Source of the DNA: Patescibacteria group bacterium | GTDB lineage: Bacteria; Patescibacteriota; Minisyncoccia; 2-02-FULL-40-12; IGHO2-01-FULL-4-A | DNA length: 64,000 nt | Reading direction: 5' to 3' | NCBI GenBank assembly: GCA_038064915.1 | Contig: JBBTSB010000005.1 | Location: 10,615 to 74,614, forward strand | Shown here: positions 1 to 64,000 of the stretch, piece after piece | How positions within the stretch are numbered: the stretch's first letter is position 1 | Layout of the letters: every line of letters begins with the position of its first letter | Notes under the pieces: model-generated | The model's database searches: none | The model's input: the letters and a program-made list of their open reading frames with translations, nothing else | What the model was told of the DNA's origin: nothing | Position numbers and translations under genes: made by a program

Positions 1-209
1 TCAATGAGAATATAATCCCCATCTTCAAATGTATACTCCATCGAGGCGCCATTCACAAAGAACGGTTGTACCAAAAAGTAGCGAACGGGAATGATAATCG
101 CCAAAGAAATGATGACGACTTTGACGATTTCCCATAGAAAAGCAAGTCCCTGATACAGTGGTCCCGGTTCCTGAATGAGATCTTGTTGAGGATCTTCGGT
201 AGTGTACAT
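1..209 (-). CDS. lepB: Signal peptidase I, N-terminal portion (gene runs off window start)
   Basis: Minus-strand translation from ATG (209-207) gives MYTTEDPQQDLIQEPGPLYQGLAFLWEIVKVVIISLAIIIPVRYFLVQPFFVNGASMEYTFEDGDYILI: TM helix plus SPase I box-B-like GASME motif. The listed ORF 25..480(-) is another frame. Confidence 0.6.
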   Translation of the reverse strand, partial: MYTTEDPQQDLIQEPGPLYQGLAFLWEIVKVVIISLAIIIPVRYFLVQPFFVNGASMEYTFEDGDYILI

Positions 210-240
210 GAGGAAAAGTATACCATATACTGTTGTCAGT

Positions 241-681
241 ATGAAATTTCTCTTCGGTATAGGAAATCCAGGCAAGGAATATGAAGGCACGCGGCACAAT
301 ATCGGCCGCGCGTTCGCAGCGCATGAAGGCGGCCACGAGAGTGATGTCTTTGTAAATCAATCGGGTGAGGCGGTGCGGAAGCTCAAGGTGAAGCCACAGG
401 ATCTTATCGTTGCTCACGATGATCTGGACATAGATTTTGGAAAGTTTAAATTGTCTTTTGATCGCAACTCGGCCGGACACAAAGGCGTGGAGTCCATCAT
501 CAAAGCGCTCAAAACAAAAAAATTCTGGCGGTTGCGTTTTGGGATCGCGAATACGAAATTAAAGAAAATGAGAAAGGAAGGAAACGTAGCAGATTTTGTG
601 CTTTCAAAATTTACTCCCACGGAGCAAAAGCAACTCAAAGCCATTTTCAAAGAAGCGCATGATCGAATCACTCACGATTGA
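241..681 (+). CDS. pth: Peptidyl-tRNA hydrolase
   Basis: MKFLFGIGNPGKEYEGTRHNIGR... is the canonical Pth N-terminus; start moved to ATG at 241 inside ORF 202..681. Confidence 0.9.
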   Translation: MKFLFGIGNPGKEYEGTRHNIGRAFAAHEGGHESDVFVNQSGEAVRKLKVKPQDLIVAHDDLDIDFGKFKLSFDRNSAGHKGVESIIKALKTKKFWRLRFGIANTKLKKMRKEGNVADFVLSKFTPTEQKQLKAIFKEAHDRITHD

Positions 682-1513
682 CCACGAAAACTACCCGCCG
701 CTTCTGCGGCACATTTTCGATCCCCCACCGCTTCTGTATGTGTGGGGCAATGCCAACATCCTCAAGACCGAGTGCTTTGCTGTCGTGGGTACGCGAGCGC
801 ACACGGAGTATGGTAAACGCAGTGTGCAAGATCTCACGCGCGCCTTGTGTCGTGCGGGGTTTACCATCGTCAGCGGTCTTGCGCTGGGAATCGACTCGAT
901 GGCTCATACCATTGCCCTTGAAGAAAAAAAGCCAACGATTGCGGTATTTGGTGGAGGCTTGAACAAAGACCGCTGGTATCCGCCTCAAAACAAAAAACTC
1001 GCCCAGCGCATCCTCGACGAGGGTGGACTTTTGATCAGCGAACAATCCCAGGATGTACGTGCGCAGATTTTCACGTTCCCCAAGCGTAATCGCATCATAA
1101 GCGGTATGTCAAAAGGTGTGCTGGTGGTAGAGGGCGACATCAAGTCCGGTACGATGGTTACGGCAAAGTGCGCACTTGATCAGGGACGCGATGTGTTTTC
1201 CGTCCCGGGATCGATTTACGCATCCAAATCCGCCGGCACAAATTACTTAATTCAAAAAGGCGCAAAGCTTGTGGCAAAGCCAGAAGACATCCTCGAAGAG
1301 TACGGAATCTATTTGCAAACTGCCAAAATCCAAGGCTCAAATGCCAACGAAGAAGCAATTCTCAAAGCACTTGGAGACGACGCGCTGACGCCAGATGAGA
1401 TCATCCGCGAATCGGGCCTCGACACATCCGTTGCAACTTCGACACTCATGGTGATGGAGATGGAAAAAAAAGTGCGCAATTTGGGAAACGGCAAGTTTGT
1501 GGTATATTCGTGA
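659..1513 (+). CDS. dprA: DNA processing protein DprA (Smf family)
   Basis: YVWGN..AVVGTR..YG......L......G..IVSGLALGIDS.AH Rossmann-like DprA core; start at ATG 659 (MIESL) overlaps the pth end. Confidence 0.85.
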   Translation: MIESLTIDHENYPPLLRHIFDPPPLLYVWGNANILKTECFAVVGTRAHTEYGKRSVQDLTRALCRAGFTIVSGLALGIDSMAHTIALEEKKPTIAVFGGGLNKDRWYPPQNKKLAQRILDEGGLLISEQSQDVRAQIFTFPKRNRIISGMSKGVLVVEGDIKSGTMVTAKCALDQGRDVFSVPGSIYASKSAGTNYLIQKGAKLVAKPEDILEEYGIYLQTAKIQGSNANEEAILKALGDDALTPDEIIRESGLDTSVATSTLMVMEMEKKVRNLGNGKFVVYS

Positions 1514-1551
1514 TATTCCCTCCCTCAATCTCCCATTCATATACCCCCTAA

Positions 1552-1572
1552 CCCCCTTTACATTAAAGGGGG
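1552..1572 (+). repeat. Hairpin CCCCCTTTA-CAT-TAAAGGGGG immediately upstream of the 1581 start
   Basis: 9-bp perfect inverted repeat; the 3' arm AAAGGGGGA doubles as SD for the ATG at 1581; related to the hairpins at 2491, 2898 and 21702. Confidence 0.6.
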
Positions 1573-1580
1573 AATAAAAA

Positions 1581-2501
1581 ATGCCTGAACCAAAACCAGA
1601 AAATTCAAATCAACCGCCAGCCGAACAACGCCCAAACCAAGAGCGAGAACTTTCGACGGAACAGAAAGATGAAATCATGAAAAAGGTGCAGAATATTTTA
1701 AAACCAGGAACTTATTATACCGGTGTTGGGAATCAATATTATGGAAGCGACGAAGGCGGCAGTTTTATTCGGATGTTGAAAGAAGGGATATTGAGCCAAC
1801 ATGGAGAACGATCATTAAAAAAATGGGCGCTAAAGACAAAGAAGATAATGAAAGATAAAGAATTAGGAAAAGAGGATGAGCCTTATCATCGGAGGTATCA
1901 AGATAATTGGGTCAATACAGAAGTTCTAGGAATTTTTGTAAATATGGTGACAAAAGATCAACCTCTACATCAATACCATAGCGAGTCTAATGGCGTTACC
2001 TTTGTTTTAGATATTTCGGAATTTAAGGAGTTGCCTCCTTTGGGAATTCACGTCCGGTATCATAAGAGTGCACCAAGGGCAAAAACCATAGAAAGAACGC
2101 GTCAATTTTCTCCTCAATGGGAATGGTTACGAGACGGACGAAAAAATGAAATTTGGGAAAAAGATATTGAAGAGGCTTTCCCAGGCCGAGACATCCGAGA
2201 TCTTTCACATGAAGAGGTGCGTTCTAAATTTCCTAATCTATATGATCATCAAGGTGAGATAGACCGGAATGATACAGCTTTTGGATCTTTTGTGAGCTAT
2301 ATGATCCCCCCAAAAAAAATAACAGGCGTTATTATTGGAGACTATGCGGACCCGCAGTATATGGTTAAGGTCATGCAACAAGCCGGCCGATATGTTCCTA
2401 TTTACGATATGCGAGGAAACTTACGATGGCCTAAATACATGGGGCACGAAGAAGTAAAAAAATTTATTGCGGAGCGGGATGCAAAGCACCCCTCCCTTTA
2501 A
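1581..2501 (+). CDS. Hypothetical protein (306 aa), low-complexity N-terminus
   Basis: Long ORF with SD (AAGGGGGA) 8 nt upstream; no motif recognised. Confidence 0.55.
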   Translation: MPEPKPENSNQPPAEQRPNQERELSTEQKDEIMKKVQNILKPGTYYTGVGNQYYGSDEGGSFIRMLKEGILSQHGERSLKKWALKTKKIMKDKELGKEDEPYHRRYQDNWVNTEVLGIFVNMVTKDQPLHQYHSESNGVTFVLDISEFKELPPLGIHVRYHKSAPRAKTIERTRQFSPQWEWLRDGRKNEIWEKDIEEAFPGRDIRDLSHEEVRSKFPNLYDHQGEIDRNDTAFGSFVSYMIPPKKITGVIIGDYADPQYMVKVMQQAGRYVPIYDMRGNLRWPKYMGHEEVKKFIAERDAKHPSL

Positions 2502-2523
2502 GGTAAAGGGAGGTTGGGAGGGT
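2489..2523 (+). repeat. Direct repeat copy 1: hairpin CCTCCCTTTA-AGG-TAAAGGGAGG plus GGGAGGG SD
   Basis: About 35-40 bp nearly identical to 2896-2937; it overlaps the stop of the upstream gene and provides the SD for the DUF559 gene. Confidence 0.7.
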
Positions 2524-2529
2524 ATATTT

Positions 2530-2913
2530 ATGACAAAGATTCTCTACAATCATCCCAACTATCTAGAGCGCCGTCGAAATTTACGAAAAGATCAAACACC
2601 TGAAGAGAAAATTATTTGGGAGCACTTGCGCAAGAAAAAGCTTGGATATCTTTTTTGGCGGCAATACAGCGCAGGACTATATGTCCTCGATTTCTATTGT
2701 CCCAAGCTTCGGTTAGCTATTGAAATCGACGGCTTGCAGCATGCAACGCGGGATGGAAAAGAGTATGATGAAGAGCGAGAACAGTATCTTCTCGGACTTG
2801 ATATCAAGATGTTGCGTTTCTGGAATTCCGAAGTTCGTGCTAATCTTGAAACGGTTTTAGAAAAGATTAAGCGCGAAATAGCAAAATCCTCTGAACTCCT
2901 CCCTTTAAGGTAA
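2530..2913 (+). CDS. DUF559 endonuclease-domain protein (Vsr-like fold family)
   Basis: LYVLDFYCPKLRLAIEIDGLQH....D..R...L...G...LRFWNSEV is the typical DUF559 signature; real start ATG 2530 (MTKILYNHP). Confidence 0.8.
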   Translation: MTKILYNHPNYLERRRNLRKDQTPEEKIIWEHLRKKKLGYLFWRQYSAGLYVLDFYCPKLRLAIEIDGLQHATRDGKEYDEEREQYLLGLDIKMLRFWNSEVRANLETVLEKIKREIAKSSELLPLR

Positions 2914-2937
2914 AGGGAGGCCGGGAGGGTATAATAT
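2896..2937 (+). repeat. Direct repeat copy 2 (hairpin plus GGGAGGG SD) upstream of topA
   Basis: CCTCCCTTTAAGGTAAAGGGAGGccGGGAGGGTATAATATT matches 2489-2523 at 36 of 38 bp. Confidence 0.7.
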
Positions 2938-2938
2938 T

Positions 2939-5062
2939 ATGCCGTCGTTAGTAATCGTCGAATCTCCAACGAAAGCCAAAACGATTTCCAAATTTCTTGG
3001 CAGCGATTATGTTGTGCGTTCAAGCTTTGGGCATGTGCGGGATTTGCCCAAAAGCAAAATGGGCGTGGATACGGAACACGGCTTTACGCCCAAGTATGTC
3101 ATCCCCATCAAGGCGAAGGAAATCATTGCTGAACTGAAGAATTTGGAAAAGAAAACTGATGAAGTGATCCTCGCTTCCGATGAAGACCGCGAAGGAGAAG
3201 CGATTTCTTGGCATTTAATGCAAGCATTGGAACTCAAGAAACCGAAGCGTATCGTTTTTCATGAGATTACCAAATCATCCATCCTCGAAGCGCTGAAACA
3301 TCCTCGGGAAATAGACATGAAGCTCGTAGACGCGCAACAAGCGCGTCGTATCTTGGATCGTCTTGTTGGCTATGAGCTGTCGCCATTTCTGTGGCGCAAA
3401 ATTCGCTTTGGGCTTTCCGCCGGGCGCGTACAATCTGTTGCCGTGCGCCTAGTAGTGGAACGCGAGCGCGAGATCCAGGCTTTTAAAAAAGACGAATACT
3501 GGACGATTGATGCGATTTTTGATCGCTTCAAAGCGCGCTTAGTCCAAATCGGAGGTAAGAAACTTGATAAGCTTGCAATTCAGAATGAAATTGAAGCAAA
3601 AAAAATAATAGAAGATCTAGAAGGGAAAAAATACGAAGTAAAGGAAATAACAAAGAAAGAGGTTCAGCGCCATCCAGCAGCGCCGTTTACCACATCCACA
3701 CTTCAGCAAGAAGCAAGTCGCAAACTGGGGCTTTCCGCAAAGCAGACTATGATGCTTGCGCAAAAACTCTATGAGACAGGGCAAATCACGTACATGCGTA
3801 CCGATAGTGTAAATCTCGCAGAATCTGCAATTGCGCAGGCACAAGATGTGATCTCGAAGCAATTTGGCAAAGAATACTCCGAACCTCGTCGCTACTCCAC
3901 CAAATCCAAAGGCGCCCAGGAAGCACATGAAGCAATTCGTCCTACGGACTTTTCCCACCAATCAAAAGACAAGCTCTATGATTTGATTTGGAAGCGCGCT
4001 ATTGCTTCACAGATGGCAAGTGCAAAGCTTGATCAAACGAGCGTAGACATAGAGGCAGGAAATCATTTGTTTCGAGCAACCGGTAGCGTCATAAAATTTG
4101 ACGGTTTTATTCGTGCGTATACCGAAGGAAAAGATGAAGAGGAGGAAGTGGAGGGACAACTCCCTGAACTAGAAAAAGGCGAAGCACTCGATCTCAAAAA
4201 ACTTGAGCCCTTACAACACTTCACCGAGCCCCCTCCCCGCTATACAGATGCCACACTTGTCAAAGCCCTTGAAGGTTATGGCATAGGACGACCATCTACA
4301 TACGCGCCAACGCTAGCCACCATTCAAGAAAGGGGTTACGTAGAGAGAATAGACAAAAAATATCAGCCCACGGAGATTGGATTTCTCGTGAACGACATGC
4401 TTGTCGAGAATTTTCCAGAAATCGTCGATATCAACTTTACATCGCTCATCGAAAAGTCTTTTGATGAAATTGCTGAAGGCACAAAGAAGTGGGTACCAGT
4501 GATTTCTGATTTCTATAAGCCCTTTCACGCGCACTTAATAGCAAAAGAGGACGAAGTGAATAAACTGGTTGTTGAGTCCGATGTTGCGTGTGTTCACTGC
4601 GGCAAAAGAATGCTGATCAAGTTTGGCCGCAATGGCAAGTTCCTCGCCTGTCCCGATCCGGAGAGCAAAATCACTCAGCCCATGCCCGAAGAAGCCGCGC
4701 AGATCAAAGCTCTGCAAGAAAAAACCCAAGGCGAGAAATGTCCCATCTGCAGCAAAAATATGGAAATCAAGCGAGGGCGGTTTGGATTTTTCCTTGGATG
4801 TGTGGATTACCCCAAGTGCAAAGGCATCACGAAGATTTTAAACAAGACCGGATTCAAATGTCCGAACTGTTCCGTGGGTGATATCGTCGAGCGCAAATCC
4901 CGCGGACGTGGAAAAGTGTTTTATGCGTGCAGCAGATTTCCCGATTGTACCTTCCTCATGAGCAAGAAACCCGAATCCGAAGCCGATCTCGCTCCAGCTC
5001 TCCAACACTGGAAGGACAATCCACCGAAAGAGAAGAAAGAAAAACCTTGGCAGAAAAAATAA
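2939..5062 (+). CDS. topA: DNA topoisomerase I with C-terminal zinc-ribbon repeats
   Basis: MPSLVIVESPTKAKTISKFLG TOPRIM N-terminus, an active-site Tyr region, and C-terminal C4 zinc ribbons (CVHCGKRM, CPICSKNM, CPNCSVGD). Confidence 0.92.
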   Translation: MPSLVIVESPTKAKTISKFLGSDYVVRSSFGHVRDLPKSKMGVDTEHGFTPKYVIPIKAKEIIAELKNLEKKTDEVILASDEDREGEAISWHLMQALELKKPKRIVFHEITKSSILEALKHPREIDMKLVDAQQARRILDRLVGYELSPFLWRKIRFGLSAGRVQSVAVRLVVEREREIQAFKKDEYWTIDAIFDRFKARLVQIGGKKLDKLAIQNEIEAKKIIEDLEGKKYEVKEITKKEVQRHPAAPFTTSTLQQEASRKLGLSAKQTMMLAQKLYETGQITYMRTDSVNLAESAIAQAQDVISKQFGKEYSEPRRYSTKSKGAQEAHEAIRPTDFSHQSKDKLYDLIWKRAIASQMASAKLDQTSVDIEAGNHLFRATGSVIKFDGFIRAYTEGKDEEEEVEGQLPELEKGEALDLKKLEPLQHFTEPPPRYTDATLVKALEGYGIGRPSTYAPTLATIQERGYVERIDKKYQPTEIGFLVNDMLVENFPEIVDINFTSLIEKSFDEIAEGTKKWVPVISDFYKPFHAHLIAKEDEVNKLVVESDVACVHCGKRMLIKFGRNGKFLACPDPESKITQPMPEEAAQIKALQEKTQGEKCPICSKNMEIKRGRFGFFLGCVDYPKCKGITKILNKTGFKCPNCSVGDIVERKSRGRGKVFYACSRFPDCTFLMSKKPESEADLAPALQHWKDNPPKEKKEKPWQKK

Positions 5063-5065
5063 GGG

Positions 5066-5186
5066 TGTTAATTACATTTCTTCAACTATAAAATATATCG
5101 CCTTGGGGGGCGATGAAATGTTGATTTACCTAGTTTTCTGTAAATCCAACATGTAATTTTTTATAAAATTTAAAATGTAATTAACA
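5066..5186. repeat. 12-bp perfect inverted repeat TGTTAATTACAT / ATGTAATTAACA spaced ~97 bp apart in an AT-rich convergent intergenic region
   Basis: The arms at 5066-5077 and 5175-5186 are exact reverse complements; a third partial ATGTAATTTT lies at 5151. Confidence 0.5.
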
Positions 5187-5440
5187 GCCCTTTTTCAAAA
5201 ACCGGTGATTTTTCTGATGTAAAAGTTCTTTCACCTTTTGGAGAAATACCGTGGAATGAGCTTTCTCGATTCAGCGATACAGAAATGAAAAAATTGATGA
5301 TTAATGTCGTAAATCATTGCTATAATTTTCTTTATCTTTTGTATGGTGGCGCCAAAGGCGATGAGATCATTGAACTTTTAAAAGACACAGATCCCATGCC
5401 TCATTGGAACGACCCAACAGGAGAGCTGTACTGAATACGG

Positions 5441-5528
5441 CGGATAGGGTGGGATTCGAACCCACGGTCCGCCTAGGGCGGACGGCGGTTTAGTAAACCG
5501 CTGGTATAAACCACTAACCGACCTATCC
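5441..5528 (-). tRNA. Class II (long variable arm) Ser-like tRNA, apparent anticodon ACU
   Basis: Reverse complement folds as GGATAGG acceptor, T-loop GTGGG-TTCGAAT-CCCAC, variable hairpin GTCCGCC-CTAG-GGCGGAC and G73. The anticodon arm GCGGT-TTACTAA-ACCGC gives an unusual 5'-ACU-3'. No encoded CCA. Confidence 0.6.
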
Positions 5529-5542
5529 AAATTTTGACTTTG

Positions 5543-5630
5543 CGGAGGAGGTGGGACTCGAACCCACGAGCCAGTTTTACCCGGCAACCTCTTTAGCAAA
5601 GAGGCGGAATAGCCGCTATCCGACTCCTCC
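5543..5630 (-). tRNA. tRNA-Ser(GCU)
   Basis: GGAGGAG acceptor, anticodon arm CCTCT-TTGCTAA-AGAGG, long variable arm, T-loop TTCGAGT, G73; 88 nt. Confidence 0.8.
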
Positions 5631-5681
5631 AAATGCTTTTTATGTATACCATTTATTACACTTTTGCGCTATAGTTTCTCT

Positions 5682-6317
5682 ATGTCCAAAAAAGTCTATC
5701 TTGTCCGTCATGGGGAGACGGAAGATCTTGCAAAGAAGTTGCATCAGCAGAATGATTCTGTTCTTTCGGAGCGAGGAAATCAACAGGCGCAAGATGTTGC
5801 GGGGCGTTTTTCCAAAATACGCGCAGATATAGTTTATTCGAGTCCATTTCTCAGAACTCTTCAGACAGCGAAGCACATCGGTACCATAGCAGGTGCACCG
5901 GTTGAAACAAAAGAGCTTCTTCGTGAACGGAAACAACCAAAAGAGATTATGGGAAAACCGCGGGATGATGCGGAAGTGATGCGCATCAAAAACACTATCA
6001 ACGAACACAGACATGATCCCTCGTGGCATTATTCCGACGAAGAAAACTTTTTTGACCTTCGCGGTCGAGTGAAAGAATTTCAGAAATTTGTAGAAAACGA
6101 TACCCAAGAGAACGTGGTGTTAGTATCTCACGCGGTATTCATTAAAATGTTTACGCTGGTGAGTGTTTTTGGAGATTTACTCACACCGGATATGTTTTCA
6201 TCGTATTATCAACATGTGCGAACAAGCCAAACTGGTATTACTATGCTTGAGTTCACTGATAATGAATGGAAGCTTCTTACCTGGAATGATTATGCGCATT
6301 TAGGAGAAAATACATGA
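5682..6317 (+). CDS. Histidine phosphatase family protein (phosphoglycerate-mutase-like)
   Basis: VYLVRHGET catalytic RHG motif plus IVYSSPFLRTLQTA; start ATG 5682. Confidence 0.8.
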   Translation: MSKKVYLVRHGETEDLAKKLHQQNDSVLSERGNQQAQDVAGRFSKIRADIVYSSPFLRTLQTAKHIGTIAGAPVETKELLRERKQPKEIMGKPRDDAEVMRIKNTINEHRHDPSWHYSDEENFFDLRGRVKEFQKFVENDTQENVVLVSHAVFIKMFTLVSVFGDLLTPDMFSSYYQHVRTSQTGITMLEFTDNEWKLLTWNDYAHLGENT

Positions 6318-6784
6318 ATATGCAACAAACCATTCGCTGGAAAGCGCCGGCAACCTATCGGCGTGAGGGAACAAAAGCACCGTACTATTTTGTTGCAATT
6401 CTTTTGCTCGTGGCTTTGCTCATCGGTATTGTTCAGGGAGACCTGGTGGGCGCTATTCTGTTTGTCCTCATGGCCGTCATGACCCTGATCCACATTCGAA
6501 AACCGGTGGATATCGTTGACATTGAGGTAAGTCCCCTATCCGTGGTGGTGGGAGGAAAAACCTACCGTACGGAGGACATTACATCGTTTTGGATTGACTA
6601 TGTGCCGGAGAGTGATTTGAAAGAGTTGAGCCTGCACATGAAAAAGTGGACATCGCCGTATGTGAAAATTCAGCTTGGTGATCAAGACCCTGTTCAAGTT
6701 CGCGCGATTTTGATAGAGTTACTACCCGAGGTGAGACATGAAGGTACGCTGATACACGCCTTCGTCCGCCGGCTGGGATTGTGA
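6314..6784 (+). CDS. Hypothetical membrane protein (two TM helices then a PH-like soluble domain)
   Basis: ORF overlaps the previous stop by ATGA; hydrophobic stretch AILLLVALLIGIV...LFVLMAVMTLI. Confidence 0.5.
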   Translation: MNMQQTIRWKAPATYRREGTKAPYYFVAILLLVALLIGIVQGDLVGAILFVLMAVMTLIHIRKPVDIVDIEVSPLSVVVGGKTYRTEDITSFWIDYVPESDLKELSLHMKKWTSPYVKIQLGDQDPVQVRAILIELLPEVRHEGTLIHAFVRRLGL

Positions 6785-6795
6785 CTGGAAATAAT

Positions 6796-6867
6796 GCACC
6801 CGTCGTTCAACGGATAGGACGCAGGATTGCGGATCCTGCAATAGAGGTTCGATTCCTCTCGGGTGCA
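6796..6867 (+). tRNA. tRNA-Arg, apparent anticodon GCG
   Basis: GCACCCG/CGGGTGC acceptor, D-arm GTTC-AACGGATA-GGAC, anticodon arm CAGGA-TTGCGGA-TCCTG, T-arm AGAGG-TTCGATT-CCTCT, A73. Confidence 0.75.
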
Positions 6868-6892
6868 CACTTTCTTCGCTAAAGCTACGAAG

Positions 6893-6946
6893 TGCAAGCA
6901 AAAAAAGAAAAGGCACGTGATCGGGCGAAGTGTTCTGCCCGCGTGC
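6893..6946 (-). terminator. Rho-independent terminator for the small GC-rich ORF
   Basis: GGCACG..CGGGC...GCCCG..CGTGCC imperfect hairpin followed on the minus strand by a U-run (plus-strand AAAAAAAGAAAA at 6895-6910). Confidence 0.5.
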
Positions 6947-6982
6947 CTCTTGCCAGGTGCTCGGCCGAATTATTTCGCGGCC

Positions 6983-7180
6983 TCAGCTGAACAGCGGCAT
7001 CTGGACGGCGGCTTGAAGGCGCCTGCCCCGATGCTGCTTCACTGCGGCCTTTGCGAGGAGAGCCGCTTCCGCGACCCGTCGCTTGGCCTCCTCCTCGACC
7101 TTGCCCGGTGCGACCGCGCACTCACACGGTCCATCGAGCAGAACGAGGAGCTCCTTGGTCCACGCCGTACGGTTGGCCAT
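6983..7180 (-). CDS. Small GC-rich hypothetical protein (65 aa)
   Basis: ATG preceded by AAGGAGGT (5-nt spacer); ~65% GC (estimated by eye) against AT-rich flanks; sequence MANRTAWTKELLVLLDGPCECAVAPGKVEEEAKRRVAEAALLAKAAVKQHRGRRLQAAVQMPLFS. Confidence 0.55.
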   Translation of the reverse strand: MANRTAWTKELLVLLDGPCECAVAPGKVEEEAKRRVAEAALLAKAAVKQHRGRRLQAAVQMPLFS

Positions 7181-7198
7181 GTGACCTCCTTATTTTGT

Positions 7199-7227
7199 AT
7201 TTTACTATATTTTTATGTTAAAGTCAA
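7199..7227 (-). promoter_or_regulatory. Near-consensus sigma70 promoter TTGACT-N17-TAAAAT for the 65-aa ORF
   Basis: Minus-strand read: TTGACT ttaacataaaaatatag TAAAAT acaaaatAAGGAGGtcacATG. Confidence 0.55.
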
Positions 7228-7231
7228 ATAT

Positions 7232-9238
7232 ATGATTTCTCTCGAAACTTCCATAGAAAACCTGGCCCATGTCGGGCCTCGGACACTTCCGAGGCTGAAG
7301 CGTCTTGGTATCACCAAGGTAAAACATTTACTTTGGCACTTTCCCAGTCGGTATGAGGATTTTGCTGAGATCATTCCCATCGATCAAGCAACGCAAGTAG
7401 ACACGGTAGTGAGTATCCAGGGAGAAGTCCAAAAAATCGAAACTACTCGCGCGTGGCGGAAACACCTTAACATCACTACGGCCTATGTGGCCGATGATAC
7501 CGAGAGCATCCGGGTAGTGTGGTTCAATCAGCCATTCATCGAGCGCTCTCTTCCCGAAGGGACGCGAGTGAGCTGTTCGGGCAAGCTCAAGCTCGATAAA
7601 CGTGGCATCTATCTTTCCAGCCCTAGCTACGAAAAAATCACTCGCGATGAACTAACGCACACCGGGCGCTTGGTACCCGTGTATCCGGAGACGGATGGCA
7701 TTTCATCAAAGTATTTGCGTTTTCTCATCAAGCCCATTCTCGACCAACTCAAGGATGTCCCTGATCCCCTGCCAGTGAGTATCGTACAGAAATTCCAATT
7801 TCCCGATCTCCTCTATTCACTACGCACTATACACTTTCCCGAAACTGAACCTGATACAGTCGCGCCGCGGCAGAGGTTTGCATTTGAGGAATTGTTTTTT
7901 CTCCAGCTCCGTGCACTCATGGATCGCCAGAGAATGAAACTTTTGCCCGCGCCGCGCATTGCTTTTGAAAAAGAAAACATAGCCGCGCTGGTAAAATCTC
8001 TTCCTTTTACACTTACGAACGACCAGCGTCTTGCTGCCTTTGAAATTCTCAAAGACATAGAGCGTTCCTATCCTATGAATCGGCTTTTGAATGGCGACGT
8101 GGGTTCCGGAAAGACGGTTGTGGCACTAATTGCCGCCTATCAAACGGCACGTGCCGGGTATCAAACGGTGTTTATGGCACCGACGGAACTTCTTGCGACG
8201 CAGCACTATGGAACCATTTCAGAGCTCGTCCCCCCGGGTATCTCCCTGGGAATCTTGACGGGTAGCAAGAAAATAAATAAAGATGCTCAGATCATCGTTG
8301 GTACTCATGCCGTGATACAAAAAGGTGTTACGTTTAACAACCTAGGACTTGTGGTGATTGATGAGCAACACAGATTCGGTGTGAAACAGCGCATGAAATT
8401 AATAAAAGACCAAAAGCTCGTTCCGCATCTCCTCTCGATGACGGCGACCCCAATCCCCCGTACGCTGGCGCTGACGATATACGGCGACCTTGATGTGTCG
8501 CTCATCAAAGAAAAACCAAAAGGTCGGCAGGAAATTACCACGAAGGTCGTGTCTCATGAGAAACGAGCGGAAGCATATCAATTTATCGAAAAACAAATCC
8601 AAGAAGGAAGGCAAATTTTTGTGATTTGTCCGCGTATTGAAGCCAGCGAGGCAAAGACAGATATGAAGATGGTGACCGAAGAATTCAAAAAGCTCTCTGC
8701 GCTATTTCCTCATCGAAAAGTTGCCATGATGCACGGGAAGATGAGGGAGAAAGGCGAGATCATGCAAAAATTCAAAGATCATGAGATCGATGTTCTCGTT
8801 TCAACTTCGGTCATTGAAGTTGGTGTCGACGTTCCTAATGCCACGATTATGATGATCGAGTCGGCAGAGCGTTTTGGTCTTGCACAATTGCATCAATTCC
8901 GAGGACGTGTTGGACGCGGTGCACACCAGTCATATTGTCTTTTGTTTACGAGTAGTCCCGATATTACATCAACGCGCCGTCTCAAAGCAATGGAAGCAAC
9001 GAATGATGGCTTTAAACTTGCCGAGATGGATCTCAAAATCCGCGGCCCCGGGCAATTCACCGGCACCATACAGTCCGGTATACCCGATCTTGCCATGGCA
9101 TCGCTCTCTGATATCAACCTCATCAAAACCGCCCGGGATAGTGCCCAAGAACTTTTGAAAGAAGACGCTACGCTTTCACGCTATCCTTTACTTCATGCTC
9201 GTCTGGAAGAGCTTCAGAAGATGGTTCACTTTGAATAG
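7232..9238 (+). CDS. recG: ATP-dependent DNA helicase RecG
   Basis: Wedge domain, helicase motifs NGDVGSGKT, DEQHRFG, TATPIPRT and QLHQFRGRVGRG; real start ATG 7232 (the GC-rich 5' extension of ORF 6863.. is not RecG). Confidence 0.9.
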   Translation: MISLETSIENLAHVGPRTLPRLKRLGITKVKHLLWHFPSRYEDFAEIIPIDQATQVDTVVSIQGEVQKIETTRAWRKHLNITTAYVADDTESIRVVWFNQPFIERSLPEGTRVSCSGKLKLDKRGIYLSSPSYEKITRDELTHTGRLVPVYPETDGISSKYLRFLIKPILDQLKDVPDPLPVSIVQKFQFPDLLYSLRTIHFPETEPDTVAPRQRFAFEELFFLQLRALMDRQRMKLLPAPRIAFEKENIAALVKSLPFTLTNDQRLAAFEILKDIERSYPMNRLLNGDVGSGKTVVALIAAYQTARAGYQTVFMAPTELLATQHYGTISELVPPGISLGILTGSKKINKDAQIIVGTHAVIQKGVTFNNLGLVVIDEQHRFGVKQRMKLIKDQKLVPHLLSMTATPIPRTLALTIYGDLDVSLIKEKPKGRQEITTKVVSHEKRAEAYQFIEKQIQEGRQIFVICPRIEASEAKTDMKMVTEEFKKLSALFPHRKVAMMHGKMREKGEIMQKFKDHEIDVLVSTSVIEVGVDVPNATIMMIESAERFGLAQLHQFRGRVGRGAHQSYCLLFTSSPDITSTRRLKAMEATNDGFKLAEMDLKIRGPGQFTGTIQSGIPDLAMASLSDINLIKTARDSAQELLKEDATLSRYPLLHARLEELQKMVHFE

Positions 9239-10766
9239 GTTTTCTATGTTTGGGCGTGACCCAGAAACCCATATATTTTCCCAACATCAGGCGGGTTTGG
9301 CCATCGAGTGCGGGAAATGATCCGAAAATAATCGTTGTGACGGGGAACAATATCCATTGGATGAGCATCCACGAGTATTTCAAGAAACCTACATGTCGCG
9401 GCCGTGGCGGCAGAATAAAGAGAGATAGTATCAGAGGCGTAAGGAGCGCCAGGAGCGCAAGACGCATGATCGTATGGGAGAGCTGAGCGTGATTAAATGA
9501 GAGCACACTGCCATTGAATTCCGGTCCACCCAAAACTCCAGGTAGCCATCCCAACAAAAATAGCATTATCGCGTTTGTCGCCCACGACCAGTACCCTTCA
9601 AAAATAGTTATCGTATAGTGTAACTTTCGGGAAAAGTATATGGTTTTGTTTTTCATAAAACCCAGTAAGAAATATGGAACATTTTCTACACCGTAGCTCC
9701 ATCTGCGGTGTTGTTTGTAGACGTTGACCATGGTTTTCCAAAAGCTTCCACCGGTATTGGTATCCATAGATACGGGGTAATGCAATGGCACCACACGATA
9801 ATCACCATCATAGCGCAATAAACACTGCCAGAAGACACGTGAGTCTTCATTGACCATGTTGGTTTGCCAAAAGCCGATATCTACGACTGCCTGGAATGGC
9901 ATGGAGTGGCTGGAAAACGTAATCAGATTTTCGGGACGGGCTTGTTGGATGGTCTGCCAGAACGTAGAGCCAAAAGCAACCACTCGTGCAAACGCCGGCG
10001 CTTCCCAAATGTTGTTGGTAAAAAAAGGAACAGGTTGATACGAGGCGCGCATACGATTTTCGCTTGTCAAAAAGACATAGGTCAGTCGACTGAAATACTC
10101 TGGAAACACCACGGTATCGATATCAAAAATGGAAACAAGAATATCTTCGTAGGGAATATGCAGTGCGTCAATAATTTCTTTTTGCACTTGCCGCCCAGCC
10201 CAAGAGATATTTGCTCCTTTTCCAGCTTGCTCTCCTTCGATGCCATCGGGATGTTCGATAATGGTAAACCGAAAAAAAGAATCTCTGAATTCATTCTCCA
10301 AGGCATTGCGTACGGCTTCATTGTGCGTGCTTCCCGCCCTTCCCTCTTGGGCGAGGACCACGATCATTCGGTCTTGCGGATAGTTTGCTTTCGTGAGTCC
10401 AAGCAGTGAATCGCGAATAAGCTCTGCCGGTTCTTGATAGGTCGGAAGGATGATGAAGTGGTAGAGGTCTTGAAACTTGAAGCTTGAACCCTGAAGTTTT
10501 TCAAGCCAATTGATTTTCATATTCCTACGGGTTTGATTATACCCGGCCCGTAAGTGGAGTGACAGATAGATTGTTTTTACCAGCCAATAGATATCAAAAA
10601 TGATGATGAAAAGCGCTGTTTCCGCAGGGAAGAAAAAAGAACACACTACCACCGCAATGAGCGTAAGCCAGGAAAATAATCCTGGAAGAATTTCAAAAAA
10701 CCGGTACCATCGCCGGTCGCCGGGATTCTGCAGATCTCGAGCTTTGCCAATATGTAATGGAATCAC
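9168..10766 (-). CDS. Membrane glycosyltransferase, family 2 (cellulose/chitin-synthase-like)
   Basis: N- and C-terminal TM helices around a GT-A-like core (DIDTV..., QxxRW-like RRWSYG). Confidence 0.65.
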   Translation of the reverse strand: MIPLHIGKARDLQNPGDRRWYRFFEILPGLFSWLTLIAVVVCSFFFPAETALFIIIFDIYWLVKTIYLSLHLRAGYNQTRRNMKINWLEKLQGSSFKFQDLYHFIILPTYQEPAELIRDSLLGLTKANYPQDRMIVVLAQEGRAGSTHNEAVRNALENEFRDSFFRFTIIEHPDGIEGEQAGKGANISWAGRQVQKEIIDALHIPYEDILVSIFDIDTVVFPEYFSRLTYVFLTSENRMRASYQPVPFFTNNIWEAPAFARVVAFGSTFWQTIQQARPENLITFSSHSMPFQAVVDIGFWQTNMVNEDSRVFWQCLLRYDGDYRVVPLHYPVSMDTNTGGSFWKTMVNVYKQHRRWSYGVENVPYFLLGFMKNKTIYFSRKLHYTITIFEGYWSWATNAIMLFLLGWLPGVLGGPEFNGSVLSFNHAQLSHTIMRLALLALLTPLILSLFILPPRPRHVGFLKYSWMLIQWILFPVTTIIFGSFPALDGQTRLMLGKYMGFWVTPKHRKPIQSEPSSEALPDEHEVKDSVKA

Positions 10767-11518
10767 AATGAAAAAACAAACTGGTAGAGACCTTGTTCCA
10801 TATCATGCTCGCCCTTTTTCGCATCGAGTTCGAGTTGATGGAGGTTTTGATAGAGTTTTTTGAGTTTTCCATCATCAAAACGCTGGGACGCCATACGAGC
10901 TTTGCTGGCCACGTAGGGATGCACGCCGGTACGCCCAGGAGCGAGCATGTTGCGAAATTGGAATACGACCATCGAGAAAAGGTAGTACGGATCGGCACCA
11001 TTTGCAAGCTGGCGGTCCAGGAGCAGCAGCGCCTCGCCTTTATGTTTGTTCGCAATGGCGTCAGTGAGTTTAAAGATGTTTTCTTCTATTGTTACATTGC
11101 TTACCGCATCGAGGTCACGTTTCTCTATTCTCTTTTTTTCTTGAGCATAGTTGCAAAGTTTCTCGAGCTCGAGCTTCGTCTGCCAGGAGTCAACATAGCG
11201 AACAGCGAGGAGCGCAAGCGCATCGGAAGCGATCGCAAAACCCTCTTTTTTTAGTTCCCCTTGTATCCACTGCCGAATTTCATCGCCTTGCAATGGCTTA
11301 AACTCAACTCCTTTCTTTATTTTCTTTTCTGAAACAACAAAAACTTCCACATCATCCGGTATGTTTAGACTCTTGGGCGGATCGTAGAGGATCACCGGTG
11401 CTTGATCAAAAAGACCTTTTGTTTTCAATGCTTCCTCCCCCACCATGGCCCCCGCCGCGTGTTCTTGGAGGTACTGCTTGATCCGGTATTTGTCGAAACC
11501 GTACAAGTAAGTAATCAT
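10763..11518 (-). CDS. holA: DNA polymerase III delta subunit
   Basis: MITYLYGFDKYRIKQYL...; matches short HolA in length and motifs; start ATG 11518. Confidence 0.7.
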   Translation of the reverse strand: MITYLYGFDKYRIKQYLQEHAAGAMVGEEALKTKGLFDQAPVILYDPPKSLNIPDDVEVFVVSEKKIKKGVEFKPLQGDEIRQWIQGELKKEGFAIASDALALLAVRYVDSWQTKLELEKLCNYAQEKKRIEKRDLDAVSNVTIEENIFKLTDAIANKHKGEALLLLDRQLANGADPYYLFSMVVFQFRNMLAPGRTGVHPYVASKARMASQRFDDGKLKKLYQNLHQLELDAKKGEHDMEQGLYQFVFSL

Positions 11519-12519
11519 TGCGTCGCAATTTCGATCCACGTTGTGCCGATATTCAGTTTAAGTTCTTTGCCCTGCGCGTCTTTGAAGACCAGACGCGCCG
11601 CATCGGTCGATTTTTCCCACGTTCCGCTAACTGCTGTGCCGTTTTTGTAAAGCGTCATAGTTCCCGAGCCGGTGGTCTTGACGCGGTTATAGAGAATGCT
11701 TAAGTACTGGGAGGTTGTTTTCATGACGATGACATTATCTGCCTGGACCTGCAAATTATCCAGCGTATCTCGTTCCACGGTACCTCCACGGAAACGACTG
11801 TAGCGGTTTGTGGCCGGGTCATACGTCCACCGGACGGCAAAATCTCCAGCATAGAGCGTTGGCGACGTTAGGATTCCTTCACTTTCTCCCTCTTCAAATT
11901 TGTACCCCAATTCCTTTGCTACAGTGCTATATTTAAACTGTGCAATTTTTTCTGCAAGCAACGTTGGCGTAGAAAATCCATTGTGTGGGCGCGGGCGATT
12001 TGATTTGCGGCGGCAGGTGGTTCCGTCAAACTTAAGACAATCGATATTGTTGGTCGCTCCCGCATCAAGCTTTGCCAGTGCTTCATACTCCCCTCCCCAA
12101 TGCAGATAGAGCGCATCAAATCCCAGCACGAATGGAATAAAGTCCATGCGTGCTGAGCGAATTGACCCATACTCAGCAGGTTCTTCACATTGAAAAAGTG
12201 CCATCATGCGCGTCACCCCGCCCTCTGTAACCGGCATCTCGATAACCATGTCAGCACTTCCAATGCCCGACAGCGGGCGCGCTTCTGGATCAGAGGCATA
12301 CATGACGGCCAGTGGTCGCTTTGAGCCATTCTCGCATTCTTTGCCGCTTAGTGTTCCTTCTTGGAGTTTTGGTTTTGGGGTTTCTTTTACTGCGCTCGCA
12401 GGATTGGCAATGGCGATTTCATTTCCACCAATCTTTGCAATCGCAAATCCCCCAAGCGCAACAATCGCCACAACGGCGATGATAATGTAGTGCTTTTTGG
12501 TAAGTTGCGGAAAGCGCAT
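11515..12519 (-). CDS. DUF3048-domain lipoprotein-like protein (YerB-like)
   Basis: N-terminal TM/signal, then DUF3048-like core (MALFQ..., HWGG..., NRPRPHNGF). Confidence 0.6.
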   Translation of the reverse strand: MRFPQLTKKHYIIIAVVAIVALGGFAIAKIGGNEIAIANPASAVKETPKPKLQEGTLSGKECENGSKRPLAVMYASDPEARPLSGIGSADMVIEMPVTEGGVTRMMALFQCEEPAEYGSIRSARMDFIPFVLGFDALYLHWGGEYEALAKLDAGATNNIDCLKFDGTTCRRKSNRPRPHNGFSTPTLLAEKIAQFKYSTVAKELGYKFEEGESEGILTSPTLYAGDFAVRWTYDPATNRYSRFRGGTVERDTLDNLQVQADNVIVMKTTSQYLSILYNRVKTTGSGTMTLYKNGTAVSGTWEKSTDAARLVFKDAQGKELKLNIGTTWIEIATQ

Positions 12520-12563
12520 GTCTGCAGTATACCGCCTCTTGCAAAAATAGGCAAAGTATGTCG

Positions 12564-14681
12564 CTATATTTTTTCCATCTCTTGCCAGTTTTTGCCTGCC
12601 TTCACATCCACGACAATCGGCACGTCAAACTTGTGTACGGTTTCCATAGTGGATTTGAGTTTTGGAGCGACAGATGCGACAAGATCTTTTTTGATTTCAA
12701 ACACCAGTTCATCGTGCACTTGCAGGAGCATTCTTACCTCATTGTTTCCTTTAATCTCCTCATAGACTTTGACCATTGCCATTTTGATCAGATCCGCCGC
12801 CGTGCCCTGGAGGGGCATGTTGACCGCCATTCGTTCCCCCATCGCTTGCAGTTGTGGCATGGTAGATTTGATCTCCGGAATTTCTCGCCGTCGCCCAAAG
12901 AGGGTTTCGACATAGCCTTTTTCATGTGCTTGTTTCTTGGTTTCTTCAATATATCTGGCAACTCCCGTGAACTCTGCAAAATAGCGTTCTATAAACTGTT
13001 TTCCCTCTTCGCGACTGACACCGGCCGCTCGCGCTACGCCGAGCGATCCCATACCATAGAGAACGCCAAAATTCAGTACCTTTGCTTGGCGTCTCGTGAT
13101 GTGAAGGAGTTCAGCGGTGCGCTCGTGGATATCTGCGCCAGCACGAAATGCTTCAATCATTTTTTTGTCCTGGGCGATGTGCGCGACCATGCGCAATTCG
13201 ATCTGCGAATAATCGCAGGACACAAGCTCAAAACCCTCCTCGGCAATAAACGCTTTGCGGAACTCTTGTCCCAGTGGCGTGCGGATGGGAATATTTTGTA
13301 AATTGGGGTCTTTTGAGGAAAGCCGTCCCGTAGCCGCTCCCATTTGGTCGTAGGTCGTGTGAATGCGTCCGTCAGGGCCCACGAGGCTCGGGAAGGGCTC
13401 GATATAGGTATTCTTGAGCTTCTGGAGCTCTCGGTATTGCAAAATCATATCGATGATCACATGCTCACCGCGGAGCTTTTCCAGTTCCGGGGCCGCCGTG
13501 GAGCGTGCTCCGCCCTTTGTCTTCCTCACCTTGCCAAGAATTCCAAGCTTGTCGTATAAAATATCGCCCAGCTGGCTAGGAGAATTGATATTGAATTGAG
13601 TGCCTGCTTGTCTATAAATCTCCTTTTCCAGCTCTGAAATTTCCTTATTGGTTTTTTCTAATAGCTTCTTGAGCATGGGAACGTCGACTTTAATCCCCCA
13701 TTTCTCCATAGCACGAAGCACGGGGGTAAGAGGTTCTTCGATAGTACGAACGGACTCATCAAACAACATAGGTTGTTCACTGATCGGTCCAACCGCTAAG
13801 TCAATCTCATGAAGTCGTTTTACCAAGCTTTTAAAACCAAATTCAGTAAAAAGTTCTTCCAGGTTTTTTACGTCAACGTGACCTCTCCACTTAGCTTTTT
13901 TCAGATCAAACTCTATGTCCAGATCACATACAATTTGCGAAAGCTGTTTCGAAAAAAATGCCTGATCTTTGTGTTTCGCGATTTTTTCCGGCAAATCCTT
14001 GCTTTCAAAGACTTTTTCCAGCGTGCCATGTTCTTGAATCAGTTTGGTAGCTGTTTTTTCTCCGACTCCTGGGACGCCGGGGATATTGTCCGATGGATCC
14101 CCTTTCAAGCCTCGATAATCCACCAATTGGTTTGGTCTTAGACCATACCGTTCTATAACTGCCTTTTCGTCGTATAAAATCGTGTCATTAAACCCTTTTC
14201 TCATGGTGAAAACGACAATATTGTCGTCATCTACGAGTTGGAGGGTGTCCATATCGCCAGTAGCGATAATAACCTTAATTTGCTTGCTATTTTCATTGTG
14301 GCACTTCGTGGCAAGTGTTCCTATGAGGTCATCTGCTTCGTATCCTTGCTTCTCGAAAATGGGAATTCCGAAGCCATCAAGCACTCTCTTTACGAGAGGA
14401 ATTTGATCATACAGTTCCTGTGGCGCCTTGACACGTTTTGATTTATATTGCTCAAATTGTTCATGGCGAAACGTTGGCCCTGCCAAGTCAAAGGTGGCAA
14501 TGATGTATTCCGGCTTTATTTCTCTGATCATCTTTATCAAGATCGAGCTAAAACCAAATACCCCGTTCGTCACCTTACCGCTTGGAGACGTCAATGGTGG
14601 CAATGCGTGAAACGCCCGATGAACAAGGGCGTTGCCGTCAATCAATACTAATTTTTCTCTTGTTTTTGCTGACATGTTCAA
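12564..14681 (-). CDS. polA: DNA polymerase I lacking the 3'-5' exonuclease domain
   Basis: 5' nuclease domain (LVLIDGNALVHRAFHA) runs directly into the Pol A palm/fingers (FNINSPSQLGDILYDKLG, RRQAKVLNFGVLYGMG, LQVHDELVFE); 705 aa. Confidence 0.9.
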   Translation of the reverse strand: MNMSAKTREKLVLIDGNALVHRAFHALPPLTSPSGKVTNGVFGFSSILIKMIREIKPEYIIATFDLAGPTFRHEQFEQYKSKRVKAPQELYDQIPLVKRVLDGFGIPIFEKQGYEADDLIGTLATKCHNENSKQIKVIIATGDMDTLQLVDDDNIVVFTMRKGFNDTILYDEKAVIERYGLRPNQLVDYRGLKGDPSDNIPGVPGVGEKTATKLIQEHGTLEKVFESKDLPEKIAKHKDQAFFSKQLSQIVCDLDIEFDLKKAKWRGHVDVKNLEELFTEFGFKSLVKRLHEIDLAVGPISEQPMLFDESVRTIEEPLTPVLRAMEKWGIKVDVPMLKKLLEKTNKEISELEKEIYRQAGTQFNINSPSQLGDILYDKLGILGKVRKTKGGARSTAAPELEKLRGEHVIIDMILQYRELQKLKNTYIEPFPSLVGPDGRIHTTYDQMGAATGRLSSKDPNLQNIPIRTPLGQEFRKAFIAEEGFELVSCDYSQIELRMVAHIAQDKKMIEAFRAGADIHERTAELLHITRRQAKVLNFGVLYGMGSLGVARAAGVSREEGKQFIERYFAEFTGVARYIEETKKQAHEKGYVETLFGRRREIPEIKSTMPQLQAMGERMAVNMPLQGTAADLIKMAMVKVYEEIKGNNEVRMLLQVHDELVFEIKKDLVASVAPKLKSTMETVHKFDVPIVVDVKAGKNWQEMEKI

Positions 14682-14991
14682 AACGGATAGTAATGGTATC
14701 TTCTGGCAGGATATCTCGTACCCGATCCGCCCATTCTATGAAAACAATGTTTTTGGGATTTGAAAATATCTCCTGGATACCCAATTTTTCGAGTTCCTTT
14801 GCGTTTTTAAGCCGGTAGGCATCAATGTGGACGAGGTTACCATACTGCTTGATGATATTAAATGTTGGGCTTATAACCGTTTCCTTGACGCCGTAGGATT
14901 TGGCGAATTTTTGGACAAATGTGGTTTTCCCGGATCCCAGTTCACCAATTAATCCAACGACGGTTGCATTATGAGGAGTCTTCTGCGACAT
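14638..14991 (-). CDS. tsaE: tRNA threonylcarbamoyladenosine biosynthesis protein TsaE
   Basis: GELGSGKTTFVQ P-loop and ...HIDAYRL... motif; start ATG 14991. Confidence 0.85.
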   Translation of the reverse strand: MSQKTPHNATVVGLIGELGSGKTTFVQKFAKSYGVKETVISPTFNIIKQYGNLVHIDAYRLKNAKELEKLGIQEIFSNPKNIVFIEWADRVRDILPEDTITIRFEHVSKNKRKISID

Positions 14992-15331
14992 TTTTGAAGT
15001 GGGTGATCCGCGCCTTATCCTGACCCATAGTAACCGAAATAACATCTATGCGCCACTCCCGTTCAAGGTTGTTAAGGTAAAGTTTTGCTGTCCTGATTAC
15101 TTTTCGCAGTTTCAGGTAATCTGCCCGCACCTCGGGGCTAAAGGAACTTTCCGTTGCGTGTGAATTTGCCTTTACTTCAACAAATACCATGATATTTTCC
15201 TGCTTTGCGATGATATCTATCTCTCCCCACGGTTTTTGATAGTTTCTGTCTAGTATTTCGTAGCCTTTTTGCTTGAGATACCGTGTGGCGACCTCTTCAG
15301 CGGAATTGCCAAATTTTCTCCGTTCATCCAT
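14969..15331 (-). CDS. yraN: YraN family (UPF0102) endonuclease
   Basis: GE.A..YL...GY.IL.RN......GEIDIIA......VFVEVK signature. Confidence 0.8.
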   Translation of the reverse strand: MDERRKFGNSAEEVATRYLKQKGYEILDRNYQKPWGEIDIIAKQENIMVFVEVKANSHATESSFSPEVRADYLKLRKVIRTAKLYLNNLEREWRIDVISVTMGQDKARITHFKNVAEDSS

Positions 15332-15373
15332 TATCCACTATACCTCTTGACGAGGCATCCGTGGAAGAGTACG

Positions 15374-16468
15374 ATGTCTATTAGTAATTCTCGCAAGGGA
15401 ATTTTTGCCTTATATATGGGTAAATCATTACATTTTTGGGGTACCGTGGGCCTCGCAAGTCTTCTTTTGGCCTTCAAGGGATCCGGAAGTACCAATGTCC
15501 TAGACAATCTCGCCTTGGTCGCATTTGAGGAAACTCATGTGCTCGCCAGCACTACAGAAGTGTCGCCGAGCCAGGTTTTGGATATGAATACAATATCTGC
15601 ACAAGGCATTGGATCGGATTTGGGGGTGAATGCGTTATCGACAGTTCAGAATACGTTTCTTATTCCGCGTACCGCAACATTAGCTACGCTTTTCGAGGAG
15701 GATGAGCGAACGGGAAATGTTACGTACGTTGTGCAGGAGGGAGACGTTTTGGGAGGCATCGCTTCAGATTTCGGGATAACCCTTCAGACCATTATTTCAG
15801 CCAACAAGATAGCAAATATTGATGCCATAAAACCAGGAACAGAACTCACCATCCCGCCAGTAAGCGGGGTTGTTGTTATGGTAAAGAAAGGGGATACGGT
15901 AAGCTCTCTTGCGAAAAAGTATAGCGCTGATCAAGACAAGATTATCAGTTATAATGGCCTTCCGCTCGCAGGGGATTTGCGAATAGGGGACGAGATCATT
16001 ATTCCTGGAGGAACTCCTCCTGCAGCTTCCAAGGCGCCTACCAAAGCTATTACCGGAGGTCAGCGTTTTGCTGGACTTCCAAAATTTGAAGGCTATTTTA
16101 TTAACTCTGCCACTTGCAGAATCACCAACCTATCGCACGGAAGAAACGGACGGGATTGTGCCGCTGCAGTCGGCACTCCAATATACGCTGCGGCAAGCGG
16201 TCAGGTAGAGATTGCAGACGGTTCGGGCTACAACGGTGGCTATGGTAAATATGTAAGAATAAAACACGGAAATGGGACTTCTACGCTCTATGCACATTTG
16301 AGCAAAGTTCAAGTTGTTCCGGGAGAAACAATTTCCCAGGGACAGCAACTAGGCCTTATGGGTAGTACGGGGCGCTCTACGGGATCTCACTTGCATATTG
16401 AGTGCCATGGATGCCAAAACCCCCTTGCAGGCTATAAACTTGGAGCACAAGTAGTTGCTAAACAGTAG
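15374..16468 (+). CDS. LysM-domain M23 family metallopeptidase
   Basis: Two LysM-like segments (GDVLGGIASDFGITLQTI, GDTVSSLAKKYSADQDKI) and M23 motifs HGRNGRD.A, HLHIE. Confidence 0.8.
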   Translation: MSISNSRKGIFALYMGKSLHFWGTVGLASLLLAFKGSGSTNVLDNLALVAFEETHVLASTTEVSPSQVLDMNTISAQGIGSDLGVNALSTVQNTFLIPRTATLATLFEEDERTGNVTYVVQEGDVLGGIASDFGITLQTIISANKIANIDAIKPGTELTIPPVSGVVVMVKKGDTVSSLAKKYSADQDKIISYNGLPLAGDLRIGDEIIIPGGTPPAASKAPTKAITGGQRFAGLPKFEGYFINSATCRITNLSHGRNGRDCAAAVGTPIYAAASGQVEIADGSGYNGGYGKYVRIKHGNGTSTLYAHLSKVQVVPGETISQGQQLGLMGSTGRSTGSHLHIECHGCQNPLAGYKLGAQVVAKQ

Positions 16469-17999
16469 ATGTTTGGATGCGGTAGTTTACCGCCTCGGCA
16501 ACATGACTGCTACTGATTTCATCTCTTTCATCCAGATCGGCAATGGTTCGAGCTAGTTTCAGTATCTTGTGGTATCCACGTCCAGACAGGTGATGCATAT
16601 GCATCACTTTTTTCATGAGCAATTCCGCGTCAGATGACAAAACACAGTATTTTTCTATCTCTTTTGGGCCCATTTCGCTGTTAGTTGCCAACTTGGCAAG
16701 TGACAGCCGAGACTCCTGCCGAGCACGCGCTTTTGCTATACTAGCGCGCATATCCTCTGGTCGAGGACCAGTGGAACCCTTTGATCGAAGTTTTTCATAT
16801 GTTTCTCGTGGAACAGTTATTTGAATATCAATACGATCCAAAATGGGGCCGGAAAGCTTTTTTTGGTATTTTGCAATGGCGAAACTCGAACATACGCAGG
16901 CCTGCACAGGATCGCCATAATTTCCACAGGGACATGGATTCATAGCCGCTACGAGCATAAATCGTGCAGGAAACTTCACGGTGCGTGCGGCTCGCGATAC
17001 GATAACCTCACCGTTTTCCATAGGCTGGCGCAGAGCCTCTATGACGTTGCGAGGAAATTCAGGAAATTCATCGAGAAACAAAACACCACGATGAGCAAGA
17101 CTGATCTCGCCCGGGCGGGGATAGGACCCTCCTCCGACCACAGCAACAGCCGATGTAGTATGGTGCGGGCTTCTAAATGGTCGCTGGGTAATAATTGGGG
17201 TGTTTTGAACTAAACCAGCAACACTATACACTTTCGTGACTTCAATTGCCTCGTCCTGATTCATAGAGGGCATGATTCCGGCTAGAGCTTTTGCCAGGAG
17301 CGTTTTACCCGATCCTGGGGGTCCATGCATGAGGATATTATGCCCACCGCTTGCGGCAATCACAAGGGCGCGTTTTGCATTTTCTTGGCCCTTGATATGG
17401 TCCATCGAGAATCCTCCATCCGTTTCGTATTTAGCCAACTGGTCATAGTATCGAAGAGGGGATGCAGGAGAAATGAGGGAAGTCTTTTTCAAATGACCAA
17501 CTAATTGCGTGAGTGTAGAAACTCCAAAAATGGTTATGCCTTCGATGGCGGAGGCTTCACCTACATTATCTATCGGAAGAAATACTTCACGGTATCCATT
17601 TGCCTTGGCCATAGCGATCATGGGTAGGATGCTATTGATGCGCCGTACTGATCCGTCGAGAGACAATTCACCCAAAAAAAGACGGTGATGTGGATCGAAT
17701 TTCAATTGTTTGGTCACCAACAAATACCCCATGGCAATGGGGAGATCGTATCCTGCACCCTCTTTTTTTATATCTGCGGGGGCGAGATTAACAATAATAC
17801 GCTGATTTTTCTGCTTTGGTGCCACAAAACCGCTATTTCTCAAAGCGGAACCGATACGATCTTTTGATTCCTCAACTGTTTTATCTGGGAGCCCCACAAT
17901 GCTAAAGAAATGCAGTCCTGGAGTTGCATCCACCTCGACTTCTATGGAAAATGCATCAAGACCTATGGTTGCGGCAGAAAATACACGTATTGAGGCCAT
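16458..17999 (-). CDS. YifB/ComM family Mg-chelatase-like AAA+ ATPase
   Basis: Lon-like N-domain, Walker A GPPGSGKT, sensor regions, C-terminal Mg-chelatase ChlI-like helix. Confidence 0.85.
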   Translation of the reverse strand: MASIRVFSAATIGLDAFSIEVEVDATPGLHFFSIVGLPDKTVEESKDRIGSALRNSGFVAPKQKNQRIIVNLAPADIKKEGAGYDLPIAMGYLLVTKQLKFDPHHRLFLGELSLDGSVRRINSILPMIAMAKANGYREVFLPIDNVGEASAIEGITIFGVSTLTQLVGHLKKTSLISPASPLRYYDQLAKYETDGGFSMDHIKGQENAKRALVIAASGGHNILMHGPPGSGKTLLAKALAGIMPSMNQDEAIEVTKVYSVAGLVQNTPIITQRPFRSPHHTTSAVAVVGGGSYPRPGEISLAHRGVLFLDEFPEFPRNVIEALRQPMENGEVIVSRAARTVKFPARFMLVAAMNPCPCGNYGDPVQACVCSSFAIAKYQKKLSGPILDRIDIQITVPRETYEKLRSKGSTGPRPEDMRASIAKARARQESRLSLAKLATNSEMGPKEIEKYCVLSSDAELLMKKVMHMHHLSGRGYHKILKLARTIADLDERDEISSSHVAEAVNYRIQTSTV

Positions 18000-18006
18000 A
18001 TTATTG

Positions 18007-18384
18007 CTAAGCGAGAGTCGTTTTGGTAGCGCATACAATGCAAAACTTCACAGCTGGTTTGGCGATAAGGCGTTTTTTATCAATTGGAAGATTGCAATTA
18101 CTACAAATTCCATATGAACCCTTGTCAAGTTTTTCCAGCGTTTCGTCGATTTCTTTAAGACGTAGTTCAAGATTCTGCTCAATGGCGCGCCGCTCTTCCA
18201 AATTAGTAACCGTTTGTGCCTTTTCGTCAAGTGAGTCGGCGGGATCGGAAATATCTTGAGGGACGGAGGTCCAATCACCCTTTACGGCAGGATTTTTTTT
18301 GGCAATTTGGCTTAACTGTGCCTCAAGAGCGGCTTTCTCCTGCAGAAGAGATTTCTTCAGTTGTTCGGTTTGTTGTTTATCCAT
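18007..18384 (-). CDS. DksA/TraR family C4-type zinc-finger protein
   Basis: Coiled-coil N-terminus and C-terminal CSNC...x17...CIVC. Confidence 0.7.
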   Translation of the reverse strand: MDKQQTEQLKKSLLQEKAALEAQLSQIAKKNPAVKGDWTSVPQDISDPADSLDEKAQTVTNLEERRAIEQNLELRLKEIDETLEKLDKGSYGICSNCNLPIDKKRLIAKPAVKFCIVCATKTTLA

Positions 18385-18389
18385 GGATA

Positions 18390-19445
18390 TTATTTTCCTA
18401 ACACGACTCCGAGGACGCGGTCAATGATCGCAAACATATGATCACGCGTATTTGTCATCAAAAGGTATTGATCGCCGTCGGGCATGGTAACAATGGCATA
18501 GTCTAAGCTATTGAATGCATCAGGAAAGTTTCTGTATCGTATCACGGTATTTTGATAGGTATTGCTGAGAAAACCTTCGGATGCAGAACGTTGTGTGTTG
18601 AGCTGAAAGAATGTTTTCAGATCCCGAGCCATCGTGGATTCCCAGTCGGTCAAAGCTGTCTGCGCAGCTACAGTATCATTGATCTTGAATGCATATCCCA
18701 AACCACTTGATCCGTCTGGTTTTCCAAATGATGACCGATACACATATTCCGGATCAAATGAGAAGTCAAGAGCAGGAAATGGAAAATCAGCGAGAACAGC
18801 ATGAGACATCTTCAGTTCACCCACGGACAAGTTTCCCTCAAGGGATTGCGTCGGGTGAAATATCTCCTCGAATCCAAACATAGGGGTTGGTGTCGGAGTC
18901 GCGGAAGACGTAGGAGTTGGGGTCGGTTCGGGGTTGGACTTGCTTCCCAGGAGAAAGAGAACCACTAGCATAATAACTACAAATATGCCCACAATAATCC
19001 AAATCATTGGCTTTTTTCGGCGTTTTCCGTCAGGGGGCAAATTTACCGGAGCTGGCGGACGCGGGGGAGTTTGCCCGAATGATCGCTGTTCAGGGGGACG
19101 TGGCGTCGAAACAGCTGGTGGAACCGTAATACCAGAAGGTTTTGTTTTTGCTACGTCCTGCTCCATGGTTCTGACAGAAGAGCGAAACGTTGGTGGGGCC
19201 TGGCCAACGATCTGGGGACCTGAGGGGCGGGCGGGTGCTGGGGCAGGTTGCGGAACTCCCGATGGAGGCAAGTGGGGAGCAGGGGAAGGTGTAACATTTG
19301 AGAGATTGGTTTCCTTTACCGGGATCGTCGGAGGTGGCGAAATAGGCCGGGGCGGAAGTGTCGGCGGAGGCGTCGGAGGAACGGCCGGTTGTGGTGGTCG
19401 TGGAGGAAGAGTTGGCTTTGGTGGGAGAGGATTTACATCTGCCAT
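18390..19445 (-). CDS. Proline-rich membrane-anchored hypothetical protein
   Basis: PPxP-rich N-terminal 150 aa, one TM helix (WIIVGIFVVIMLVVLFLLG), Thr/Pro linker, C-terminal globular domain. Confidence 0.55.
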   Translation of the reverse strand: MADVNPLPPKPTLPPRPPQPAVPPTPPPTLPPRPISPPPTIPVKETNLSNVTPSPAPHLPPSGVPQPAPAPARPSGPQIVGQAPPTFRSSVRTMEQDVAKTKPSGITVPPAVSTPRPPEQRSFGQTPPRPPAPVNLPPDGKRRKKPMIWIIVGIFVVIMLVVLFLLGSKSNPEPTPTPTSSATPTPTPMFGFEEIFHPTQSLEGNLSVGELKMSHAVLADFPFPALDFSFDPEYVYRSSFGKPDGSSGLGYAFKINDTVAAQTALTDWESTMARDLKTFFQLNTQRSASEGFLSNTYQNTVIRYRNFPDAFNSLDYAIVTMPDGDQYLLMTNTRDHMFAIIDRVLGVVLGK

Positions 19446-19454
19446 AGAAGTGGA

Positions 19455-21524
19455 TTACTTCATTGTCAGATTTATTCTACCATACTCATCAATATTTTTA
19501 ACTCGAACGTGGATAACTTGCCCGACCTTGAGTATGTCAGACGGTTTTCTGATCCGTTCTTCTGACGGAATTTCACTTACGTGAACGAGTCCATCTTTGC
19601 CGGGAAGGTACTCAACCATGGCACCAAAATCCAGCAATCGCGTGATACGGCCGTCAAATTCGTCACCTGGTTTTGCTTCGTAGGTGATATTGAGAACCAG
19701 TTTTTTGGCTTCTTCCATGCTCGCAGGATTGTCGGAGGTGATAAATACCAGTCCACTATCATCAATATCGATGGCGACACCTGTTTGATCAATGATTTTG
19801 TTGATGACCTTGCCTCCGGGACCAATGAGGGCGCCGATTTTTTCAGGGTTGATTTCAATCGTGGCAACTCGGGGAGCGTATTTGGAAAGCTCCGCACGAG
19901 GCGCCTGAATTGCCTTTGCCATGCTTGCTAAAATTTCTAAACGTGCGGTCCGCGCTTGCTCGAGCGTCTTCATCAGCACCTCTTCAGTGATGCCCTCGAT
20001 CTTGACATCCATCTGCATAGCAGTGACACCATCCTTGGTGCCCGCAACTTTCATGTCCATGTCTCCATGGTGGTCTTCCGGGCCTTGGATGTCGGTGAGA
20101 ATTTTGTACTTTTCACCCTTGTCATCGAACATGAGCCCCATGGCGATACCGGCAGCGGGGCCTTTGATGGGGACGCCACCGTCCATCATGGCAAGCACGG
20201 ATCCACACACTGATGCCATGGAAGATGATCCGTTTGAGGACAAAATTTCAGATACCAAACGAATCGTATAGGGGAATTCTTCCTTGGGGGGCAGGAGTGG
20301 CTCCATGGCGCGCTCGGCAAGGTAACCATGGCCCATCTCACGGCGTTTGGGAGCACCGAAGCGTCCCACCTCTCCAACGGAGAACGGCGGGAAAACATAG
20401 TGGTGCATGAAGCGACGTTTGGTCAGATCGATTTCCATAGTTTCCACCCATTGTTCCATACCCGGAGCGCCGAGGGTGAGAATGGAGAGCGCTTGCGTTG
20501 TGCCGCGGTTGAAGAGTCCCGAGCCGTGCGAGTAGGGGAGGACGGCGACTTCGGAACTCAACGCGCGCAACTGATCAGTCTTGCGGCCATCCGGGCGCTT
20601 TTCGGATTCGAGAATGTTTTTGTGAACGATGCGATCGATTTCTTCTTCAAAAACCACCTTTGACTCAGCAAATTTTTCGGGCTGAACAAAATCTTTGAGT
20701 TCCTTTTCAATGCCGCGCAAACCCTCTACATACGCCATTTTGTGAGGCGTATAGAGGACTTTTTCAAGTTTTGGCGCAACAAAATCGCGAACCGACTTGT
20801 CGAGCTCCATGTCACGTGTTGCGATTTCCAATACGCGCTTTGGCGTATTAATTTCCGCAGCAATTTCGTTTTGGAATTTAATCAATTCCTGCATTTCCTT
20901 GAAACCCTCCACAATAGCATGGGCGATGTCTTTTTCAGGGACGATGTTGGCTCCGGCTTCGATCATGTTCATTTTGTCGGCAGTGCCGGCAACGACGATG
21001 TCAAAATCTGATTTGAGACGCTCCGCATAGGTAGGATTGAAGACGAGCTTGCCATCCACTCTGCCTACACGAATACCAGCGACAGGACCGTCAAAGGGGA
21101 TGTCGGAGATCATGAGAGCAAGGGAAGCGCCAAACAGCGCCAAGACATCGGTGTCATTGACGCGATCAAAGGACAAAACGGTGGCTACCACCTGAATATC
21201 ATTGCGAATGTTTGAATCAAAGCGGGGACGCAGGGCGCGATCGATCAAGCGTCCCGAAAGAATCGCTTCATCAGATGGTCGGCCTTCGCGCTTGATCCAC
21301 TTACTTCCTTTGATTTTGCCTGCGGCGTAGTATTTTTCTTCGTATTCTACCGAGAGAGGGAAATAGTCGGCTTGACCGGGTTTGGGAGCCATCACCGCAG
21401 TCACCAACACGGCGCTATCTCCGTAGCGCACAAATGCAGAACCATCGGCCTGTTGAGCCAATTTACCAAGTTCAACGGTCAAAGTTTTGCCCGCGAACTC
21501 ACGAGTATATTTTTTTACTTCCAT
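19455..21524 (-). CDS. pnp: Polyribonucleotide nucleotidyltransferase (PNPase)
   Basis: Two RNase PH domains, KH and S1 (GRVVRITDFGAFV-like GRITRLLDFGAMVE); 689 aa. Confidence 0.92.
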   Translation of the reverse strand: MEVKKYTREFAGKTLTVELGKLAQQADGSAFVRYGDSAVLVTAVMAPKPGQADYFPLSVEYEEKYYAAGKIKGSKWIKREGRPSDEAILSGRLIDRALRPRFDSNIRNDIQVVATVLSFDRVNDTDVLALFGASLALMISDIPFDGPVAGIRVGRVDGKLVFNPTYAERLKSDFDIVVAGTADKMNMIEAGANIVPEKDIAHAIVEGFKEMQELIKFQNEIAAEINTPKRVLEIATRDMELDKSVRDFVAPKLEKVLYTPHKMAYVEGLRGIEKELKDFVQPEKFAESKVVFEEEIDRIVHKNILESEKRPDGRKTDQLRALSSEVAVLPYSHGSGLFNRGTTQALSILTLGAPGMEQWVETMEIDLTKRRFMHHYVFPPFSVGEVGRFGAPKRREMGHGYLAERAMEPLLPPKEEFPYTIRLVSEILSSNGSSSMASVCGSVLAMMDGGVPIKGPAAGIAMGLMFDDKGEKYKILTDIQGPEDHHGDMDMKVAGTKDGVTAMQMDVKIEGITEEVLMKTLEQARTARLEILASMAKAIQAPRAELSKYAPRVATIEINPEKIGALIGPGGKVINKIIDQTGVAIDIDDSGLVFITSDNPASMEEAKKLVLNITYEAKPGDEFDGRITRLLDFGAMVEYLPGKDGLVHVSEIPSEERIRKPSDILKVGQVIHVRVKNIDEYGRINLTMK

Positions 21525-21691
21525 AACATACTATCCCGAGCGAAGAGAGGAGAGTAACGAGGATTCTGGCCACAACATTCGATGTTCGAATACTTTGGCT
21601 AGTGCCCCTTTATTCCATGTTCCTCATCTCGCTTTTTGCTTGGGAAATTACTAAAGAAAGCGTAGCATAGAATGACCTAAAACACTAGTAT

Positions 21692-21725
21692 CTCCTCCCA
21701 ACCTCCTCTTACCATTAAGAGGAGG
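21692..21725 (-). repeat. Hairpin CCTCCTCTTA-ATGG-TAAGAGGAGG followed by TTGGGAGGAG (minus-strand reading), ~170 nt upstream of pnp
   Basis: Same architecture as the elements at 2491 and 2898 (10-bp stem with an SD-like 3' arm, then TTGGGAGG). Confidence 0.6.
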
Positions 21726-21740
21726 GGCATAATTAATTTG

Positions 21741-22007
21741 TCACATTCGTTGCAGGAAAAAAATTGCAATAATTACCAGCAACACGAAGAAGACAAGAAT
21801 AATCCGTGCACGTTTAGCTGTAGGATAAGACATCGTGTATGCACGTTTCGCATAACCGTCTGCAATGCCGACTCTTTTCTTACACTCTTCATTTTCCCTG
21901 CATGCCAAAAAACTTCCCATCTCAACCATGGAGTCGCGGCAGATCCCTTTGCCGCAGTTTTTGCAGGTCCCAACCGCTTCTTTATTCGGGTGATAAAAGC
22001 AATTCAT
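21741..22007 (-). CDS. Zinc-ribbon (B-box-like) tail-anchored membrane protein, paralog A
   Basis: MNCFYHPNKEAVGTCKNCGKGICRDS...LAC...C then C-terminal TM ILVFFVLLVIIAIFFL; its ATG overlaps the upstream stop (ATGA). Confidence 0.6.
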   Translation of the reverse strand: MNCFYHPNKEAVGTCKNCGKGICRDSMVEMGSFLACRENEECKKRVGIADGYAKRAYTMSYPTAKRARIILVFFVLLVIIAIFFLQRM

Positions 22008-22201
22008 AGAGAAGTGATGATCATAGTAAGCACTAAAAGTCCGAGCCCAATGAGAACAAATGCGAACGTCTTGTATACTTTGGCGTGCGGTTTGCAAAAC
22101 AGCACCGTGCCCAAAGATTTGGAAGATTCTGCGCATATTCCACGCTTGCAGACACTACAGATGCCTATCGCTTCAGAGTTTTCGTGTTCATGGCATTGCA
22201 T
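22004..22201 (-). CDS. Zinc-ribbon tail-anchored membrane protein, paralog B (65 aa)
   Basis: MQCHEHENSEAIGICSVCKRGICAES...FCKPH then TM FAFVLIGLGLLVLTMIITSL. Confidence 0.55.
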   Translation of the reverse strand: MQCHEHENSEAIGICSVCKRGICAESSKSLGTVLFCKPHAKVYKTFAFVLIGLGLLVLTMIITSL

Positions 22202-22221
22202 ACCTGTATAGTACGCCAGCC

Positions 22222-22704
22222 TTAGCGCTCTGTAAACCGGAACGTGGAGAGAATCAAAGGAATTCTGCCGATGCCATCCCTTTCATCATCCACCACCGTG
22301 ATCTCAAAATCATTACCCATATGCTGAAACCGATAGTAATCCGTGCGAATATAGCCCTGTCGGCAAATGATATGGTTCATTTTTATGTCATTAACGACTT
22401 TTGTACTGGCTATAAAATCGGTCGAACCCTCACACAACCAGGAATTTTTGGGATTTACGTTTACGGTAAAAGACCCGATCGTGTCAAACCGTGCCGTTAC
22501 CATTATTCCCGCCATGTCCAGTTTCTTTTGGAGAGAAAAGTCATCAGGATATCTGAATTCAAATCCGTATTCCTTGTTTTGGTATATTGGCCAGGTGGTA
22601 GGATCTACCGACGGGGGAACCAAGCGCTGGGGAGCATCAATAACCAAGCTCGCGAAAATGCCGAGAACCCCGATAGCGATGAGGAGGTTGATGAAGCGGT
22701 TCAT
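22222..22704 (-). CDS. Secreted/signal-anchored protein with one YxNxEYGF motif domain, C-terminal ...LILSTFRFTER
   Basis: Start MNRFINLLIAIGVLGIFASL (signal anchor); motif WPIYQNKEYGFEFRYPDDF; paralog of 22991-24451. Confidence 0.6.
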   Translation of the reverse strand: MNRFINLLIAIGVLGIFASLVIDAPQRLVPPSVDPTTWPIYQNKEYGFEFRYPDDFSLQKKLDMAGIMVTARFDTIGSFTVNVNPKNSWLCEGSTDFIASTKVVNDIKMNHIICRQGYIRTDYYRFQHMGNDFEITVVDDERDGIGRIPLILSTFRFTER

Positions 22705-22967
22705 ACGGGAAAATGGAGGAATCGGGAGAGCAAAAGAGAAAGTAGCATGAACCCAACAATGATAATGAGAACAAGACGTATCCACTTCAAGTATCTCCTG
22801 GTACGAGTTGTGAGATCATTTGCTAGGTGAACTCTTGTCTGGCACTGGTCATTTTCCATGCATGCCAAAAAGCTTCCTATTTCTACCACCGAGTCGCGAC
22901 AGATTCCTTTTCCACAGTTTTTGCAGGTTCCCACAGCTTCTTTTTGCGGATGATAGAAACAGTTCAT
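22701..22967 (-). CDS. Zinc-ribbon tail-anchored membrane protein, paralog C
   Basis: MNCFYHPQKEAVGTCKNCGKGICRDSVVEIGSFLAC... has its first 26 aa almost identical to paralog A; C-terminal TM; its stop overlaps the next start (ATGA). Confidence 0.6.
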   Translation of the reverse strand: MNCFYHPQKEAVGTCKNCGKGICRDSVVEIGSFLACMENDQCQTRVHLANDLTTRTRRYLKWIRLVLIIIVGFMLLSLLLSRFLHFPV

Positions 22968-22990
22968 AGGCTCATCGTACGCCAGCTTTG

Positions 22991-24451
22991 CTAGTCTGTA
23001 AACCGAAACGTGGAGAGAATTTGTTGAGACCACGGCTCGTATGCGACCGTAGATATATCAAATGTTACATTCGCGCGTTGGACATAGAGTTGGTATATTG
23101 AAGGATATTTTTGCGGAAGTTCAATGCATGCTAATCCACGTTCACCGGCAAACGATATTTCATTTCCTTCACAGAATCCATTGATAAAGAGAGGATCTTT
23201 TTCGAGAAGAGTTCTGGGTGATTCCGTACGGATTGAAACGTCAAAGAATGGGGCACCCGCACCACGTTGGAACAAGGAAATATGATTTTCTTGTTCCATG
23301 ATTTCCCAATGACTTGGAATAGTAGTCTCAAATCCGTACTCCTCATTCCGATAGGTTTTCCATGGAGATGGATTGAATACCTTAACTGTCTCGATAATCT
23401 GTCCCGCAATATCATTGGCGTAGCTAAACCATCGAGGCGGAAGCGCAAATACATATTTGCTGTTTTGTCCCAATTTTATTGGACCAATGGGAGCGGCACT
23501 GACAACTAAACTCGAGTTTTGAACCAATTTCCACTGCTCACGAGTAAAAACTAAGACAGGAATATTTTGTAGCGACTCATCTGGTAGTTGTGGAGGATTG
23601 ATAGAGATTATGGGACCTGTGGTATCAGCAATGTCATTACCATTCCATGTATCAGCAGTAATCGAATATCCCTCCCAACTGGGTGGCAACAGGAAACTAA
23701 ATCCATATTGATCATTTCGGTAGAGTTTCCAGCCTCCGAGGGTCATGGTATCGAGAATTTGATAGATCGTCTGATCGGTTGCCTGCCATGGTTCGTCGGT
23801 ATGCTCAAGATCTTGAACGGAAACAATTATTTTCACAACAAACTTTTTGTCTGGACTTTCGATGTATACCGTACTCCAAAAAGGCCACTCTCCACCTGGA
23901 GAGTGATGAATGTTGTATCCGACCCATGCGGTTAAACCATTCGACGTCGTATATTTTTGTGGCACCGCTCCCGACTGGCGCAGATCTTCATCACCACCGT
24001 ATGCTTCGGCATCTCGGCTCTCAAGTTGAAACGAGTCGGCAAGTTCGCTTTGACTTGTTCCCGAGGGATAGCCCTTGTAAATCCATTGATCTTGAGAGGC
24101 AGAAAATTCATAGATTCCATTAGAACCCCAGTTGGTTGCATAGTATTGCATGCCGTTAAGTGGTCGCAGTAAAACTCGTGTTTCGAGCGTATCAGATGAG
24201 TCAGATATCTCTGGTCCACTATACGCACGAAACGCTTTTGTTTTCTCTAGGTATTCGTAAAACCTCGGATACTTGAATTCAATCTGGTGAGTGGGATTGA
24301 GATAGGTGAACCAGTTGAGTTTTTCTGATGAAACAACCGTGGTTGGAGAAGGAGAGAATGAGGTTTCTTTTGATAATTTTAGTCCCACAAACAAGCTCGC
24401 GATGATGCCGAGTACACCGACAGCGATGAGATAGTTGATGAAGCGGGTCAT
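22991..24451 (-). CDS. Secreted/signal-anchored protein with three W-x-Y-x-N-x-EYGF repeats, C-terminal ...QQILSTFRFTD
   Basis: Start MTRFINYLIAVGVLGIIASL; motifs at WFTYLNPTHQIEFKYP, WKLYRNDQYGFSFLLPPSW and WKTYRNEEYGFETTIPSHW. Confidence 0.6.
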   Translation of the reverse strand: MTRFINYLIAVGVLGIIASLFVGLKLSKETSFSPSPTTVVSSEKLNWFTYLNPTHQIEFKYPRFYEYLEKTKAFRAYSGPEISDSSDTLETRVLLRPLNGMQYYATNWGSNGIYEFSASQDQWIYKGYPSGTSQSELADSFQLESRDAEAYGGDEDLRQSGAVPQKYTTSNGLTAWVGYNIHHSPGGEWPFWSTVYIESPDKKFVVKIIVSVQDLEHTDEPWQATDQTIYQILDTMTLGGWKLYRNDQYGFSFLLPPSWEGYSITADTWNGNDIADTTGPIISINPPQLPDESLQNIPVLVFTREQWKLVQNSSLVVSAAPIGPIKLGQNSKYVFALPPRWFSYANDIAGQIIETVKVFNPSPWKTYRNEEYGFETTIPSHWEIMEQENHISLFQRGAGAPFFDVSIRTESPRTLLEKDPLFINGFCEGNEISFAGERGLACIELPQKYPSIYQLYVQRANVTFDISTVAYEPWSQQILSTFRFTD

Positions 24452-24458
24452 GGGATAG

Positions 24459-25523
24459 TTACGGTTCTGGTACCCAGAGTTCGTTGTTGACATAGATGTT
24501 GACGCTTTCTACTGAAGGAAACTGTTTGAGCGTGTTGGCGATTCCGGATTGAAAGGCAAGATCGCCGCAAAGTCCCATGTGAGCCGAGCCTGGGCCGTTG
24601 ATGTCATAATCAGGCAGACTAAACTTCACGGTGGCAACTCCATTGGTGATCGTCACAGAGTTTAGCGAAAGAAGACCGTACCCTCCTCCGGTGTACCCAA
24701 GCTTTTTTTCTTCCTCGGTGGGACCCTGCATCCATAAAGCAACAGATTCCGTTGCAGGAGTTTTTGTAATATGGATTTGTCGCTCAACCGGATAGGTTAC
24801 TCTGCAGTCGAGAATTTGAGAATCTTTGACGGTGTTGAAAAAGAATAGCTTAATGCTCATTCGCGGGAAATACTGCACCCATGTGTTGCTCACGTATGTT
24901 TCATAGGTTTGCGTGGAAAGATCATAGATTGTTGCCGAGATAACTCTTCCGTCTATGATAGGACCAGCATCATAGTCACCCCAGGTAAAGAATCGGTTAT
25001 TATCAAGCCAAGCAAAGTAATCAGTTCCGCAGAGGGCTGCACCACAGTACGCCAGCTGGTAAAAGTGATGATTTTTGAGATCCCAGAGAGCTATAAACGT
25101 ATCCGGATCGCATGCGGCAGGGGAGCTTTGAAGTGCATAGCGACCATCGGGAGAGTACAGAGGATCTGAAGCTTTTATGCCTCCGGAACATCCTTCACCC
25201 ATAAAAATTGGTTTGCCACTAGCATCGAAAAAATTCGGAGATTCTACCAGATTAATCTTTCCTTCTGTTTGCAGGGTAAAAACCAAATCGGGCATGTCAC
25301 GATCGGCTCGTTTTTGAGTGGCGAGATACCCCTTGAACTCGGCATTGCTGGCTATTTCTGATGGCAATGGTTTATCAGGTAAGATATCCGATGATGACGA
25401 TGGCGATGTTGTCGGAGTGGAAAAACTGGTTTGTTCGCCCAAGGTTCCAGGCCTTGTAAACAAGCTTGCAATGATGCCGAGAATGCCGATGGCGATTAAG
25501 AGGTTGGTTATATTCTTTTCCAT
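24459..25523 (-). CDS. Secreted protein with a related signal anchor and a C-terminal GerMN-like domain
   Basis: MEKNITNLLIAIGILGIIASL; the C-terminal ...ALWMQGPTEEEKKLGYTGG...SVTITNGVATVKFS resembles GerMN. Confidence 0.55.
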   Translation of the reverse strand: MEKNITNLLIAIGILGIIASLFTRPGTLGEQTSFSTPTTSPSSSSDILPDKPLPSEIASNAEFKGYLATQKRADRDMPDLVFTLQTEGKINLVESPNFFDASGKPIFMGEGCSGGIKASDPLYSPDGRYALQSSPAACDPDTFIALWDLKNHHFYQLAYCGAALCGTDYFAWLDNNRFFTWGDYDAGPIIDGRVISATIYDLSTQTYETYVSNTWVQYFPRMSIKLFFFNTVKDSQILDCRVTYPVERQIHITKTPATESVALWMQGPTEEEKKLGYTGGGYGLLSLNSVTITNGVATVKFSLPDYDINGPGSAHMGLCGDLAFQSGIANTLKQFPSVESVNIYVNNELWVPEP

Positions 25524-25783
25524 ACGTTTTGGTAAATCACGGATCGGTGTTGAATGATTAGTATTTTGACCACACGTTTCTCAATTTTGAAAATGACTCG
25601 GTGGTCACCTACGCGCAACTTGCGGTACCCATGCAGAGAACGACGCAGGGGTTTGCCGTACAGTTCCGGTTCGGTCGTCAGACGTGTTTCGATGGCCTGT
25701 TTGATCCGGTCCCGCATACGCTTCGGGAGCTCAGGAATATCGTTACGAACAACAAGCTCATGGTATCTGATCGTAAAACTCAT
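25508..25783 (-). CDS. RelE/ParE family type II toxin
   Basis: MSFTIRYHELVVRNDIPELPKRMRDRIKQAIE...LRVGDHRVIFKIEKRVVKILIIQHR is the typical RelE/StbE pattern. Confidence 0.8.
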   Translation of the reverse strand: MSFTIRYHELVVRNDIPELPKRMRDRIKQAIETRLTTEPELYGKPLRRSLHGYRKLRVGDHRVIFKIEKRVVKILIIQHRSVIYQNVWKRI

Positions 25784-26001
25784 GACCAGGCCTTCGCGTG
25801 GCTCACAAAGCGCGCTTTTTTGGTGTCGCGAGCTTGCGCCAAGCGATCCCAGGCTCCATCCTCCTCGATTTCAATAGCCAATTTGAGTAAATCAGCCGCT
25901 TTGGTGGCTTGTGGAACACGATCCCGCCTGGCGAGGTACGCCAGCGCCCTTTCTAGAGGATCAGAAAGCGATACATTGACGCGATGTTTTGTGGTAGGCA
26001 T
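25780..26001 (-). CDS. RHH/CopG-type antitoxin partner
   Basis: A 73-aa ORF overlapping the toxin start by 4 nt; ribbon-helix-helix-like HRVNVSLSDPLERALAYLARRD. Confidence 0.7.
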   Translation of the reverse strand: MPTTKHRVNVSLSDPLERALAYLARRDRVPQATKAADLLKLAIEIEEDGAWDRLAQARDTKKARFVSHAKAWS

Positions 26002-26050
26002 GTCTTGAGTGTATCAAAAGTGTAGCACCGAGGTCAAGAACCGGAGGGAG

Positions 26051-26557
26051 TTAGTGTATCAAAAACTTTTTTACTTCGCTTTCGAGATCATGGAATACAT
26101 CCACAGCCTCTTTGAGTTTGCCGGAGGTACTGCGGCCAAAGGACATCGCTTCGACTTTGAGGCCTTTGTTGATTTTGAGGTATTCTACCAACGGAATGAA
26201 ATCGCCGTCGCCACTTACAATCACGGCCACATCAATTTTGTCAGCCAAAATTACGGCATCCATGGCCATTCCGACGTCCCAGTCAGCCTTTTTGGCACCA
26301 CCAGCAAACACCTGGAGGTCTTTGACTTTGATTTCGTAGCCTGACTTTTCGAGGGCTTCAATAAAGGCCGTTTCATCGCCGGCCTCGGTCTTGATGACGT
26401 ACACAAAGGCCCGGATGAGCTTGCGCGTACCCACCGCTTCCTCCAGCACTTTCTTAAAATTTACCTTGGCGTGGTAGAGGTTCTTTGCCGTGTGGTACAT
26501 GTTTTGCGCATCAACAAACACACCGACGCGCTGGTGCTCTGACTCTTGAGTATTCAT
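26051..26557 (-). CDS. NYN-domain (LabA/DUF88) protein
   Basis: VGVFVDAQNMYH...DVAMAMDAV...VIVSGDGDFIPLV has the NYN/LabA acidic residues. Confidence 0.8.
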   Translation of the reverse strand: MNTQESEHQRVGVFVDAQNMYHTAKNLYHAKVNFKKVLEEAVGTRKLIRAFVYVIKTEAGDETAFIEALEKSGYEIKVKDLQVFAGGAKKADWDVGMAMDAVILADKIDVAVIVSGDGDFIPLVEYLKINKGLKVEAMSFGRSTSGKLKEAVDVFHDLESEVKKFLIH

Positions 26558-26613
26558 TTTTTGAGGCTTAGTAATTATGAAAAAGAAAAATTATGAAAAA
26601 TATCTGTTCGAAC

Positions 26614-26880
26614 TTACCCTCGCAAACCCAACGACTTTACGATCTTTCCATGTCGGGTAGGATCCTCACGCTTCAAAAAATCCAGCATACGCTTGCGTTT
26701 GGCAACCATTTTCAAAAGGCCTCGGCGCGAGCTTATGTCTTTGACGTGCTTTTTCAAATGCTTTGCCAGCCGCTCAATTTCCTCGGTGAAGAGAGAAATC
26801 TGCACTTCCGGCGATCCCGTATCGCCCTCATGCGTGGCGGCTTTGGTGATCACTTTAGCTTTTTGTTGAGGCGCTAACAT
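26614..26880 (-). CDS. rpsO: 30S ribosomal protein S15
   Basis: MLAPQQKAKVITKAATHEGDTGSPEVQISLFTEEIERLAKHLKKHVKDISSRRGLLKMVAKRKRMLDFLKR; start ATG 26880. Confidence 0.92.
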   Translation of the reverse strand: MLAPQQKAKVITKAATHEGDTGSPEVQISLFTEEIERLAKHLKKHVKDISSRRGLLKMVAKRKRMLDFLKREDPTRHGKIVKSLGLRG

Positions 26881-26903
26881 GAAGATTATGATATCATAAG
26901 TTC

Positions 26904-27743
26904 GTGGATATTGCAAGACTCAAAACTGAATTCCTAGAGTACTTGGAAATTGAGAAAAACCGTTCTCCCAAGACGATCGAGAATTATGATCACTATATTG
27001 GCCGTATTTTGCAGTTTTTGAATGCGAAAACTCCCGGAGATCTTACCGAAGAGGGGATACGGAAGTTTCGTATCGACCTTAATCGTCAGCCTATAAAAAA
27101 AATCACCCAGAACTACCATATCATCGCCTTGCGATCGTTTTTGAAATATTTGGCGAAGCGCGATATCAAGGCGCTCGCACCGGAAAAACTCGAGCTTTCA
27201 AAACAGGAAGATCGCGAGGTTTCATTTCTGGAGCAGGATGAATTAAACAAAGTTCTGACATCTGCCGAGAACTTGCGCGATCGGGCCATTCTGGAAACAC
27301 TCTTCTCTACCGGTTTGCGCGTTTCTGAATTGATTTCGTTGAAGAGAAATGAGATTGACTTTAATCGTGGCGAGTTCACCGTCCGAGGGAAGGGGAGCAA
27401 GTTGCGTGTCGTTTTTCTTTCGGATTCGGCGATCGAGGCTATCGAGGCATATTTGGAAAAACGCACGGACATTGAGCCGGAACTGTTTCCCCTTACGGTG
27501 CGACAAATTCAGCGCATTGTCCGCAAATATGCTATCAAGGCTGGCATCGTCGGCAAGAAAGTTTCGCCACACTCACTTCGTCACAGCTATGCGACAGACC
27601 TGCTTCGTAACGGCGCGGATATTCGTAGCGTCCAAGCCATGCTCGGCCACGCGTCAGTCACCACTACGCAAATTTACACCCACGTGACGGACAAACAGCT
27701 TCGCGATATCCACAAACGATTTCATGGAAAATCCAAAGAATAG
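26904..27743 (+). CDS. Tyrosine recombinase (XerC/XerD family)
   Basis: N-terminal SAM-like core-binding domain; catalytic R..HSLRHSYAT...LGH....TTQIYTHV with Tyr. Confidence 0.85.
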   Translation: MDIARLKTEFLEYLEIEKNRSPKTIENYDHYIGRILQFLNAKTPGDLTEEGIRKFRIDLNRQPIKKITQNYHIIALRSFLKYLAKRDIKALAPEKLELSKQEDREVSFLEQDELNKVLTSAENLRDRAILETLFSTGLRVSELISLKRNEIDFNRGEFTVRGKGSKLRVVFLSDSAIEAIEAYLEKRTDIEPELFPLTVRQIQRIVRKYAIKAGIVGKKVSPHSLRHSYATDLLRNGADIRSVQAMLGHASVTTTQIYTHVTDKQLRDIHKRFHGKSKE

Positions 27744-27755
27744 TGATATGCTGAT

Positions 27756-28883
27756 GTGATGGATATCACACAACAAGAACCAGTACAACAAGAACCAGTA
27801 GCGGCACCGGTTACCTCTTCGCATAAGAAACTCATCGGCATCATCGTTGCCGTTCTTTTACTAGGCGGTATTGGCGCCTATGCGTATACCTCGGGGTGGA
27901 CCAGTTTTAAAGAAGCAGAAGTTGTCGATGTGATTGAGAGCATGGTTGAGGTGGAGTCCGCTCGCTACGAGATGTCGTTTCAGGCGAGTATCCAATCTTC
28001 GCCTCAACCTTCACCTATTGTAGTGAAGGGAACGTTTAAGGGAATTCTCAATACCAAAGATCTGGAGAATATACAGTCCTCGGTTGATGGTGATATTTCG
28101 ATAACCGGCGTTGAGTACGTTTCAACAGAACCTATTCAAATCGGTTTTGAGCTTCGTACCATAGGAAAAACTTCCTACGCAAAGCTCAAAAGCATCTCCG
28201 GACTCACCGGACTCGGACTTCAAATCAGCCAGAGCAAGTGGATTCGCATCAACGAAACGGATCTTCAAGAGCTCTATAACCTCGGTGGAGCAGACATCTC
28301 TACACCAGAAGTCAACGCGGAAGCTTTAGAGCGTATCCAGGACACGTATGGACCGCAGTTCAGCGCTTTGGCCAAAAAACACGACCTCATATCGATTCTT
28401 TCCGTTAAAAATTCCGAACGAATTGACGGAGAGGGTACACGCACCACGTCGTTTCGTTTGCAGGAAGACGCCACCATAGCATTTTCCAAGGAAGCCCTTC
28501 CCCTATACTTCGCGCTGATCAAGGATGTCATCAAAACCATGCCGCAGTACAAGGATATGATGGAAGATGAGGCATTCACGATAAGCGACGAAGACTATCG
28601 GGCGATAGAAGAAGGTCTGCGTGAGTTTTTCAAAAGCACCGATACGACATTTTCAGCAACTATCGGAAAGCGAACCGCGCATCTCTACAGCCTGATCATG
28701 GACATGAAAATCCATGATGAAATGTCCGGAGGAGAGGGGACAGTTACAGCAACTATGATGCTTCGCGACTTCGACAAAGATCTTTCCGTGGAAGTTCCCA
28801 CCGATGTCATTCCATTGCGGGAGTTTATGGAGAGCCTCATGGGAGGGGAGCCAGGTGGACAAGATTTTCCCGTGACAAGATAA
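27756..28883 (+). CDS. Hypothetical membrane-anchored/secreted protein (375 aa)
   Basis: N-terminal TM LIGIIVAVLLLGGIGAYAY; no recognised motif. Confidence 0.5.
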   Translation: MMDITQQEPVQQEPVAAPVTSSHKKLIGIIVAVLLLGGIGAYAYTSGWTSFKEAEVVDVIESMVEVESARYEMSFQASIQSSPQPSPIVVKGTFKGILNTKDLENIQSSVDGDISITGVEYVSTEPIQIGFELRTIGKTSYAKLKSISGLTGLGLQISQSKWIRINETDLQELYNLGGADISTPEVNAEALERIQDTYGPQFSALAKKHDLISILSVKNSERIDGEGTRTTSFRLQEDATIAFSKEALPLYFALIKDVIKTMPQYKDMMEDEAFTISDEDYRAIEEGLREFFKSTDTTFSATIGKRTAHLYSLIMDMKIHDEMSGGEGTVTATMMLRDFDKDLSVEVPTDVIPLREFMESLMGGEPGGQDFPVTR

Positions 28884-28909
28884 CATAGTAACTTATCATT
28901 TTTTTTATC

Positions 28910-31900
28910 ATGAAGCACTCATCACATGTTCTCGTAGTTCTCGTAGGGGTAGCGATACTAGTTGGTGGTACGTTGTTACGCGATGGAGGAGGGGATGTTC
29001 AAAACCAAAGTCCGGACGATCTTACCGCAAATATTAGTGAGGCAGTGGATTTGGAAACTTATGATCCTCAGAAACAGACTCTCTCTAGCATGGGCGCCGA
29101 GTCTATGAGTGATGGACCAAAACTTGCCAGCGATCAGATTTTAATGAAGATTAAGAACTCTTCTGCCCAAACCAGCGCTCAAGCAACTACAATTTTTAAA
29201 AGGTACGGCAAGGTGAAAACCGTACAGGAACATAAACTCAGAAAGACTAAGGGGGGAAGCGAGGAAGCTCTATTTGCCGCTGAATATCAGGTTGACAGAA
29301 AAACGTTGCCAGGTCTTTTACAGAAACTGAAAAAGGATTCTCGGGTAGAATACGCGCAGTTCAATTTTATCTATGAGCCCGACCTGATCCCCAACGACGC
29401 AAAATATACGAGCCAATGGGCTCACACCAAGACGAATGCTCCTGCCGGATGGGATCAATCGACGGGAAACGGTAGTGTAGTCATTGCTGTCATCGGAACG
29501 GGAGCAAAATTTGACCACGAGGATCTTGCCGCAAATATCTGGACCAACATTCTCGAGATTCCTTCGAATGGTATTGACGATGATGCGAATGGATTTGTTG
29601 ATGATATTCGCGGGTGGAATTTTGGAAGCAACAACAACAATGTGTCCGATACCGATGGACATGAAACGTCGGTAGCCGGAAGTGCCGCTGCGACGGGAAA
29701 CAACGTACTGGGAGTTGCTGGTGTGTGTTGGTCCTGCAAAATTATGCCCATTAAAGTGACATATACCTCTGCCAACGTATCTAAGGCAATTTACTATGCC
29801 GCCAACAATGGGGCGAAAGTGATTAACATGAGTTTTGGAAGTTACACCGTTGGTACATTTGGTCCGGATTCGGTAGTACGGACGGCAGTTGACTATGCTG
29901 TATCCAAGGGAGTGCTGGTGATTGCAACTGCGGGCAATGATTCCATAGAAACCAAGCGCTATCCCGGGGCGCTAGAAAATGTAATCGGTGTTGCCTCAAC
30001 GGACTCTTCAAATGGAAGATCAGGTTTTTCCAACTATGGAAGTTGGGTTGATATCGCTGCCCCAGGGTCAGGCGTTCTTTCTACCAAGACTACCGGCTAT
30101 GGATCCGTAAGTGGTACCTCGTTTTCCGCACCGTACATTGCAGGTTTAGCAGGGCTCTTGTTTTCTAAATATCCCGCTTTGTCAGTAGAAGATGCGCGTA
30201 ATGCCATAGAGTTTAATGCCAAAAAAATTGTTACCGATCAGTACATCGGTTCAGGGCTGGTGGACGTGGGTAAGAGCCTTGCTAATCCATACCCGACGCT
30301 TTTTGCAACGATAACGAGTCCTACCAATAATTCTATGATTTTCTCGACCGCGCCATTTCCCATAATCGGTACGGCAATCGGATCAAGCTACAAGCTGGAA
30401 TATCAAGCAGAAGGATCGAGTACATGGGTGCAATTTGGTAGCGGACCTCAAGTGATCAAGGGGGTGCTCGGTAAACTTGCCCTGAGCGATTTACCTACCT
30501 CCGTCTATGACTATAGAATACGCCTTACTGCCATCAACGGATCATTGGAGACGACGGATACCATTCTCGTATCTCGTCCGGGACCATACTTGTCCGGTTG
30601 GCCCAAGACTTCAGCTACGTCTCCCATCCTTGGAGCGCCAAAAATAGTAGATATCGATGGCAATGGAGATATGGAGCTCATCTATGGAGACAATCTTGGG
30701 TACGTGCGCATTCTCAATCACGATGGCCTTCCGCTCACCGGTTGGCCCCAAAAAGCAGCAGGAAACTATATTTTTGGAACACCGGCCGTGGGTGATGTTG
30801 ATGGTGATGGAGACAGGGAAGTAGTAGTGGCAACCTACAACGGAAGTGGAGTAGGGTATGTCACGATCTGGCATCACAATGGATCAAGACTCAATACTTC
30901 GTCACTTTCCGTTGGGCAGGTTCGTGGAGCAGTAGCTTTGGAGAACATGGATGATGACCAAGCTTTAGAGTTGGTTGTTGTAGGTGGTCGTTACCTAGAG
31001 GTACGCAATGCCGACTTCACAACCGTTCCCGGATGGCCCGCACTTTCCAAAGAGACGAACAACCAAACCCCATCAGCAACAGGTGATCTTAATGGCGATG
31101 GAAAAAAAGAAGTGGTTGCCTGTGGTTACCAGTATTGCACTGTCTACGACAACACCGGCAAGGTGATGGTTGACTGGCAGAAAGCCTCGTCCAATGTTCC
31201 TCCAACGTTGGCTGATGTCAACAATGACGGTACCGTTGATATTATTTATAGCGATAACAGTAAGCTGATCGTTAAGGACTATACTGGAAGTACTTTGTTC
31301 AGTACGACCATAGGCGTTGCAAGCGGCTACAACTTCTTGACAGTTGCAGATATCGATAACGACAACGTACCGGAGGTATTCCTTGCCACCCATACTGCTC
31401 CATACAAAATCTACGCTTGGCGTGTGAATGGGACATCACTGGCTGGTTGGCCCAAGAATTTGAGCTCAAGCGGGAGTGAGGTTTCTGTTGGAGATATCAA
31501 CGGTGATGGCAAACAAGATGTCCTTGTTGCTACGGAGGCCGATGGTAAGGTACACGCGTGGTCCTACGATGGTTCAGCTCTCGCAGGATTTCCTCTTAGT
31601 ACCGGTGGATTGATATGGCGCATACCAGCTATTGGAGATCTCAATGGAGATGGCAAAGTAGATATCGCAGTAGGTGATAGTCGTGGTACCATCCACGTGT
31701 GGTCGCAAGGATTTCCTTATCGCACTACCTCTATGCTGTGGCCTTCCGAGCGTATGAATGACAGCAACAACGCATATATTGTGGCAAAGACTATTCCCAG
31801 TCCGACTCCCACGCCAACTCCCACGCCGACTCCCACCACAACTCCAACTACTACTGCTACACCAACACCGACAGCAACACCCACGTCTACTCCTACCCCA

Positions 31901-32446
31901 ACGCCTACTTCTACACCGACAGCTACTCCAACTCCTACGGCAACACCTACAACTACGGTGACGTTGTCAGTAACCAAATCTGGTATTGGCAAGGGTAAGG
32001 TAACGAGTGCTCCTACAGGCATCGACTGCGGCAGCGTCTGTAGTGCAAACTTTGTCAAAGGCAATCTCGTGACACTCACCGCAACCCCGGAAGTGGGCTC
32101 ATATTTCTCAGCTTGGAGTGGTGCATGCACCGGAATTTCAAAGACCTGTACGGTCACTATGGACGTAGCAAAGACTGTCAATGCGCAGTTTAATCTCCCA
32201 AATCAACTGTTGACGGTAACAAAAAATGGCACCGGGACTGGCACCGTCGTCAGCAATGTGGCGCCAGTTAACTGCGGCACCACCTGTTCAGGATATTACA
32301 CCTTTGGTCGTGCCATAACTCTGACCGCCACACCGGCGGTGGGATCAATATTTACCGGCTGGAGTGGCTCTTGTACCGGTACCTCGACGTGCTCACTCCT
32401 GATGACTGAAGCAAAGAACGTCACAGCAACATTCTCGATACAATGA
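28910..32446 (+). CDS. Subtilisin-like (S8) serine protease with FG-GAP/VCBS beta-propeller, Thr/Pro-rich linker and two InlB-B-repeat-like C-terminal domains
   Basis: Catalytic triad contexts VIAVIGTGAKFDHEDL, DTDGHETSVAG and GTSFSAPYIAGLAG; repeated DIDGNGDMEL / VGDVDGDGDREVVVA / GDLNGDGKKEV motifs; PTPTPTPT linker; 2x V..S.P.GI.CG..CS..F..G..VTLTA.P..GS.F.GWSG.CTG. Confidence 0.85.
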   Translation: MKHSSHVLVVLVGVAILVGGTLLRDGGGDVQNQSPDDLTANISEAVDLETYDPQKQTLSSMGAESMSDGPKLASDQILMKIKNSSAQTSAQATTIFKRYGKVKTVQEHKLRKTKGGSEEALFAAEYQVDRKTLPGLLQKLKKDSRVEYAQFNFIYEPDLIPNDAKYTSQWAHTKTNAPAGWDQSTGNGSVVIAVIGTGAKFDHEDLAANIWTNILEIPSNGIDDDANGFVDDIRGWNFGSNNNNVSDTDGHETSVAGSAAATGNNVLGVAGVCWSCKIMPIKVTYTSANVSKAIYYAANNGAKVINMSFGSYTVGTFGPDSVVRTAVDYAVSKGVLVIATAGNDSIETKRYPGALENVIGVASTDSSNGRSGFSNYGSWVDIAAPGSGVLSTKTTGYGSVSGTSFSAPYIAGLAGLLFSKYPALSVEDARNAIEFNAKKIVTDQYIGSGLVDVGKSLANPYPTLFATITSPTNNSMIFSTAPFPIIGTAIGSSYKLEYQAEGSSTWVQFGSGPQVIKGVLGKLALSDLPTSVYDYRIRLTAINGSLETTDTILVSRPGPYLSGWPKTSATSPILGAPKIVDIDGNGDMELIYGDNLGYVRILNHDGLPLTGWPQKAAGNYIFGTPAVGDVDGDGDREVVVATYNGSGVGYVTIWHHNGSRLNTSSLSVGQVRGAVALENMDDDQALELVVVGGRYLEVRNADFTTVPGWPALSKETNNQTPSATGDLNGDGKKEVVACGYQYCTVYDNTGKVMVDWQKASSNVPPTLADVNNDGTVDIIYSDNSKLIVKDYTGSTLFSTTIGVASGYNFLTVADIDNDNVPEVFLATHTAPYKIYAWRVNGTSLAGWPKNLSSSGSEVSVGDINGDGKQDVLVATEADGKVHAWSYDGSALAGFPLSTGGLIWRIPAIGDLNGDGKVDIAVGDSRGTIHVWSQGFPYRTTSMLWPSERMNDSNNAYIVAKTIPSPTPTPTPTPTPTTTPTTTATPTPTATPTSTPTPTPTSTPTATPTPTATPTTTVTLSVTKSGIGKGKVTSAPTGIDCGSVCSANFVKGNLVTLTATPEVGSYFSAWSGACTGISKTCTVTMDVAKTVNAQFNLPNQLLTVTKNGTGTGTVVSNVAPVNCGTTCSGYYTFGRAITLTATPAVGSIFTGWSGSCTGTSTCSLLMTEAKNVTATFSIQ

Positions 32447-32470
32447 TATTAATGTAATAATAATATACCT

Positions 32471-33151
32471 ATGAAAAAATATCTTGCCGGAGGACTTGTA
32501 GGGGTCGGACTTGCGCTCTTTATGTTTCTTGTTTTTGACGAATCGGGAGGTTTCACCGTAGATCGAAATCGTTCTGAAGCTGGAAATTTAAGTGGATCGC
32601 ACTACAATCTGAATATTATTGGTGTACCGAATGGCAAAAGTGTATCAGGCACGGGTTCCAGCGGACATCGCATTTTTGTGCCTCTGGTTGGTTCCTGTAG
32701 GATAAATCTTGCACAGGGAGATTTCAAAGTATTGGATTTCAATTGTACTGATGGGAGTTCGCAGTTCCAACTGCCCAATCCTGATCCGGACAACGATGGC
32801 CTAACGGTATATTCCGTTTGGGCTCGTGCACTCGGCAAACCAGGGGGAAGCTCGACGACCACGACGTGTGCAAAAGATCCTGTTGACGGCGCAGACTACT
32901 GTTCGGTGTATTCCATGGTACAGGTTCGCAAGAAAGGCCAAAGTTCATTCAGCAACGTAAGTAAACAACTTCTCTACGTATACGCGGATATCGATGCCGA
33001 TGGCGTACTTGACCGTATGCCGCTCTTTGATGATCGGCTCCAGGATTACTACTGGTCATATGACAACAATGGCATGAGGCTCATGCAATTGCGATTCTAT
33101 CCAATTGGCACCAACGTTGAAGCTGGGGCTACGATACAGCCGATACGATAA
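32471..33151 (+). CDS. Hypothetical secreted protein (226 aa)
   Basis: Signal-like N-terminus MKKYLAGGLVGVGLALFMFLVF; no motif recognised. Confidence 0.5.
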   Translation: MKKYLAGGLVGVGLALFMFLVFDESGGFTVDRNRSEAGNLSGSHYNLNIIGVPNGKSVSGTGSSGHRIFVPLVGSCRINLAQGDFKVLDFNCTDGSSQFQLPNPDPDNDGLTVYSVWARALGKPGGSSTTTTCAKDPVDGADYCSVYSMVQVRKKGQSSFSNVSKQLLYVYADIDADGVLDRMPLFDDRLQDYYWSYDNNGMRLMQLRFYPIGTNVEAGATIQPIR

Positions 33152-33152
33152 C

Positions 33153-33512
33153 CTAGGACTTGAGAATTTTTATGCCTCCGATCAATGGAGATGGTTTCAT
33201 CGTGCCTTGAGCGGCGCTGATGATACCCATGATCATAATGACGAAGCAGAATATGTAGAGGAGGAAGCCGATGAAAACAAAGGTCAGGAATCCGGAAATG
33301 ACCCATGCAATCAGCTGAACAAGCTGCTGGTTTGCGTGAAACATGGCAAACGGGCTTTTCTTGCCGTCATCCGAGAGAAGCGGGATGAAAAACAAGATGG
33401 GAATGATATACCCGAGGATGGCAAACGCTTTATGCTTGTTTGCGTCGTCATTCATACTGCTCTGTGGCGCCTGCTGACCCATAGACTGCTGCTGGTTCAT
33501 GTTATTGTCCAT
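33153..33512 (-). CDS. DUF4870-family small membrane protein
   Basis: Gln-rich N-terminus, then KHKAFAILGYIIPILFFIPLL...HANQQLVQLIAW, typical of DUF4870. Confidence 0.7.
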   Translation of the reverse strand: MDNNMNQQQSMGQQAPQSSMNDDANKHKAFAILGYIIPILFFIPLLSDDGKKSPFAMFHANQQLVQLIAWVISGFLTFVFIGFLLYIFCFVIMIMGIISAAQGTMKPSPLIGGIKILKS

Positions 33513-33546
33513 AGAAAATAATTAACTATTATCACCATGGTAGCAA

Positions 33547-33578
33547 CAACAAAACCGCCTTGCAAGGCGGTTTTGTTG
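33547..33578. terminator. Bidirectional rho-independent terminator AAAACCGCC-TTGCAA-GGCGGTTTTGTTG
   Basis: 6-bp GC stem flanked by an A-run and a T-run. Confidence 0.65.
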
Positions 33579-33589
33579 TAAGCAGTGGA

Positions 33590-34048
33590 CCAGGGGGTAT
33601 TGAAACCCCGTCTGGAAATATGTTTAACCGAGTACTACACGCGTAGCCCATCTTCTGTACAGATGATACTCAAAGTCGGGCGAAACGTATCATCCGTGTA
33701 CTGATTGATACAATGCATATCCAGCAGGACAACTAGAGATACAAGGCTACTCGCTTTTGACGCCCACTCCTCCTAGCGAGTATCAGGGGGTGAACGACAG
33801 CTTAACCGAAGTTAGGCTGTAGCGTATCCATAGCCGGAGCTATAGGCAGCTGAATAGGTGTTTTTAGCACTTATAGGTTTGCGAATAGTTTCACGAGGTG
33901 TTCGCAAGCTCGGCGTGCACTTGGTGTAAAGGTACTTCCATCAAAACTCGCAGGCCCATATGAAAATACTAACGCATTTCGTAAAAAAGTGTTACAACCC
34001 GCAGGGCCGACGCGTCGCCTTTCGGCAACGATCGACCCCACGGGGGAG
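33590..34048 (-). other. ~460-nt hairpin-rich non-coding segment (candidate structured RNA or long 3' UTR) between the GC-rich ORF and the terminator
   Basis: No ORF over 30 codons with an SD; several inverted repeats (GTATCA..TGATAC, TTGCGAA..TTCGCAA, GCC-TTTC-GGC); I could not match tmRNA or RNase P hallmarks by eye. Confidence 0.35.
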
Positions 34049-34642
34049 CTACTGGATGCGGTGCGGCGCGGGAACGCTCCCTAGCAGGAGCCGGCGGAGG
34101 TCGAAGAACTCGCAGATGAAGTTCTTCGCGAGCTCATCGAACCGTCGCGCCTTGTCCTCGGGGACGCTGGCGATCTGACCGATCGTCAGGACCTCGAGCC
34201 CGTTGACTCCGAGGCCGCAGAGGGCGATGAGGGCCTTGACGAGCTCGATGTGCGTGTCGGTGAAGGAAGTCTCCGAGGACCTCTTGGGAGGCTCGAAGAG
34301 CTCCATCATCCTCGCCTCGCCGACCTTGCTGAGGACCGGGACGCGGTAGTGGGTGCCGCCGGCCTTGCCCCAGGCGATCCGGAGAAGCCCGCGCTCGCGG
34401 AGCATGTTCCAGTTCGCCGTGAGGTGCGCCTTCCCGCCGACGTCGGCGACGGCGCGACGGAGCCGATGGAGGCCGATCCCGATCGCACCCCTCCGGTTCA
34501 CCCACAGCTTGTTGTCGTCGATGAACCGGTTGACGTTCACGACGAGCTTCGCGAAGTCCTCGAGTTTCGTGGTGACCCGGGGGAGCTCGCTTACCAGTGC
34601 GAGATCCAGCCCAGGCATCATGCCGTCGCTTCGCATACTCAT
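34049..34642 (-). CDS. GC-rich hypothetical protein (197 aa), probably horizontally acquired
   Basis: ~65% GC (estimated by eye) with very high GC3; AAGGAGGA SD 8 nt before the ATG; no catalytic motif recognised. Confidence 0.6.
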   Translation of the reverse strand: MSMRSDGMMPGLDLALVSELPRVTTKLEDFAKLVVNVNRFIDDNKLWVNRRGAIGIGLHRLRRAVADVGGKAHLTANWNMLRERGLLRIAWGKAGGTHYRVPVLSKVGEARMMELFEPPKRSSETSFTDTHIELVKALIALCGLGVNGLEVLTIGQIASVPEDKARRFDELAKNFICEFFDLRRLLLGSVPAPHRIQ

Positions 34643-34708
34643 ACCTTCATTCCTCCTTGTTGGTCTGTGTACGAAAAGCCGCGGGGGATCCGCGACTATC
34701 GTGAATGA

Positions 34709-34737
34709 ATCATAGCACTATAGTATAAAATAGTCAA
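34709..34737 (-). promoter_or_regulatory. Near-consensus sigma70 promoter TTGACT-N17-TATGAT for the 197-aa ORF
   Basis: Minus strand: cTTGACTattttatactatagtgcTATGATtc, ~65 nt upstream of the ATG. Confidence 0.55.
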
Positions 34738-35171
34738 GTTTTTAGTTCCCTTGCGATTGTGCGTTTTGCTTCGCGTTTTTTGATGGTTTCGCGTTTGTCG
34801 TATTTCTTTTTGCCTCGCGCGATGCCGAGTTCGAGCTTGAGGAGGCCGTGGTGGTCAAAGATTTTGAGGGGAACGAGGGTAAGACCGCGTTCATCGGCTT
34901 TGCCGATGAGGTATTTGAGTTCTGATTTTTTTAAAAGTAGCTTGCGTGTGCGCTGATCGTCGTAGTCTTTTGGCATATTCCCCGGCTGGTAGGGGGCGAT
35001 GGTGGCGCCCACAAGATATGCCTCACCCCCGAGGATTTTTACGTACGATCCCTTGATAGAAATCTTGCCGGTGCGGATAGATTTTACTTCAGGGCCATGC
35101 AAAACGAGACCAGCGGTAAGGGTTTCCAAAATTTCATAATCGAACCTAGCTTGTTGATTTTCGATTTGCAT
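34734..35171 (-). CDS. smpB: SsrA-binding protein
   Basis: ARFDYEILETLTAGLVLHGPEVKSIRTGKISIKGSYVKILGGEAYLVGATIAPY...KLLLKKSEL.. aligns with SmpB; start ATG 35171. Confidence 0.9.
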   Translation of the reverse strand: MQIENQQARFDYEILETLTAGLVLHGPEVKSIRTGKISIKGSYVKILGGEAYLVGATIAPYQPGNMPKDYDDQRTRKLLLKKSELKYLIGKADERGLTLVPLKIFDHHGLLKLELGIARGKKKYDKRETIKKREAKRTIARELKT

Positions 35172-35436
35172 TTTCGTTTTTTTGATGAGTATACTCCAAA
35201 AGTCGCAGCCCAAGAAATCTTCTTCCTTGAGTAGTTTTTAGATAATGTTCTCTTCGTCTAGCATCCTGTTCGTTTGTACAACCCTCGAAGTATATCAAAT
35301 TAAACGGCAAGCGGAACTTAGTCGAAAAGGTACGACCCTTCTTATGTTGTTCGATTCTTTGACGGAGATTGCTCGTATACCCAGTATACCTATCTCCATC
35401 TTTCAAACTTTCAAGAACATAAATATAGAAAAACAT
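35146..35436 (-). CDS. GIY-YIG nuclease family small protein
   Basis: YIYVLESLKDGDRYTGYTSNLRQRIEQH GIY-YIG motif. Confidence 0.75.
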   Translation of the reverse strand: MFFYIYVLESLKDGDRYTGYTSNLRQRIEQHKKGRTFSTKFRLPFNLIYFEGCTNEQDARRREHYLKTTQGRRFLGLRLLEYTHQKNENANRKSTS

Positions 35437-35465
35437 CGAGCTTTGTCATTATCCCAGTATATCAA

Positions 35466-35508
35466 CTTCCCGTAGCTTCGCTATTTGCGGCAAAGCCGCA
35501 ACGGGAAG
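35466..35508. other. Nested intergenic hairpin CTTCCCGT...(TTGCGGC-AAA-GCCGCAA)...ACGGGAAG
   Basis: 8-bp outer and 7-bp inner perfect inverted repeats. Confidence 0.5.
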
Positions 35509-35521
35509 TTGTATTACTGGG

Positions 35522-35911
35522 TTATAAATCGGCTGCATCGATGGTTTTTTTGATGGCAGCTAGTTGTCGCTTGATGGATTCCAAATCCTTATCGATATGG
35601 TAGAGCTCGATTTCTTCTTTTTGGATTTCTGTTTCCGTTTTTTCATCCAGGCGTTTTTCCTGTTTCAATCCAGACAGTATGATTTGCTCTCCGATAAAAA
35701 ATGATACAAACGTACCCGTAAGCAGCATGATGACAAGGCTCAAGATCAGCGCGGTCCAGTGGCCGATGTAAAGTCCCGACAAATCCCAAATGCCTCGCCA
35801 AAATAAGACCACTCCTATACCTCCAATCATGGCATAGAGCACCGGATAGCGACTCAAGCGGTGCCTGATCCGATCCTCCAGTTCATCAAAAAATTTAATG
35901 ACGTTCTTCAA
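35522..35911 (-). CDS. Hypothetical membrane protein (129 aa) with a C-terminal coiled coil
   Basis: Two TM helices and a Lys/Glu-rich tail. Confidence 0.5.
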   Translation of the reverse strand: MKNVIKFFDELEDRIRHRLSRYPVLYAMIGGIGVVLFWRGIWDLSGLYIGHWTALILSLVIMLLTGTFVSFFIGEQIILSGLKQEKRLDEKTETEIQKEEIELYHIDKDLESIKRQLAAIKKTIDAADL

Positions 35912-36950
35912 GTTTGATTTGGGTTGTTATCTTTTCACCTCCACGAAGGACATATAGCGTCAGCTTGTCTCCAACCTTGGCGGCCTCCACGACATCGGCG
36001 AGTTCATTTTTTTCGGTGAGCTGGATGCCGTTGATTTCCAGGACGATGTCATTTTCCTTGAGACCACCCTTGTCGGCAGGGGAGTCTTTGACAACAGCTT
36101 CAGAGCCCGGCAGGTGGTCTTTGATAACCAGCGCACCATAATCCACGGTCAGATTATACTTTTCTTGGAGCTCTTTGTTTAGCATGATGTAGCGCAAGCC
36201 GATGTATGGGCGAATTATGCGGCCGTACTTGGCAAGTTCTTCTAGGTCGGTTTTTGCCCAGTTGATGGGAAGTGCAAAGCCGATGTTTTGGGCCCCAAAA
36301 ATAATGGCCGTATTGATACCGATGACCTCGCCGTCAAGATTTACAAGCGGCCCGCCAGAATTACCCTGGTTTATGGCAACATCGGTCTGGATGACGTGGC
36401 GAAGGTTTTCAATCATGCCCCCTTGGCCCAGCGCCGCGGAAATCTTGCGTCCGAGGCCGGAAATAATGCCCTTGGAAACCGTATTGCTAAAAAGTCCGAG
36501 CGCATTTCCGATGGCGATCGCCGTCTGGCCAAGTTCAACTTTATCTGAGTTGCCCAGTGTGGCAGTTGGTAAATCCTTCGCTTCAATCTTGAGCATTGCC
36601 ACATCATTTATGGGGTCTCGAGTAAGAACTTTAGCCTGATACTCCTTTTCGTCACTCATCACGACGGTGTACTCCGCATCTGTTTCATAAACGACGTGTT
36701 TGTTGGTGAGGATGAGGCCGTCTGGAGAGACCACAAACCCTGAACCTCCACCCACTTTTACCTTTTGTTTTTCGCCACCATCGGGAAGCGGCAGTTCCGT
36801 AAGGGGCAGAGGGAAGTGTTCTACGGGCTTGAATTCCGGCGTCAACGAAAGTTTTTGCACCTGCGGCATCATTTTTGAGATCACAATACTTACGACAGCG
36901 GGAGCGACCTTTTTGACGGTTTGAATTGTTTGTTGTTCGAGTGAATCCAT
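35895..36950 (-). CDS. htrA: HtrA/DegP-family serine protease (trypsin-like S1C plus PDZ)
   Basis: GNSGGPLVNLDGEVIGINTA catalytic Ser context, TNKHVV His context, C-terminal PDZ; start ATG 36950 (MDSLEQQ). Confidence 0.85.
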   Translation of the reverse strand: MDSLEQQTIQTVKKVAPAVVSIVISKMMPQVQKLSLTPEFKPVEHFPLPLTELPLPDGGEKQKVKVGGGSGFVVSPDGLILTNKHVVYETDAEYTVVMSDEKEYQAKVLTRDPINDVAMLKIEAKDLPTATLGNSDKVELGQTAIAIGNALGLFSNTVSKGIISGLGRKISAALGQGGMIENLRHVIQTDVAINQGNSGGPLVNLDGEVIGINTAIIFGAQNIGFALPINWAKTDLEELAKYGRIIRPYIGLRYIMLNKELQEKYNLTVDYGALVIKDHLPGSEAVVKDSPADKGGLKENDIVLEINGIQLTEKNELADVVEAAKVGDKLTLYVLRGGEKITTQIKLEERH

Positions 36951-36965
36951 GGTAAAAATAATAGC

Positions 36966-38462
36966 ATGATCAAGGAGAAGCTCCAACAACTTACTGGCGC
37001 TGAAGTCACCAAACCAAAACCTGAATTTGGGGATTATGCTGTGTTTGTTGGGAAGGAGGCTCAAGCGCTAAGCGAAAAGCTAAAAGCGCAAAGTATTCCA
37101 GAAATCGAAAAAATCGAAGTCAAAGGCCAGTATATTAATTTCTTTTTGAGTTCTGCATACGTTCAGCAACAGCTTTATTCTGATTTTGCTTTTGATCCGT
37201 ATCTGAAAGACAAGACAATCATAGTCGAGTACACGGACCCTAATCCCTTTAAGTTGTTTCACATTGGACATCTCATGAGCAACGCAATAGGCGAGTCAAT
37301 CGCGCGACTCTACGAAGCAAGTGGAGCGAAGGTGATACGGGTAACTTGGCAAGGAGACGTGGGCATGCATATCGCAAAAGCGGTGTGGGCTGATGGTGAC
37401 TATGCTGCAGGCGCAAAGGCGTTTGATGAAGATCCCAAAGCAAAGCAAGAAATCGAAGCAATCAACAAAAAAATCTATGATCGCAGCGATTTGGAGATCA
37501 ATAAGCGCTATGATGAGGGGCGCAAAGCGAGTCTAGAGTATTTTGAAAAGGAGTACGAGCGCCTGGGATCAAAGTTTGATCGGTATTTCTTTGAGAGCGA
37601 GGAGGGACCGAAAGGCCTAGCGTTGGTGAAGGCTCATCCGGAGGTTTTCGTGCCAAGCGAGGGCGCAATTGTCTTTCATGGAGAGCACACGAGAGTATTT
37701 GTGAATTCACAAGGCCTGCCGACGTATGAAGCCAAAGAGCTGGGTTTAAATCAGGAAAAGTTCAAGCTTTATCATCCCGACCTCTCTGTCATCGTCACGG
37801 GTAATGAGATCAAGGAGTATTTTCATGTGCTCATGGAGGCCATGAAACTTGTCATGCCTGACGTTGCGGAAAAAACTCGCCATGTTCCGCATGGCATGCT
37901 GCGTCTTCCGACCGGTAAGATGTCATCGCGCACGGGCGATGTGATCACCGCCGATGAACTCATTGAAGAAGTAAGGGAAAAAACAAAATCAGAAGAAGTA
38001 GCTACTGGCGCGATCAAGTACGCCATTCTCAAGCAGGGGATAGGTAATGATATTATCTTTGATCGGGAAAAATCCATAGCCGTGCACGGTGATACAGGCG
38101 TGTATTTGCAGTATACGTATGCCCGATTGATCAGTATACTGACCAAATCGGGAATTTCCAATTTCCAATTTCCAATTTCCAATGAATTTCTCAATGAAAA
38201 AAATGAACTAAACATCATTAAACATTTGATAGAGTTTCCTGATGCCGTCCGTGAAGCCACGGAGCGCATTGCACCCAATATCATGGCGCTCTACTGCTAC
38301 GAGCTGGCCAATCTCGCAAATCGATACTACGAAGAAGTGAGGATTCTTGATGATATCAATGAAGATAGAAAACAGGCACGGTTAGTGCTGGTAAGAACAG
38401 TTGCTGATATCTTAAAGCGAGGTCTAGGACTTTTAGGAATTGCGGCTCCGGAACGAATATAG
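36966..38462 (+). CDS. argS: Arginine--tRNA ligase (short form)
   Basis: Class I HIGH (NPFKLFHIGHLMSNAIGESIARL), MSSR in place of KMSKS, C-terminal DALR-type anticodon-binding helix bundle. Confidence 0.7.
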   Translation: MIKEKLQQLTGAEVTKPKPEFGDYAVFVGKEAQALSEKLKAQSIPEIEKIEVKGQYINFFLSSAYVQQQLYSDFAFDPYLKDKTIIVEYTDPNPFKLFHIGHLMSNAIGESIARLYEASGAKVIRVTWQGDVGMHIAKAVWADGDYAAGAKAFDEDPKAKQEIEAINKKIYDRSDLEINKRYDEGRKASLEYFEKEYERLGSKFDRYFFESEEGPKGLALVKAHPEVFVPSEGAIVFHGEHTRVFVNSQGLPTYEAKELGLNQEKFKLYHPDLSVIVTGNEIKEYFHVLMEAMKLVMPDVAEKTRHVPHGMLRLPTGKMSSRTGDVITADELIEEVREKTKSEEVATGAIKYAILKQGIGNDIIFDREKSIAVHGDTGVYLQYTYARLISILTKSGISNFQFPISNEFLNEKNELNIIKHLIEFPDAVREATERIAPNIMALYCYELANLANRYYEEVRILDDINEDRKQARLVLVRTVADILKRGLGLLGIAAPERI

Positions 38463-38813
38463 TGCTCCCACCACTCCTCCCAGCGTGTCCATGAGTAGGT
38501 CTTTCATGGTGTCGTCAAGATCGCCCTGGAGAGACACGGGGAGAATTTGGCCCAGTACGTACTCATGAAATTCCCACAATACGCCAACTCCTATCGTCAT
38601 CCCGAGAACACAAAAGAAACGGAGCAGTTGTGAAAGTTTGCCAAATTGGGTAGCATAATAGGATGCCACAAGGAGAGCTATACCCAGGCCCCCGATAAAG
38701 TGGAAATACGTATTGCCAATTTCGATATACCATGTTCCGCCCCACCAACCTCCGGTATAGCCGAGCAAAAAGAGAACAACAAGACCAAAAAAAATAACGC
38801 GTGTTTGTCGCAT
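38433..38813 (-). CDS. Hypothetical small membrane protein
   Basis: Three or four TM helices; start at MRQTRVIFF. Confidence 0.45.
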   Translation of the reverse strand: MRQTRVIFFGLVVLFLLGYTGGWWGGTWYIEIGNTYFHFIGGLGIALLVASYYATQFGKLSQLLRFFCVLGMTIGVGVLWEFHEYVLGQILPVSLQGDLDDTMKDLLMDTLGGVVGALYSFRSRNS

Positions 38814-41800
38814 GGATATCAGTATAACAAAAATAGAAGAAAAAATCCTCAAATTCTGGAATGACCGGGAGATTTTCAGGCGCTCACTGGAGGCGCGTCT
38901 GGGCAAAAAGCGTTTTGTCTTTTTTGAAGGACCTCCCACCGCCAATGGACGGCCCGGGATACATCACGTTATGGGGCGTGCATTCAAGGATCTCTGGCCT
39001 AGATACAAGACCATGCGTGGATACTACGTAGAGCGCAAGGCAGGCTGGGATACGCATGGCTTGCCGGTGGAAATCGAAGTGGAAAAGGAGCTGAGCTTTA
39101 CCAATAAAAAAGAAATTGAAAAATACGGCATTGCAAAATTTAATGCCAAAGCCAAAAAAAGTGTTTGGAAGTACAAAGACGAGTGGCAAAAGCTCACGCA
39201 TCGGGTTGGATTTTGGTTGGACCTTGAGCACCCCTACATCACGTACGAACCGCAGTATATAGAGAGCCTATGGTGGGTGATAGCCCAGATCGACAAGAAA
39301 AAACTTCTCTATGAAGGTCACAAAGTTTTGCCCTGGTGTCCGCGATGCGGAACGGCGCTTTCAAGTCATGAGGTAGCGCAAGGATACAAGGACGTGACCG
39401 AAGATTCTGTTTACGTAAAGCTCAAAACCAGCAAGGGTGAGCTACTTGCCTGGACCACGACCCCCTGGACGTTGCCAGGCAACGTGGCATTGGCAGTTGG
39501 GGAGGATATTGACTACGTAAAAACAAAAGAAGGATACATTTTGGCAAAATCTCTCGTCGAAGCGGTATTGGGCAAAGCAGATATTGTAGAGGAGTTCAAA
39601 GGGAGTGAACTTGTCGGGCTCAAGTATCAGCCTTTGTTTGAGGTAAAAGCATTGCAAAATAAAAAATCGCATACGGTCTATGGGGCAGACTTTGTGACGA
39701 CCACCGACGGTACTGGCATCGTGCATACGGCAGTCATGTATGGTGAAGATGACTACGAACTGGGGAAAAAACTGGGTTTGCCCATGCACCACACGGTGGC
39801 TCCTGATGGGACGTTTACGAAGGATGTTAAAGAATTTGCGGGACGCAATGTCAAAGAAGCCGAACCAGATATTTTGAAGTATCTGGAAGCTAAAAGCTAT
39901 AAGCTAAAAGCTATAAGCTATGCCCATAGCTATCCACATTGTTGGCGGTGCAAGACTCCACTCATCTACTATGCCAAAGATTCCTGGTTTGTGGGAATGT
40001 CCAAGCTCCGCAAACAGCTTTTAAAAAATAACTCCAAAGTAAACTGGTATCCCGAGCACCTCAAAGAGGGGAGATTTGGGGAATTCCTCAAAGAGGTCAA
40101 AGACTGGGCGTTTTCTCGTGAGCGCTACTGGGGCACACCGCTTCCCATATGGAAATGTAAAGAGGGCCATCAGCGCGTGGTTGGATCATTTGCAGAACTC
40201 GAAGCGTTTCGATACGCGCCACCAACAACATTTCTGTTGGTGCGTCATGGAGAAAGTACAAGAAATGTTCCTGGCGGAGAGACACTCATTGCGTACAAAT
40301 TGGAAAGCGATACTGTTCCACTGACTGAAACGGGAAAGCAACAAATGGAAACTCTTGCGCAGAAGCTGTCGGAGAGCAAAGAAGTGGATTTGATCTACTC
40401 TTCACCATTCCAGCGGACAAAGCAATCGGCCGACATTATTGCAAAAAAACTCGGGAAAAAAGTTTTCGTTGATGAAGGCTTGAAAGAGTATGATCATGAG
40501 CATGAGGATTATGCAACACTCCGGGCGCGGATGATCGTTTGTCTGCGGAACCTTGAACGTGAATATCCCGGCAAAAAAATTCTTGTGATGAGTCATGCTG
40601 ATCCCATCATGGTGTTAAATGATTGGACATTGCCGGAGGTCGGGGAAATGCGTGAGTTTACGCTTAATAACTATCCCTATAACAAATCCGGTGAGCTTGA
40701 TCCGCACAGGCCATATATCGACGAGATTGCACTTAAATGCGATCAATGTGGGAATAAAATGCACCGCGTCAAAGAAGTCGTCGATGTATGGTTTGATTCG
40801 GGTGCGATGCCATACGCGCAGTATCACTATCCGTTCGAGAACCAAGATCAGTTTGATGCGCAGTTTCCCGCTGACTTTATTTCCGAGGCCATTGATCAAA
40901 CCCGCGGGTGGTTTTATACACTACTTGCCGTCAGCACACTCTTGGGCAAAAAGGCTCCGTACAAAAACGTCGTCTGCTACAGCCATGTTCTTGATGAGAA
41001 GGGTAAGAAAATGTCCAAAAGCATCGGCAATGTGGTCAATCCCTGGGATGTCATTGAGAAACATGGCGTAGATGCGACGCGCTGGTATTTTTATAGTGTG
41101 AACAATCCCGGCGATCCAAAGCTCTTTGCCCTTGAAGATGTAGGCAAGGTTCAGCGGGGGTTTATCACAACGCTCATGAACTGCCTTCGCTTTTATGATC
41201 TATATGCACTATCCACTAATCACTCTCCACTGAATCCAAAGCCCACGGAGCCCCTCGATGACTGGATCTTGTCGCGTCTGCATCGGCTGATTGCATTTGT
41301 AACGGAATCTCTGGACACCCTTGATCCAACTGCCGCATCGCGTGCGATAGAAAATTTCGTTGTCAATGATCTCTCAAATTGGTGGATCAGGAGATCGCGC
41401 GGCAGAGATGATATGGTAGAAATGTTGAGGTATACGCTTACTGAAACAAGCAAGCTCCTCGCACCGTTCATTCCTTTTACTGCAGACCATATCTACAAGC
41501 AGGTGAGCAATCGCAGTGAATCCGTGCATTTGGAGGATTGGCCAAAAGCGAAAAGCAAATACATAAAACCAGAATTAGAGGAAGAGATGAAAAAAGCTAG
41601 AGAAATTGTCGCACTTGGTCTTGCCGAACGAAAAAAAGCCGGAATCAAAGTTCGTCAACCGTTGGCCTCTCTCAATTCACAATGGGCCGTCGGTGTTGTT
41701 ACGCAAAAATATATTTTAGATGAAGTCAACGTAAAACTAGTTCTCTTTGCTCCGAGCCAAGCAGTACCCGTTACTATAGACACCCATATCACCGAAGCGC

Positions 41801-42036
41801 TCAAGATCGAAGGCTACGCGCGCGAAATCTCCCGTGCTATCCAGGATATGCGCAAAGACGCCGGCTACCAGATGGGGGATAAGGTGAGTGTGTTTTGGGA
41901 ATCCTCAAGCCCACAAGCAAAAGAAGCCATAGCGATGGTCAAAGACATAGAGTCCAAGAGCGGCGATACCTTTGATATTTCAAAAGAATTTGAGTTGGGA
42001 CCCAACATAAAAGTATGGCTCGGTATCAAGCGATAG
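38812..42036 (+). CDS. ileS: Isoleucine--tRNA ligase (type 2) with an inserted histidine-phosphatase domain
   Basis: FFEGPPTANGRPGIHHV (type-2 HIGH), CP1 editing region, KMSKSIGN; residues ~465-610 (FLLVRHGES...IYSSPFQRTKQSA...SHADPIMVL) form a PGAM-like HP fold domain. Confidence 0.88.
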   Translation: MDISITKIEEKILKFWNDREIFRRSLEARLGKKRFVFFEGPPTANGRPGIHHVMGRAFKDLWPRYKTMRGYYVERKAGWDTHGLPVEIEVEKELSFTNKKEIEKYGIAKFNAKAKKSVWKYKDEWQKLTHRVGFWLDLEHPYITYEPQYIESLWWVIAQIDKKKLLYEGHKVLPWCPRCGTALSSHEVAQGYKDVTEDSVYVKLKTSKGELLAWTTTPWTLPGNVALAVGEDIDYVKTKEGYILAKSLVEAVLGKADIVEEFKGSELVGLKYQPLFEVKALQNKKSHTVYGADFVTTTDGTGIVHTAVMYGEDDYELGKKLGLPMHHTVAPDGTFTKDVKEFAGRNVKEAEPDILKYLEAKSYKLKAISYAHSYPHCWRCKTPLIYYAKDSWFVGMSKLRKQLLKNNSKVNWYPEHLKEGRFGEFLKEVKDWAFSRERYWGTPLPIWKCKEGHQRVVGSFAELEAFRYAPPTTFLLVRHGESTRNVPGGETLIAYKLESDTVPLTETGKQQMETLAQKLSESKEVDLIYSSPFQRTKQSADIIAKKLGKKVFVDEGLKEYDHEHEDYATLRARMIVCLRNLEREYPGKKILVMSHADPIMVLNDWTLPEVGEMREFTLNNYPYNKSGELDPHRPYIDEIALKCDQCGNKMHRVKEVVDVWFDSGAMPYAQYHYPFENQDQFDAQFPADFISEAIDQTRGWFYTLLAVSTLLGKKAPYKNVVCYSHVLDEKGKKMSKSIGNVVNPWDVIEKHGVDATRWYFYSVNNPGDPKLFALEDVGKVQRGFITTLMNCLRFYDLYALSTNHSPLNPKPTEPLDDWILSRLHRLIAFVTESLDTLDPTAASRAIENFVVNDLSNWWIRRSRGRDDMVEMLRYTLTETSKLLAPFIPFTADHIYKQVSNRSESVHLEDWPKAKSKYIKPELEEEMKKAREIVALGLAERKKAGIKVRQPLASLNSQWAVGVVTQKYILDEVNVKLVLFAPSQAVPVTIDTHITEALKIEGYAREISRAIQDMRKDAGYQMGDKVSVFWESSSPQAKEAIAMVKDIESKSGDTFDISKEFELGPNIKVWLGIKR

Positions 42037-42506
42037 TTCTCAAAAAACAACCCATCCGCGAACATGATGAGCTCATCATGTGCTATACACAGCATGCGGG
42101 GAAGCAGAGGTATGTGGCGAAAAGCTCACAACTGGCAAGCTCCTTACAGGGAAGTCACTTGGATGTGCTCAACCATATCTCGTTTAACCTCGTTGCGGGC
42201 AAGCATTTTGATATTCTCGCAAGCGCGCAGGCGGTGAATACGTTTCCGGAGCTGAAGTCATCGCTTTCGGCACTTGCCAACACTTTTTTTATCTTAGAAT
42301 GCTTTGATAAACTGGTGTATGACAACGAACCCGATGAGAAACTCTGGCAATTTCTCTTGGATCGTCTTGGCGATCCCGTCACCGAGCAGGAAATCATCGC
42401 TATCATGGGTCACCATGCGCCCACTCGCTTTTCTGAACTCACGCGTGCTAGAATAGTTCCATGGATCCCGTTAGAAGTCGCCCCAACGGGTAAATATCCA
42501 CGATGA
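42015..42506 (+). CDS. recO: DNA repair protein RecO (short form)
   Basis: N-terminal OB-fold pattern A.VL...P..E.D.I...T...G....AKS......L.G.L resembles RecO; 163 aa. Confidence 0.55.
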   Translation: MARYQAIVLKKQPIREHDELIMCYTQHAGKQRYVAKSSQLASSLQGSHLDVLNHISFNLVAGKHFDILASAQAVNTFPELKSSLSALANTFFILECFDKLVYDNEPDEKLWQFLLDRLGDPVTEQEIIAIMGHHAPTRFSELTRARIVPWIPLEVAPTGKYPR

Positions 42507-42515
42507 AACGTAATT

Positions 42516-44291
42516 ATGAATCCTACGACTTCTAACGGGATGGAAGATTTCAAGATAGAGTCTCTCTCACCGGCAGACGAAGGAAAACCATTGCGTTTGC
42601 CTCAATTTTCTACGGCGCTCAAAGTCGTTGCACTTGCTGTTGCCGTCCTGCTCATTGGCGGAGGTTCACTCTATGTATTTGGCAGGTCTCAGTTCAGCGA
42701 ACAGAAGATTGAATTTACCGTTAGCGGCCCTGATGAAGTTGCCGCGGGAGACGAAGCCGTGTTTGTAGTTCGCTATGAAAACACCAACCGTGCAGCCATA
42801 GAGAACGTAAGGCTGGTTTTTTCCTATCCTGTCGAATCTCTTCCGCTTCATGATGGGGCGCCCGTCCATATTACCCAAGAGGAACTGAATATCGGTACCA
42901 TCCCCGCGCACGAGAAAGGGGAGCGGCAGTTCCAAGCCATCATTGTTGGCCATCAGGGGAACGTGAAAACTGCTCGAGCAGTGTTGGGTTTTTCTCCTGA
43001 GCATCTCACCACGCAACTGCAGGTCTCCGCGGAAGCCACTACTACCATAACTACCATGCCGGTGGAGCTCAATATTGTTGCTCCCCCCACAGTATTGAGC
43101 GGCCAAACCGTAACCTATACCATTGACTATAAAAACCAAACACCAGAAACGCTTCGGAACCTAGAATTGCATGTGCGATTTCCGGATGGATTTACTGCTA
43201 CCAAGCCCAAGACGACCTGGGAGATACCGACTCTTGAGGCGGGGGAGAGCTCACGCATTACAGTCACCGGCACTATTATAGGAAACGAGCGAGAAGTAAA
43301 AACTATCTTCATTGCACTCCAAAAGGAGGTGGTGACATCGACGAGCCGTTTTGTCATTGAATTTGAAAAAGCCGATGCCTCTTCCGTGATATCCACGCCC
43401 CTGCTTTCGGCGGCGATCGGTATCAAAGGATCGCGTGAGTACACGGCTCATACGGGCGATACCCTCTCCTATACGACGACCATCACCAACACGACCGATG
43501 TTGATCTCACCAGTCTGGTGCTGACTGTCCGTCTTGATGGATCTATGTATGATATGAGCACTATTGATGGGTACGGAGGATCATTTGACGGAAGATTGAA
43601 GACGATCACCTGGAATTCATCGGTGGTTCCTGAACTTGGATTTCTCCGCGCTCACCAGAGTGTCACCGTGCTTTTTAGTGTAACGTTGAAAAACAGCTTT
43701 CCTAGTACGCTCCAGGTAAAAGACTCGTTCATCAAAGCTTCCGCGCATGTGGAAACGGTCAATGTTCCCGAATCCCTTCCTGTTGATAGTTTGAGTGCCG
43801 CAGATGAGCTCATCACGAGGATCACTACTTCACCTTCTTTTTCCCAGAGCCTGATCGTCGACGACACGCAGTTTGGGGCGTCAACACCGTACCCACCCAA
43901 AGTAGACCAGACCACAACCTTTACCGTGAAGTGGAGCGTGGCCAACCCTTCTAATGGTCTTACGCCCGCGAAGGTTACAGGAATTTTGCTCCCTGGGGTG
44001 ACGTGGAAGGGAATGTATCGTGTGGCCGGGGGGACCCAGGCACAGCCGGTGTATGACAGTAAAACCAGTACCATCACATGGAACCTCAATACGGTTCCTC
44101 CTGGCACAGGTATTGCGTCGCCGCCCTATGAACTCTTTTTCCAGGTTTCAATCACTCCTTCCGTGAATGAGGCACGGCAAACTCCAACGCTGGTAAGCGG
44201 TGCTCGTTTTGAAGGTACGGACGTCCTTACGCAAGAGGAGATTGTATTGACTCAGCGAGATTTGACTACACAATCTGCCGTACAACCATAA
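42516..44291 (+). CDS. Membrane-anchored protein with repeated DUF11/Ig-like domains
   Basis: N-terminal TM VVALAVAVLLIGGGSLYVF, then repeated ~100-aa beta-rich segments with a T.T....N.G motif. Confidence 0.55.
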   Translation: MNPTTSNGMEDFKIESLSPADEGKPLRLPQFSTALKVVALAVAVLLIGGGSLYVFGRSQFSEQKIEFTVSGPDEVAAGDEAVFVVRYENTNRAAIENVRLVFSYPVESLPLHDGAPVHITQEELNIGTIPAHEKGERQFQAIIVGHQGNVKTARAVLGFSPEHLTTQLQVSAEATTTITTMPVELNIVAPPTVLSGQTVTYTIDYKNQTPETLRNLELHVRFPDGFTATKPKTTWEIPTLEAGESSRITVTGTIIGNEREVKTIFIALQKEVVTSTSRFVIEFEKADASSVISTPLLSAAIGIKGSREYTAHTGDTLSYTTTITNTTDVDLTSLVLTVRLDGSMYDMSTIDGYGGSFDGRLKTITWNSSVVPELGFLRAHQSVTVLFSVTLKNSFPSTLQVKDSFIKASAHVETVNVPESLPVDSLSAADELITRITTSPSFSQSLIVDDTQFGASTPYPPKVDQTTTFTVKWSVANPSNGLTPAKVTGILLPGVTWKGMYRVAGGTQAQPVYDSKTSTITWNLNTVPPGTGIASPPYELFFQVSITPSVNEARQTPTLVSGARFEGTDVLTQEEIVLTQRDLTTQSAVQP

Positions 44292-44293
44292 TC

Positions 44294-45568
44294 ATGAAAC
44301 ATGAAACACAAAACATGGAGAAAATAGTATCGTTGTGCAAACGCCGTGGATTTATTTTCCAAGGTAGTGAAATCTACGGTGGTTTTGCCAATAGCTGGGA
44401 CTACGGACCATTGGGAGTACAGCTCAAGCGCAACATTGAGGCCGAATGGTGGAAGATGTTTGTGGAGCGTAGAAATGACATGTACGGCATTGACCCGGCC
44501 ATCATCATGAATCCCAAAGTGTGGGAAGCAAGCGGCCATGTGGCGGAGTTTTCCGATCCGCTCGTGGAGTGTAAAAAATGTCACAGCCGGTACCGTGGTG
44601 ATCAAATTGAAGAGGTTTGCCCCAACTGCGGCGGCAAAGAATTTTCTGAAGCTAAGCAATTTAATTTGCTGTTTAAGACCTTCATCGGTCCTACCGAAGG
44701 CACATCGACGACCGCTTATTTGAGGGGAGAGCTGGCGCAGGCGATGTTTGTAAACTACCTCAACGTCATGCAGACAATGCGACCGGACTTGCCCTTCGGT
44801 ATAGCGGCACAGGGGAAGGTGTTTCGCAACGAAATTACACCGGGTAACTTTATCTTCCGCACTCGGGAGTTTAGTCTGATGGAGTTTGAGTATTTTGTAA
44901 GAGCCGAGGAATGGGAGAAGTGGTTTGCGTATTGGAGAGCCGAAATGCAAACGTGGCTCAAACACCTGGGCGTCAACTTGGATCACATCCATGAAGTGGA
45001 AATTCCAGACGGCGAGCGCGCACACTACAGCAAGCGCACGATAGACTTTGAATATGACTATCCGTTTGGGCAAAAGGAACTCTATGGACTCGCATATCGG
45101 ACGGACTATGATTTGAAACGCCATCAAGAAAAGAGTGGCCAAAACTTCGGCGAAATCCCGCATGTAATAGAGCCGACATTTGGTATAGACCGCTCGCTCC
45201 TCGTCGCGATGCTGGAAGCGTATCACGAAGAGGAAGTTGAAGGAGAGATAAGAGTTGTATTGCGATTTCCCAAGTGGATGGCTCCCGTGCAAGTAGCTGT
45301 CTTGCCGTTGTCTAAAAAAGAGGAACTTATGAAACCCGCTAAAGAAATCCTTGCGTCGTTGGCTACTCATTTTCGCGTCGAATATGACGAGACCCAATCC
45401 ATCGGCAAACGCTACCGGCGCCAAGATGAAATTGGCACGCCGTTTTGCGTCACCATCGATTTTGAAACGCTCAATGACAACGCGGTAACCGTACGTGACC
45501 GAGACACCATGAAACAGCAGCGGATAGCTATTGCGGAACTGGCTGAGTATGTTAAGAACAATCTATGA
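44294..45568 (+). CDS. glyQS: Glycine--tRNA ligase (dimeric GlyQS type)
   Basis: Class II motifs FRNEITPGNFIFRTREF..MEFEYF and GIDR; C-terminal anticodon-binding domain. Confidence 0.88.
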   Translation: MKHETQNMEKIVSLCKRRGFIFQGSEIYGGFANSWDYGPLGVQLKRNIEAEWWKMFVERRNDMYGIDPAIIMNPKVWEASGHVAEFSDPLVECKKCHSRYRGDQIEEVCPNCGGKEFSEAKQFNLLFKTFIGPTEGTSTTAYLRGELAQAMFVNYLNVMQTMRPDLPFGIAAQGKVFRNEITPGNFIFRTREFSLMEFEYFVRAEEWEKWFAYWRAEMQTWLKHLGVNLDHIHEVEIPDGERAHYSKRTIDFEYDYPFGQKELYGLAYRTDYDLKRHQEKSGQNFGEIPHVIEPTFGIDRSLLVAMLEAYHEEEVEGEIRVVLRFPKWMAPVQVAVLPLSKKEELMKPAKEILASLATHFRVEYDETQSIGKRYRRQDEIGTPFCVTIDFETLNDNAVTVRDRDTMKQQRIAIAELAEYVKNNL

Positions 45569-46842
45569 ATCACGGCAAATTTGTTTATCCCAATGGCCTG
45601 CGTCTTCTCACGATTCCCATGCAAAGCACCGAGACGGTGACCGTTCTTGTGTTAGTTGGCACCGGCTCCCGCTATGAGACGCGTGAGATCAATGGTATCT
45701 CTCATTTCCTCGAACACTTGATGTTTAAAGGTACAACCAAACGGCCGGGGGCTTTGGACATTTCTGAAGAACTCGATGCAATCGGTGCGGAGTACAATGC
45801 ATTTACGTCCAAAGAATACACCGGCTACTATGTAAAGTGCGCCGCGGCAAAACTCGATATTGCACTTGATGTGATTTCGGATATTTTTCAAAACTCAAAA
45901 TTTGATGCCGGAGAAATCGACCGTGAGCGTGGACCGGTGAAAGAAGAAATTAACATGTACTTTGATACACCGGCGCGCTATGTGGGGACGCTCTATGAAC
46001 TGCTCATGTATGGTGACCAGCCGTTGGGATGGGATATCGCGGGACCAAAGGAAAACATCGACAAGTTGCAACGGGATCAGTTTGTCGAGTATTTCAATAC
46101 CCACTATTTTGCACAAAATACAGTCATAGCCGTTGCTGGAAACATCGAGAGTGAAGCGGCAAAGACAAAAATACAAAAGTACTTCAACAACATTCGGGAA
46201 CATGAACACATCAAACCTGCCACTGCGCCTATGGAACAGGATTCACCGCGGCTTACAGTATTTCATAAAACGACCGAACAAACTCATATTGAGCTGGGAT
46301 TCCGAGCGTGGAGTCGTTTTGATCCTCGCTACGAAACCCTCGAGGTTATTGCTACGATTCTTGGCGGCGGTATGAGTTCACGCATGTTTGTGGAAGTTCG
46401 TGAGCGGCGCGGGCTGGCCTATCGGGTGAGTACCGGGGTGGACGTCTACCATGAGACAGGGGACCTCACGACGAGTGCGGGGTTGACCAACAGCAAACTG
46501 CACGAGGCACTCAACGTCATTCTAGAGCAGTATCACCGTCTCGTTCGCGATCCTGTTCCTGCAAAGGAACTCTTGAAAGCGAAGGATTATCTCAAAGGCA
46601 AGTTTCTCATAGGCCTGGAGCCATCTGATGCGCAGGCGGGCTTTTACGGAGAACAGGAGCTTTTGGAAAATCGTATTCTCACGCCCGAAGAACGCTTAGC
46701 AAAAATCGACGAAGTAACTTCCGAACACATCCAAAAGGTTGCCACGGAACTCTTTCGTCCAGATCGTCTCAACTTTGCACTCGTAGGTCCCCAAAAAGGG
46801 GAAGATGAGTTGAAAAAAATCCTCCATGACTTTGGAAATTGA
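45565..46842 (+). CDS. M16 family (insulinase-like) zinc peptidase
   Basis: HFLEHLMFKGT inverted zinc motif HxxEH. Confidence 0.85.
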   Translation: MNHGKFVYPNGLRLLTIPMQSTETVTVLVLVGTGSRYETREINGISHFLEHLMFKGTTKRPGALDISEELDAIGAEYNAFTSKEYTGYYVKCAAAKLDIALDVISDIFQNSKFDAGEIDRERGPVKEEINMYFDTPARYVGTLYELLMYGDQPLGWDIAGPKENIDKLQRDQFVEYFNTHYFAQNTVIAVAGNIESEAAKTKIQKYFNNIREHEHIKPATAPMEQDSPRLTVFHKTTEQTHIELGFRAWSRFDPRYETLEVIATILGGGMSSRMFVEVRERRGLAYRVSTGVDVYHETGDLTTSAGLTNSKLHEALNVILEQYHRLVRDPVPAKELLKAKDYLKGKFLIGLEPSDAQAGFYGEQELLENRILTPEERLAKIDEVTSEHIQKVATELFRPDRLNFALVGPQKGEDELKKILHDFGN

Positions 46843-47836
46843 AGCAAAAACGGTCATAAAAATCATACTTGTTATCCTGGCATTTCTTTTTCTCTATCTG
46901 TTACGGGATGTTTTGATGGTACTTTTGTTTTCTATCATCATTGCGTCCGCGGTGAGTCCCTTTGCGTCATGGCTTGAGTCTAAGCGGGTTCCACGCATGG
47001 TGGGCGTCATGCTTTTTTATGTACTGTTTTTTGGTCTCTTGGTCGCTTTTCTCTCCTTGGCCATTCCTATTGTAGCGTCAGAATTGAACCAGCTAACACA
47101 AACCCTGCCAAAACTATTTGAACAAGTTCAGCAAGCAGGCTCTTCCCGATATGTGGATTTTGTGACAGAAATCCAAAACTTTCTTGAGTCTTCATCGCAG
47201 TTTCTTCAGACAACCTCTAGCTCGATATTTAGTTTGCTCATCGATATTTTTGGAGGACTGATTTCATTCATTTCCATCATCGTGATTTCCTTTTACTTTT
47301 CCGTCATGAAGCAGGGAGTGGCGACATTTTTCAAATCCATCCTACCGGCAACGCACGAGGGATATGCCATTGGCTTGTGGAAACGTGCCGAGGCAAAGGT
47401 GGGGAAGTGGCTCCAGGGTCAATTGCTCCTGGCGCTCATCGTGGGGTTTGTCGTCTTTGTCGGACTTTCGCTCTTGAACGTCAAATACGCGTTGCTCTTG
47501 GGTATCATTGCGATGATTTTTGAACTCATTCCCTATGTGGGGCCCGTGATGGCCGCTGTACCGGCACTTATCCTGGCCTTTTTGCAATCGCCAACTCTTG
47601 GATTTTGGGTTTTGATTTTTTACGTTGCGGTTCAACAACTGGAAAATCAGTTGTTGACACCATTGATTTTGGGCAAGACGACGGGACTCCATCCGGTTAC
47701 CGTGGTGGTGGCGCTCTTGATCGGCGCGAAGCTCGCTGGTATTCTGGGAGTGCTGTTGGCGGTACCGGTGGCGGTGATTCTCGTAGAAGTGTTTGAGGAC
47801 CTTGCCGCACAGCGCCATAAGGCAATGCCGATGTAG
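46826..47836 (+). CDS. AI-2E family transporter (UPF0118/PerM-like)
   Basis: ~8 TM helices with the conserved ...ELIPYVGP... motif. Confidence 0.75.
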   Translation: MTLEIEAKTVIKIILVILAFLFLYLLRDVLMVLLFSIIIASAVSPFASWLESKRVPRMVGVMLFYVLFFGLLVAFLSLAIPIVASELNQLTQTLPKLFEQVQQAGSSRYVDFVTEIQNFLESSSQFLQTTSSSIFSLLIDIFGGLISFISIIVISFYFSVMKQGVATFFKSILPATHEGYAIGLWKRAEAKVGKWLQGQLLLALIVGFVVFVGLSLLNVKYALLLGIIAMIFELIPYVGPVMAAVPALILAFLQSPTLGFWVLIFYVAVQQLENQLLTPLILGKTTGLHPVTVVVALLIGAKLAGILGVLLAVPVAVILVEVFEDLAAQRHKAMPM

Positions 47837-47902
47837 CTCAGCTGGTAGAGCAATTCTTTCGTAAAGAATAGGTCGTCGGTTCGAATCCGACCATCGGCTC
47901 CA
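47827..47902 (+). tRNA. tRNA-Thr(CGU)
   Basis: GCCGATG acceptor, D-arm GCTC-AGCTGGTA-GAGC, anticodon arm ATTCT-TTCGTAA-AGAAT, T-arm GTCGG-TTCGAAT-CCGAC, encoded CCA; overlaps the stop of the upstream CDS. Confidence 0.85.
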
Positions 47903-47937
47903 CTTTCATTTTTCACTCAATTTGATAAAATAAGATC

Positions 47938-48940
47938 ATGCCCTCTCCGCGCGAAATGCTCGAAGAAATGCAGTCGAAACTCCCGGCAATCCGGGAGCGG
48001 CTTTGACCTGGACGGCTCTCGTGCCCGTATAGCCGATCTTGAGCTTGAGATGCAAAGTCCAGACTTTTGGACGGATCATCAAAAAGCGAGTCAGATAGCC
48101 AAAGAACTTGAGAGTCTGAAGCGAGAAGTGACATTCTGGGAAGGTTTTGAGGAGCGGCTCGCATCAGGATCGGATATTCCGGCGCTCAAAAAAGAATTTG
48201 ATACGCAGTACGTAAAGATTTTTCTTTCGGGCAAGTATGATCACAACCACGCACTTCTCTCTATCCATAGCGGTGCCGGGGGAGAGGATGCTGCAGATTG
48301 GGCGCGCATGCTCTTTGATATGTATCGTAAATACTGTGAACGTGAGGGATTCGGATTTTTGATCCTAGATGACTTGACCGCAGAAGTGAGCGGCCACTAT
48401 GCCTTCGGGTACCTCAAGGGGGAGTCGGGTGTACACCGACTTGTGCGCGTTTCACCTTACGATGCCAATAAGCGCCGACATACGTCGTTTGCGCTGGTTG
48501 AGGTGCTCCCGGAAATTGAAAATCTGAAATTGGAAATTCGCAGTGAAGATCTGCGCGTAGATACGTTCCGTTCATCGGGGCCAGGCGGACAAAATGTCAA
48601 TAAACTCGAGACAGCCGTTCGTGTTACCCATATTCCCACCAATACGGTGGTTGCGGTACAGTCAGAGCGATCCCAGGCGCAGAATAAGGAAAAAGCGATG
48701 CATGTGTTACAATCAAAACTAGCAAAGCTTTTGGAGGAACACCAGGCAAAGGAACTTTCTGAATTACGTGGTAAAATAAAAGATCAGGCTATCGAGTGGG
48801 GGAATCAGATTAGATCATATGTGTTAAATCCCTATAAACAAGTAAAGGACCACCGGACGGGAGTCGAATCAACCCAACCCGACAAGGTTTTAGAAGGTGG
48901 ACTCGACGATTTTATCCAAGCAGAAATAACCCATGATTGA
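47938..48940 (+). CDS. prfB: Peptide chain release factor 2 (needs a programmed +1 frameshift at 48001-48007)
   Basis: Frame 0 reads MPSPREMLEEMQSKLPAIRERL-stop; the +1 frame continues DLDGSRARIADLELEMQSPDFW... to the SPF/GGQ domains (GGQNVNK). Confidence 0.9.
47995..48007 (+). promoter_or_regulatory. RF2 autoregulatory +1 frameshift site: GGGAGC (SD-like) cgg CTT TGA C
   Basis: Classic CUU-UGA-C slippery/stop context with an upstream SD-like GGGAG. Confidence 0.85.
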
Positions 48941-49616
48941 ATTTAAGGGAGTACAAAAAATTTACGAGCCTAACGATGTCGTTTTGGACAACATTGATCT
49001 TACGATCAAGAAAGGAGAATTCGTGTCCCTGGTCGGGCTTTCCGGTGCCGGTAAGTCCACGCTCATGCGCATCCTCACCAAAGAGCTGAAGCCAACCGCC
49101 GGCAATGTAAGCGTAGACGGAACAGATTTGAATGATATCGCTGACAAGGAAGTTCCATATTTTCGCCGAAAGTTCGGGACGATCTACCAGGATTTCAAAC
49201 TCTTGAACAATAAAACGGCTCATGAAAATGTTGCATTCGCAATGGAAGTTTCTGATGCAACGCCGGAGGATATCGCCCGTGATGTGCCACAGATTCTTTC
49301 TATCGTTGGTTTAGCTGACAAGGCACAGAATTTTCCTAACCAGCTCTCCGGGGGAGAACAGCAAAGACTTGCCATTGCGCGCGCCATGATCCATCGGCCG
49401 AAGATTTTACTTGCCGATGAACCTACGGGAAATCTGGATTTGGTGAATAGCTATGATGTGGTAAAATTATTGCTAAAGATCAATGAGTTTGGCACTACGG
49501 TGGTGCTTGCGACCCATGATACCCATATTGTGAATACCATTGGTAGGCGTGTCGTGACAATGGATAAAGGTAAAATCGTACGCGACCAGCTTGAGGCCGG
49601 CCGTTACATCATATGA
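48933..49616 (+). CDS. ftsE: Cell division ATP-binding protein FtsE
   Basis: Walker [13 protein letters not shown] signature LSGGEQQR, Walker [12 protein letters not shown]. Confidence 0.9.
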
Positions 49617-50521
49617 AACACAATCTCCTTCGCATTTTCAAAACGGGGTGGACAAATTTTACCCGCAATAGTTATATGAGCTTTGCGGTAACTGGTGTTA
49701 TGGCTCTCGCTTTGCTTCTTTTCCTTGGATTACTGACATTTCAGGTTCTTACCGGACGCGTGGTCAGCTCGATACAGGAGAAGGTTGATATTAGCGCCTA
49801 TTTTAAAACAACAACATCCGAAGAACAAATTATTTCCGTAAAAGCTGATCTTGAAAAGCTTCCCGAGGTTGCCGCAGTAACCTATGTTTCCTCAGAACAA
49901 GCTCGAGAAGATTTTAAAAAACGGCACGAGGATGATACCCTCATACAGGAATCGCTCGACCAACTGGATACCAATCCTTTTGGAGCGACACTCAACATTC
50001 GTGCGCGAGATCCAGAGAATTATTCTGCAGTGGCGACATTTTTAGAGAATAGCCGCTATCGAGACCAGATGAGCGAAATCAATTACAATGAAAACAAAGC
50101 GGTAATCGACAAGATCAATAGCTTTGCCAGAAGTCTTCGAGCTTGGGGACTCATTGTGACCTTTATGCTGGTGATTATCGCCACACTTATAACGTTCAAT
50201 ACTATTCGCCTAACTATCTACAATCAAAAGCAAGAGATCGAAATCATGCGCCTTGTTGGGGCTTCCAACTGGCATATTCAGGGTCCGTACCTTGCCGAAG
50301 GGGGGATCTATGGGGCCATCGCGGCACTTGTGGCGCTTTTCATTTTCTATCCTATTCTCTATCTCGCATCGCATCGGCTTCTCATTTTTGTGCCTGACGT
50401 AAACCTATTTCGATACTTTCTCATCAACAGTTGGCAGATTGTTCTCCTTGCATTGATTGTTGGCGTGCTTCTTGGTATGGTTTCGAGTATCGTTGCAATC
50501 CGACGACATTTGAAGATCTAA
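49613..50521 (+). CDS. ftsX: Cell division permease-like protein FtsX
   Basis: N-terminal TM, periplasmic domain, three C-terminal TM helices; translationally coupled to ftsE. Confidence 0.85.
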   Translation: MKHNLLRIFKTGWTNFTRNSYMSFAVTGVMALALLLFLGLLTFQVLTGRVVSSIQEKVDISAYFKTTTSEEQIISVKADLEKLPEVAAVTYVSSEQAREDFKKRHEDDTLIQESLDQLDTNPFGATLNIRARDPENYSAVATFLENSRYRDQMSEINYNENKAVIDKINSFARSLRAWGLIVTFMLVIIATLITFNTIRLTIYNQKQEIEIMRLVGASNWHIQGPYLAEGGIYGAIAALVALFIFYPILYLASHRLLIFVPDVNLFRYFLINSWQIVLLALIVGVLLGMVSSIVAIRRHLKI

Positions 50522-50524
50522 CCA

Positions 50525-51976
50525 ATGTACGCATTCCTCTCGGTCTACAGCAAAACAGGTATTGAAGACTTTGCGCGCGAGTTGCGCAAGCTTGGCTACC
50601 ATATTATTGCTTCCGGCGGTACGGCCAAGCATCTCAAGGCAGCTGCAGTGCCGGTCACCGACCTTGCCAAGCTCATTGGAGCGGGGGAGATGCTCCATCA
50701 CAAAGTAGTGACTCTTGATCGCAAGTTTCATGCGATGCTTTTGGCGGATGAGAGCCCAGAGGAGACTATGGAACTCAATAAGCTCGGGGTACCTCGAATA
50801 GACTTGCTCTGCTGTGATTTTTATCCGCAAGTGAAAATTGGTCAAACCGATATTGGTGGACCTACTATGATACGTGCTGCTACCAAAGGCAAGCGAATCG
50901 TGATCTGTGACGTTGCGGATCGAGATCGGGTGATCTCTGCTCTCAATAAGGACAAGATCGAAGGGCTCAAGAAACAACTTTGGGCGAAAGCAGAGCTTAG
51001 TGTTGCCGAGTATGTGCGCGAGTCTGCACAAAAGTACTTGCCGCATCTTCCTGTGAAATATGGTGAAAATCGCTGGCAAAAAAATTCATCACTTCTTATA
51101 ACGGCTAATGAAGATCCATTTTCTCCGGAGAAGTTTACTCTCAAAGAGGGGAGTGATAGGAGCTATATCAATTTCACGGACATTGATCGATTGCTTCAAT
51201 CAGCGACGCACATCGCGGCAGGATTCAAAAAGAATTTCAAAAACATTCCAAAGCTTGCCATCGGTGCTAAACATGGGAACTTATGTGGCGCTGGTATCGG
51301 AGGGGATGCTTTAAAAAAAATGCTATCTGGAGATCCTCAAGCAATCTCTGGTGGTTGGGTCCTTGTCAATTTCGCTATAGGACAAAAAGAAGCGAAGCTT
51401 CTCAAGGAAGGAAGAATTCTTGATGGTGTGATTGCTCCGGCAATTACCGATGATGCTATAGAAATACTTGCAAGAAAAAGTGGTAAGTGCAGGATCGTAG
51501 TAAATAAGAAACTGCGTACGCACCTACACATGCTTGATGAGCATCTTCGCTTCCGCTACATTCGCGGTGGGGTTCTCACACAATCAAACTACACGTTTGT
51601 GCCAGTATTAAAAAATAAAGATTTGCTTCTTGCCTGGGCCGTAGGCAGTACTAGTAACAGCAATACGGTTACACTCGTAAGAGATGGAACACTCATTGCA
51701 AATGCAACCGGCCAGCAATCTCGCGTGCTAGCCTGTCGCCTCGCATTGATGATCGCAAAAAATTCTGGACACGAAATCAATGGGTCTGCAGCTTACAGTG
51801 ATAGCTTCTTTCCATTTCTGGATGGTCCAAAGCTGCTTGTGGATAACGGTGTCAAGTCATTATTTGTCACATCGGGGTCCATTCGCGACAAAGAAGTTTT
51901 CGACTATCTAAAGTCATCTGAAATAAAAGTATTCTCACCATCAGATGAAGAAGCTCGAGGCTTTTACGCTCATTAG
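50525..51976 (+). CDS. PurH-like protein (MGS-like/AICARFT-IMPCHase family)
   Basis: N-terminal MGS-like domain: LSVYSKTGIEDFARELRKLGYHIIASGGTAKHL......VTDL......EML...V.TL..K.H. Confidence 0.55.
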   Translation: MYAFLSVYSKTGIEDFARELRKLGYHIIASGGTAKHLKAAAVPVTDLAKLIGAGEMLHHKVVTLDRKFHAMLLADESPEETMELNKLGVPRIDLLCCDFYPQVKIGQTDIGGPTMIRAATKGKRIVICDVADRDRVISALNKDKIEGLKKQLWAKAELSVAEYVRESAQKYLPHLPVKYGENRWQKNSSLLITANEDPFSPEKFTLKEGSDRSYINFTDIDRLLQSATHIAAGFKKNFKNIPKLAIGAKHGNLCGAGIGGDALKKMLSGDPQAISGGWVLVNFAIGQKEAKLLKEGRILDGVIAPAITDDAIEILARKSGKCRIVVNKKLRTHLHMLDEHLRFRYIRGGVLTQSNYTFVPVLKNKDLLLAWAVGSTSNSNTVTLVRDGTLIANATGQQSRVLACRLALMIAKNSGHEINGSAAYSDSFFPFLDGPKLLVDNGVKSLFVTSGSIRDKEVFDYLKSSEIKVFSPSDEEARGFYAH

Positions 51977-52113
51977 CTATATAAACCTTACTACTAGCAT
52001 TGTATGCTCTAGTAATGTTATTATAGCAATATCATTGTCGTGGCAATATGGACATTTTCGTTCTGTATTGATCACCAAAATATCTTCTTTTCGCTGTCGC
52101 TCTTCTATGGATG

Positions 52114-52827
52114 CTAAATAATAGATGAAATTCCTCTCATCCATCCGGCAATTTGACGAGCTAAAAGTGAGCTCGCTCGTACTCTGATCCGAAGCAGTCC
52201 AAATGGTGAAGATGGTGAAGACTGCCTCTTTTGTTTATAGCGGTGGGACGTTTGTTTAAAAAAATAAATTCTATTTAAATCTGATGCTGGCGATTTTGTA
52301 ATACGACTCCAGTGGAGAAGAATATTATGTTTGTTGTTCCGATGTTCCTCCTTCAAAAAAATATCAAATAGTATGTCATCCTTGGATAGTTTTCCAATCT
52401 CGAGGAGCCATCGAAGAAATAATTTGATTTGAAAATCATCAGAGCTGGTGAATGACACTCCTTTGCGTAGATCTGACTCTCTCTCGCGTCGCAGTCGTTC
52501 GCGTCCGTAGAGAATTATTCCCATCAGCCAGAGTTCTCTAGTTGAAATTTGTTTAATGTCATGAACAGATGACTCGCGAATTTCTCGAATCGACTTTATT
52601 GTGTTCTCAATTTTTTTCCATGCACCTGCGCGTGCGCCCTCGCGTCGTCGTCGAGCGACTCTTTCCTGTTGCGGGGGAGTGAGTTGGAAACTTTTTAGCC
52701 AGTTACCGAGGGTGGATTTGGGTACGGAGAGGCGTTCTTGGATTTCGGCGTATGAATACCCCTGCCGACGGAGGCTCTTGGCAAGCTCTTTTGTTTTTTC
52801 GGGAGTGGTGAAAATGGTCATAGACAA
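52114..52827 (-). CDS. Hypothetical HTH-domain protein (237 aa), Arg/Lys-rich
   Basis: N-terminal HTH GYSYAEIQERLSVPKSTLGNWLK; flanked by AT-rich non-coding DNA on both sides. Confidence 0.5.
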   Translation of the reverse strand: MSMTIFTTPEKTKELAKSLRRQGYSYAEIQERLSVPKSTLGNWLKSFQLTPPQQERVARRRREGARAGAWKKIENTIKSIREIRESSVHDIKQISTRELWLMGIILYGRERLRRERESDLRKGVSFTSSDDFQIKLFLRWLLEIGKLSKDDILFDIFLKEEHRNNKHNILLHWSRITKSPASDLNRIYFFKQTSHRYKQKRQSSPSSPFGLLRIRVRASSLLARQIAGWMRGISSII

Positions 52828-52937
52828 GCCAACTATATTAGTACGAATATGCTAACATCGGCCCGTATTTGTGTCTAGATATAATTATCAACATTCCGTG
52901 GTGGATTAATTTGATTGGTGGTGATATAGTAGTATTT

Positions 52938-54398
52938 ATGCGTATATTATTTGTGGCCTCGGAAGCTGCTCCATATGTAAAAGTCGGTGGTCTCGGTGAA
53001 GTTATGTTCTCGTTGCCGCGGGCTCTTAATGCGTTGGGGCATGACGCACGGGTGATAATTCCTCGATATGCAACTATCAACCACGAGCAGTATCCGGTTA
53101 CGACGGTAATCGAAGGACTCGCGGTACCGATGGGATTGAAGGAGCCTATTATGTGCAATGTTAAGGTGCATGAGAAGACGTTTTTCCTGGAAAATCTAGA
53201 ATACTACGAGAAGCGGGCAAACGTGTATGGATATGATGATGACGCAGCGCGATGGGCCGTTTTGTGTCGGGGCGTTCTTGAGTTTGTTCGGCAATATGTT
53301 GACTGGCGTCCTGATGTCATCGTAGCTGCGGACTGGCAGGGTGGGCTCATTCCCAACTACATGCATGGGGAGTACAAGCAGGACCCGGTGTTGTCAAAAA
53401 TACCTGTGGTGTTTTCCATTCACAATCTCTATTACCAAGGAATGTTTGATCACAACTTTGTGACCGAGATGGACTACGATGACGGTCAGTCCGAAATTCC
53501 CGCTCTCACTGATCAGCGCATGCTAAAGATCAATTTTATGAGGCGCGGTATCCGCTATGCTGATGTGATCAATACGGTTTCTCCAACCTATGCAAAGGAG
53601 ATTACTGCTCCGGAGTATGGCGAGAAACTTGATCCGCTCCTTGCAGAGCGAAGATCGCGACTTTTTGGCATACTCAATGGGATCGACTATGCTAGCAATA
53701 ATCCCGAAACCGACTCACGTCTTGAGTATCGCTTTTCACAACGCAAGCTCACGGAACGCAAGAAAAATAAGGCAGTTTTGCGACAAAAGTTCAACTTGCC
53801 CGAACCTGCGGGCGAGGATATCCCGATCATCGGCATCGTTTCGCGCTTGAGCACACAAAAAGGACTCGATTTAGTCATGGAAGTACTTGAACCGCTTTTG
53901 GAGAATGCGCGCTTTCAGTTTGTTGTCGTGGGGACGGGGGAGGGGAGATTTTTGCAGTACTTTCAGGATATGGATAAAAAATATGATCGTGTCGCCGCTC
54001 ATCTTTCCTATGATGCTATGTTGCCTCCGATCGTCTATGCAGGTGCCGATGCGATATTGGTTCCTTCTCGATATGAGCCATGTGGACTGACCCAGATGGA
54101 AGCGATGCGCTATGGTGCTGTTCCCATCGTCCGAAAGACGGGTGGGTTGGCGGATAGTGTAGAAGACTACAATCCGCGCAACCAGACCGGGACGGGATTT
54201 GTTTTTGAACCGTACAGCTCTTTCGCGTTGTTTGGTGCTGTCATTCGTGCGCTCGAGGCCTACCACAATGAAAAAGTCTGGGAAGGACTCCAAAAGCGTG
54301 CTATGCAAATGGATTTTTCTTGGGACACGTCAGCAAAAGAATACGAGAAGCTTTTTGAACGGGCCGTAGATTTACACACTCGCAATGCGCTGGGCTAA
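52938..54398 (+). CDS. glgA: Glycogen/starch synthase (GT5, GlgA-like)
   Basis: MRILFVASEAAPYVKVGGLGEV K-x-GGL motif and C-terminal E...GLTQ..AMRYG. Confidence 0.88.
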   Translation: MRILFVASEAAPYVKVGGLGEVMFSLPRALNALGHDARVIIPRYATINHEQYPVTTVIEGLAVPMGLKEPIMCNVKVHEKTFFLENLEYYEKRANVYGYDDDAARWAVLCRGVLEFVRQYVDWRPDVIVAADWQGGLIPNYMHGEYKQDPVLSKIPVVFSIHNLYYQGMFDHNFVTEMDYDDGQSEIPALTDQRMLKINFMRRGIRYADVINTVSPTYAKEITAPEYGEKLDPLLAERRSRLFGILNGIDYASNNPETDSRLEYRFSQRKLTERKKNKAVLRQKFNLPEPAGEDIPIIGIVSRLSTQKGLDLVMEVLEPLLENARFQFVVVGTGEGRFLQYFQDMDKKYDRVAAHLSYDAMLPPIVYAGADAILVPSRYEPCGLTQMEAMRYGAVPIVRKTGGLADSVEDYNPRNQTGTGFVFEPYSSFALFGAVIRALEAYHNEKVWEGLQKRAMQMDFSWDTSAKEYEKLFERAVDLHTRNALG

Positions 54399-55878
54399 TT
54401 TTTTACACTTCTATCAGCCGGCGGGACAACAAGACGATATTTTGGAAGCTATCGTCGATCAATCGTATCGGCCGCTCTTTGAAGGGTTTGCTGCGCGCCC
54501 GCGACTGCGCCTCACCATCAACATCAATGGTTCTCTCATGGAACTGTTTGATACAACAAAATATCGCGGGCTGATTGACATCTTACGAACGATGGGCAAA
54601 GAGGGGAGACTAGAGTTTACCTCTACGGCAAAATTCCACGCAGTATTGCCATTTATCAATGAACAGGAAATCCTTCGCCAGGTTACGCTCAACGACGAGA
54701 CGAATCGTTTCTATCTTGGCGAGGCATACCAACCGCGGGGGTTTTTTGCGCCGGAGATGGCGTACAAGCCGGAGCTTACGTCCATTATCGAAAACATGGG
54801 ATTTCAGTGGCTGATTCTGGATGAAATTGCCGGCACCGGTGGCACAGGTCTCATTGACTATACCAAAACCCATCAGATCAAGGGATCAAGCCTCCGTGTA
54901 TTTTTCCGCGAGCGTCGCTTGAGCAACCTCATCATGAGCGCGGTGGTGCGTTCACCGGAGACGCTTAAAGATGCGATGAAAGATGATCTTGCCAGCGGCC
55001 GCTACATGGTGACAGCGATGGATGGGGAGACGTTTGGCCACCACCGGCCGGGGTTGCATCGGCTCTTGCTGGGAATTTACGACACGCCGGATTTTGAACT
55101 GATTCAGGTTTCCGAGATTGAGAAATATTTTCCGGAGATCAAAGAGATCCAACTCATCGCCTCCACCTGGGCGTCAAGCAAGGAAGATATCGAGCGTGGC
55201 GCGCAGTTTTTGTCCTGGTCTGATCCGGAGAATGTATTGCATCACCTGCAGTGGGACTTTACCAAGCTCGTGCTCGATGAAGTGTACCGGCTTGCTCCGA
55301 GCCATCCCGCATATCCCATAGTGCGAAATAAAATGGATATGGCGCTTGCCAGTGACCATTTTTGGTGGGCATCGGCAAAGCCATGGTGGAGTCTCGAAAT
55401 GATCGAGATCGGCGCATTCCGCTTGCTTGATACGATCCGTCAAATTCCCGATGTCGCCGTCGAACGCCTCGAGCGGGCAAGCAACTACTACATGGAAATT
55501 GTTATCACAGCATTTGCCTGGCAGCGTTCCGGGAAAATTCGCTCTATGATGAAGGAACAGCAGTCGATGCTCCGCATTCCGTTTAAAGACCGGACCATTG
55601 GTCGTGGAGGAGCGGAAGAGGGCGTGTACCATGCCTTTATCGATATGATGAAAGATCTGGAGCAAAAAGCGGCGCAGACCGGAGAATATGAAAAGGCGAT
55701 TCTCTGGCGCGACGCGCTGTTTAAGCTCGAAAACAAACTCGACATCTACGATACTATCAATGCCATTGATCTTTTGCGCGTGGAAATTCCGCACAAGGAC
55801 GTTGAGGCAACGATCGAAAAGTACAAAGCAAAATATCACGCCATCCGCGGTGGCCAACCCGAACAGCGGGGAAGCTAA
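54385..55878 (+). CDS. Glycoside hydrolase family 57 protein (alpha-glucan processing)
   Basis: N-terminal ...NFLHFYQP... and the catalytic region E..FGHH are typical of GH57. Confidence 0.65.
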   Translation: MRWANFLHFYQPAGQQDDILEAIVDQSYRPLFEGFAARPRLRLTININGSLMELFDTTKYRGLIDILRTMGKEGRLEFTSTAKFHAVLPFINEQEILRQVTLNDETNRFYLGEAYQPRGFFAPEMAYKPELTSIIENMGFQWLILDEIAGTGGTGLIDYTKTHQIKGSSLRVFFRERRLSNLIMSAVVRSPETLKDAMKDDLASGRYMVTAMDGETFGHHRPGLHRLLLGIYDTPDFELIQVSEIEKYFPEIKEIQLIASTWASSKEDIERGAQFLSWSDPENVLHHLQWDFTKLVLDEVYRLAPSHPAYPIVRNKMDMALASDHFWWASAKPWWSLEMIEIGAFRLLDTIRQIPDVAVERLERASNYYMEIVITAFAWQRSGKIRSMMKEQQSMLRIPFKDRTIGRGGAEEGVYHAFIDMMKDLEQKAAQTGEYEKAILWRDALFKLENKLDIYDTINAIDLLRVEIPHKDVEATIEKYKAKYHAIRGGQPEQRGS

Positions 55879-55923
55879 GAAACCGTATTGCTGAAGAGGG
55901 TGATAGGGAGTGGGAGTAGTGGT

Positions 55924-56916
55924 TTACCGAGGTGATTTTTCAGGGTACCAATTGACGATTTCTTCGTGAAGCACAAAAATGTCGTTACTGATGACATCGC
56001 CTGCAAAGGTATTGCGGATGTTATTTATGATTTCCTTAAGACGCGTGTTATGGGCGACTGCAAACTCAAGCACAAGATCGTATTTACCCAAAAGTGTACT
56101 GGCAAAGGTGGATTCGGGAATCGTGGTTGCATGTTTGATGATCGACTCCACTACGGTTTGTGACTTGAGAGTAAATACCACCTGATAATGCTCCACACCA
56201 AATTTCCCGAAATTAATATCGAGTACAGGCGCACCGAGGATGCCGGTCTTTTTTAACTTTTCAATTCGATAGCGAACGACATTTACATGTGTTTTTGCCT
56301 GTCGCGCGATGGCAGAAAGATTTTCTCGCGCATTTTGGGCAAGTCGTTTGATGATGAGATGATCGATATCATCGATATTGGTTTGCTGTAAATCTTCAGG
56401 ATACGTATCGCGTTGCACCTTGCCGCCGTCGTAAAAGAAGCGAAAATTGAAACGATTTACCTGTGTTAGGGTGAGAATTTCCTGTTCGAGAATATATTCA
56501 CCAAACTTTGCCTTGAATGGTTGTAGGAATTGCTGAAGATCTTCGAGATTGCGTGCGATAACCAAAAAAGTTACATCATAACGTCCCTCAAGTCCTGCCA
56601 AGTAGGCGATAGATTTGTGGTGTTTGAGATAATTGGTTATTTCTTCTTCTTTTTGCTGTGTAGCCTTCTGAAACTTAAAGAAAAATTTGTAATAGTAGTA
56701 TCCAAGGCGTGAAATATGCACCGTCGTGCGAAAGTTTTTGATAAAACCGTTGGCGGTGAGACGCTTAACTCGAAAAGCTACCGTCTCCTTCGGGATTTTT
56801 ATTTTGTCAGCCAATCCCTGAAAAGAAGCATCGCTTTTGAGATCAAGCTCATAAAGTAGCTTTTGATCAGTAATATCGAGGTTTTTTTGTATTTTTGTCA
56901 TATTTCTATTGCTCAA
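55924..56916 (-). CDS. Tandem Lrp/AsnC-type transcriptional regulator
   Basis: Two HTH_AsnC-like segments (DQKLLYELDLKSDASFQGLADKIKIPKETVAFRVKRL; DHLIIKRLAQNARENLSAIARQAKTHVNVVRYRIEKL), each followed by a RAM-like domain. Confidence 0.65.
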   Translation of the reverse strand: MSNRNMTKIQKNLDITDQKLLYELDLKSDASFQGLADKIKIPKETVAFRVKRLTANGFIKNFRTTVHISRLGYYYYKFFFKFQKATQQKEEEITNYLKHHKSIAYLAGLEGRYDVTFLVIARNLEDLQQFLQPFKAKFGEYILEQEILTLTQVNRFNFRFFYDGGKVQRDTYPEDLQQTNIDDIDHLIIKRLAQNARENLSAIARQAKTHVNVVRYRIEKLKKTGILGAPVLDINFGKFGVEHYQVVFTLKSQTVVESIIKHATTIPESTFASTLLGKYDLVLEFAVAHNTRLKEIINNIRNTFAGDVISNDIFVLHEEIVNWYPEKSPR

Positions 56917-56969
56917 CTATACATAAGTCTAGCATATATTTTAATATTGTGCAAGTTTTATATCAACAG

Positions 56970-56997
56970 CTTGACCAAATATAGAATAGGTATATAA
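56970..56997 (+). promoter_or_regulatory. Near-consensus sigma70 promoter TTGACC-N16-TATAAT for the GC-rich two-gene cassette
   Basis: cTTGACCaaatatagaataggtaTATAATtacg. Confidence 0.5.
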
Positions 56998-57028
56998 TTA
57001 CGTTAAGCCTGTGGAAAGGGGGAAGAAA

Positions 57029-57367
57029 GTGAAATGTGGGGTGAGGGGTCCTGATCGTGACACGATTCTTCAGATGCCGACGAAGGTCTACGAAAGATGG
57101 CTCTTGGATGAGGAAGCGCTCGAGTACTATGTCCGCGGAGGACCGGATGAAGACCGGCACATCTGGCTCCTCGACGGTGAGCGGAACGTCCTGATCGAGC
57201 TAAAGCAGGGATACAGGAGTACCGATCACTGGAGCGACAGGGTGGGAGAAACTATCGGCAAGGTGATAGAGAAGTTGAAAGCAGAGGGTAAGCGTCCACG
57301 CTTCGCCCTGATCATCAACGATCCGCCCGGCATGGACGGATGCCAAGGTCTCTACGTCATCGCATAA
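57029..57367 (+). CDS. GC-rich hypothetical protein (~112 aa; alternative GTG start at 57011)
   Basis: SD AAGGGGGAAG 6 nt before GTG 57029; elevated GC (~55-58%, estimated by eye); sequence ...LDGERNVLIELKQGYRSTDHWSDRVGETIGKVIEKLKAEGKRPRFALIINDPPGMDGCQGLYVIA. Confidence 0.5.
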   Translation: MKCGVRGPDRDTILQMPTKVYERWLLDEEALEYYVRGGPDEDRHIWLLDGERNVLIELKQGYRSTDHWSDRVGETIGKVIEKLKAEGKRPRFALIINDPPGMDGCQGLYVIA

Positions 57368-57376
57368 GGAGTAGCC

Positions 57377-57541
57377 ATGAAGCATCGACCGTGCAGTTGT
57401 ACCAAAAAGATCCAGGAACTCGAGAGCAAGCTGCAAAAGATCGGGGAGCGTGTGCTCGGACTCGAAGCGCTTGCGATGCAAAAGGCCCTCCGAGATTTAC
57501 GAGCTGAGGCTCGGCTTCTCAAGGAGGAGCTTGAACGGTGA
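57377..57541 (+). CDS. Small coiled-coil protein (54 aa), second gene of the GC-rich cassette
   Basis: AAGGAG SD 6 nt before ATG 57377; MKHRPCSCTKKIQELESKLQKIGERVLGLEALAMQKALRDLRAEARLLKEELER; not in the supplied ORF track (under 60 aa). Confidence 0.5.
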   Translation: MKHRPCSCTKKIQELESKLQKIGERVLGLEALAMQKALRDLRAEARLLKEELER

Positions 57542-57581
57542 TAGTTCTCTGCCAAGTCCAGGGATAGGCTCCGGGTTGCGC

Positions 57582-57623
57582 GGTATCCTGTGCGCGTAAA
57601 AAGCGGATACCATCTTTTTTTTT
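57582..57623 (+). terminator. Rho-independent terminator GGTATCC-N16-GGATACC followed by T9
   Basis: 7-bp stem plus a poly-T run; a second hairpin AAATCCCC-GAAA-GGGGATTT follows at 57644-57663. Confidence 0.6.
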
Positions 57624-57683
57624 GGCGCTAAGAAACAAGGCATTAAATCCCCGAAAGGGGATTTAATGTTGAGACCGAAATAT

Positions 57684-58253
57684 TTATCGATTAACGAGGA
57701 GCGGCAGGGGATTGAGGGCTTCACGATGAGCGTACATCCCAAAGTGCAGATGTGGAGGGGTGGTTTCGGCATTGCCAGTGTTTCCTACATATCCGATGAC
57801 CGTATCGGGAGTGACCGATTGGCCGATGTGAATGCCATCCGCAAACCGGTCCAGGTGTGCGTAGTAATATCGGCGCGCCCCCGAGCCGATGATGTACATG
57901 GCATTTCCTCCAAGCTCCACGTCTCCTTTATAGAGGACGTAGCCGGAGGTTCCGGAAAACACGGGTGTTCCTTTTGTAGCAAAAATATCCTGGCCTTCAT
58001 GTGTTCGATCATTCCCGCGCGGCGCGCCCCAGGTATCGGTAATACCCGATACTTTTGTTCCATACACCGGCATGAGGATAGTAGCATCCGGCTCCTGCGA
58101 CGCAAGCTTTGCTATTTTGTATGGTAGAGTGACCTGCTCAATAAAGCTCGTGATTTTTTCGGGGTGAGTTTTTACATATCGTATTCCAAACGCAAAAAAA
58201 CCCACTACGCAGATGAGAAATAATCCGCAAATGATAAAAAGTTTTTTGGGCAT
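57684..58253 (-). CDS. M23 family metallopeptidase (LytM-like), membrane-anchored
   Basis: N-terminal TM; HEGQDIFA....PV....G and PHLHFGMY M23 motifs. Confidence 0.8.
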   Translation of the reverse strand: MPKKLFIICGLFLICVVGFFAFGIRYVKTHPEKITSFIEQVTLPYKIAKLASQEPDATILMPVYGTKVSGITDTWGAPRGNDRTHEGQDIFATKGTPVFSGTSGYVLYKGDVELGGNAMYIIGSGARRYYYAHLDRFADGIHIGQSVTPDTVIGYVGNTGNAETTPPHLHFGMYAHREALNPLPLLVNR

Positions 58254-58424
58254 CTAGATACTATATACTACAAAAGAAAAAGAAAAAACTTACGATAAAC
58301 TGAGATTGTTAAAAGAGTTTCAATAGTGACAAAATAAACAACACGCCAGCAACGATCAGATAAATTCCATTTCGTGACCGGAAGTAAAGAAATATTCCAC
58401 AGAGCATGAGAATAAAATAAATCA

Positions 58425-58750
58425 TTTGCTCCCGGGCAGGGACTCAGTCGCGCCTCTCGCGATGCCGTCGCATCGCTCGGGCTGACCACCACCTCGCGGA
58501 TTCATCTGCTGATTCATCATCGCTCCGGCGTTCTCGCCCTGACGTGAGTGCGATTGCGCACTCACTCCCGTCATCAAACGTGAAGCGTTTGCTCCCGGGC
58601 AGGGACTCAGTCGCGCCTCTCGCGATGCCGTCGCATCGCTCGGGCTGACCACCACCTCGCGGATTCATCTGCTGATTCATCATCGCTCCGGCGTTCTCGC
58701 CCTGACGTGAGTGCGATTGCGCACTCACTCCCGTCATCAAACGTGAAGCG
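58425..58750. repeat. Two perfect 163-bp tandem repeats, each a 142-bp GC-rich unit plus the last 21 nt of tRNA-Gln
   Basis: Units 58425-58587 and 58588-58750 appear identical; each starts with TTTGCTCCCGGGCAGGGACTC (reverse complement of the tRNA-Gln 3' end) and carries the hairpins GCGATGC-CGTC-GCATCGC and GTGAGTGCG-ATT-GCGCACTCAC. Confidence 0.85.
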
Positions 58751-58754
58751 TTTG

Positions 58755-58825
58755 CTCCCGGGCAGGGACTCGAACCCCAATTACATGATTCAGAGTCATG
58801 TGTCCTACCATTAGACGACCCGGGA
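58755..58825 (-). tRNA. tRNA-Gln(CUG)
   Basis: U1:A72 and G73; D-arm GTCT-AATGGTA-GGAC; anticodon arm CATGA-CTCTGAA-TCATG; T-arm TGGGG-TTCGAGT-CCCTG. Confidence 0.8.
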
Positions 58826-58878
58826 ATGTTTCTATACAATACCGAAAAATTGCGTTAGAGTAAAGAGAAAATCGAGCC

Positions 58879-59343
58879 ATGAAGCAAATCGAAAAAGCAA
58901 AATATGAAATGCCGTTTGAAAGTTCTGAAGAAGATTCCCATACGGTTAGCGTTTATGAAAAAAAATATGATGTATATCGTTTAATGCAACTTGCCCAAGA
59001 ACTTATCGTCACCCGTTTCAACACAGAACAATTGGCCTTAAAATTCCTTGATGATGAATGTTGGGATGATGAAAATGGAAATTTAACTACACCAAGAAAA
59101 GTTCTTGAAGCAATTCAATCAGTACGGGGAAATTATGGAGACGCTATGCGGAATCATCCTCTCTTACTTGATCATATTGCTGCTATAAAAGAAGCCGATC
59201 CTAATTATCCCATTCTCCTTGGACCGGATGGAACTGTTATTGATGGTGCACATCGTGTTATAAAGGCTCTACTAAATGGTGCGTCTGATGTTCCCATACG
59301 TCGGTTTGAGACTATGCCAGAAGATGCTAAGATGCAATCTTAA
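58879..59343 (+). CDS. ParB-like nuclease domain protein (154 aa)
   Basis: C-terminal ILLGPDGTVIDGAHRVIKAL resembles the ParB/sulfiredoxin-fold DGxHR motif. Confidence 0.5.
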   Translation: MKQIEKAKYEMPFESSEEDSHTVSVYEKKYDVYRLMQLAQELIVTRFNTEQLALKFLDDECWDDENGNLTTPRKVLEAIQSVRGNYGDAMRNHPLLLDHIAAIKEADPNYPILLGPDGTVIDGAHRVIKALLNGASDVPIRRFETMPEDAKMQS

Positions 59344-59348
59344 ATTTT

Positions 59349-59588
59349 ATGTACACGCTTTACCTCATGCTCTGTCGCGACGACTCCATCTACACCGGCA
59401 TTACGACGGATATGGAACGGAGATTTAAGGAGCACCAAAATGGAGAGGGGAGCAGGTATACGCGGGCGAAAAAGGCAGTGAAGATTTTGTATACGGAAAA
59501 GTTTAAGACGCGAAGTAAAGCGTCAAAGAGGGAATATGAGATCAAGAGCTGGAGTAGGCAGAGAAAGTTAGCTATGATCAGCATATGA
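59349..59588 (+). CDS. GIY-YIG nuclease family small protein
   Basis: YTLYLMLCRDDSIYTGITTDMERRFKEHQNG GIY-YIG motif. Confidence 0.75.
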   Translation: MYTLYLMLCRDDSIYTGITTDMERRFKEHQNGEGSRYTRAKKAVKILYTEKFKTRSKASKREYEIKSWSRQRKLAMISI

Positions 59589-60517
59589 CGATTACAGATC
59601 TCAAACTTGGCCTCGGTACCTGGAAAGCGCCGGCGGATAAAGCGGGAGCTGTGGTGGAGTTTGCGCTCATGGAGGCGGAGTACAACCACATCGACTGCGC
59701 GGCGATCTATCGGAATGAAAAGGAAATCGGTGAGGCGTTTGCTCGCGTGTTTGGTAGCTCAAGAAAACGGGAAGATGTCTTTATTACGAGCAAGCTTTGG
59801 AATACCGAACACAAAGCAGAGCGGGTGATGCCAGCATGCAAGAATACGCTCGCTGATCTTCAACTCGATTATCTCGATCTGTACCTAATGCACTGGGGGA
59901 TAGCGATTCCGCCCAACGAAAGCGAGGCGCTGAATGTCCATGGAAGACTCAAAGAGCAGCTCGATGCAAACGGCTACCTCGTCACCGAAAAAGTTTCTGT
60001 GTGCGAGACGTGGGAAGCCATGGAGGGGCTCGTGAAAGCGGGTCTGGTCAAAGCCATCGGCGTGGCAAACTTTACTGCACCGATGATCCAGGATTTGCTT
60101 TCATATACAACAATTGCACCTGCGACTAATCAAATCGAGCTCCATCCGTACTTGCAACAGACCGCACTAGTAGAGTATTGCCATTACAATAATATCGCCG
60201 TCACTGCCTATTCACCGCAGGGCTCTCCAGGAAATTATGGTAAAGCCAAAAACATGCCGGTCATCGCGGAAGATCCCGTTATCATGGACATCGCAAAGCG
60301 TCACCGCAAATCTCCGACACAGATCATGATCCGCTGGGCAATACAGCGCAATACCATTCCCATTCCCAAGAGTCTCGATCCCGTGCATATCAAAGAAAAC
60401 ATCGATGTGTTTGATTTTGAGCTCTCAGCTGATGATATGCAAGCCATTGCCACTCTCAACCGCGACCTACATTTTGTAAATCCTTACGCTTGGTGGAAGA
60501 TACCGTATTTTAATTAA
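59585..60517 (+). CDS. Aldo/keto reductase
   Basis: LGTWK, DCAAIYRNE, tetrad-containing motifs and the IPKS C-terminal signature. Confidence 0.85.
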   Translation: MTITDLKLGLGTWKAPADKAGAVVEFALMEAEYNHIDCAAIYRNEKEIGEAFARVFGSSRKREDVFITSKLWNTEHKAERVMPACKNTLADLQLDYLDLYLMHWGIAIPPNESEALNVHGRLKEQLDANGYLVTEKVSVCETWEAMEGLVKAGLVKAIGVANFTAPMIQDLLSYTTIAPATNQIELHPYLQQTALVEYCHYNNIAVTAYSPQGSPGNYGKAKNMPVIAEDPVIMDIAKRHRKSPTQIMIRWAIQRNTIPIPKSLDPVHIKENIDVFDFELSADDMQAIATLNRDLHFVNPYAWWKIPYFN

Positions 60518-60609
60518 ATGGAAATTATCACCGCTCAAAATACTCCCGAAGAATTTGCTGGGTTCCAGAAACTGGAGGCAATGGGATTTCAAGTAGATCA
60601 ACTCCGGAT

Positions 60610-61011
60610 GTGGAAGAAATTATAATGAAGGAAACCAACCTAACCATCACCATTAATAAGCTCATCCAGGAAGTTTTTGATTTTTGCATTAATCCCAAGA
60701 ACACGCCGTTGTGGATTGACGGTATACTACGAGAAGAAACAAACGAATGGCCGGTGAAAGTAGGCAGTATCTATAGGAATCAAAATATGAGAAATGAGTG
60801 GTCAGAATATGTGCTCACTGAGTTTCAACCTCCTAAGCTTTTTACTATGCATAAAAAAGATGCGCACTATACGGTGCGTTATACATTAAAACCTATAGGC
60901 GATGCAACAGAATTGAATTATTACGAGTGGATGGATGTAGGCGAACTGGAAGAGCCTTTCACTCTGGAAATTTTGCAAAAGCTTAAGTTAGCTATTGAAC
61001 AATCACTTTGA
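60610..61011 (+). CDS. SRPBCC (START/Bet v1-like) family protein
   Basis: Size and beta-grip pattern; weak call. Confidence 0.45.
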   Translation: MEEIIMKETNLTITINKLIQEVFDFCINPKNTPLWIDGILREETNEWPVKVGSIYRNQNMRNEWSEYVLTEFQPPKLFTMHKKDAHYTVRYTLKPIGDATELNYYEWMDVGELEEPFTLEILQKLKLAIEQSL

Positions 61012-61686
61012 CACAATCAGTGCAATCTTGCGAGTAGGATCGGTGGTTTGGGTTTTGCTGTCCCAGTCGACGGCGGCGTTTTTGAGTATTGCAAACGTAT
61101 AGACATTGTCAGAGCCATCATCGCTACCGGGATCATGTACAATGAATCCCATTTCGTTGTACCCGATGACCGCCAGCATATGATAAAACGGCCCGCCATC
61201 CGCATAGTGCTGAGGGTTTTCCAGGAGTCGTGCGCTGAGGGGGAGTAGTACCACATGGCCATTTGCCAGTGCACGTTTCAAATCTGATTCTGTATAATCG
61301 CGTATTTGTCTTACGTCTAGGTCCAAAACCTTTTTTGCCATGCGAGATGTTTCATCGGCGCCGGTATCTTCATGATGGCCAAACGTTTTATCTTCCCAGG
61401 CGTTGAGCTCGTCGATCTTTTGTTGGACTTCAGCGGCAGGGAGGATTTTTTCCTTGCGGCCATCAAAGTAAGCTTGTGCCATGATAAGACTCGTCTCCTC
61501 GCAGTTCTCGTTATTTTCCCAGATTCCGGTGGGGGCTTGGGGCGAGAAGGGGACATCGAGTGTCAGCGATTCGGGTGTACTAGCAAGACTTTCAAAAAAC
61601 GAAATTTTGGATACAAAAAGAAATAGGACGATAAGGCCGAAGACGCTGACGATGACTATGTGCTTTTTGGAAAAACTAGCGAGCAT
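61003..61686 (-). CDS. Secreted C39-like (papain-fold) peptidase domain protein
   Basis: N-terminal TM/signal; Q..P.GCE.TSL.MA context CEETSLIMAQAYF and a downstream His/Asp. Confidence 0.55.
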   Translation of the reverse strand: MLASFSKKHIVIVSVFGLIVLFLFVSKISFFESLASTPESLTLDVPFSPQAPTGIWENNENCEETSLIMAQAYFDGRKEKILPAAEVQQKIDELNAWEDKTFGHHEDTGADETSRMAKKVLDLDVRQIRDYTESDLKRALANGHVVLLPLSARLLENPQHYADGGPFYHMLAVIGYNEMGFIVHDPGSDDGSDNVYTFAILKNAAVDWDSKTQTTDPTRKIALIVSK

Positions 61687-61739
61687 ACTCTATTGTACAC
61701 CGTTTTTGAAGTTTCGTATACTGGTGCTACAATGCGCTC

Positions 61740-62906
61740 ATGGAACCCCTTGCGTCACGCATTCGCCCCAAAAAGCTTGATGAATTTGTTGGACAGAGTC
61801 ATTTAGTTGGTCCCGGAAAACCATTGCGCGTGGCCATCGAAAAAGGCCATATTTTTTCGTTTATTCTGTGGGGACCACCTGGAGTTGGGAAGACCACGCT
61901 TGCAAAAATCTATGCAAAGTCGCTAGGTGCTGATTTACACGAACTCTCTGCCGTGTCAGCCGGTAAAGATGACATACGCGAAATTGTTGGAGGCGGCTCC
62001 GCCTTCGCTAAAGCTTCGGCGAGACAAGCGCAGTTGATGACGCAAATTTTGTTTCTGGACGAAATACATCGCTTCAATAAAGCCCAACAGGATTTCCTGT
62101 TGCCGTATGTGGAGAGAGGGGAGCTAATTCTCATCGGTGCCACGACCGAAAACCCCAGCTTTGAAATCATCTCGGCGCTTCTTTCGCGGTGCCGGGTTTT
62201 TGTTTTGAATTCGCTCTCGCCTGATGAAATGAAGCAAATCATTACTCAGACCAATATAAAAATACCTGCCGAAGCTCGTGATTGGCTGATCCAAATGGCA
62301 GACGGCGATGCGAGGCAAGCAATTACGGTTTTGGAAAACACCCTGTCTCTATACAAAAAAATTACCGTTGAAACCCTCAAAGACACGATTCAAAACAAAT
62401 TCCTGCGTTTCGATAAAAAGGGCGAGGAGCACTATAATACGATCTCTGCGTATATCAAAAGCATGCGCGCATCACAGCCCGATGCGGCGCTCTATTATCT
62501 GGCGCGGATGATCGAGTCAGGTGAGTCGCCGACGTTTATCGCGCGGCGCATGGTGATCTTTGCATCGGAAGACATTGGTATGGCGCATCCTACGGCACTG
62601 GTGGTGGCAAATGAAGTCATGGCCGCCGTGGATGCTGTGGGATTTCCCGAAGCGGCGATCAATCTTGCTCACGGCACGATCTACATGGCCACGGCTCCCA
62701 AAGACCGCGCGGTTGTCGATTCCCTGGGATTGGCCATGTCTGACGTCAAAGAACACGGCAATCTCCCGATCCCCATGTCGATCCGTAATGCACCTACAAA
62801 ACTAATGAAGAATCTGGGCTATGGAGCAGGCTATAAAAAATACACGAGCGAGGACTTGCTTCCGGAGAAAATAAAAGGGAAGAAGTACTACAAGCCGAAG
62901 CAATGA
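61740..62906 (+). CDS. rarA: Replication-associated recombination protein A (RarA/MgsA AAA+ ATPase)
   Basis: RPKKLDEFVGQSHLVG...LWGPPGVGKTTLA Walker A, ILFLDEIHRFNKAQQD Walker B/sensor, C-terminal MgsA domain. Confidence 0.9.
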   Translation: MEPLASRIRPKKLDEFVGQSHLVGPGKPLRVAIEKGHIFSFILWGPPGVGKTTLAKIYAKSLGADLHELSAVSAGKDDIREIVGGGSAFAKASARQAQLMTQILFLDEIHRFNKAQQDFLLPYVERGELILIGATTENPSFEIISALLSRCRVFVLNSLSPDEMKQIITQTNIKIPAEARDWLIQMADGDARQAITVLENTLSLYKKITVETLKDTIQNKFLRFDKKGEEHYNTISAYIKSMRASQPDAALYYLARMIESGESPTFIARRMVIFASEDIGMAHPTALVVANEVMAAVDAVGFPEAAINLAHGTIYMATAPKDRAVVDSLGLAMSDVKEHGNLPIPMSIRNAPTKLMKNLGYGAGYKKYTSEDLLPEKIKGKKYYKPKQ

Positions 62907-62992
62907 AATGCATGATCATGACCGCTGCAGACCTGAGTGATTTTGAAAAAGATCGCTGAAGTCTGTACGAATTTGAAGTAATTGGCAAAATA

Positions 62993-63334
62993 GTGTATAA
63001 TGAAACCATGAAGCAAATGTTGGCTATTTTACTGGTTATTTCCTTCATCGGAATTCTCGTCCCGCTTTTTTTGATGGGACATCATGGAAACATTGGCGAT
63101 ACCTCATGTTTGGCGAGCTGCTATATACTGCCGTTTGAAACTTCCGGTAATTTTGCCCAAGCGCTACAAAGCGTCCTTACTATTTTTGCAGTTTTGGCGC
63201 TTGTTGTATTGGGAGCAGTTGGCGTCATATTTTTCAAACAAGATTTTTCATATTCTCGTCACCGACCGCTCGTTTCTTTTCGTCATCAATTCGATCGCTG
63301 GTTTTCTCTTCTCGAACACAGTCCGACTCTTTAG
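62993..63334 (+). CDS. Hypothetical small membrane protein
   Basis: Two or three TM helices; no motif. Confidence 0.45.
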   Translation: MYNETMKQMLAILLVISFIGILVPLFLMGHHGNIGDTSCLASCYILPFETSGNFAQALQSVLTIFAVLALVVLGAVGVIFFKQDFSYSRHRPLVSFRHQFDRWFSLLEHSPTL

Positions 63335-63371
63335 AAGAACGTTGTAAGCGTAACAGCTTTAATTTTCTTCT

Positions 63372-63866
63372 ATGAACAAATTAATTATTGTAATTGTCAG
63401 TATTCTTGTGCTAGGCGCGATTGTTTGGTACGCGCGGCCAGGCGCAAAAGGAACGAGCGATCCAACAGAAACTCCCACGGGACCAAGTATTCTCACATCT
63501 TCAGAGATGAAGTATGACTTTGGCACGATCTCGATGAAAGACGGCAACATCAGTCATCTCTTTACGGTGACCAACACCGGAACAGAAGCCGTTACCGTCA
63601 GCAAACTCTACACCTCCTGCATGTGTACGACCGCATCCATCATGAACGGCACTGAAAAAGTGGGGCCGTTTGGCATGCCAGGACATGCGGGTATCCCATC
63701 GATCAAGGTTGTTCTTGAGCCTGGAGCATCAACGCAAGTGGAGGCGATCTTTGATCCCAACGCCCACGGACCTGCGGGAGTGGGGAAAATTGAAAGAGTA
63801 GTGATCTTGGAAAATAGCGCAGGAAAGCCGCTTGAGTTAGCTTTTTCTGCTAATGTAACTCCCTAA
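63372..63866 (+). CDS. DUF1573 domain protein, signal-anchored
   Basis: KYDFGTISMKDGNISHLFTVTNTGTEAVTV is the typical DUF1573 beta-sandwich start. Confidence 0.7.
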   Translation: MNKLIIVIVSILVLGAIVWYARPGAKGTSDPTETPTGPSILTSSEMKYDFGTISMKDGNISHLFTVTNTGTEAVTVSKLYTSCMCTTASIMNGTEKVGPFGMPGHAGIPSIKVVLEPGASTQVEAIFDPNAHGPAGVGKIERVVILENSAGKPLELAFSANVTP

Positions 63867-63868
63867 AA

Positions 63869-64000
63869 ATGTCTAAAACATTAAAAACGCTCCTGATTAT
63901 CGCAGGATTGGTAGTTGCCTTTGTCGTTGTCATGAGACTGGGAACCGCTGGAACGGAGCTTACCTGGAACATCAGTCGGCAGGGAACCTGGCTTTTGCCG
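63869..64000 (+). CDS. Hypothetical membrane protein, N-terminal fragment (runs off window end)
   Basis: ATG 63869: MSKTLKTLLIIAGLVVAFVVVMRLGTAGTELTWNISRQGTWLLP. Confidence 0.4.
   Translation, partial: MSKTLKTLLIIAGLVVAFVVVMRLGTAGTELTWNISRQGTWLLP

Follow-up and report, generated by a model that had tools for sequence, protein, structure and literature searches.

A histidine-phosphatase domain nested in the CP3 subdomain of a CPR isoleucyl-tRNA synthetase

The ileS gene of a Patescibacteria group bacterium encodes an isoleucyl-tRNA synthetase (IleRS) with a histidine-phosphatase domain nested in its catalytic half. The identity, fold, and boundaries of this domain are established. The insert is a complete branch-1 PGAM-like catalytic domain lodged within the zinc-ribbon subdomain CP3. 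In our assessment, it is probably the fused form of a phosphatase that works with IleRS and that remains physically linked to ileS in CPR bacteria. Few known enzymes are as conserved as aminoacyl-tRNA synthetases; newly acquired catalytic domains in them are rare in bacteria and have usually indicated new functions, for example in editing, resistance, or signaling. The CPR is a large, mostly uncultured part of bacterial diversity. Over whole CPR classes, the phosphatase is tied to IleRS and comes in three formats: a free gene upstream of ileS in some lineages, a domain nested in IleRS in many, and, occasionally, a C-terminal domain of the neighboring ArgRS.

The analyzed stretch (hereafter, the window) comprises 64,000 nucleotides of contig JBBTSB010000005.1. 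The synthetase and the landmarks that define the position of the nested domain are as follows:

38812..42036, + strand: ileS, type-2 isoleucyl-tRNA synthetase of 1074 amino acids, host of the nested domain (TIGR00392, Pfam, AlphaFold)
40099..40134, + strand: CP2-3 linker KDWAFSRERYWG, amino acids 430-441 (read from the sequence)
40132..40782, + strand: CP3 subdomain of IleRS, amino acids ~441-657, enlarged by the nested phosphatase (literature definition)
40153..40170, + strand: first CP3 zinc knuckle, degenerate, with KCKEGH in place of C..C and the second Cys lost (alignments A1 and A3)
40204..40692, + strand: nested His_Phos_1 domain, cap-less "mini" form, amino acids 465-627 (PF00300, 8c8w alignment, structure model)
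40666..40683, + strand: NNYPYN linker leading from the phosphatase back into CP3 (alignments)
40738..40749, + strand: second CP3 zinc knuckle CDQC, C643 and C646 (both Cys invariant)
40783..40803, + strand: DVWFDSG strand, at which the Rossmann fold continues with its second half (invariant motif; the 8c8w alignment restarts just upstream)
41008..41022, + strand: KMSKS signature of the synthetase (read from the sequence; K733, K736, and S737 invariant)

The ileS open reading frame scored 874.8 bits against TIGR00392 (cutoff 621.4), the match being split by the insert. Pfam models tRNA-synt_1 (in two pieces), Anticodon_1 (PF08264, anticodon-binding; E = 8e-30), and DUF5915 (PF19302, the IleRS2-type C-terminal domain; E = 3e-14) were also matched. 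Both class I signatures could be read, GIHH at amino acids 49-52 and KMSKS at 733-737; G/AXHH is a functional IleRS2 variant of HXGH (PMC10485003). Catalytic-core residues of the synthetase were invariant across 60 homologues (alignment A3), and the AlphaFold model of the full-length product had a pLDDT of 87.8 and a pTM of 0.77. The product is a type-2 IleRS and, as judged from its sequence, probably a working one, with isoleucylation and Val editing as its predicted activities.

The first-pass annotation had placed a PGAM-like domain with an intact RHG motif between the WGTPLPIW and DVWFDSG motifs of this protein. The coordinates (40207-40700) and motifs (LLVRHGESTRN and IYSSPFQRTKQSA) that it gave were correct, and the domain was borne out by Pfam, alignment, residue conservation, structure prediction, and a survey of homologues. 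The PF00300 (His_Phos_1) model matched inside the open reading frame with E = 2e-23 and 83.5 bits, compared to a gathering score of 21.7. When the protein was aligned with the canonical type-2 IleRS 8c8w (E = 1e-244), residues 8-464 corresponded to chain residues 13-475 and residues 628-976 to chain residues 485-846. The insert thus spans 163 residues (amino acids 465-627), compared to ~9 in 8c8w; an extra segment is indeed present, and the earlier figure of ~145 residues was slightly too low. The junctions read ELEAFRYAPP... on one side and ...NKSGELDPHRPY on the other. The domain was modeled by AlphaFold with a pLDDT of 87.4 and a pTM of 0.83, and the best 50 Foldseek matches listed in the PDB were all histidine phosphatases (probability of 1.0), in agreement with the expected alpha/beta fold.

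CP3 is the segment from the CP2-3 linker [DW.(I/V)SR.RYWG] to the DVWFDSG strand; it is zinc-bearing in Thermus thermophilus IleRS, and its topology differs among IleRSs (PMC7955072, PMC7191050). The nested domain lies between the two CP3 zinc knuckles. In the first of these, C449 is invariant, and C452, which at least 90% of homologues possess, is missing from the window IleRS and from homologue P0003 (A1 and A3). The NNYPYN linker is kept in insert-bearing IleRSs and missing from insert-free ones.

The window IleRS is identical to an NCBI protein from a metagenome-assembled genome (P0001) that is present on three contigs, and more than 180 IleRS homologues share the same in-frame insert architecture. 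The insert is therefore neither an assembly artefact (a chimera or a frameshift) nor a chance motif match; the latter is also ruled out by the Pfam E value and the confidently predicted fold. An intein or mobile insertion was ruled out as well, since no Hint/intein Pfam match, splice-junction residues, flanking repeat, or shift in GC content or composition was found.

The catalytic motifs of the nested domain are located as follows:

40243..40251, + strand: RHG motif with R478, the nucleophile H479, and G480 (R478 and H479 invariant in 60 homologues)
40399..40416, + strand: SSPFQR motif with phosphate-binding R535 (S531, P532, F533, and R535 invariant in A3)
40477..40491, + strand: GLKEY, with E559 as the presumed acid/base (E559 invariant in A3)
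40588..40605, + strand: MSHADP, with the second catalytic His, H595, and G596 replaced by Ala (H595 invariant)

The PF00300 core residues R478, H479, R535, E559, and H595 are all intact in the window copy and invariant in the 60 homologues of A3. Among 189 embedded copies, the Arg and His of RHG are kept in ~180, the remainder being alignment gaps and one substitution; the equivalent of R535 is found in 187; and a full RHREH or RHRDH set is present in about 176, with only 2 true substitutions. The mean pairwise identity of inserts (0.43) is similar to that of the IleRS C-terminal domain (0.45). According to the alignments, the mini form derives from a full-size (~205-amino acid) ancestor through two deletions, and the 26-amino acid cap segment of relatives is deleted directly after GLKEY in the window copy. 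Of 12 columns invariant in 58 full-size inserts, the window copy retains 11 (P of about 1.6e-3) and the other mini, P0004, all 12. The window mini diverges far faster than its host: its identity is 41 to 48%, compared to 75 to 77% for the host IleRS. Its sequence identifies it as a fast-evolving, cap-less mini with the catalytic core kept, although its fast divergence, together with the loss of the adjacent zinc ligand, could point to relaxed constraint.

These properties bear on the idea that the domain is a non-catalytic module, either a sensor of phosphorylated metabolites or a purely structural element, perhaps decaying in the window lineage. The window copy has lost its cap, the Gly at position 596, and a neighboring zinc ligand, and mini domains outpace their hosts (39 to 48% versus 75 to 83% identity), as would be expected from such a module. 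However, both minis and ~93% of embedded copies have the five catalytic residues, among them the acid/base Glu, for which a domain that only binds its ligand would have no use; Ala recurs at position 596, in 16 of the 189 embedded copies and in 17 free ones; and the fold is predicted at high confidence. We therefore regard a non-catalytic module as highly improbable.

A survey of whether the insertion is lineage-wide, which had been proposed along with the annotation, detected the insert in each of the 120 closest IleRS homologues. In a GTDB scan, it was present in 20 of the 20 CPR genomes found and in none of 60 non-CPR type-2 IleRSs. Some CPR IleRSs contain two to four phosphatase copies at other sites, one of which precedes the anticodon-binding domain and is distant in sequence from the active site; the existence of several insertion sites argues against a strict geometric requirement. 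A recent intragenic duplication as the source of these copies is unsupported, as they show only 36 to 45% identity to any copy. Another CPR IleRS (P0256) combines a phosphatase with a GNAT domain, the latter at the CP3 site that holds the phosphatase in the window. When 1.8 billion proteins were searched, the only fusion partners among the 150 best relatives were encoded by aminoacyl-tRNA synthetase genes. C-terminal fusions to ArgRS were seen in 3 of the 120 nearest ArgRS clusters, a frequency that rules out a general habit of ArgRS fusion.

The genomic surroundings of ileS and a second phosphatase gene of the window are listed below:

36966..38462, + strand: argS, the upstream member of the conserved CPR argS-(phosphatase)-ileS-recO cluster (Pfam Arg_tRNA_synt_N, tRNA-synt_1d, and DALR_1)
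42015..42506, + strand: recO-like gene, the downstream cluster member (Pfam RecO_N, E = 7e-12)
5664..6317, + strand: stand-alone His_Phos_1 gene, a distant paralogue given as 5682-6317 in the first-pass annotation (Pfam, E = 2.9e-34)

Where CPR ileS genes lack the insert, an orthologous free phosphatase gene was found directly upstream in eight of nine sampled loci (L081, L085-L088, L090, L091, and L092), either 1 to 56 nt from ileS or overlapping it, within the same argS-ileS-recO cluster as in the window. Synteny with the window argS was observed at L081, L085-L088, L090, and L092, and the recO-like gene occupies the same position in all related loci. The free ileS-linked phosphatases scored 122 to 184 bits on a hidden Markov model (HMM) of the insert. 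For 20 ileS genes that bear the insert, no free copy was found within 6 kb; at L093, an insert-free ileS had no phosphatase within 5 kb. The free-gene and nested-domain states are thus complementary within one syntenic cluster. The presence of a separate upstream gene in sister lineages points to a working partnership between the phosphatase and IleRS that has not been previously described.

The stand-alone gene of the window had been described as a close parallel of the insert. The resemblance is real at the family level, but the close kinship is not: the two share 40% identity over 86 residues (E = 6e-11), in the N-terminal half only, and the stand-alone gene scored 54.8 bits on the insert HMM. 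In reciprocal searches, the free phosphatase of L085 matched the window ileS open reading frame with E = 1e-19, compared to E = 5e-6 for the stand-alone gene. Derivation of the insert from this distant paralogue is therefore ruled out. By sequence comparison, the true counterpart of the insert is the free phosphatase whose gene immediately precedes ileS in sister CPR lineages.

It is possible, though we consider it unlikely, that the domain is an active phosphatase with an unrelated task (for example, on phosphoserine or sugar phosphates), which became fused merely as a neighbor of ileS in a streamlined genome, with CP3 acting as a tolerant carrier. The domain's closest relatives of known structure act on small molecules (PspA, Entamoeba histolytica PSP, RosC, GpgP, PhoE, and TIGAR), CP3 is structurally variable among IleRSs and hosts a GNAT in others, and insertions occur at multiple unrelated sites and in several copies. 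Gene order in the cluster is also conserved for functionally unrelated genes (recO, an M16 peptidase, and an AI-2E transporter), and at L089, from which ileS is missing, the phosphatase remains fused to ArgRS. On the other hand, fusion has arisen repeatedly and, among the 150 best relatives, with aminoacyl-tRNA synthetases only, and pairing with ileS holds where argS is not adjacent. In addition, nesting near an essential active site would be costly unless tolerated or useful, yet it is kept across whole CPR classes, and a dispensable substrate-selecting cap would be odd for a specific small-molecule phosphatase.

We favor a phosphatase that cooperates with IleRS. Such a domain would be an active phosphomonoesterase in which H479 attacks the phosphate, R478, R535, and H595 hold it, and E559 protonates the leaving group. 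In yeast IleRS, the CP2-3 linker and W529 of the DVWFDSG strand line a pocket in which reveromycin A mimics the tRNA CCA end (PMC7955072). CP3 would thus be rooted on both sides in residues lining the pocket for tRNA A76 and the synthetic site. This placement, together with the loss of the cap without loss of the core, favors a substrate presented by the synthetase itself, which may be a nucleotide ligand or tRNA-Ile with a phosphate on its acceptor end; phosphorylated IleRS seems less likely. The net charge of inserts is near neutral (−7 to +5), so an RNA-binding surface is not evident. The suggested coupling of the domain to aminoacylation gains from the gene context and from the repeated fusion, both of which are consistent with such a link.

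A further alternative is that the phosphatase shields IleRS or tRNA-Ile from toxins that phosphorylate or pyrophosphorylate them, or from phosphate-bearing inhibitors, much as GNATs detoxify aminoacyl-adenylate mimics. HipA-type kinase toxins target synthetases, and toxSAS enzymes pyrophosphorylate tRNA CCA ends. Other CPR IleRSs have a GNAT at the same CP3 site, P0256 combines both domains (NCBIfam NF040702), and GNATs give immunity to synthetase-targeting antibiotics (bioRxiv 10.64898/2025.12.02.691738). Moreover, GXHH, a signature associated with hyper-resistance to mupirocin, is found throughout the clade and suggests that IleRS is under antibiotic pressure. Nevertheless, no toxin, kinase, or antibiotic gene was linked to ileS in any of the locus contexts read, and a constitutive, phylum-wide feature resembles housekeeping more than defense. 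No IleRS inhibitor is known to contain a phosphomonoester. Overall, a protective role appears improbable.

A broader proposal, which we put forward tentatively and consider rather doubtful, is that a large part of the CPR needs a dedicated phosphatase as an IleRS partner, supplied in the form of a free protein with coupled translation or of a CP3-embedded domain. It would provide Ile-tRNA synthesis or its quality control with a second catalytic reaction, such as clearing a 2′- or 3′-phosphate from A76 of tRNA-Ile or dephosphorylating the synthetase or one of its ligands. If so, it would represent a new class of synthetase accessory activity beside editing domains, and with tRNA or the synthetase as the substrate, aminoacylation or its control would gain a novel type of step. 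In a full-text literature search, neither an IleRS-phosphatase fusion nor activity of any branch-1 histidine phosphatase on RNA ends was found to have been described. The three-format pattern offers a concrete, testable hypothesis for a currently unnamed protein family, and it explains why these genes, although essential, receive no more than the label "class I tRNA ligase family protein" from the NCBI pipeline. It also marks out CP3 as a natural permissive site for engineering domain insertions into IleRS.

With canonical IleRS2 enzymes (Priestia megaterium 8c8w and T. thermophilus 1ile), the window protein shares the synthetase body, the CP3 zinc knuckles, DUF5915, and the GXHH/HXGH signature class; it differs in the length of the segment at the insertion site. 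The NF040702 family (ileS_w_GNAT) likewise has a foreign catalytic domain inside the catalytic half of a type-2 IleRS, but the inserted enzyme there is a GNAT and not a histidine phosphatase; the window protein, at 326.7 bits, stayed below the cutoff of 1999 and gave no acetyltransferase Pfam match. Rv2228c-type RNase H/acid phosphatases (NF005567) also fuse a branch-1 histidine phosphatase to a nucleic-acid enzyme, and of the NCBIfam models for phosphatase families, NF005567 gave the insert its highest score (E = 1.7e-18; 67 bits versus a cutoff of 326). In these proteins, however, the fusion is end to end and the partner is RNase H, whereas the window phosphatase is nested.

Minimal phosphatases of the SixA/alr0221 type resemble the window domain in size (~160 amino acids) and in lacking a cap subdomain, and a Foldseek TM-score of 0.61, normalized to target length, was obtained with 3f2i. 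Unlike them, the window mini was reduced from a full-size ancestor, and it scored 29.4 bits on SixA TIGR00249, below the cutoff of 74.5. The closest relatives in sequence and fold (Foldseek E of about 1e-8), with the same catalytic residues, are small-molecule phosphatases of the dPGM-like branch: PspA 4ij5 (phmmer E = 1e-6), E. histolytica PSP 6m1x, PhoE 1h2e, GpgP Rv2419c, and RosC. In contrast to the insert, these are free-standing enzymes with caps that select substrates. The best dPGM model for the insert, NF038349, gave 61.6 bits against a cutoff of 225; of the cap and C-terminal tail with which dPGM holds bisphosphoglycerate, the window copy has the cap segment deleted and the tail missing. 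Membership in the dPGM, CobC, PspA, SixA, and GpmB families is ruled out, as neither nested nor free CPR forms reached the NCBIfam cutoffs. Last, TFIIIC tau55 (2yn0) and its paralogue Huf (2yn2), which are among the best sequence and fold matches, place a histidine-phosphatase domain on tRNA-related machinery too, but tau55 is eukaryotic, belongs to a transcription factor rather than a synthetase, and does not have its phosphatase nested.

The first-pass annotation placed a histidine-phosphatase domain inside the isoleucyl-tRNA synthetase (IleRS) of the window, and both its coordinates and its motifs were borne out by a Pfam search and by alignment with a solved type-2 IleRS (8c8w). The host gene, the nested domain, and a zinc knuckle of CP3, the variable IleRS subdomain that hosts it, are as follows:

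38812-42036, + strand: ileS, type-2 isoleucyl-tRNA synthetase, 1074 aa (TIGR00392, Pfam)
40204-40692, + strand: nested phosphatase, 163 residues, aa 465-627 (alignment to 8c8w)
40153-40170: first CP3 zinc knuckle, KCKE-GHQ (sequence alignment)

The host protein scored 874.8 bits on TIGR00392 (cutoff of 621.4) and contained the Pfam domains tRNA-synt_1, Anticodon_1, and DUF5915; His_Phos_1 (PF00300) was detected within it at E=2e-23 (83.5 bits versus a gathering score of 21.7). Residues 8-464 aligned to positions 13-475 of the 8c8w chain and residues 628-976 to positions 485-846. Because the alignment breaks at aa 464/628, ~9 residues of the canonical enzyme are replaced by 163 in the window IleRS. 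Judged by sequence, the host belongs to IleRS2 and the insert to Pfam His_Phos_1. An identical protein from a "Patescibacteria group bacterium" MAG was found on three contigs; both an assembly error and a chance match are excluded. An intein was rejected since Pfam revealed no intein features; neither a composition shift nor flanking repeats were found at the insert. The class I signature of the host is GIHH rather than HXGH (38956-38967, aa 49-52), and PGIHH is also the consensus in 60 IleRS homologues from the candidate phyla radiation (CPR). The noncanonical G/AXHH signature raises mupirocin resistance of IleRS2 up to 1000-fold (PMC10485003).

CP3 extends from the CP2-3 linker (DW.(I/V)SR.RYWG) to the DVWFDSG strand, bears a zinc motif in the Thermus enzyme, and varies in topology among IleRSs (PMC7191050, PMC7955072). 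The insert is located after its first knuckle, KCKEGH (aa 448-453), and before the second, CDQC (aa 643-646). A one-residue deletion removed the second Cys of the first knuckle in the window IleRS and in P0003, one of its closest homologues, whereas at least 90% of homologues have C..C. For aa 435-670, AlphaFold gave a confident model (pLDDT 87.4, pTM 0.83), as it did for the full-length protein (pLDDT 87.8, pTM 0.77), where confidence holds through the insert. The best Foldseek matches of the shorter model in the PDB were all branch-1 histidine phosphatases with a probability of 1.0, among them the Entamoeba histolytica and Hydrogenobacter phosphoserine phosphatases, Huf/tau55, RosC, TIGAR, GpgP, PhoE, PGAM5, and the SixA-like alr0221. 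The identity, fold, and boundaries of the insert are established.

The active site is intact. The insert holds R478 and H479 (RHG), R535 (SSPFQR), E559 (LKE), and H595 (SHA), and these five catalytic residues do not vary across the alignments of 16 and 60 homologues (53-72% identity). In a census of 189 embedded domains, 172 had the RHREH combination and 4 had RHRDH; the other copies mostly reflect alignment gaps, with true substitutions in only two. Branch-1 enzymes use His to attack a phosphomonoester, Arg and His to bind the phosphate, and Glu as acid/base. By extension from this family mechanism, H479 would attack the phosphomonoester, R478, R535, and H595 would bind the phosphate, and E559 would serve as acid/base. 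Mean pairwise identity was 0.43 for the insert, 0.70 for the Rossmann core, and 0.45 for the IleRS C-terminal domain, a pattern that would be expected of a peripheral domain still under selection.

The window insert is a short form of the domain: its 163 residues compare with ~205 at the same site in relatives (median of 150 proteins). Two stretches are missing, a cap segment of 26 residues that would follow E559 and another 16 residues downstream of the SHG motif, and the boundaries of these deletions are identical in one other IleRS, P0004, and in a free phosphatase, P0122, whose gene is separate from ileS. IleRS bodies of the six closest proteins (P0001-P0006, of which P0001 is identical to the window IleRS) share 73-88% identity (83.5% between P0004 and P0002), while the two short inserts reach only 39-48% identity with those of the others in this group. 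The bodies of the window IleRS and P0004 are not sister sequences. Identical deletion boundaries in nonsister bodies, with far more diverged inserts, point either to cap loss by convergence or to a cassette transferred by recombination. The window copy keeps 11 (P ~1.6e-3) and the P0004 copy all 12 (P ~6e-5) of the 12 columns invariant in 58 full-size inserts. Ala replaces the usual Gly after H595 in the window, as in 16 embedded and 17 free copies. We read the window copy as a remodelled catalytic core that is still selected.

The first-pass annotation had also raised the question of whether the insertion is lineage-wide. PF00300 was present in all 120 nearest IleRS homologues (49-69% identity), which belong to Yanofskybacteria, Paceibacterota, Minisyncoccia, and Parcubacteria. 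A scan of a sample of GTDB species genomes, covering up to 600 matched stretches, revealed, among the matches listed, at least 20 insert-bearing loci, all in CPR MAGs with labels including Saccharibacteria, Peregrinibacteria, and Peribacteria, and none in 60 type-2 IleRSs from other phyla; one MAG is labelled Gammaproteobacteria, probably wrongly. In this sample, the insert is restricted to the CPR. The best matches of the insert alone in an exhaustive HMMER search against 1.8 billion representatives were embedded IleRS copies. In Candidatus Yanofskybacteria RIFOXYD1_FULL_42_10 (L015, 4654-8131), two overlapping ORFs, divided within the phosphatase, make up an insert-bearing ileS, which reflects a frameshift or a sequencing error.

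The phosphatase also occurs in IleRS after HYPFEN (~aa 675-683), before the anticodon-binding domain (~aa 805-812), and at ~aa 400, including tandem double domains and up to four copies in a single protein. Within a set of CPR IleRSs (P0124, P0125, P0127, P0152, P0174, and P0256), some reach 1400-1860 aa, with two to four phosphatase domains at different sites. P0149 and P0174 lack an insert at the site used in the window and have a phosphatase after HYPFEN; P0256 has a GNAT domain at CP3 and a phosphatase downstream. Copies from different sites share no more than 36-45% identity with any other copy, which speaks against recent intragenic duplication as their origin. Three clusters among the 120 nearest ArgRSs (P0181, P0270, and P0271) carry a C-terminal phosphatase.

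The best nonembedded match of the insert is P0122 (156 aa), whose gene lies one nucleotide past the end of argS and three genes ahead of that for a 918-aa IleRS. The CP3 loop of this enzyme is of the canonical short type, and the protein shares 52% identity with the window enzyme. PF00300 was found in none of the 120 nearest relatives of this IleRS (Nealsonbacteria, Pacebacteria, and others), which have 0-40 residues at the insertion site. We inspected the neighborhoods of nine ileS genes without an insert, all relatives of one clade, so that the counts are not phylogenetically independent: eight (L081, L085, L086, L087, L088, L090, L091, and L092) had a free His_Phos_1 gene (156-200 aa) upstream. 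Six of the nine loci were chosen by IleRS similarity, and five of these have the free gene; the other three are biased, since they were chosen via the phosphatase itself. Seven of the eight free genes adjoin ileS with a 1-56 nt gap or an overlap; in L081, two small genes lie between. L091 keeps the pair without argS, and in L093, where leuS is upstream of ileS, there is no phosphatase within 5 kb.

The sister clusters match the window gene for gene (smpB, argS, ileS, recO, a DUF11/CLIPPER surface protein, a class II synthetase, an M16 peptidase, and an AI-2E transporter), and the sole difference is the lack of a free phosphatase between argS and ileS in the window. No free copy was found within 6 kb of ileS in the 20 insert-bearing GTDB loci (argS is upstream in nine). 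In L089 (6001-8070, P0181), an ArgRS-phosphatase fusion is followed directly by recO, and ileS is absent from the locus. Free, nested, and ArgRS-fused states are complementary in one syntenic cluster. On an HMM built from the inserts, five free operon genes (L081 and L085-L088) scored 122-184 bits versus 54.8 bits for the stand-alone window phosphatase (5664-6317), a distant paralogue; with the L085 gene as a query, the window ileS ORF was matched at E=1e-19 and the stand-alone gene at E=5e-6. Neither nested nor free forms reached curated NCBIfam cutoffs (dPGM, CobC, PspA, GpmB, and SixA).

Several neighboring features were recorded. The argS-ileS gap of the window is filled by a 126-aa membrane-protein-like ORF (38433-38813, - strand; DUF2238 match weak and below cutoff), in the very position that the free gene occupies in sister lineages; read at its greatest length (to 38945), it would run into the start of ileS. 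A 163-aa recO-like ORF (42015-42506) overlaps the last 22 nt of ileS and has RecO_N only, while relatives are 238-257 aa with RecO_C. In the L081 genome, which has the free short phosphatase, a nucleotidyltransferase/HepT-like toxin-antitoxin pair (2508-3317) lies just upstream of argS. The stand-alone phosphatase gene sits among tRNA genes (5439-5630 and 6796-6868), with two adjacent tRNA-Ser genes upstream, to which ARAGORN assigns an unusual ACT anticodon (at position 35) in one case and GCT in the other, and tRNA-Arg(GCG) downstream.

The conserved adjacency of the genes, their near-contiguous spacing, and the repeated fusions suggest that the phosphatase works with IleRS. The main rival reading of this arrangement is that an unrelated housekeeping phosphatase hitch-hikes on a permissive loop of a neighboring gene. 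If the two do cooperate, we favor a substrate that the synthetase itself would present, either the phosphorylated acceptor end of tRNA-Ile or a nucleotide ligand, and less likely phospho-IleRS, because the substrate-selecting cap is dispensable and because the CP3 flanks (CP2-3 linker and the DVWFDSG Trp) border the pocket in which reveromycin A acts as a mimic of the tRNA CCA end (PMC7955072). Against a tRNA or nucleotide substrate count the neutral charge of the insert, the distance in sequence of some insertion sites from the active site, and the exceptional contexts of L089 and L093; in addition, we found no report in the literature of a branch-1 histidine phosphatase acting on RNA ends. 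A protection role is possible by analogy with the GNAT insert in IleRS and GNAT immunity to synthetase inhibitors (bioRxiv 10.64898/2025.12.02.691738), but gene context gives it no support.

At NCBI, public insert-bearing proteins go under "class I tRNA ligase family protein" or "hypothetical protein", whereas its pipeline names insert-free CPR orthologues "isoleucine--tRNA ligase"; automatic annotation of an essential gene appears to suffer from the insertion. Full-text searches across some 8 million papers and preprints revealed no description of a phosphatase within, or genetically tied to, IleRS. As an observation, the fusion is well supported; it amounts to a synthetase that carries an accessory domain. 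Among described architectures, the IleRS with a GNAT domain (NF040702) comes nearest, and among fusions of this phosphatase family to nucleic-acid enzymes, the mycobacterial RNase H/acid phosphatase does.

What the first reader, a model, noticed from the sequence alone, without database searches (positions are those of the whole stretch)
56970..57663. GC-enriched two-gene cassette (112-aa protein plus 54-aa coiled-coil protein) with its own promoter and terminator
TTGACC-N16-TATAAT, then a GTG-start ORF with an AAGGGGGAAG SD, a second ORF with an AAGGAG SD (MKHRPCSC...coiled coil), and a GGTATCC..GGATACC-T9 terminator. GC is well above the neighbours. The cassette lies about 1.2 kb from tRNA-Gln and its att-like tandem repeats. 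The size and gene pairing fit a toxin-antitoxin or small effector with a chaperone, but I recognise no family.
Basis: partly seen in the sequence, partly recalled or inferred. Interest (0 to 1): 0.55.

Follow-up and report, generated by a model that had tools for sequence, protein, structure and literature searches.

The report
Orphan two-gene cargo in swappable slot
Two small genes with no detectable relatives sit between a promoter and a folded 3' element that related groundwater bacteria also have but fill with unrelated genes, so this is a lineage-specific swapped-in cargo of unknown function, not a self-contained cassette or a recognisable toxin-antitoxin pair.

Summary
The described sequence features are all present. 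There is a TTGACC-16-TATAAT promoter, ORF1 (112 aa from GTG 57029), ORF2 (54 aa, its SD overlapping the ORF1 stop), a GGTATCC/GGATACC hairpin with T9, and GC of 0.55, which is in the top 2% of the window. Both ORFs show frame-specific coding signal, and the tandem layout is rare in shuffles (0.2%). Neither has a family hit or a homologue outside the same species, even in an exhaustive HMMER scan for ORF1.

The promoter and 3' end are not the cassette's own. Two related Patescibacteria (L008, L003) share the Lrp/AsnC regulator gene, the divergent promoter region and a 128-nt 3' element (57542-57670). That element is 80-89% identical, against 66-78% for the regulator's coding DNA. Between these flanks they carry unrelated small orphan genes. 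More distant relatives carry a UbiA-like membrane protein there. The T9 run is the 5' arm of a hairpin supported by covariation.

No integrase, phage gene or flanking att repeat bounds the cassette.

Best reading: horizontally acquired orphan cargo in a regulator-controlled replacement slot. A toxin-antitoxin role is untested and has no positive support.

The parts
55924..56916 (-). Fused double Lrp/AsnC-type regulator gene (330-aa ORF; annotated as 325 aa, starting at 56901). It is the conserved left anchor of the block.
   Evidence: Pfam finds HTH_24/HTH_AsnC-type twice and AsnC_trans_reg. NCBIfam gives sub-threshold LysM/AsnC/Lrp-type hits. Homologues are 84% identical in L008 and 68% in L003.
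56917..56998 (.). Conserved divergent control region. The rightward promoter has -35 at 56971-56976 and -10 at 56993-56998. The leftward AsnC promoter is TTGATA-17-TAAAAT (56966 to 56938). Invariant motifs are TAGCATATATT (56930-56940) and TTGTGCAA (56947-56954).
   Evidence: Promoter scan. A five-genome alignment has TTGAC invariant and a TAtAAT-like -10 at 16-17 nt in every genome. Homologous promoters are found in L008 and L003. Similarity to relatives ends just after the -10.
56999..57541 (+). Lineage-specific cargo: the 5' UTR plus ORF1 and ORF2. It has GC 0.551 and no similarity to the cargo of relatives.
   Evidence: blastn, tblastn and tblastx against related loci match only the flanks. 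Smith-Waterman comparisons among cargo proteins give z below 1.2.
57029..57367 (+). ORF1, 112 aa from a GTG with an AGGGGGAAG SD (alternative starts at 57011 and 57041). It is acidic (pI 5.4), soluble, and has no transmembrane segment.
   Evidence: The only homologue is the same species at 99% identity. No family hits.
57377..57541 (+). ORF2, 54 aa. Its AAGGAG SD overlaps the ORF1 stop. It is basic (pI 9.4), with an N-terminal MKHRPCSC followed by heptad-patterned amphipathic helix.
   Evidence: It matches only itself in 5.8 billion clusters. No family or PDB hits.
57542..57612 (+). 5' half of the conserved 3' element. It is shared only with L008 and L003.
   Evidence: blastn gives 83-91% identity. 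The core 22-mer is unique in the window. It is found in only one other metagenome contig, which is the L003 contig, and in no viral contig. There is no Rfam match.
57618..57635 (+). Middle hairpin/palindrome TTTTTTGG-CG-CTAAGAAA. Its 5' arm is the 'T9' run.
   Evidence: It is conserved in six genomes, with 3 of 7 pairs showing compensatory changes and 100% of cells paired.
57641..57668 (.). Hairpin 2, CATTAAATCCCC-GAAA-GGGGATTTAATG. It is a generic bidirectional terminator-type hairpin and the likely terminator of the convergent M23 peptidase gene.
   Evidence: The terminator scan lists it on the minus strand and on both strands in L008. It shows compensatory changes across six genomes. The same 20-mer core occurs in 69 unrelated viral contigs, so it is a generic motif.

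Best explanation
**What it is**
- ORF1 and ORF2 form a real, co-translated two-gene operon of orphan small soluble proteins. One is acidic and 112 aa. The other is basic, 54 aa and helical.
- The operon was acquired horizontally by one Patescibacteria lineage.
- It occupies a pre-existing expression slot. The slot consists of a sigma-70-type promoter divergent from a fused double Lrp/AsnC regulator gene, and a conserved multi-hairpin 3' element.
- Sister genomes fill the same slot with unrelated small orphan genes. More distant relatives fill it with a UbiA-like membrane protein.

**How it works**
- Shown: the cargo starts right after the -10 box and ends at the stop codon of its last gene.
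- Inferred: it is transcribed from the resident promoter, is probably controlled by the neighbouring regulator, and is terminated by the resident hairpins.
- Inferred: cargo is exchanged by recombination that uses or respects the conserved flanks.

**Function**
- The biochemical function is unknown.
- The rapid turnover, the small paired proteins of opposite charge, and the parallel large-plus-small basic pair in L008 make a conflict-type accessory role the most plausible guess. That could be toxin-antitoxin-like, immunity, or an anti-phage or anti-host factor.
- This last step is inference only.
For: - **Coding reality.** Only frame 0 scores positive (0.14 and 0.21, against -0.26 to -0.78 in the shifted frames). 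GC1 > GC2 < GC3. Both genes have an SD plus start codon, separated by 9 nt. The tandem ORF layout appears in 0.2% of shuffles. The sequence is identical in independent assemblies of the species.
- **Orphan status.** ORF1 has no homologue beyond the same species, either in the word-indexed search or in an exhaustive HMMER scan of 1.84 billion representatives. ORF2 had only the word-indexed search, which returned only itself.
- **Foreign composition.** GC is 0.55 and GC3 is 0.61-0.68. These are higher than in any of 32 native genes and in the top 2% of windows.
- **Resident frame.** The window shares only the AsnC gene, the promoter region and the 128-nt element with L008 and L003.
- **Element conservation.** Element identity is 89/80/86.5%, against 77.5/66.3/68.1% for AsnC coding DNA. 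A 1-nt indel rules out coding.
- **Promoters.** They sit at homologous positions in L008 and L003.
- **Cargo in relatives.**
  - L008 carries 137 aa plus about 52 aa (basic), both with an SD.
  - L003 carries 122 aa plus 64 aa.
  - The cargo proteins show no similarity to one another.
  - A UbiA-like gene fills the slot in L002, L009-L013 and L084.
- **3' hairpins.** They are conserved with covariation across six genomes.
- **No mobile-element context.** No phage or integrase genes are nearby.
Against: - No expression data exist, and no protein homologues exist to test for purifying selection.
- The only population SNP in 10.6 kb is nonsynonymous and lies in ORF1: position 57125, Tyr/Asp.
- ORF1's coding score (0.14) is at the low end of native genes, which average 0.25 with sd 0.06. 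That is expected for foreign DNA but also for weak or non-coding sequence.
- Only three genomes carry the full frame, so 'hot spot' rests on three cargo states plus the UbiA-like state.
- The direction of change, with UbiA-like as the ancestral state, is inferred from its wider distribution and not from a tree.
- Regulation by the AsnC-type protein is inferred from divergent-promoter geometry and conserved motifs only.
Confidence: 0.6

Rival explanations
1. It is a type II toxin-antitoxin module. One protein is a toxin and the other neutralises it by direct binding, and the pair autoregulates its own promoter.
For: There are two small adjacent co-directional genes with a 9-nt gap and an SD overlapping the upstream stop codon. 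The charges are opposite, pI 5.4 against 9.4. The locus turns over rapidly among relatives, as toxin-antitoxin and defence loci do. L008 has a parallel large-plus-small pair.
Against: There are no hits to any toxin, antitoxin or defence model in Pfam, NCBIfam, PADLOC or PHROGs. No recognisable DNA-binding antitoxin domain is present. The promoter is resident and is shared with loci that encode a UbiA-like membrane protein, so it is not a dedicated autoregulated toxin-antitoxin promoter. There are no homologues at all, which is unusual for toxin-antitoxin families.
Confidence: 0.12
2. It is non-functional filler. The cargo is a decaying remnant of foreign DNA captured between the promoter and terminator, and the two ORFs are not maintained as genes.
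For: The ORFs have no homologues. ORF1's coding score is below the native mean. The sole polymorphism is nonsynonymous. An ORF of at least 112 codons arises in 3% of shuffles.
Against: Two tandem ORFs filling at least 90% of the cargo occur in only 0.2% of shuffles. Both have well-spaced SD motifs and a coupling arrangement. Both show a frame-specific GC1 > GC2 < GC3 pattern. The cargo genes in L008 and L003 show the same pattern, and their first genes (in L008 both genes) have SDs.
Confidence: 0.15
3. It is a mobile gene cassette whose 3' structured element (57542-57670) is a recombination site, analogous to an integron attC. In that case cargo plus element moves as a unit into the site next to the regulator gene.
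For: The element begins 1-7 nt after the stop codon of the last cargo gene in all three genomes. It is more conserved than the neighbouring coding DNA. It is an island of conservation with unrelated genes on both sides. It is rich in hairpins.
Against: No integrase or recombinase adjoins the slot. L008 has a serine recombinase, but it lies 1.3 kb or more away behind two other genes. No RYYYAAC/GTTRRRY boxes bound the element when the sequence is read. There is a single copy per locus and no array. The 3' half of the element also follows the UbiA-like gene in distant relatives, which points to vertical residence. The core was found in only one other metagenome contig.
Confidence: 0.07
4. It is a phage moron or a remnant of a tRNA-Gln-integrated element. 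In that case the cassette arrived with a prophage or island inserted at tRNA-Gln and stayed behind.
For: The GC differs from the neighbours and the unit has a promoter and a terminator-like 3' end. That matches the published description of morons (PMC3594210). tRNA-Gln with tandem copies of its 3' end lies 1.1 kb away.
Against: There are no phage or integrase genes in 50-64 kb. ORF1 and ORF2 have no relatives in IMG/VR viral contigs, and ORF1 has none in the phage or plasmid records. tRNA-derived repeats do not flank the cassette. The promoter and terminator are resident rather than imported. The neighbours of the slot in L008 and L003 are not tRNA-Gln.
Confidence: 0.05

Closest known systems
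Replacement-type flexible genomic islands or islets, where conserved flanks hold non-homologous cargo in related strains. This concept comes from my own knowledge of the comparative-genomics literature, not from a paper read here.
   Same: Related genomes have identical flanks with unrelated gene content between them. The cargo is compositionally deviant. No integrase is involved.
   Different: This one is very small (0.55-0.94 kb, 2-3 genes). Its boundaries coincide with the -10 box of a resident promoter and with a resident structured 3' element, so a whole transcription-unit body is swapped. It is seen between species-level lineages of Patescibacteria rather than between strains.
Phage morons (PMC3594210)
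   Same: It is a small extra transcription unit whose GC content differs from the neighbours. It is bracketed by a promoter and a terminator-like structure and encodes small accessory proteins.
   Different: It is not in a prophage. The promoter and terminator belong to the host locus and predate the cargo. It replaces a gene rather than adding 'more DNA' between two conserved genes.
Integron gene cassettes (ORF plus attC, expressed from a resident Pc promoter)
   Same: Promoterless cargo is expressed from a resident promoter next to a divergently transcribed gene. A conserved imperfect-palindrome element lies directly after the cargo ORF.
   Different: There is no IntI integrase, no attI, no R''/R' core sites and no array. 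The divergent gene is an Lrp/AsnC-type regulator.
Type II toxin-antitoxin operons
   Same: There are two small, tightly coupled co-directional genes with products of opposite charge, and the locus turns over rapidly.
   Different: Neither protein belongs to any known family. No DNA-binding antitoxin domain is present. The promoter is shared with non-toxin-antitoxin cargo in relatives.

Membership tests
Type II toxin-antitoxin system | At least one protein belongs to a known toxin or antitoxin family | tested here: not met
   No hits in Pfam, NCBIfam or PADLOC at E up to 1. The only PHROG entry is one sub-threshold hit of unknown function (E 0.09). No significant PDB sequence hits.
Type II toxin-antitoxin system | Two small adjacent co-directional genes in one operon | tested here: met
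   ORF1 is at 57029-57367 and ORF2 at 57377-57541, 9 nt apart, with the SD overlapping the upstream stop codon.
Type II toxin-antitoxin system | Toxicity of one component that the partner neutralises | not testable with these tools
   This needs expression experiments.
Phage moron | Located inside a prophage or phage genome between conserved phage genes | tested here: not met
   The neighbours are GH57, glycogen synthase, an Lrp/AsnC regulator, an M23 peptidase, tRNA-Gln, an aldo-keto reductase and MgsA. PHROG and phage searches gave no significant match; the only PHROG entry for ORF1 is sub-threshold (E 0.09).
Phage moron | Brings its own promoter and terminator | tested here: not met
   The promoter and the 3' hairpins are conserved in relatives that carry other cargo.
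Phage moron | [quoted passage not shown] | tested here: met
   The cargo is 0.551, against 0.41 for AsnC and 0.472 for the window. This is in the top 2% of windows.
Integron gene cassette | attC site with complementary R'' (RYYYAAC) and R' (GTTRRRY) boxes at the cassette's 3' end | tested here: not met
   Reading 57530-57680 on both strands gives no such pair. The nearest is GTTGAGA, which fails at the last position (sequence).
Integron gene cassette | Adjacent tyrosine-recombinase IntI and an attI site | tested here: not met
   The divergent gene is a double Lrp/AsnC regulator. No integrase is present in 50-64 kb.
tRNA-integrated genomic island | Island bounded by direct repeats of the tRNA 3' end, with an integrase | tested here: not met
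   Copies of the tRNA-Gln 3' end occur only at 58420-58771. None lies left of the cassette. There is no integrase.
Replacement-type variable locus | Conserved flanks in related genomes with non-homologous cargo between them | tested here: met
   The flanks are 72-91% identical. The cargo shows no similarity at either the DNA or the protein level in the window, L008 and L003.
Excalibur calcium-binding domain (PF05901), suggested by a weak hit of ORF1 to P0003 | Match to the domain profile, with the two cysteines and the DxDxDG loop | tested here: not met
   Pfam gives no hit at E up to 1. hhalign against the P0003 repeats gives 20% probability. In the best BLASTP pairing, a Cys and the DGNG calcium-loop residues of the repeat align to other residues in ORF1. 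The full-sequence E-value of 2.6e-4 was inflated by the six repeats matched in the subject.

The most novel reading that the evidence does not exclude
The regulator gene, its divergent promoter and the 128-nt multi-hairpin 3' element together form a dedicated 'plug-in' expression slot in these Patescibacteria. On this reading the 3' element is not just a terminator. It would be a recognition or recombination site (or a 3'-UTR RNA module) that lets unrelated orphan gene cassettes be exchanged precisely between the transcription start and the terminator. That would be an integron-like logic without an integron integrase.
Probability: 0.07. Interest if true: 0.7.

Novelty: new member of a known kind. 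Interest (0 to 1): 0.33.

Why it matters
The two proteins are singletons with no family, like much of the Patescibacteria (candidate phyla radiation, CPR) proteome, so by themselves they are ordinary. The locus architecture is more useful.

Three related genomes keep a regulator gene, a promoter and a structured 3' element. The 3' element is more conserved than the neighbouring coding sequence. Between these parts, everything from the transcription start to the last stop codon has been swapped.

If this holds in more genomes, it gives a concrete and easily searched example of how reduced episymbiotic bacteria acquire and express novel small genes. It would also flag a conserved non-coding element of unknown role.

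Tried and rejected
**Family and homology searches**
- Pfam, PHROGs, PADLOC and NCBIfam scans of both ORFs gave nothing above noise.
- The large-database searches returned only the same species. The exhaustive HMMER scan for ORF1 added two weak hits.
- Both weak hits are artefacts of repeats in the subject. P0003 has Excalibur repeats and P0004 has Myb repeats. The hhalign probability for P0003 is 20%.
- PDB sequence search, phage and plasmid tblastn and viral-contig scans found nothing.
- Cargo proteins of L008 and L003 had no informative hits against Pfam, PHROGs, NCBIfam, PDB or phages. The exception is a sub-threshold receiver-like match for the L003 122-aa protein.

**The 3' element**
- Rfam at the gathering threshold and at E up to 10 gave only chance-level CRISPR-repeat and leader hits on hairpin 2.
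- A core-22-mer scan of metagenome contigs returned only the L003 contig. The viral scan returned none.
- The hairpin-2 core is generic, with 69 viral contigs carrying it, so it was dropped as a homology marker.

**Other ideas tested and dropped**
- The cargo as a degraded UbiA-like gene: tblastn finds no similarity, and the GC is opposite, 0.55 against 0.39-0.43.
- The cargo proteins of the three genomes as diverged homologues: Smith-Waterman z is below 1.2 for all pairs.
- SD motifs as a sign of foreign origin: few native genes show an SD at the longest-ORF start. However, the UbiA-like gene of relatives also has AAGGAG, so this is uninformative.
- An att or island link to tRNA-Gln: no flanking repeat exists, and the repeat unit has no match elsewhere.
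- More distant AsnC homologue contexts did not add members of the clade (L083, L088, L089-L092).

**Not available**
Full report
**Observation.**
- The promoter is TTGACC-16-TATAAT at 56971-56998. It scores 11/12 and is the best promoter-like site in 55800-59000.
- An open frame runs 57011-57367. The GTG at 57029 follows GGAAAGGGGGAAG and gives 112 aa. NCBI annotates a 108-aa version from 57041.
- ORF2 (57377-57541, 54 aa) starts 9 nt after the ORF1 stop, with AAGGAG overlapping that stop.
- GGTATCC (57583) and GGATACC (57612) followed by ATC-T9 are there.
- GC is 0.551 for the cargo, with GC3 of 0.68 and 0.61. The window is 0.472, and 32 long genes range 0.405-0.512. Only 2% of equal-sized windows are as GC-rich.
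- tRNA-Gln(CTG) lies at 58754-58825 on the minus strand. It is followed by 2.1 perfect 163-bp tandem units that each start with the tRNA 3' end.

**Are the ORFs genes?** The evidence favours real genes.
- For both ORFs only the annotated frame has a clearly positive codon log-odds score (0.14 and 0.21). The shifted frames score -0.26 to -0.78. The native mean is 0.25 with sd 0.06. GC1 > GC2 < GC3, as in real coding sequence.
- In 5000 dinucleotide shuffles of the cargo, an ORF of at least 112 codons appears in 3%. Two tandem ORFs covering at least 90% appear in 0.2%.
- Independent assemblies of the same species are identical, apart from one SNP at 57125 that changes Tyr to Asp in ORF1.
- Both products are soluble, with no transmembrane segment. 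ORF1 is acidic (pI 5.4). ORF2 is basic (pI 9.4), with hydrophobic residues at a/d heptad positions over residues 12-33 and 27-52.

**What are they?** They are orphans.
- There is nothing in Pfam, PHROGs, PADLOC or NCBIfam.
- The word-indexed search of 5.8 billion clusters returns only the same species.
- An exhaustive HMMER pass over 1.84 billion representatives for ORF1 adds two weak hits. Both are inflated by internal repeats in the subject, Excalibur and Myb.
- hhalign against the Excalibur-like repeats gives 20% probability, and the defining Cys and calcium-loop residues are absent.
- PDB sequences and viral contigs give nothing for either ORF. Phage and plasmid records, searched with ORF1 only, also give nothing.

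**Context in relatives, the main result.** I used the neighbouring fused double Lrp/AsnC regulator (55924-56916, minus strand) as an anchor and retrieved related loci.
- Two Patescibacteria share with the window only three things. They are L008 (regulator 84% identical) and L003 (68%).
  - the regulator gene;
  - the divergent intergenic region through the -35 and -10 of the rightward promoter;
  - a 128-nt non-coding element that begins 1-7 nt after the stop codon of the last cargo gene, window 57542-57670.
- The element is 89/80/86.5% identical in the three pairs. The regulator's coding DNA is 77.5/66.3/68.1% identical, and the intergenic region is 72.5%.
- A 1-nt indel in the T-run shifts every frame, so the element is not coding.
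- Homologous promoters are predicted in L008 (TTGACT-17-TAAAAT) and L003 (TTGACA-17-TAAAAT).
- Between these flanks the content is unrelated.
  - L008 has a 137-aa gene plus a basic gene of about 52 aa, both with an SD.
  - L003 has a 122-aa weakly receiver-like gene, a doubtful 110-aa ORF and a 64-aa gene.
  - No pair of cargo proteins is similar (Smith-Waterman z below 1.2). tblastx matches only the element.
  - The cargos of the window and L008 are clearly GC-enriched relative to their flanks, and L003's only slightly; all show coding-type codon-position GC.
- Genes beyond the element also differ: an M23 peptidase here, a 142-aa membrane protein in L008, and a Gmad2/Germane protein in L003.
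- In more distant relatives (L002, L009-L013, L084; regulator 60-69% identical) the slot holds a 207-229-aa UbiA-like membrane protein.

**The 3' element.**
- A covariance model built from the three full copies finds the 3' half of the element directly after the UbiA-like gene in the distant relatives. That half comprises the T-run, a middle palindrome and hairpin 2.
- On a six-genome alignment both 3' helices are 100% paired, with compensatory changes in 5 pairs. Slid controls give 40-61% pairing, with at most one compensatory pair.
The terminator scan does not list it, and it is not the minimum-energy fold of its region.
- Hairpin 2 (57641-57668) is a strong terminator-type hairpin of generic sequence, with the same 20-mer in 69 viral contigs. 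It is flagged as a terminator on the minus strand here and on both strands in L008.
- The 5' half (57542-57612) is specific to the three genomes. It has no Rfam match. Its core occurs once in the window and in only one other metagenome contig, which is the L003 contig. Its role is unexplained.

**Interpretation.**
- The cassette is not self-contained. It is lineage-specific cargo plugged into a resident frame of regulator, promoter and terminator. The cargo boundaries sit just after the -10 box and at the last stop codon.
- The most economical mechanism is horizontal acquisition and replacement at conserved flanks. Transcription would then run from the resident promoter, probably under the Lrp/AsnC-type regulator. 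The back-to-back promoters and the invariant TTGTGCAA and TAGCATATATT motifs point that way.
- Regulation and the direction of change, with UbiA-like as the ancestral state, are inferences.
- There is no integrase, no phage gene and no att repeat bounding the cassette. There are no integron core sites either (sequence read).
- The published definition of a moron requires its own promoter and terminator, deviant GC and a prophage setting (PMC3594210). Only the GC criterion is met here.
- A toxin-antitoxin function fits only by size, pairing and charge. No family evidence supports it.

**Verdict.**
- This is a real, probably expressed, orphan two-gene operon of unknown function in a small replacement-type variable slot. 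As such it is a new member of a known kind.
- The slot architecture and the over-conserved 3' element are the parts worth following up.

Noticed in passing
window 58420-58771 (next to tRNA-Gln at 58754-58825, minus strand): There are 2.1 perfect tandem copies of a 163-bp GC-rich (0.62) unit. Each copy starts with the last ~21 nt of tRNA-Gln, and each contains two strong hairpins. There is no Rfam hit and no match in viral contigs or in the fetched loci. Another assembly of the same species ends at 58454, inside the repeat. It could be an att-like remnant or an assembly artefact.
   Followed up: partly
window 57542-57612; L008 5203-5272; L003 8925-8994: This ~70-nt non-coding stretch lies directly after the cargo stop codon. 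It is 80-90% identical in three genomes, which makes it more conserved than the adjacent regulator's coding DNA. It matches no Rfam family, and its function is unexplained.
   Followed up: partly
window 55924-56916 (minus strand): The fused double Lrp/AsnC protein has homologues at 47-52% identity in DPANN archaea (Micrarchaeota, Woesearchaeota, Nanoarchaeota) as well as in Patescibacteria. This suggests cross-domain sharing among ultra-small episymbionts.
   Followed up: no
L008 1-3826: The closest relative carries a large serine recombinase with an HTH_17 protein and a primase-like gene. This block lies 1.3-5 kb beyond the conserved element and is a probable integrated mobile element.
   Followed up: no
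L003 11045-11517: Two small ORFs (83 and 74 aa) sit just downstream of the regulator gene in L003. By eye they look like a HicB/HicA toxin-antitoxin pair, but no family scan was run. The window has nothing equivalent at this position.
   Followed up: no
window 33675-34932: This is the most compositionally deviant part of the window. It holds the tmRNA gene (33583-33957, minus strand) and a 197-aa ORF (34049-34642, minus strand) with an AGGAGG SD.
   Followed up: no
window 58879-59588: A 154-aa protein matches a phage family of unknown function (phrog_17560, E 2.7e-9). It is followed by a 79-aa stand-alone GIY-YIG nuclease domain protein, immediately on the other side of tRNA-Gln.
   Followed up: no
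window 57125: This is the only real SNP in 10.6 kb between two assemblies of the species. It is nonsynonymous in ORF1 (Tyr/Asp). One short-read contig ends exactly at this position.
   Followed up: yes

Follow-up and report, generated by a model that had tools for sequence, protein, structure and literature searches.

tRNA-like structures include the tRNA-like domain of tmRNA, the 3' tRNA-like structures (TLS) of plant viruses and of the Neurospora retroplasmid, bacterial YrlA, and mascRNA. Guides or folded target sites are carried by other mobile elements, such as the bridge/seek RNA of IS110, the EBS of group II introns, the guides of IS200/IS605, and folded single-stranded DNA sites (integron attC and CTX phage attP). 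These guide-bearing systems encode or adjoin a recombinase or a reverse transcriptase (RT), and they are not known to duplicate ~20 bp of the target. Type III toxin-antitoxin systems (ToxI-like) consist of ~36-nt repeats followed by their own endoribonuclease toxin gene, and a link to tRNA is not known. Islands that target tRNA genes are defined by the Islander approach as a regenerated tRNA gene with a displaced 3' fragment as a direct repeat (PMC4383910). In Dehalococcoides, tandem att repeats occur at ssrA, as do islands without integration modules, termed "cis-mobilizable elements" (PMC3146451).

The locus described here lies in a 64,000-nucleotide stretch of Patescibacteria DNA (the window). 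A tRNA-Gln(CUG) gene on the minus strand (58825..58754/5; ARAGORN and Rfam RF00005, 59.8 bits) is followed by a tandem array at 58425-58771, for which Tandem Repeats Finder (TRF) reported a period of 163, 2.1 copies, 100% matches, and zero indels. An earlier note on this DNA had described identical 163-bp copies and a twofold duplication of the last 21 nt of the tRNA at 163-bp spacing, and both descriptions are accurate. The 21-mer GAGTCCCTGCCCGGGAGCAAA, hereafter the core, extends from T-loop position 57 to the discriminator G73 plus CAAA and is present at exactly three sites (58751-71, 58588-608, and 58425-45). No further site was found in the 64 kb with up to 3 mismatches allowed, and the chance expectation is 0. 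The 142-bp unit between the cores has a GC content of ~0.62 versus 0.30-0.45 in the immediate flanks, and it folds into strong hairpins, in agreement with the same note. The parts of the array are as follows.

58755..58825, minus strand: tRNA-Gln(CUG) gene (ARAGORN and Rfam RF00005); CCA is not encoded
58751..58771, minus strand: core copy 1, T-loop G57 to G73 plus CAAA, within and at the end of the tRNA gene (exact 21-mer match)
58739..58753, minus strand: hp1 of unit 1, the spacer hairpin AAACG-CUUCA-CGUUU directly 3' of the tRNA (folds and alignments)
58730..58736, minus strand: X of unit 1 (UGACGGG), partner in helix 1 of the core's acceptor 3' strand, CCCG...A72
58707..58728, minus strand: hp2 of unit 1, a 9-bp stem with a 4-nt loop, GUGAGUGCG-CAAU-CGCACUCAC
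58700..58704, minus strand: Y of unit 1 (CAGGG), complement of the T-stem 3' strand of the core, CCCUG (helix 3)
58609..58698, minus strand: conserved GC-rich module of unit 1, ~88 nt starting with GAACG (alignment identity and covariation)
58588..58608, minus strand: core copy 2, with which the structured module of unit 1 ends on its 3' side (exact 21-mer match)
58591..58740, minus strand: covariance-model match of unit 1, from X to N73 of the core (model R1, 148.9 bits, E=1e-29)
58446..58587, minus strand: unit 2, 100% identical to unit 1, with all sub-parts at minus 163 (TRF)
58428..58577, minus strand: covariance-model match of unit 2 (model R1, 148.9 bits)
58425..58445, minus strand: core copy 3, the displaced original tRNA end, abutting the host flank TGATTT...

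The last A of core copy 3 is the first base of the ATG of a 38-aa hydrophobic ORF, for which no database record was found. The downstream genes in the window are this ORF and an M23 peptidase gene, neither of which is a toxin. Homologues of the M23 peptidase were at most 70% identical and none adjoined a tRNA, and a 154-aa neighbour protein had no homologues (orphan). An independently assembled contig from Hainich groundwater (ENA, L003) has the identical two-unit structure. The Logan contig L005 starts exactly 30 nt ahead of the last unique base, as would be expected if a k=31 graph branched at the unit-core-unit junction. Since the number of copies in a perfect 163-bp repeat is beyond what short reads can resolve, the "two copies" are at least two.

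We estimate a probability of approximately 55% that the array consists of two or more tandem copies of an element (~145-240 bp) from an apparently undescribed family of protein-less, structured, RNA-like elements located immediately 3' of tRNA genes in Patescibacteria, which are read through from the tRNA, processed as tRNAs are, and moved between tRNA genes. This proposal starts from the relatives of the unit. A spurious 131-aa ORF through the repeat was searched with HMMER against 1.84 billion proteins and retrieved translated relatives. Looking for the unit elsewhere, as the earlier note had proposed, yielded the same architecture at six other tRNA genes on other Patescibacteria contigs, namely, Lys-CUU, Leu-UAA, Arg-CCG, Arg-UCU, Ser-UGA, and a second Gln-CUG. 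On the DNA level, the family comprises these seven loci only (seven tRNA genes, six anticodon types), each with a single unit or two perfect tandem units. Behind tRNA-Lys(CUU) (L083/L084) is a 174-bp repeat with 2.1 copies that are 100% identical; single units are located behind tRNA-Leu(UAA) (L086), tRNA-Arg(CCG) (L095-L100), tRNA-Arg(UCU) (L101-L105), and the second tRNA-Gln(CUG) (L106). The copy behind tRNA-Ser(UGA), the seventh, is diverged; it was found by the covariance model and is on the same contig as the tRNA-Arg(UCU) copy. Perfect tandem pairs occur in two lineages (the window tRNA-Gln and tRNA-Lys).

The link to a tRNA gene and the duplication of its 3' end are invariable in the family. 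The direct repeat is 18-23 nt at all loci and extends from T-loop position 56/57 to 1-5 nt past N73; in L106, it stops at the encoded CCA. The order on the tRNA strand is hp1, X, hp2, Y, an 88-nt GC-rich two-domain module, and the copy of the tRNA 3' end (from 56/57). Every unit consists of a spacer hairpin, a larger module of 148-149 nt (this length in 5 of the 6 aligned units) that contains the conserved 88-nt GC-rich part, and the copy of the upstream tRNA 3' end. The sequence between the repeats is 142 bp in the window and 148-224 bp in the relatives. The 88-nt part is constant in length and shows 72-88% identity (68-79% for the window row) among the six correctly delimited copies, the L106 segment being left out. 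The conserved family motif is GAGAACGCCGGAGCGAT. The counterpart of hp1 in the relatives is an A-tract/hairpin/U-tract; in several of them, it resembles a terminator (A-tract/AU-stem/U-tract) and could limit read-through.

No neighbouring gene is common to the family loci, and the downstream genes differ at every locus. Toxin-antitoxin genes adjoin several members (HicB at L083, ParE/YafQ at L095, and PemK at L106). The element is absent from 24 of the 31 distinct tRNA genes examined. The earlier note had suggested a comparison of the 3' flank of tRNA-Gln in relatives. L106 carries one unit, and ten other CPR tRNA-Gln(CUG) loci found in metagenomes with a 24-mer probe from the anticodon arm, which differ in their acceptor stems, have no element behind them. 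The distribution is sporadic and mobile-like, with six tRNA species, no fixed context, and two copies on one contig, and this is typical of selfish or mobile DNA. Neither an empty site nor a polymorphic strain was found, and the distribution suggests that the element may be mobile.

The units share a conserved fold. In the consensus of 45 pairs, 91.8% were paired versus 75.1% in shuffles, and 0 of 500 shuffles reached the observed value. Compensatory changes were present in 26 pairs, and slid controls were 37-42% paired. After realignment to the covariance model, 95.4% were paired and compensatory changes were found in 30 of the 45 pairs. The hp2 stem has compensatory changes in 7 of its 9 pairs across the family. 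The GC-rich module forms two domains, P1/P2/hp3 and P6/P5/hp4, with tandem G.A motifs; in hp3 and hp4, tandem G.A/A.G mismatches alternate with Watson-Crick pairs. RNAalifold gave -51.6 kcal/mol on the tRNA strand versus -45.7 on the opposite strand. Taken together, the tandem G.A motifs and these energies favour an RNA of the tRNA strand. A wobble strand test, with 8 cells of G.U versus 5 of A.C, favoured neither strand.

X and Y match the 3' end of the cognate tRNA. A duplex-energy matrix of X/Y against all cores was too noisy for GC-rich 12-mers, and a fixed-register count was used instead. X and Y together paired with their own core at 11, 11, 10, 8, 11, and 9 out of 11 positions, which was the row maximum in 6 of 6 units. 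The Y helix is 89-98% paired, with compensatory changes in 3-5 of its 6 pairs. In the window, Y (CAGGG) is the Watson-Crick complement of the core and differs from the tRNA's own UGGGG. The X helix is 67-80% paired and is weak or out of register in L101a and L106, and the acceptor-like stem has mismatches at 2:71 and 3:70. The X:core and Y:core helices are contiguous on the core strand, with an acceptor-type helix on a T-type helix and a single-stranded N73(-CCA) end. Where a T-loop would be expected, the unit has the GC module and no T-loop sequence. In our structural model, the pairing of X and Y with the core would form a tRNA-like coaxial acceptor/T-type helix in which hp2 takes the position of the D and anticodon arms, and the T-loop is replaced by the GC module.

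Co-transcription of the unit with the tRNA is possible because no terminator was detected between them, and elements that tail tRNA genes in this manner are probably co-transcribed with the tRNA. We speculate that the unit is transcribed by read-through from the tRNA promoter. Its tRNA-like ends may make the transcript a substrate of RNase P, RNase Z, and the CCA-adding enzyme, such that each repeat would yield one small stable RNA. An array of a tRNA-processed small RNA, an alternative raised in the earlier note, is closer to the evidence than an att scar, and the processing would be as proposed here. The element may have moved between tRNA genes by recombination within the segment from the T-loop to the 3' end. 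Recombination of this type would regenerate the tRNA and displace a fragment, as tRNA-targeting integrative elements do, and the enzyme would act in trans. The perfect tandem pair may have arisen when the 21-bp repeats underwent unequal exchange or slippage, or it may go back to the insertion of a multimer.

Searches for known relatives gave no match. In Rfam 15 (including tRNA-like RNAs, tmRNA, SRP, RNase P, and self-cleaving ribozymes), positions 58200-59000 yielded noise only at E<=10, and the units of L084, L086, L099, L105, and L106 yielded no match at E<=1. BLAST searches of phages and plasmids with the units of the window and of L086 also returned noise only, IMG/VR contained no related sequence, and scans of viral collections with the conserved family motifs gave chance matches or none. 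A search of a library of papers found no description of the element. The possibility that the unit is a fragment of a known element, which would have overturned the earlier reading, therefore received no support from Rfam, phage, plasmid, IMG/VR, or literature searches. Exact scans of viral, GTDB-representative, and JGI metagenome collections with a 22-mer from hp2 gave zero matches; this probe is window-specific and was the wrong one because hp2 covaries. As the earlier note had stated, no integrase is nearby: Pfam and PHROG scans of the flanking ORFs detected none, the ORFs of the 142-bp unit had no Pfam or PHROG match, and the sole tyrosine recombinase in the window is a XerD-like ORF at 26892-27740, 31 kb away.

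Several other candidates were rejected. Matches to 17-18 nt of the core (2 in viral and 60 in genome collections) were at approximately chance level and in GC-rich genomes. Only five of these were true tRNA-Gln(UUG) genes, with duplications in 0 of 5, and the match L033 lies in what reads as a murB coding sequence. A chance match was also obtained with a repetitive 356-aa "protein" (P0124), which is in fact a satellite of 204 bp on a presumably eukaryotic, chromosome-scale scaffold of 49 Mb. ARAGORN did not call a pseudo-tRNA in the unit. Hammerhead, HDV, and other ribozymes had no Rfam match, and a hammerhead is also incompatible with the junction strands. The similarity to SRP/Alu is superficial, with no Rfam match. 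A MITE does not fit because inverted repeats are lacking at the ends of the unit (CGCTTCACG... and ...GGCGCGACT) and the flanking repeat of 18-23 nt is always a tRNA 3' end.

A more specific proposal on the function of the unit is tentative and, in our opinion, rather doubtful. The unit may be a self-contained RNA device in which X and Y act as guide-like segments that fit the T-stem and the acceptor 3' strand of whichever tRNA is chosen. It would then be either a protein-less insertion element mobilised in trans, which picks tRNA genes by base-pairing, rides on the tRNA promoter and processing enzymes, and amplifies as tandem unit-length copies, or a riboregulator acting in cis that alternately sequesters the real tRNA 3' end and the decoy copy.

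A related but non-mobile explanation is an ncRNA or cis-regulator that is linked to the tRNA and encoded by the host, for example, a switch in which X/Y pair with the real tRNA 3' strand and block maturation or pair with the downstream decoy, and the GC module is a sensor or protein-binding domain. X and Y are able to pair equally with either core; the upstream one is used in the single-sequence MFE structure and the downstream one in the consensus fold. Furthermore, the decoy never differs from the tRNA end, the GC-rich part is strongly conserved, and a GC content above that of the flanks is typical of structural RNAs. However, the six different tRNA species without conserved context, the absence from most tRNA genes examined (including the ten tRNA-Gln(CUG) loci), and the selfish or mobile type of pattern, with two copies on one contig and perfect tandems in two lineages, make a host function unlikely.

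The earlier note had pointed out that integrases targeting tRNA genes leave such 3'-end duplications. The pattern does match that of tRNA-targeting elements, with a T-loop to 3' end segment, a regenerated tRNA, and fragments downstream, and 142 bp without an integrase is anomalous among them. A tRNA-Gln-specific element, or a miniature cis-mobilizable one, may have lost all but its att-proximal DNA, and the attL-142 bp-attR remnant may then have been duplicated by an integrase or unequal crossing-over. The repeated segment, which includes a few nt past the tRNA, with the regenerated tRNA and displaced fragment, is the footprint of tRNA islands (PMC4383910), tandem att repeats and islands without integration modules are known behind ssrA (PMC3146451), and the tandem copies are identical. 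Nevertheless, we do not regard the unit as an accidental att scar because it belongs to a conserved family behind seven tRNA genes with a covarying fold, and the duplicated tRNA end takes part in this fold as one of its integral, paired strands. Remnants of random deletion would not be expected to persist as a ~150-nt sequence of constant length with covarying helices behind six tRNA species, with X and Y tracking each tRNA. The tandem G.A motifs point to selection at the RNA level, no integrase is present within 30 kb, and the searches of phage, plasmid, and viral sequences retrieved nothing related. A scar of this type is accordingly quite improbable.

An RNA-mediated element, similar to a SINE, retrozyme, or retroplasmid, is a long shot. 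The tRNA-processing enzymes would cut out a tRNA-like RNA, which an RT in trans would then copy, possibly from a circular form (with rolling-circle synthesis leading to tandems), and the product would be re-inserted at tRNA genes. The tRNA-like 3' end, perfect unit-length tandems in two lineages, lack of coding capacity, and structure apparently under RNA-level selection are consistent with this route. However, RT is absent from the vicinity, as are a poly-A tract and variable target-site duplication. Where the tRNA gene has no CCA, the repeats bear the genomic trailer (N73-CA...), which argues against a mature CCA-tailed template. The tRNA-primed array that the earlier note had also considered is disfavoured for the same reason, since the window repeat carries the genomic trailer G73-CAAA and not the mature G73-CCA, and CCA is present only where it is genome-encoded (L106).

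A graph loop or a collapsed or expanded assembly boundary, also suggested in the earlier note, is hardly credible although the perfect repeat exceeds common k-mers in length and Logan contigs break there, because the same structure is present in two independent assemblies, the unit-core-unit junction needs either a circle or two or more copies in tandem, and single-copy relatives with the same flanking duplication at five other loci make the feature real whatever its copy number.

If confirmed, the mobile, tRNA-tailing family that we favour would be a new structured-RNA family in Patescibacteria, a huge and poorly understood radiation. It would also represent a new mode of association between an element and tRNA genes, in which a ~150-nt non-coding unit carries a copy and a complement of the 3' end of its target tRNA. 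The RNA device, in either version, would add a new class of RNA element coupled to tRNAs in the ultra-small CPR bacteria. That X and Y match each tRNA points to target recognition that a few substitutions may alter, which would be of interest to the field of RNA-guided recombination. If an integrase-bearing parent element exists, the family would be an unusual miniature variant of tRNA-targeting integrative elements. The questions raised are how elements that encode no enzyme evolve to target tRNA genes and to mimic tRNAs, whether tRNA-processing enzymes mature non-tRNA RNAs in CPR, and whether a trans-acting recombinase or RT services the elements.

The unit resembles several known systems in part. 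Similar to ToxI arrays, it is a structured non-coding unit in tandem direct repeats that would be cut to unit length, and toxin-antitoxin genes adjoin several family members. In contrast to them, its period is 163 nt, it is linked to a tRNA, it has no conserved downstream gene, and the downstream genes in the window are not toxins. The unit shares with guide-bearing mobile elements short segments that flank a hairpin, complement the insertion target, and change with it; it differs in having no recombinase or RT nearby and no Rfam match and in duplicating the target end. SINEs and MITEs are also small, non-autonomous, and non-coding with direct-repeat flanks, and SINEs often have tRNA-related parts, whereas the unit has neither terminal inverted repeats nor an A-tail and its flanking repeat is always the same tRNA segment rather than an arbitrary site.

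The resemblance to tRNA-like structures includes an acceptor-like helix on a T-type helix, an N73(-CCA) end, a large inserted non-tRNA domain, and plausible handling by RNase P, RNase Z, and the CCA-adding enzyme. However, the 3' strand of the unit is an exact copy of the neighbouring tRNA end, the GC module is present instead of a T-loop, the unit is chained to a tRNA gene and can be tandem, and the Rfam models of these structures give no match. The tRNA/tmRNA-targeting integrative elements and CIMEs share with the unit the insertion in the 3' part of the tRNA, the boundary in the T-loop, the regenerated tRNA, the displaced direct repeat, and tandem arrays with repeated att-like copies. CIMEs also have att-like flanks, lack recombination and transfer genes, and are without an integrase (PMC3146451). 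Integrative elements are kilobases in size, carry genes, and depend on a cognate integrase for one target, their own or an ancestral one, whereas the unit is a conserved non-coding structure of 142-224 bp that is self-complementary to its att-like repeat and is found behind six tRNA species.

The repeat array lies behind a tRNA-Gln(CUG) gene.
58825-58755, minus strand: tRNA-Gln(CUG) gene (ARAGORN; Rfam tRNA, 59.8 bits)
58425-58771, minus strand: tandem array, period 163, 2.1 copies, 100% identity, 0 indels (Tandem Repeats Finder)

The 21-mer GAGTCCCTGCCCGGGAGCAAA comprises the tRNA from T-loop G57 to G73, followed by CAAA. As the earlier note had claimed, this tRNA end is duplicated at a spacing of exactly 163 bp; three identical copies are present, and a search of the whole window allowing as many as 3 mismatches returned no others (chance expectation 0). 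The 142-bp spacer is GC-rich, as described previously (approximately 0.62 in locally AT-rich surroundings). An assembly artefact had been considered. However, an ENA contig assembled independently from Hainich groundwater (L003) carries an identical two-unit structure. Logan contigs of three runs end at the repeat, and another contig of this locus (L005) starts exactly 30 nt ahead of where the unique flank begins, from which we infer the branching of a k=31 graph between unit-core-unit and unit-core-flank, the core being the tRNA-derived segment. Since the structure of L003 and the start of L005 agree, the repeat is real and the artefact is excluded for the feature itself; only the exact copy number is left to it, two being a lower bound.

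The absence of a nearby integrase was also borne out. None was present among the flanking ORFs, which encode an orphan protein, a GIY-YIG protein, an M23 peptidase, and an AsnC-type regulator. The best-named homologues of the peptidase are in MAGs of Yanofskybacteria, Taylorbacteria, and 'Patescibacteria group', which places the organism among CPR bacteria. A synteny comparison gave nothing, the neighbouring proteins being orphans or having no tRNA linkage in relatives. The following features of the window were recorded.
26892-27740, plus strand: XerD-like tyrosine recombinase (4.7e-41 with phmmer to E. coli XerD), presumably the chromosomal Xer; no other recombinase lies in the 64 kb
58309-58425, minus strand: strongly hydrophobic 38-aa ORF, MIYFILMLCGIFLYFRSRNGIYLIVAGVLFILSLLKLF, with no gene call in public assemblies; its ATG overlaps the final A of the third tRNA-end copy, GGGAG lies just upstream, and in character the product resembles a small membrane peptide or type I toxin
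58879-59343, plus strand: orphan 154-aa protein, divergent from tRNA-Gln, with no homologue other than itself among 5.8 billion clusters; its DGxHR-like C-terminus matches PHROG 17560 (2.7e-9)
59349-59588, plus strand: stand-alone 79-aa GIY-YIG nuclease, after the 154-aa protein gene
33583-33957, minus strand: tmRNA gene (Rfam, 90.7 bits), not called by ARAGORN
5439-5528 and 5542-5630, minus strand: adjacent tRNA-Ser genes, one with the unusual anticodon ACT (A34) according to ARAGORN
2488-2526 and 2895-2933: 39-nt palindromic repeat ACCCCTCCCTTTAAGGTAAAGGGAGGTTGGGAGGGTATA, two copies, 407 bp apart, 92% identity
21871-25520 and 31795-31956: segments of paralogous genes that have diverged (repeats 68-84% identical), also a Thr/Pro-rich coding microsatellite region with 12-36-nt periods
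about 58793-58797: tRNA-Gln anticodon position, at which three Logan contigs from three runs (L001, L002, and L004) begin

The shared break point of these three contigs implies that the genome contains another tRNA-Gln gene elsewhere, an isoacceptor (UUG) whose 5' half is identical.

The window unit had no match in Rfam at E<=10 and no similarity to phage and plasmid collections, and a window-specific 22-mer was missing from viral, genome, and metagenome collections. The tRNA-derived core, used as a probe, returned chance matches in GC-rich genomes and five ordinary tRNA-Gln(UUG) genes. Relatives were found through proteins. Several reading frames are open across the GC-rich unit, and a spurious 131-aa ORF across the tRNA and both units was searched against 1.84 billion representative proteins. 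Several short 'proteins' matched its unit-encoded part (motif ENAGAM...PRGGGQPE); one (P0122) is internally repeated in tandem, and another (P0126) starts with a translated tRNA 3' end. A profile search added eight more. DNA obtained for five matching proteins revealed six further tRNA insertion sites. A 204-bp satellite with more than 50 copies on a 49-Mb chromosome-scale scaffold (L085; GCA_052425735.1, CM126635.1), presumably eukaryotic, has the peptide MNPRxGG in common with the unit in translation and was judged a chance match.

Family members at other tRNA genes
L083/L084: tRNA-Lys(CUU); perfect 174-bp repeat, 2.1 copies, 100% identity, every unit ending in CGAGTCCTGTTGGGGGCACA
L086 ('Candidatus Pacebacteria' MAG): tRNA-Leu(UAA); one unit
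L095-L100: tRNA-Arg(CCG); one unit, expanded by 73 nt that form two hairpins
L101-L105: tRNA-Arg(UCU); one unit
L106: a different tRNA-Gln(CUG); one unit, repeat ending at the encoded CCA
L101, on the contig of the Arg(UCU) copy: tRNA-Ser(UGA); diverged copy, 64.7 bits with the covariance model

The family is obligatorily attached to tRNA genes. All seven loci carry an 18-23-nt direct repeat starting at T-loop position 56/57 and ending just past the discriminator or at an encoded CCA. In all sequence examined, 7 of 31 distinct tRNA genes have a downstream tRNA-end duplicate, and all seven are covariance-model matches. Units are single or perfect tandem pairs, the genes beside them differ at every locus, and the distribution is sporadic: one relative's tRNA-Gln(CUG) has the unit, whereas ten other CPR tRNA-Gln(CUG) genes, found via the anticodon arm, have ordinary 3' flanks. 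The Ser copy (L101 1983-2134, minus strand) falls within an over-long 'RuvX' gene call; it has no hp2, a long composite hairpin replaces hp1, and its 10-nt Y is perfect. The 73-nt expansion (L095 6143-6215) adds two hairpins within the GC module, one of which (AAAGCCAA-TTGA-TTGGCTTT) resembles the family's hp2. Toxin-antitoxin genes (HicB-like, ParE/YafQ, PemK/MazF, and MNT-HEPN) directly adjoin several members and may simply mark variable regions beside tRNA genes; they lie at L083 5171-5482, L095 6270-6808, L106 6578-7006, and L083 8065-8902.

The family is conserved and structured, with a module length of 148-149 nt in five of the six aligned units. On the tRNA strand, the tRNA end is followed by the spacer hairpin hp1 (A-tract, stem, U-tract; AAACG-CUUCA-CGUUU in the window), then X (4-7 nt, like the tRNA 5' acceptor strand except for UA, UG, or GA at positions 2-3), a conserved GA, hp2 (9-bp stem, 4-nt loop, wholly different in sequence among members with pairing always kept), Y (5-10 nt), an 88-nt GC-rich module (domains P1/P2/hp3 and P6/P5/hp4), and the core. 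The modules are 72-88% identical across six correctly delimited copies, and the window copy is 68-79% identical to the others. A hand-drawn structure of 45 pairs was 91.8% paired on the MAFFT alignment versus 75.1% for column shuffles (0/500 reached the observed value) and 37-42% for partner-slid controls, with compensatory changes in 26 pairs; the model-refined alignment gave 95.4% and 30.

The unit's 3' end repeats the tRNA end and at the same time forms one of the paired strands in the fold. Core positions about 57/59-65 pair with Y and about 65/66-69/72 with X, contiguously on the core strand. In fixed register, the X+Y of each unit paired best with its own core, at 11, 11, 10, 8, 11, and 9 of 11 positions, the row maximum in 6/6 rows (one tie). 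Judged by sequence, Y is not a relic of the tRNA, since the window's CAGGG is the Watson-Crick complement of CCCUG, while the tRNA itself has UGGGG as the 5' strand of its T-stem. The modelled topology matches that of a tRNA, with an acceptor-type helix, one arm, a T-type helix, and the GC module in place of the T-loop. Inside hp3 and hp4, tandem G.A/A.G mismatches swap with Watson-Crick pairs between members, and the tRNA strand gives the more stable consensus fold (-51.6 versus -45.7 kcal/mol). These two features favour a predicted RNA transcribed in the tRNA direction; wobble counts alone leave the strand undecided.

No terminator was detected between tRNA and unit, and read-through from the promoter of the tRNA probably transcribes the unit. 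Given its tRNA-like end, the RNA would probably be processed by RNase P, RNase Z, and the CCA-adding enzyme, and an array would yield unit-length RNAs. The element appears to have moved among tRNA genes, since it occurs at six tRNA species without conserved context, most tRNA genes lack it, and one contig carries two copies (84% identical, the Ser copy's best match). Insertion may occur by recombination within the T-loop-to-3'-end segment with the tRNA regenerated, as tRNA-targeting islands do (PMC4383910); the enzyme would necessarily act in trans. Identical tandem copies may arise from unequal exchange between the 21-bp repeats or from multimer insertion. Perfect duplicates in two of six lineages suggest that amplification is recurrent.

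A non-mobile riboregulator of the host, switching between the true tRNA end and a decoy, is mechanistically attractive; however, it fits the sporadic distribution poorly and we regard it as unlikely. An integrase scar or a miniature CIME accounts for the repeats, but leaves the conserved fold, constant length, and X/Y matching across six tRNAs unexplained, and is quite improbable. Retro-type spread would account for tandem copies, but there is no RT evidence, and it is the least probable of the three. The window repeat ends in G73-CAAA instead of CCA, which argues against copying from a mature tRNA.

The closest known systems are tRNA-targeting integrative elements and CIMEs, with the same insertion signature, and tRNA-like structures (the tmRNA tRNA-like domain and viral and retroplasmid TLSs), with the same kind of fold. 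Should a cognate integrase-bearing parent element turn up, the family would count as no more than an unusual miniature form of the former class. The family has neither integrase nor cargo, in contrast to the former, and neither T-loop nor Rfam match, in contrast to the latter, and its conserved motifs had no counterpart in Rfam, among phage, plasmid, and IMG/VR sequences, or in the literature searched. Since it fails defining features of each system and the motifs are unmatched, we rate the family as a tRNA-coupled RNA element of a new kind.
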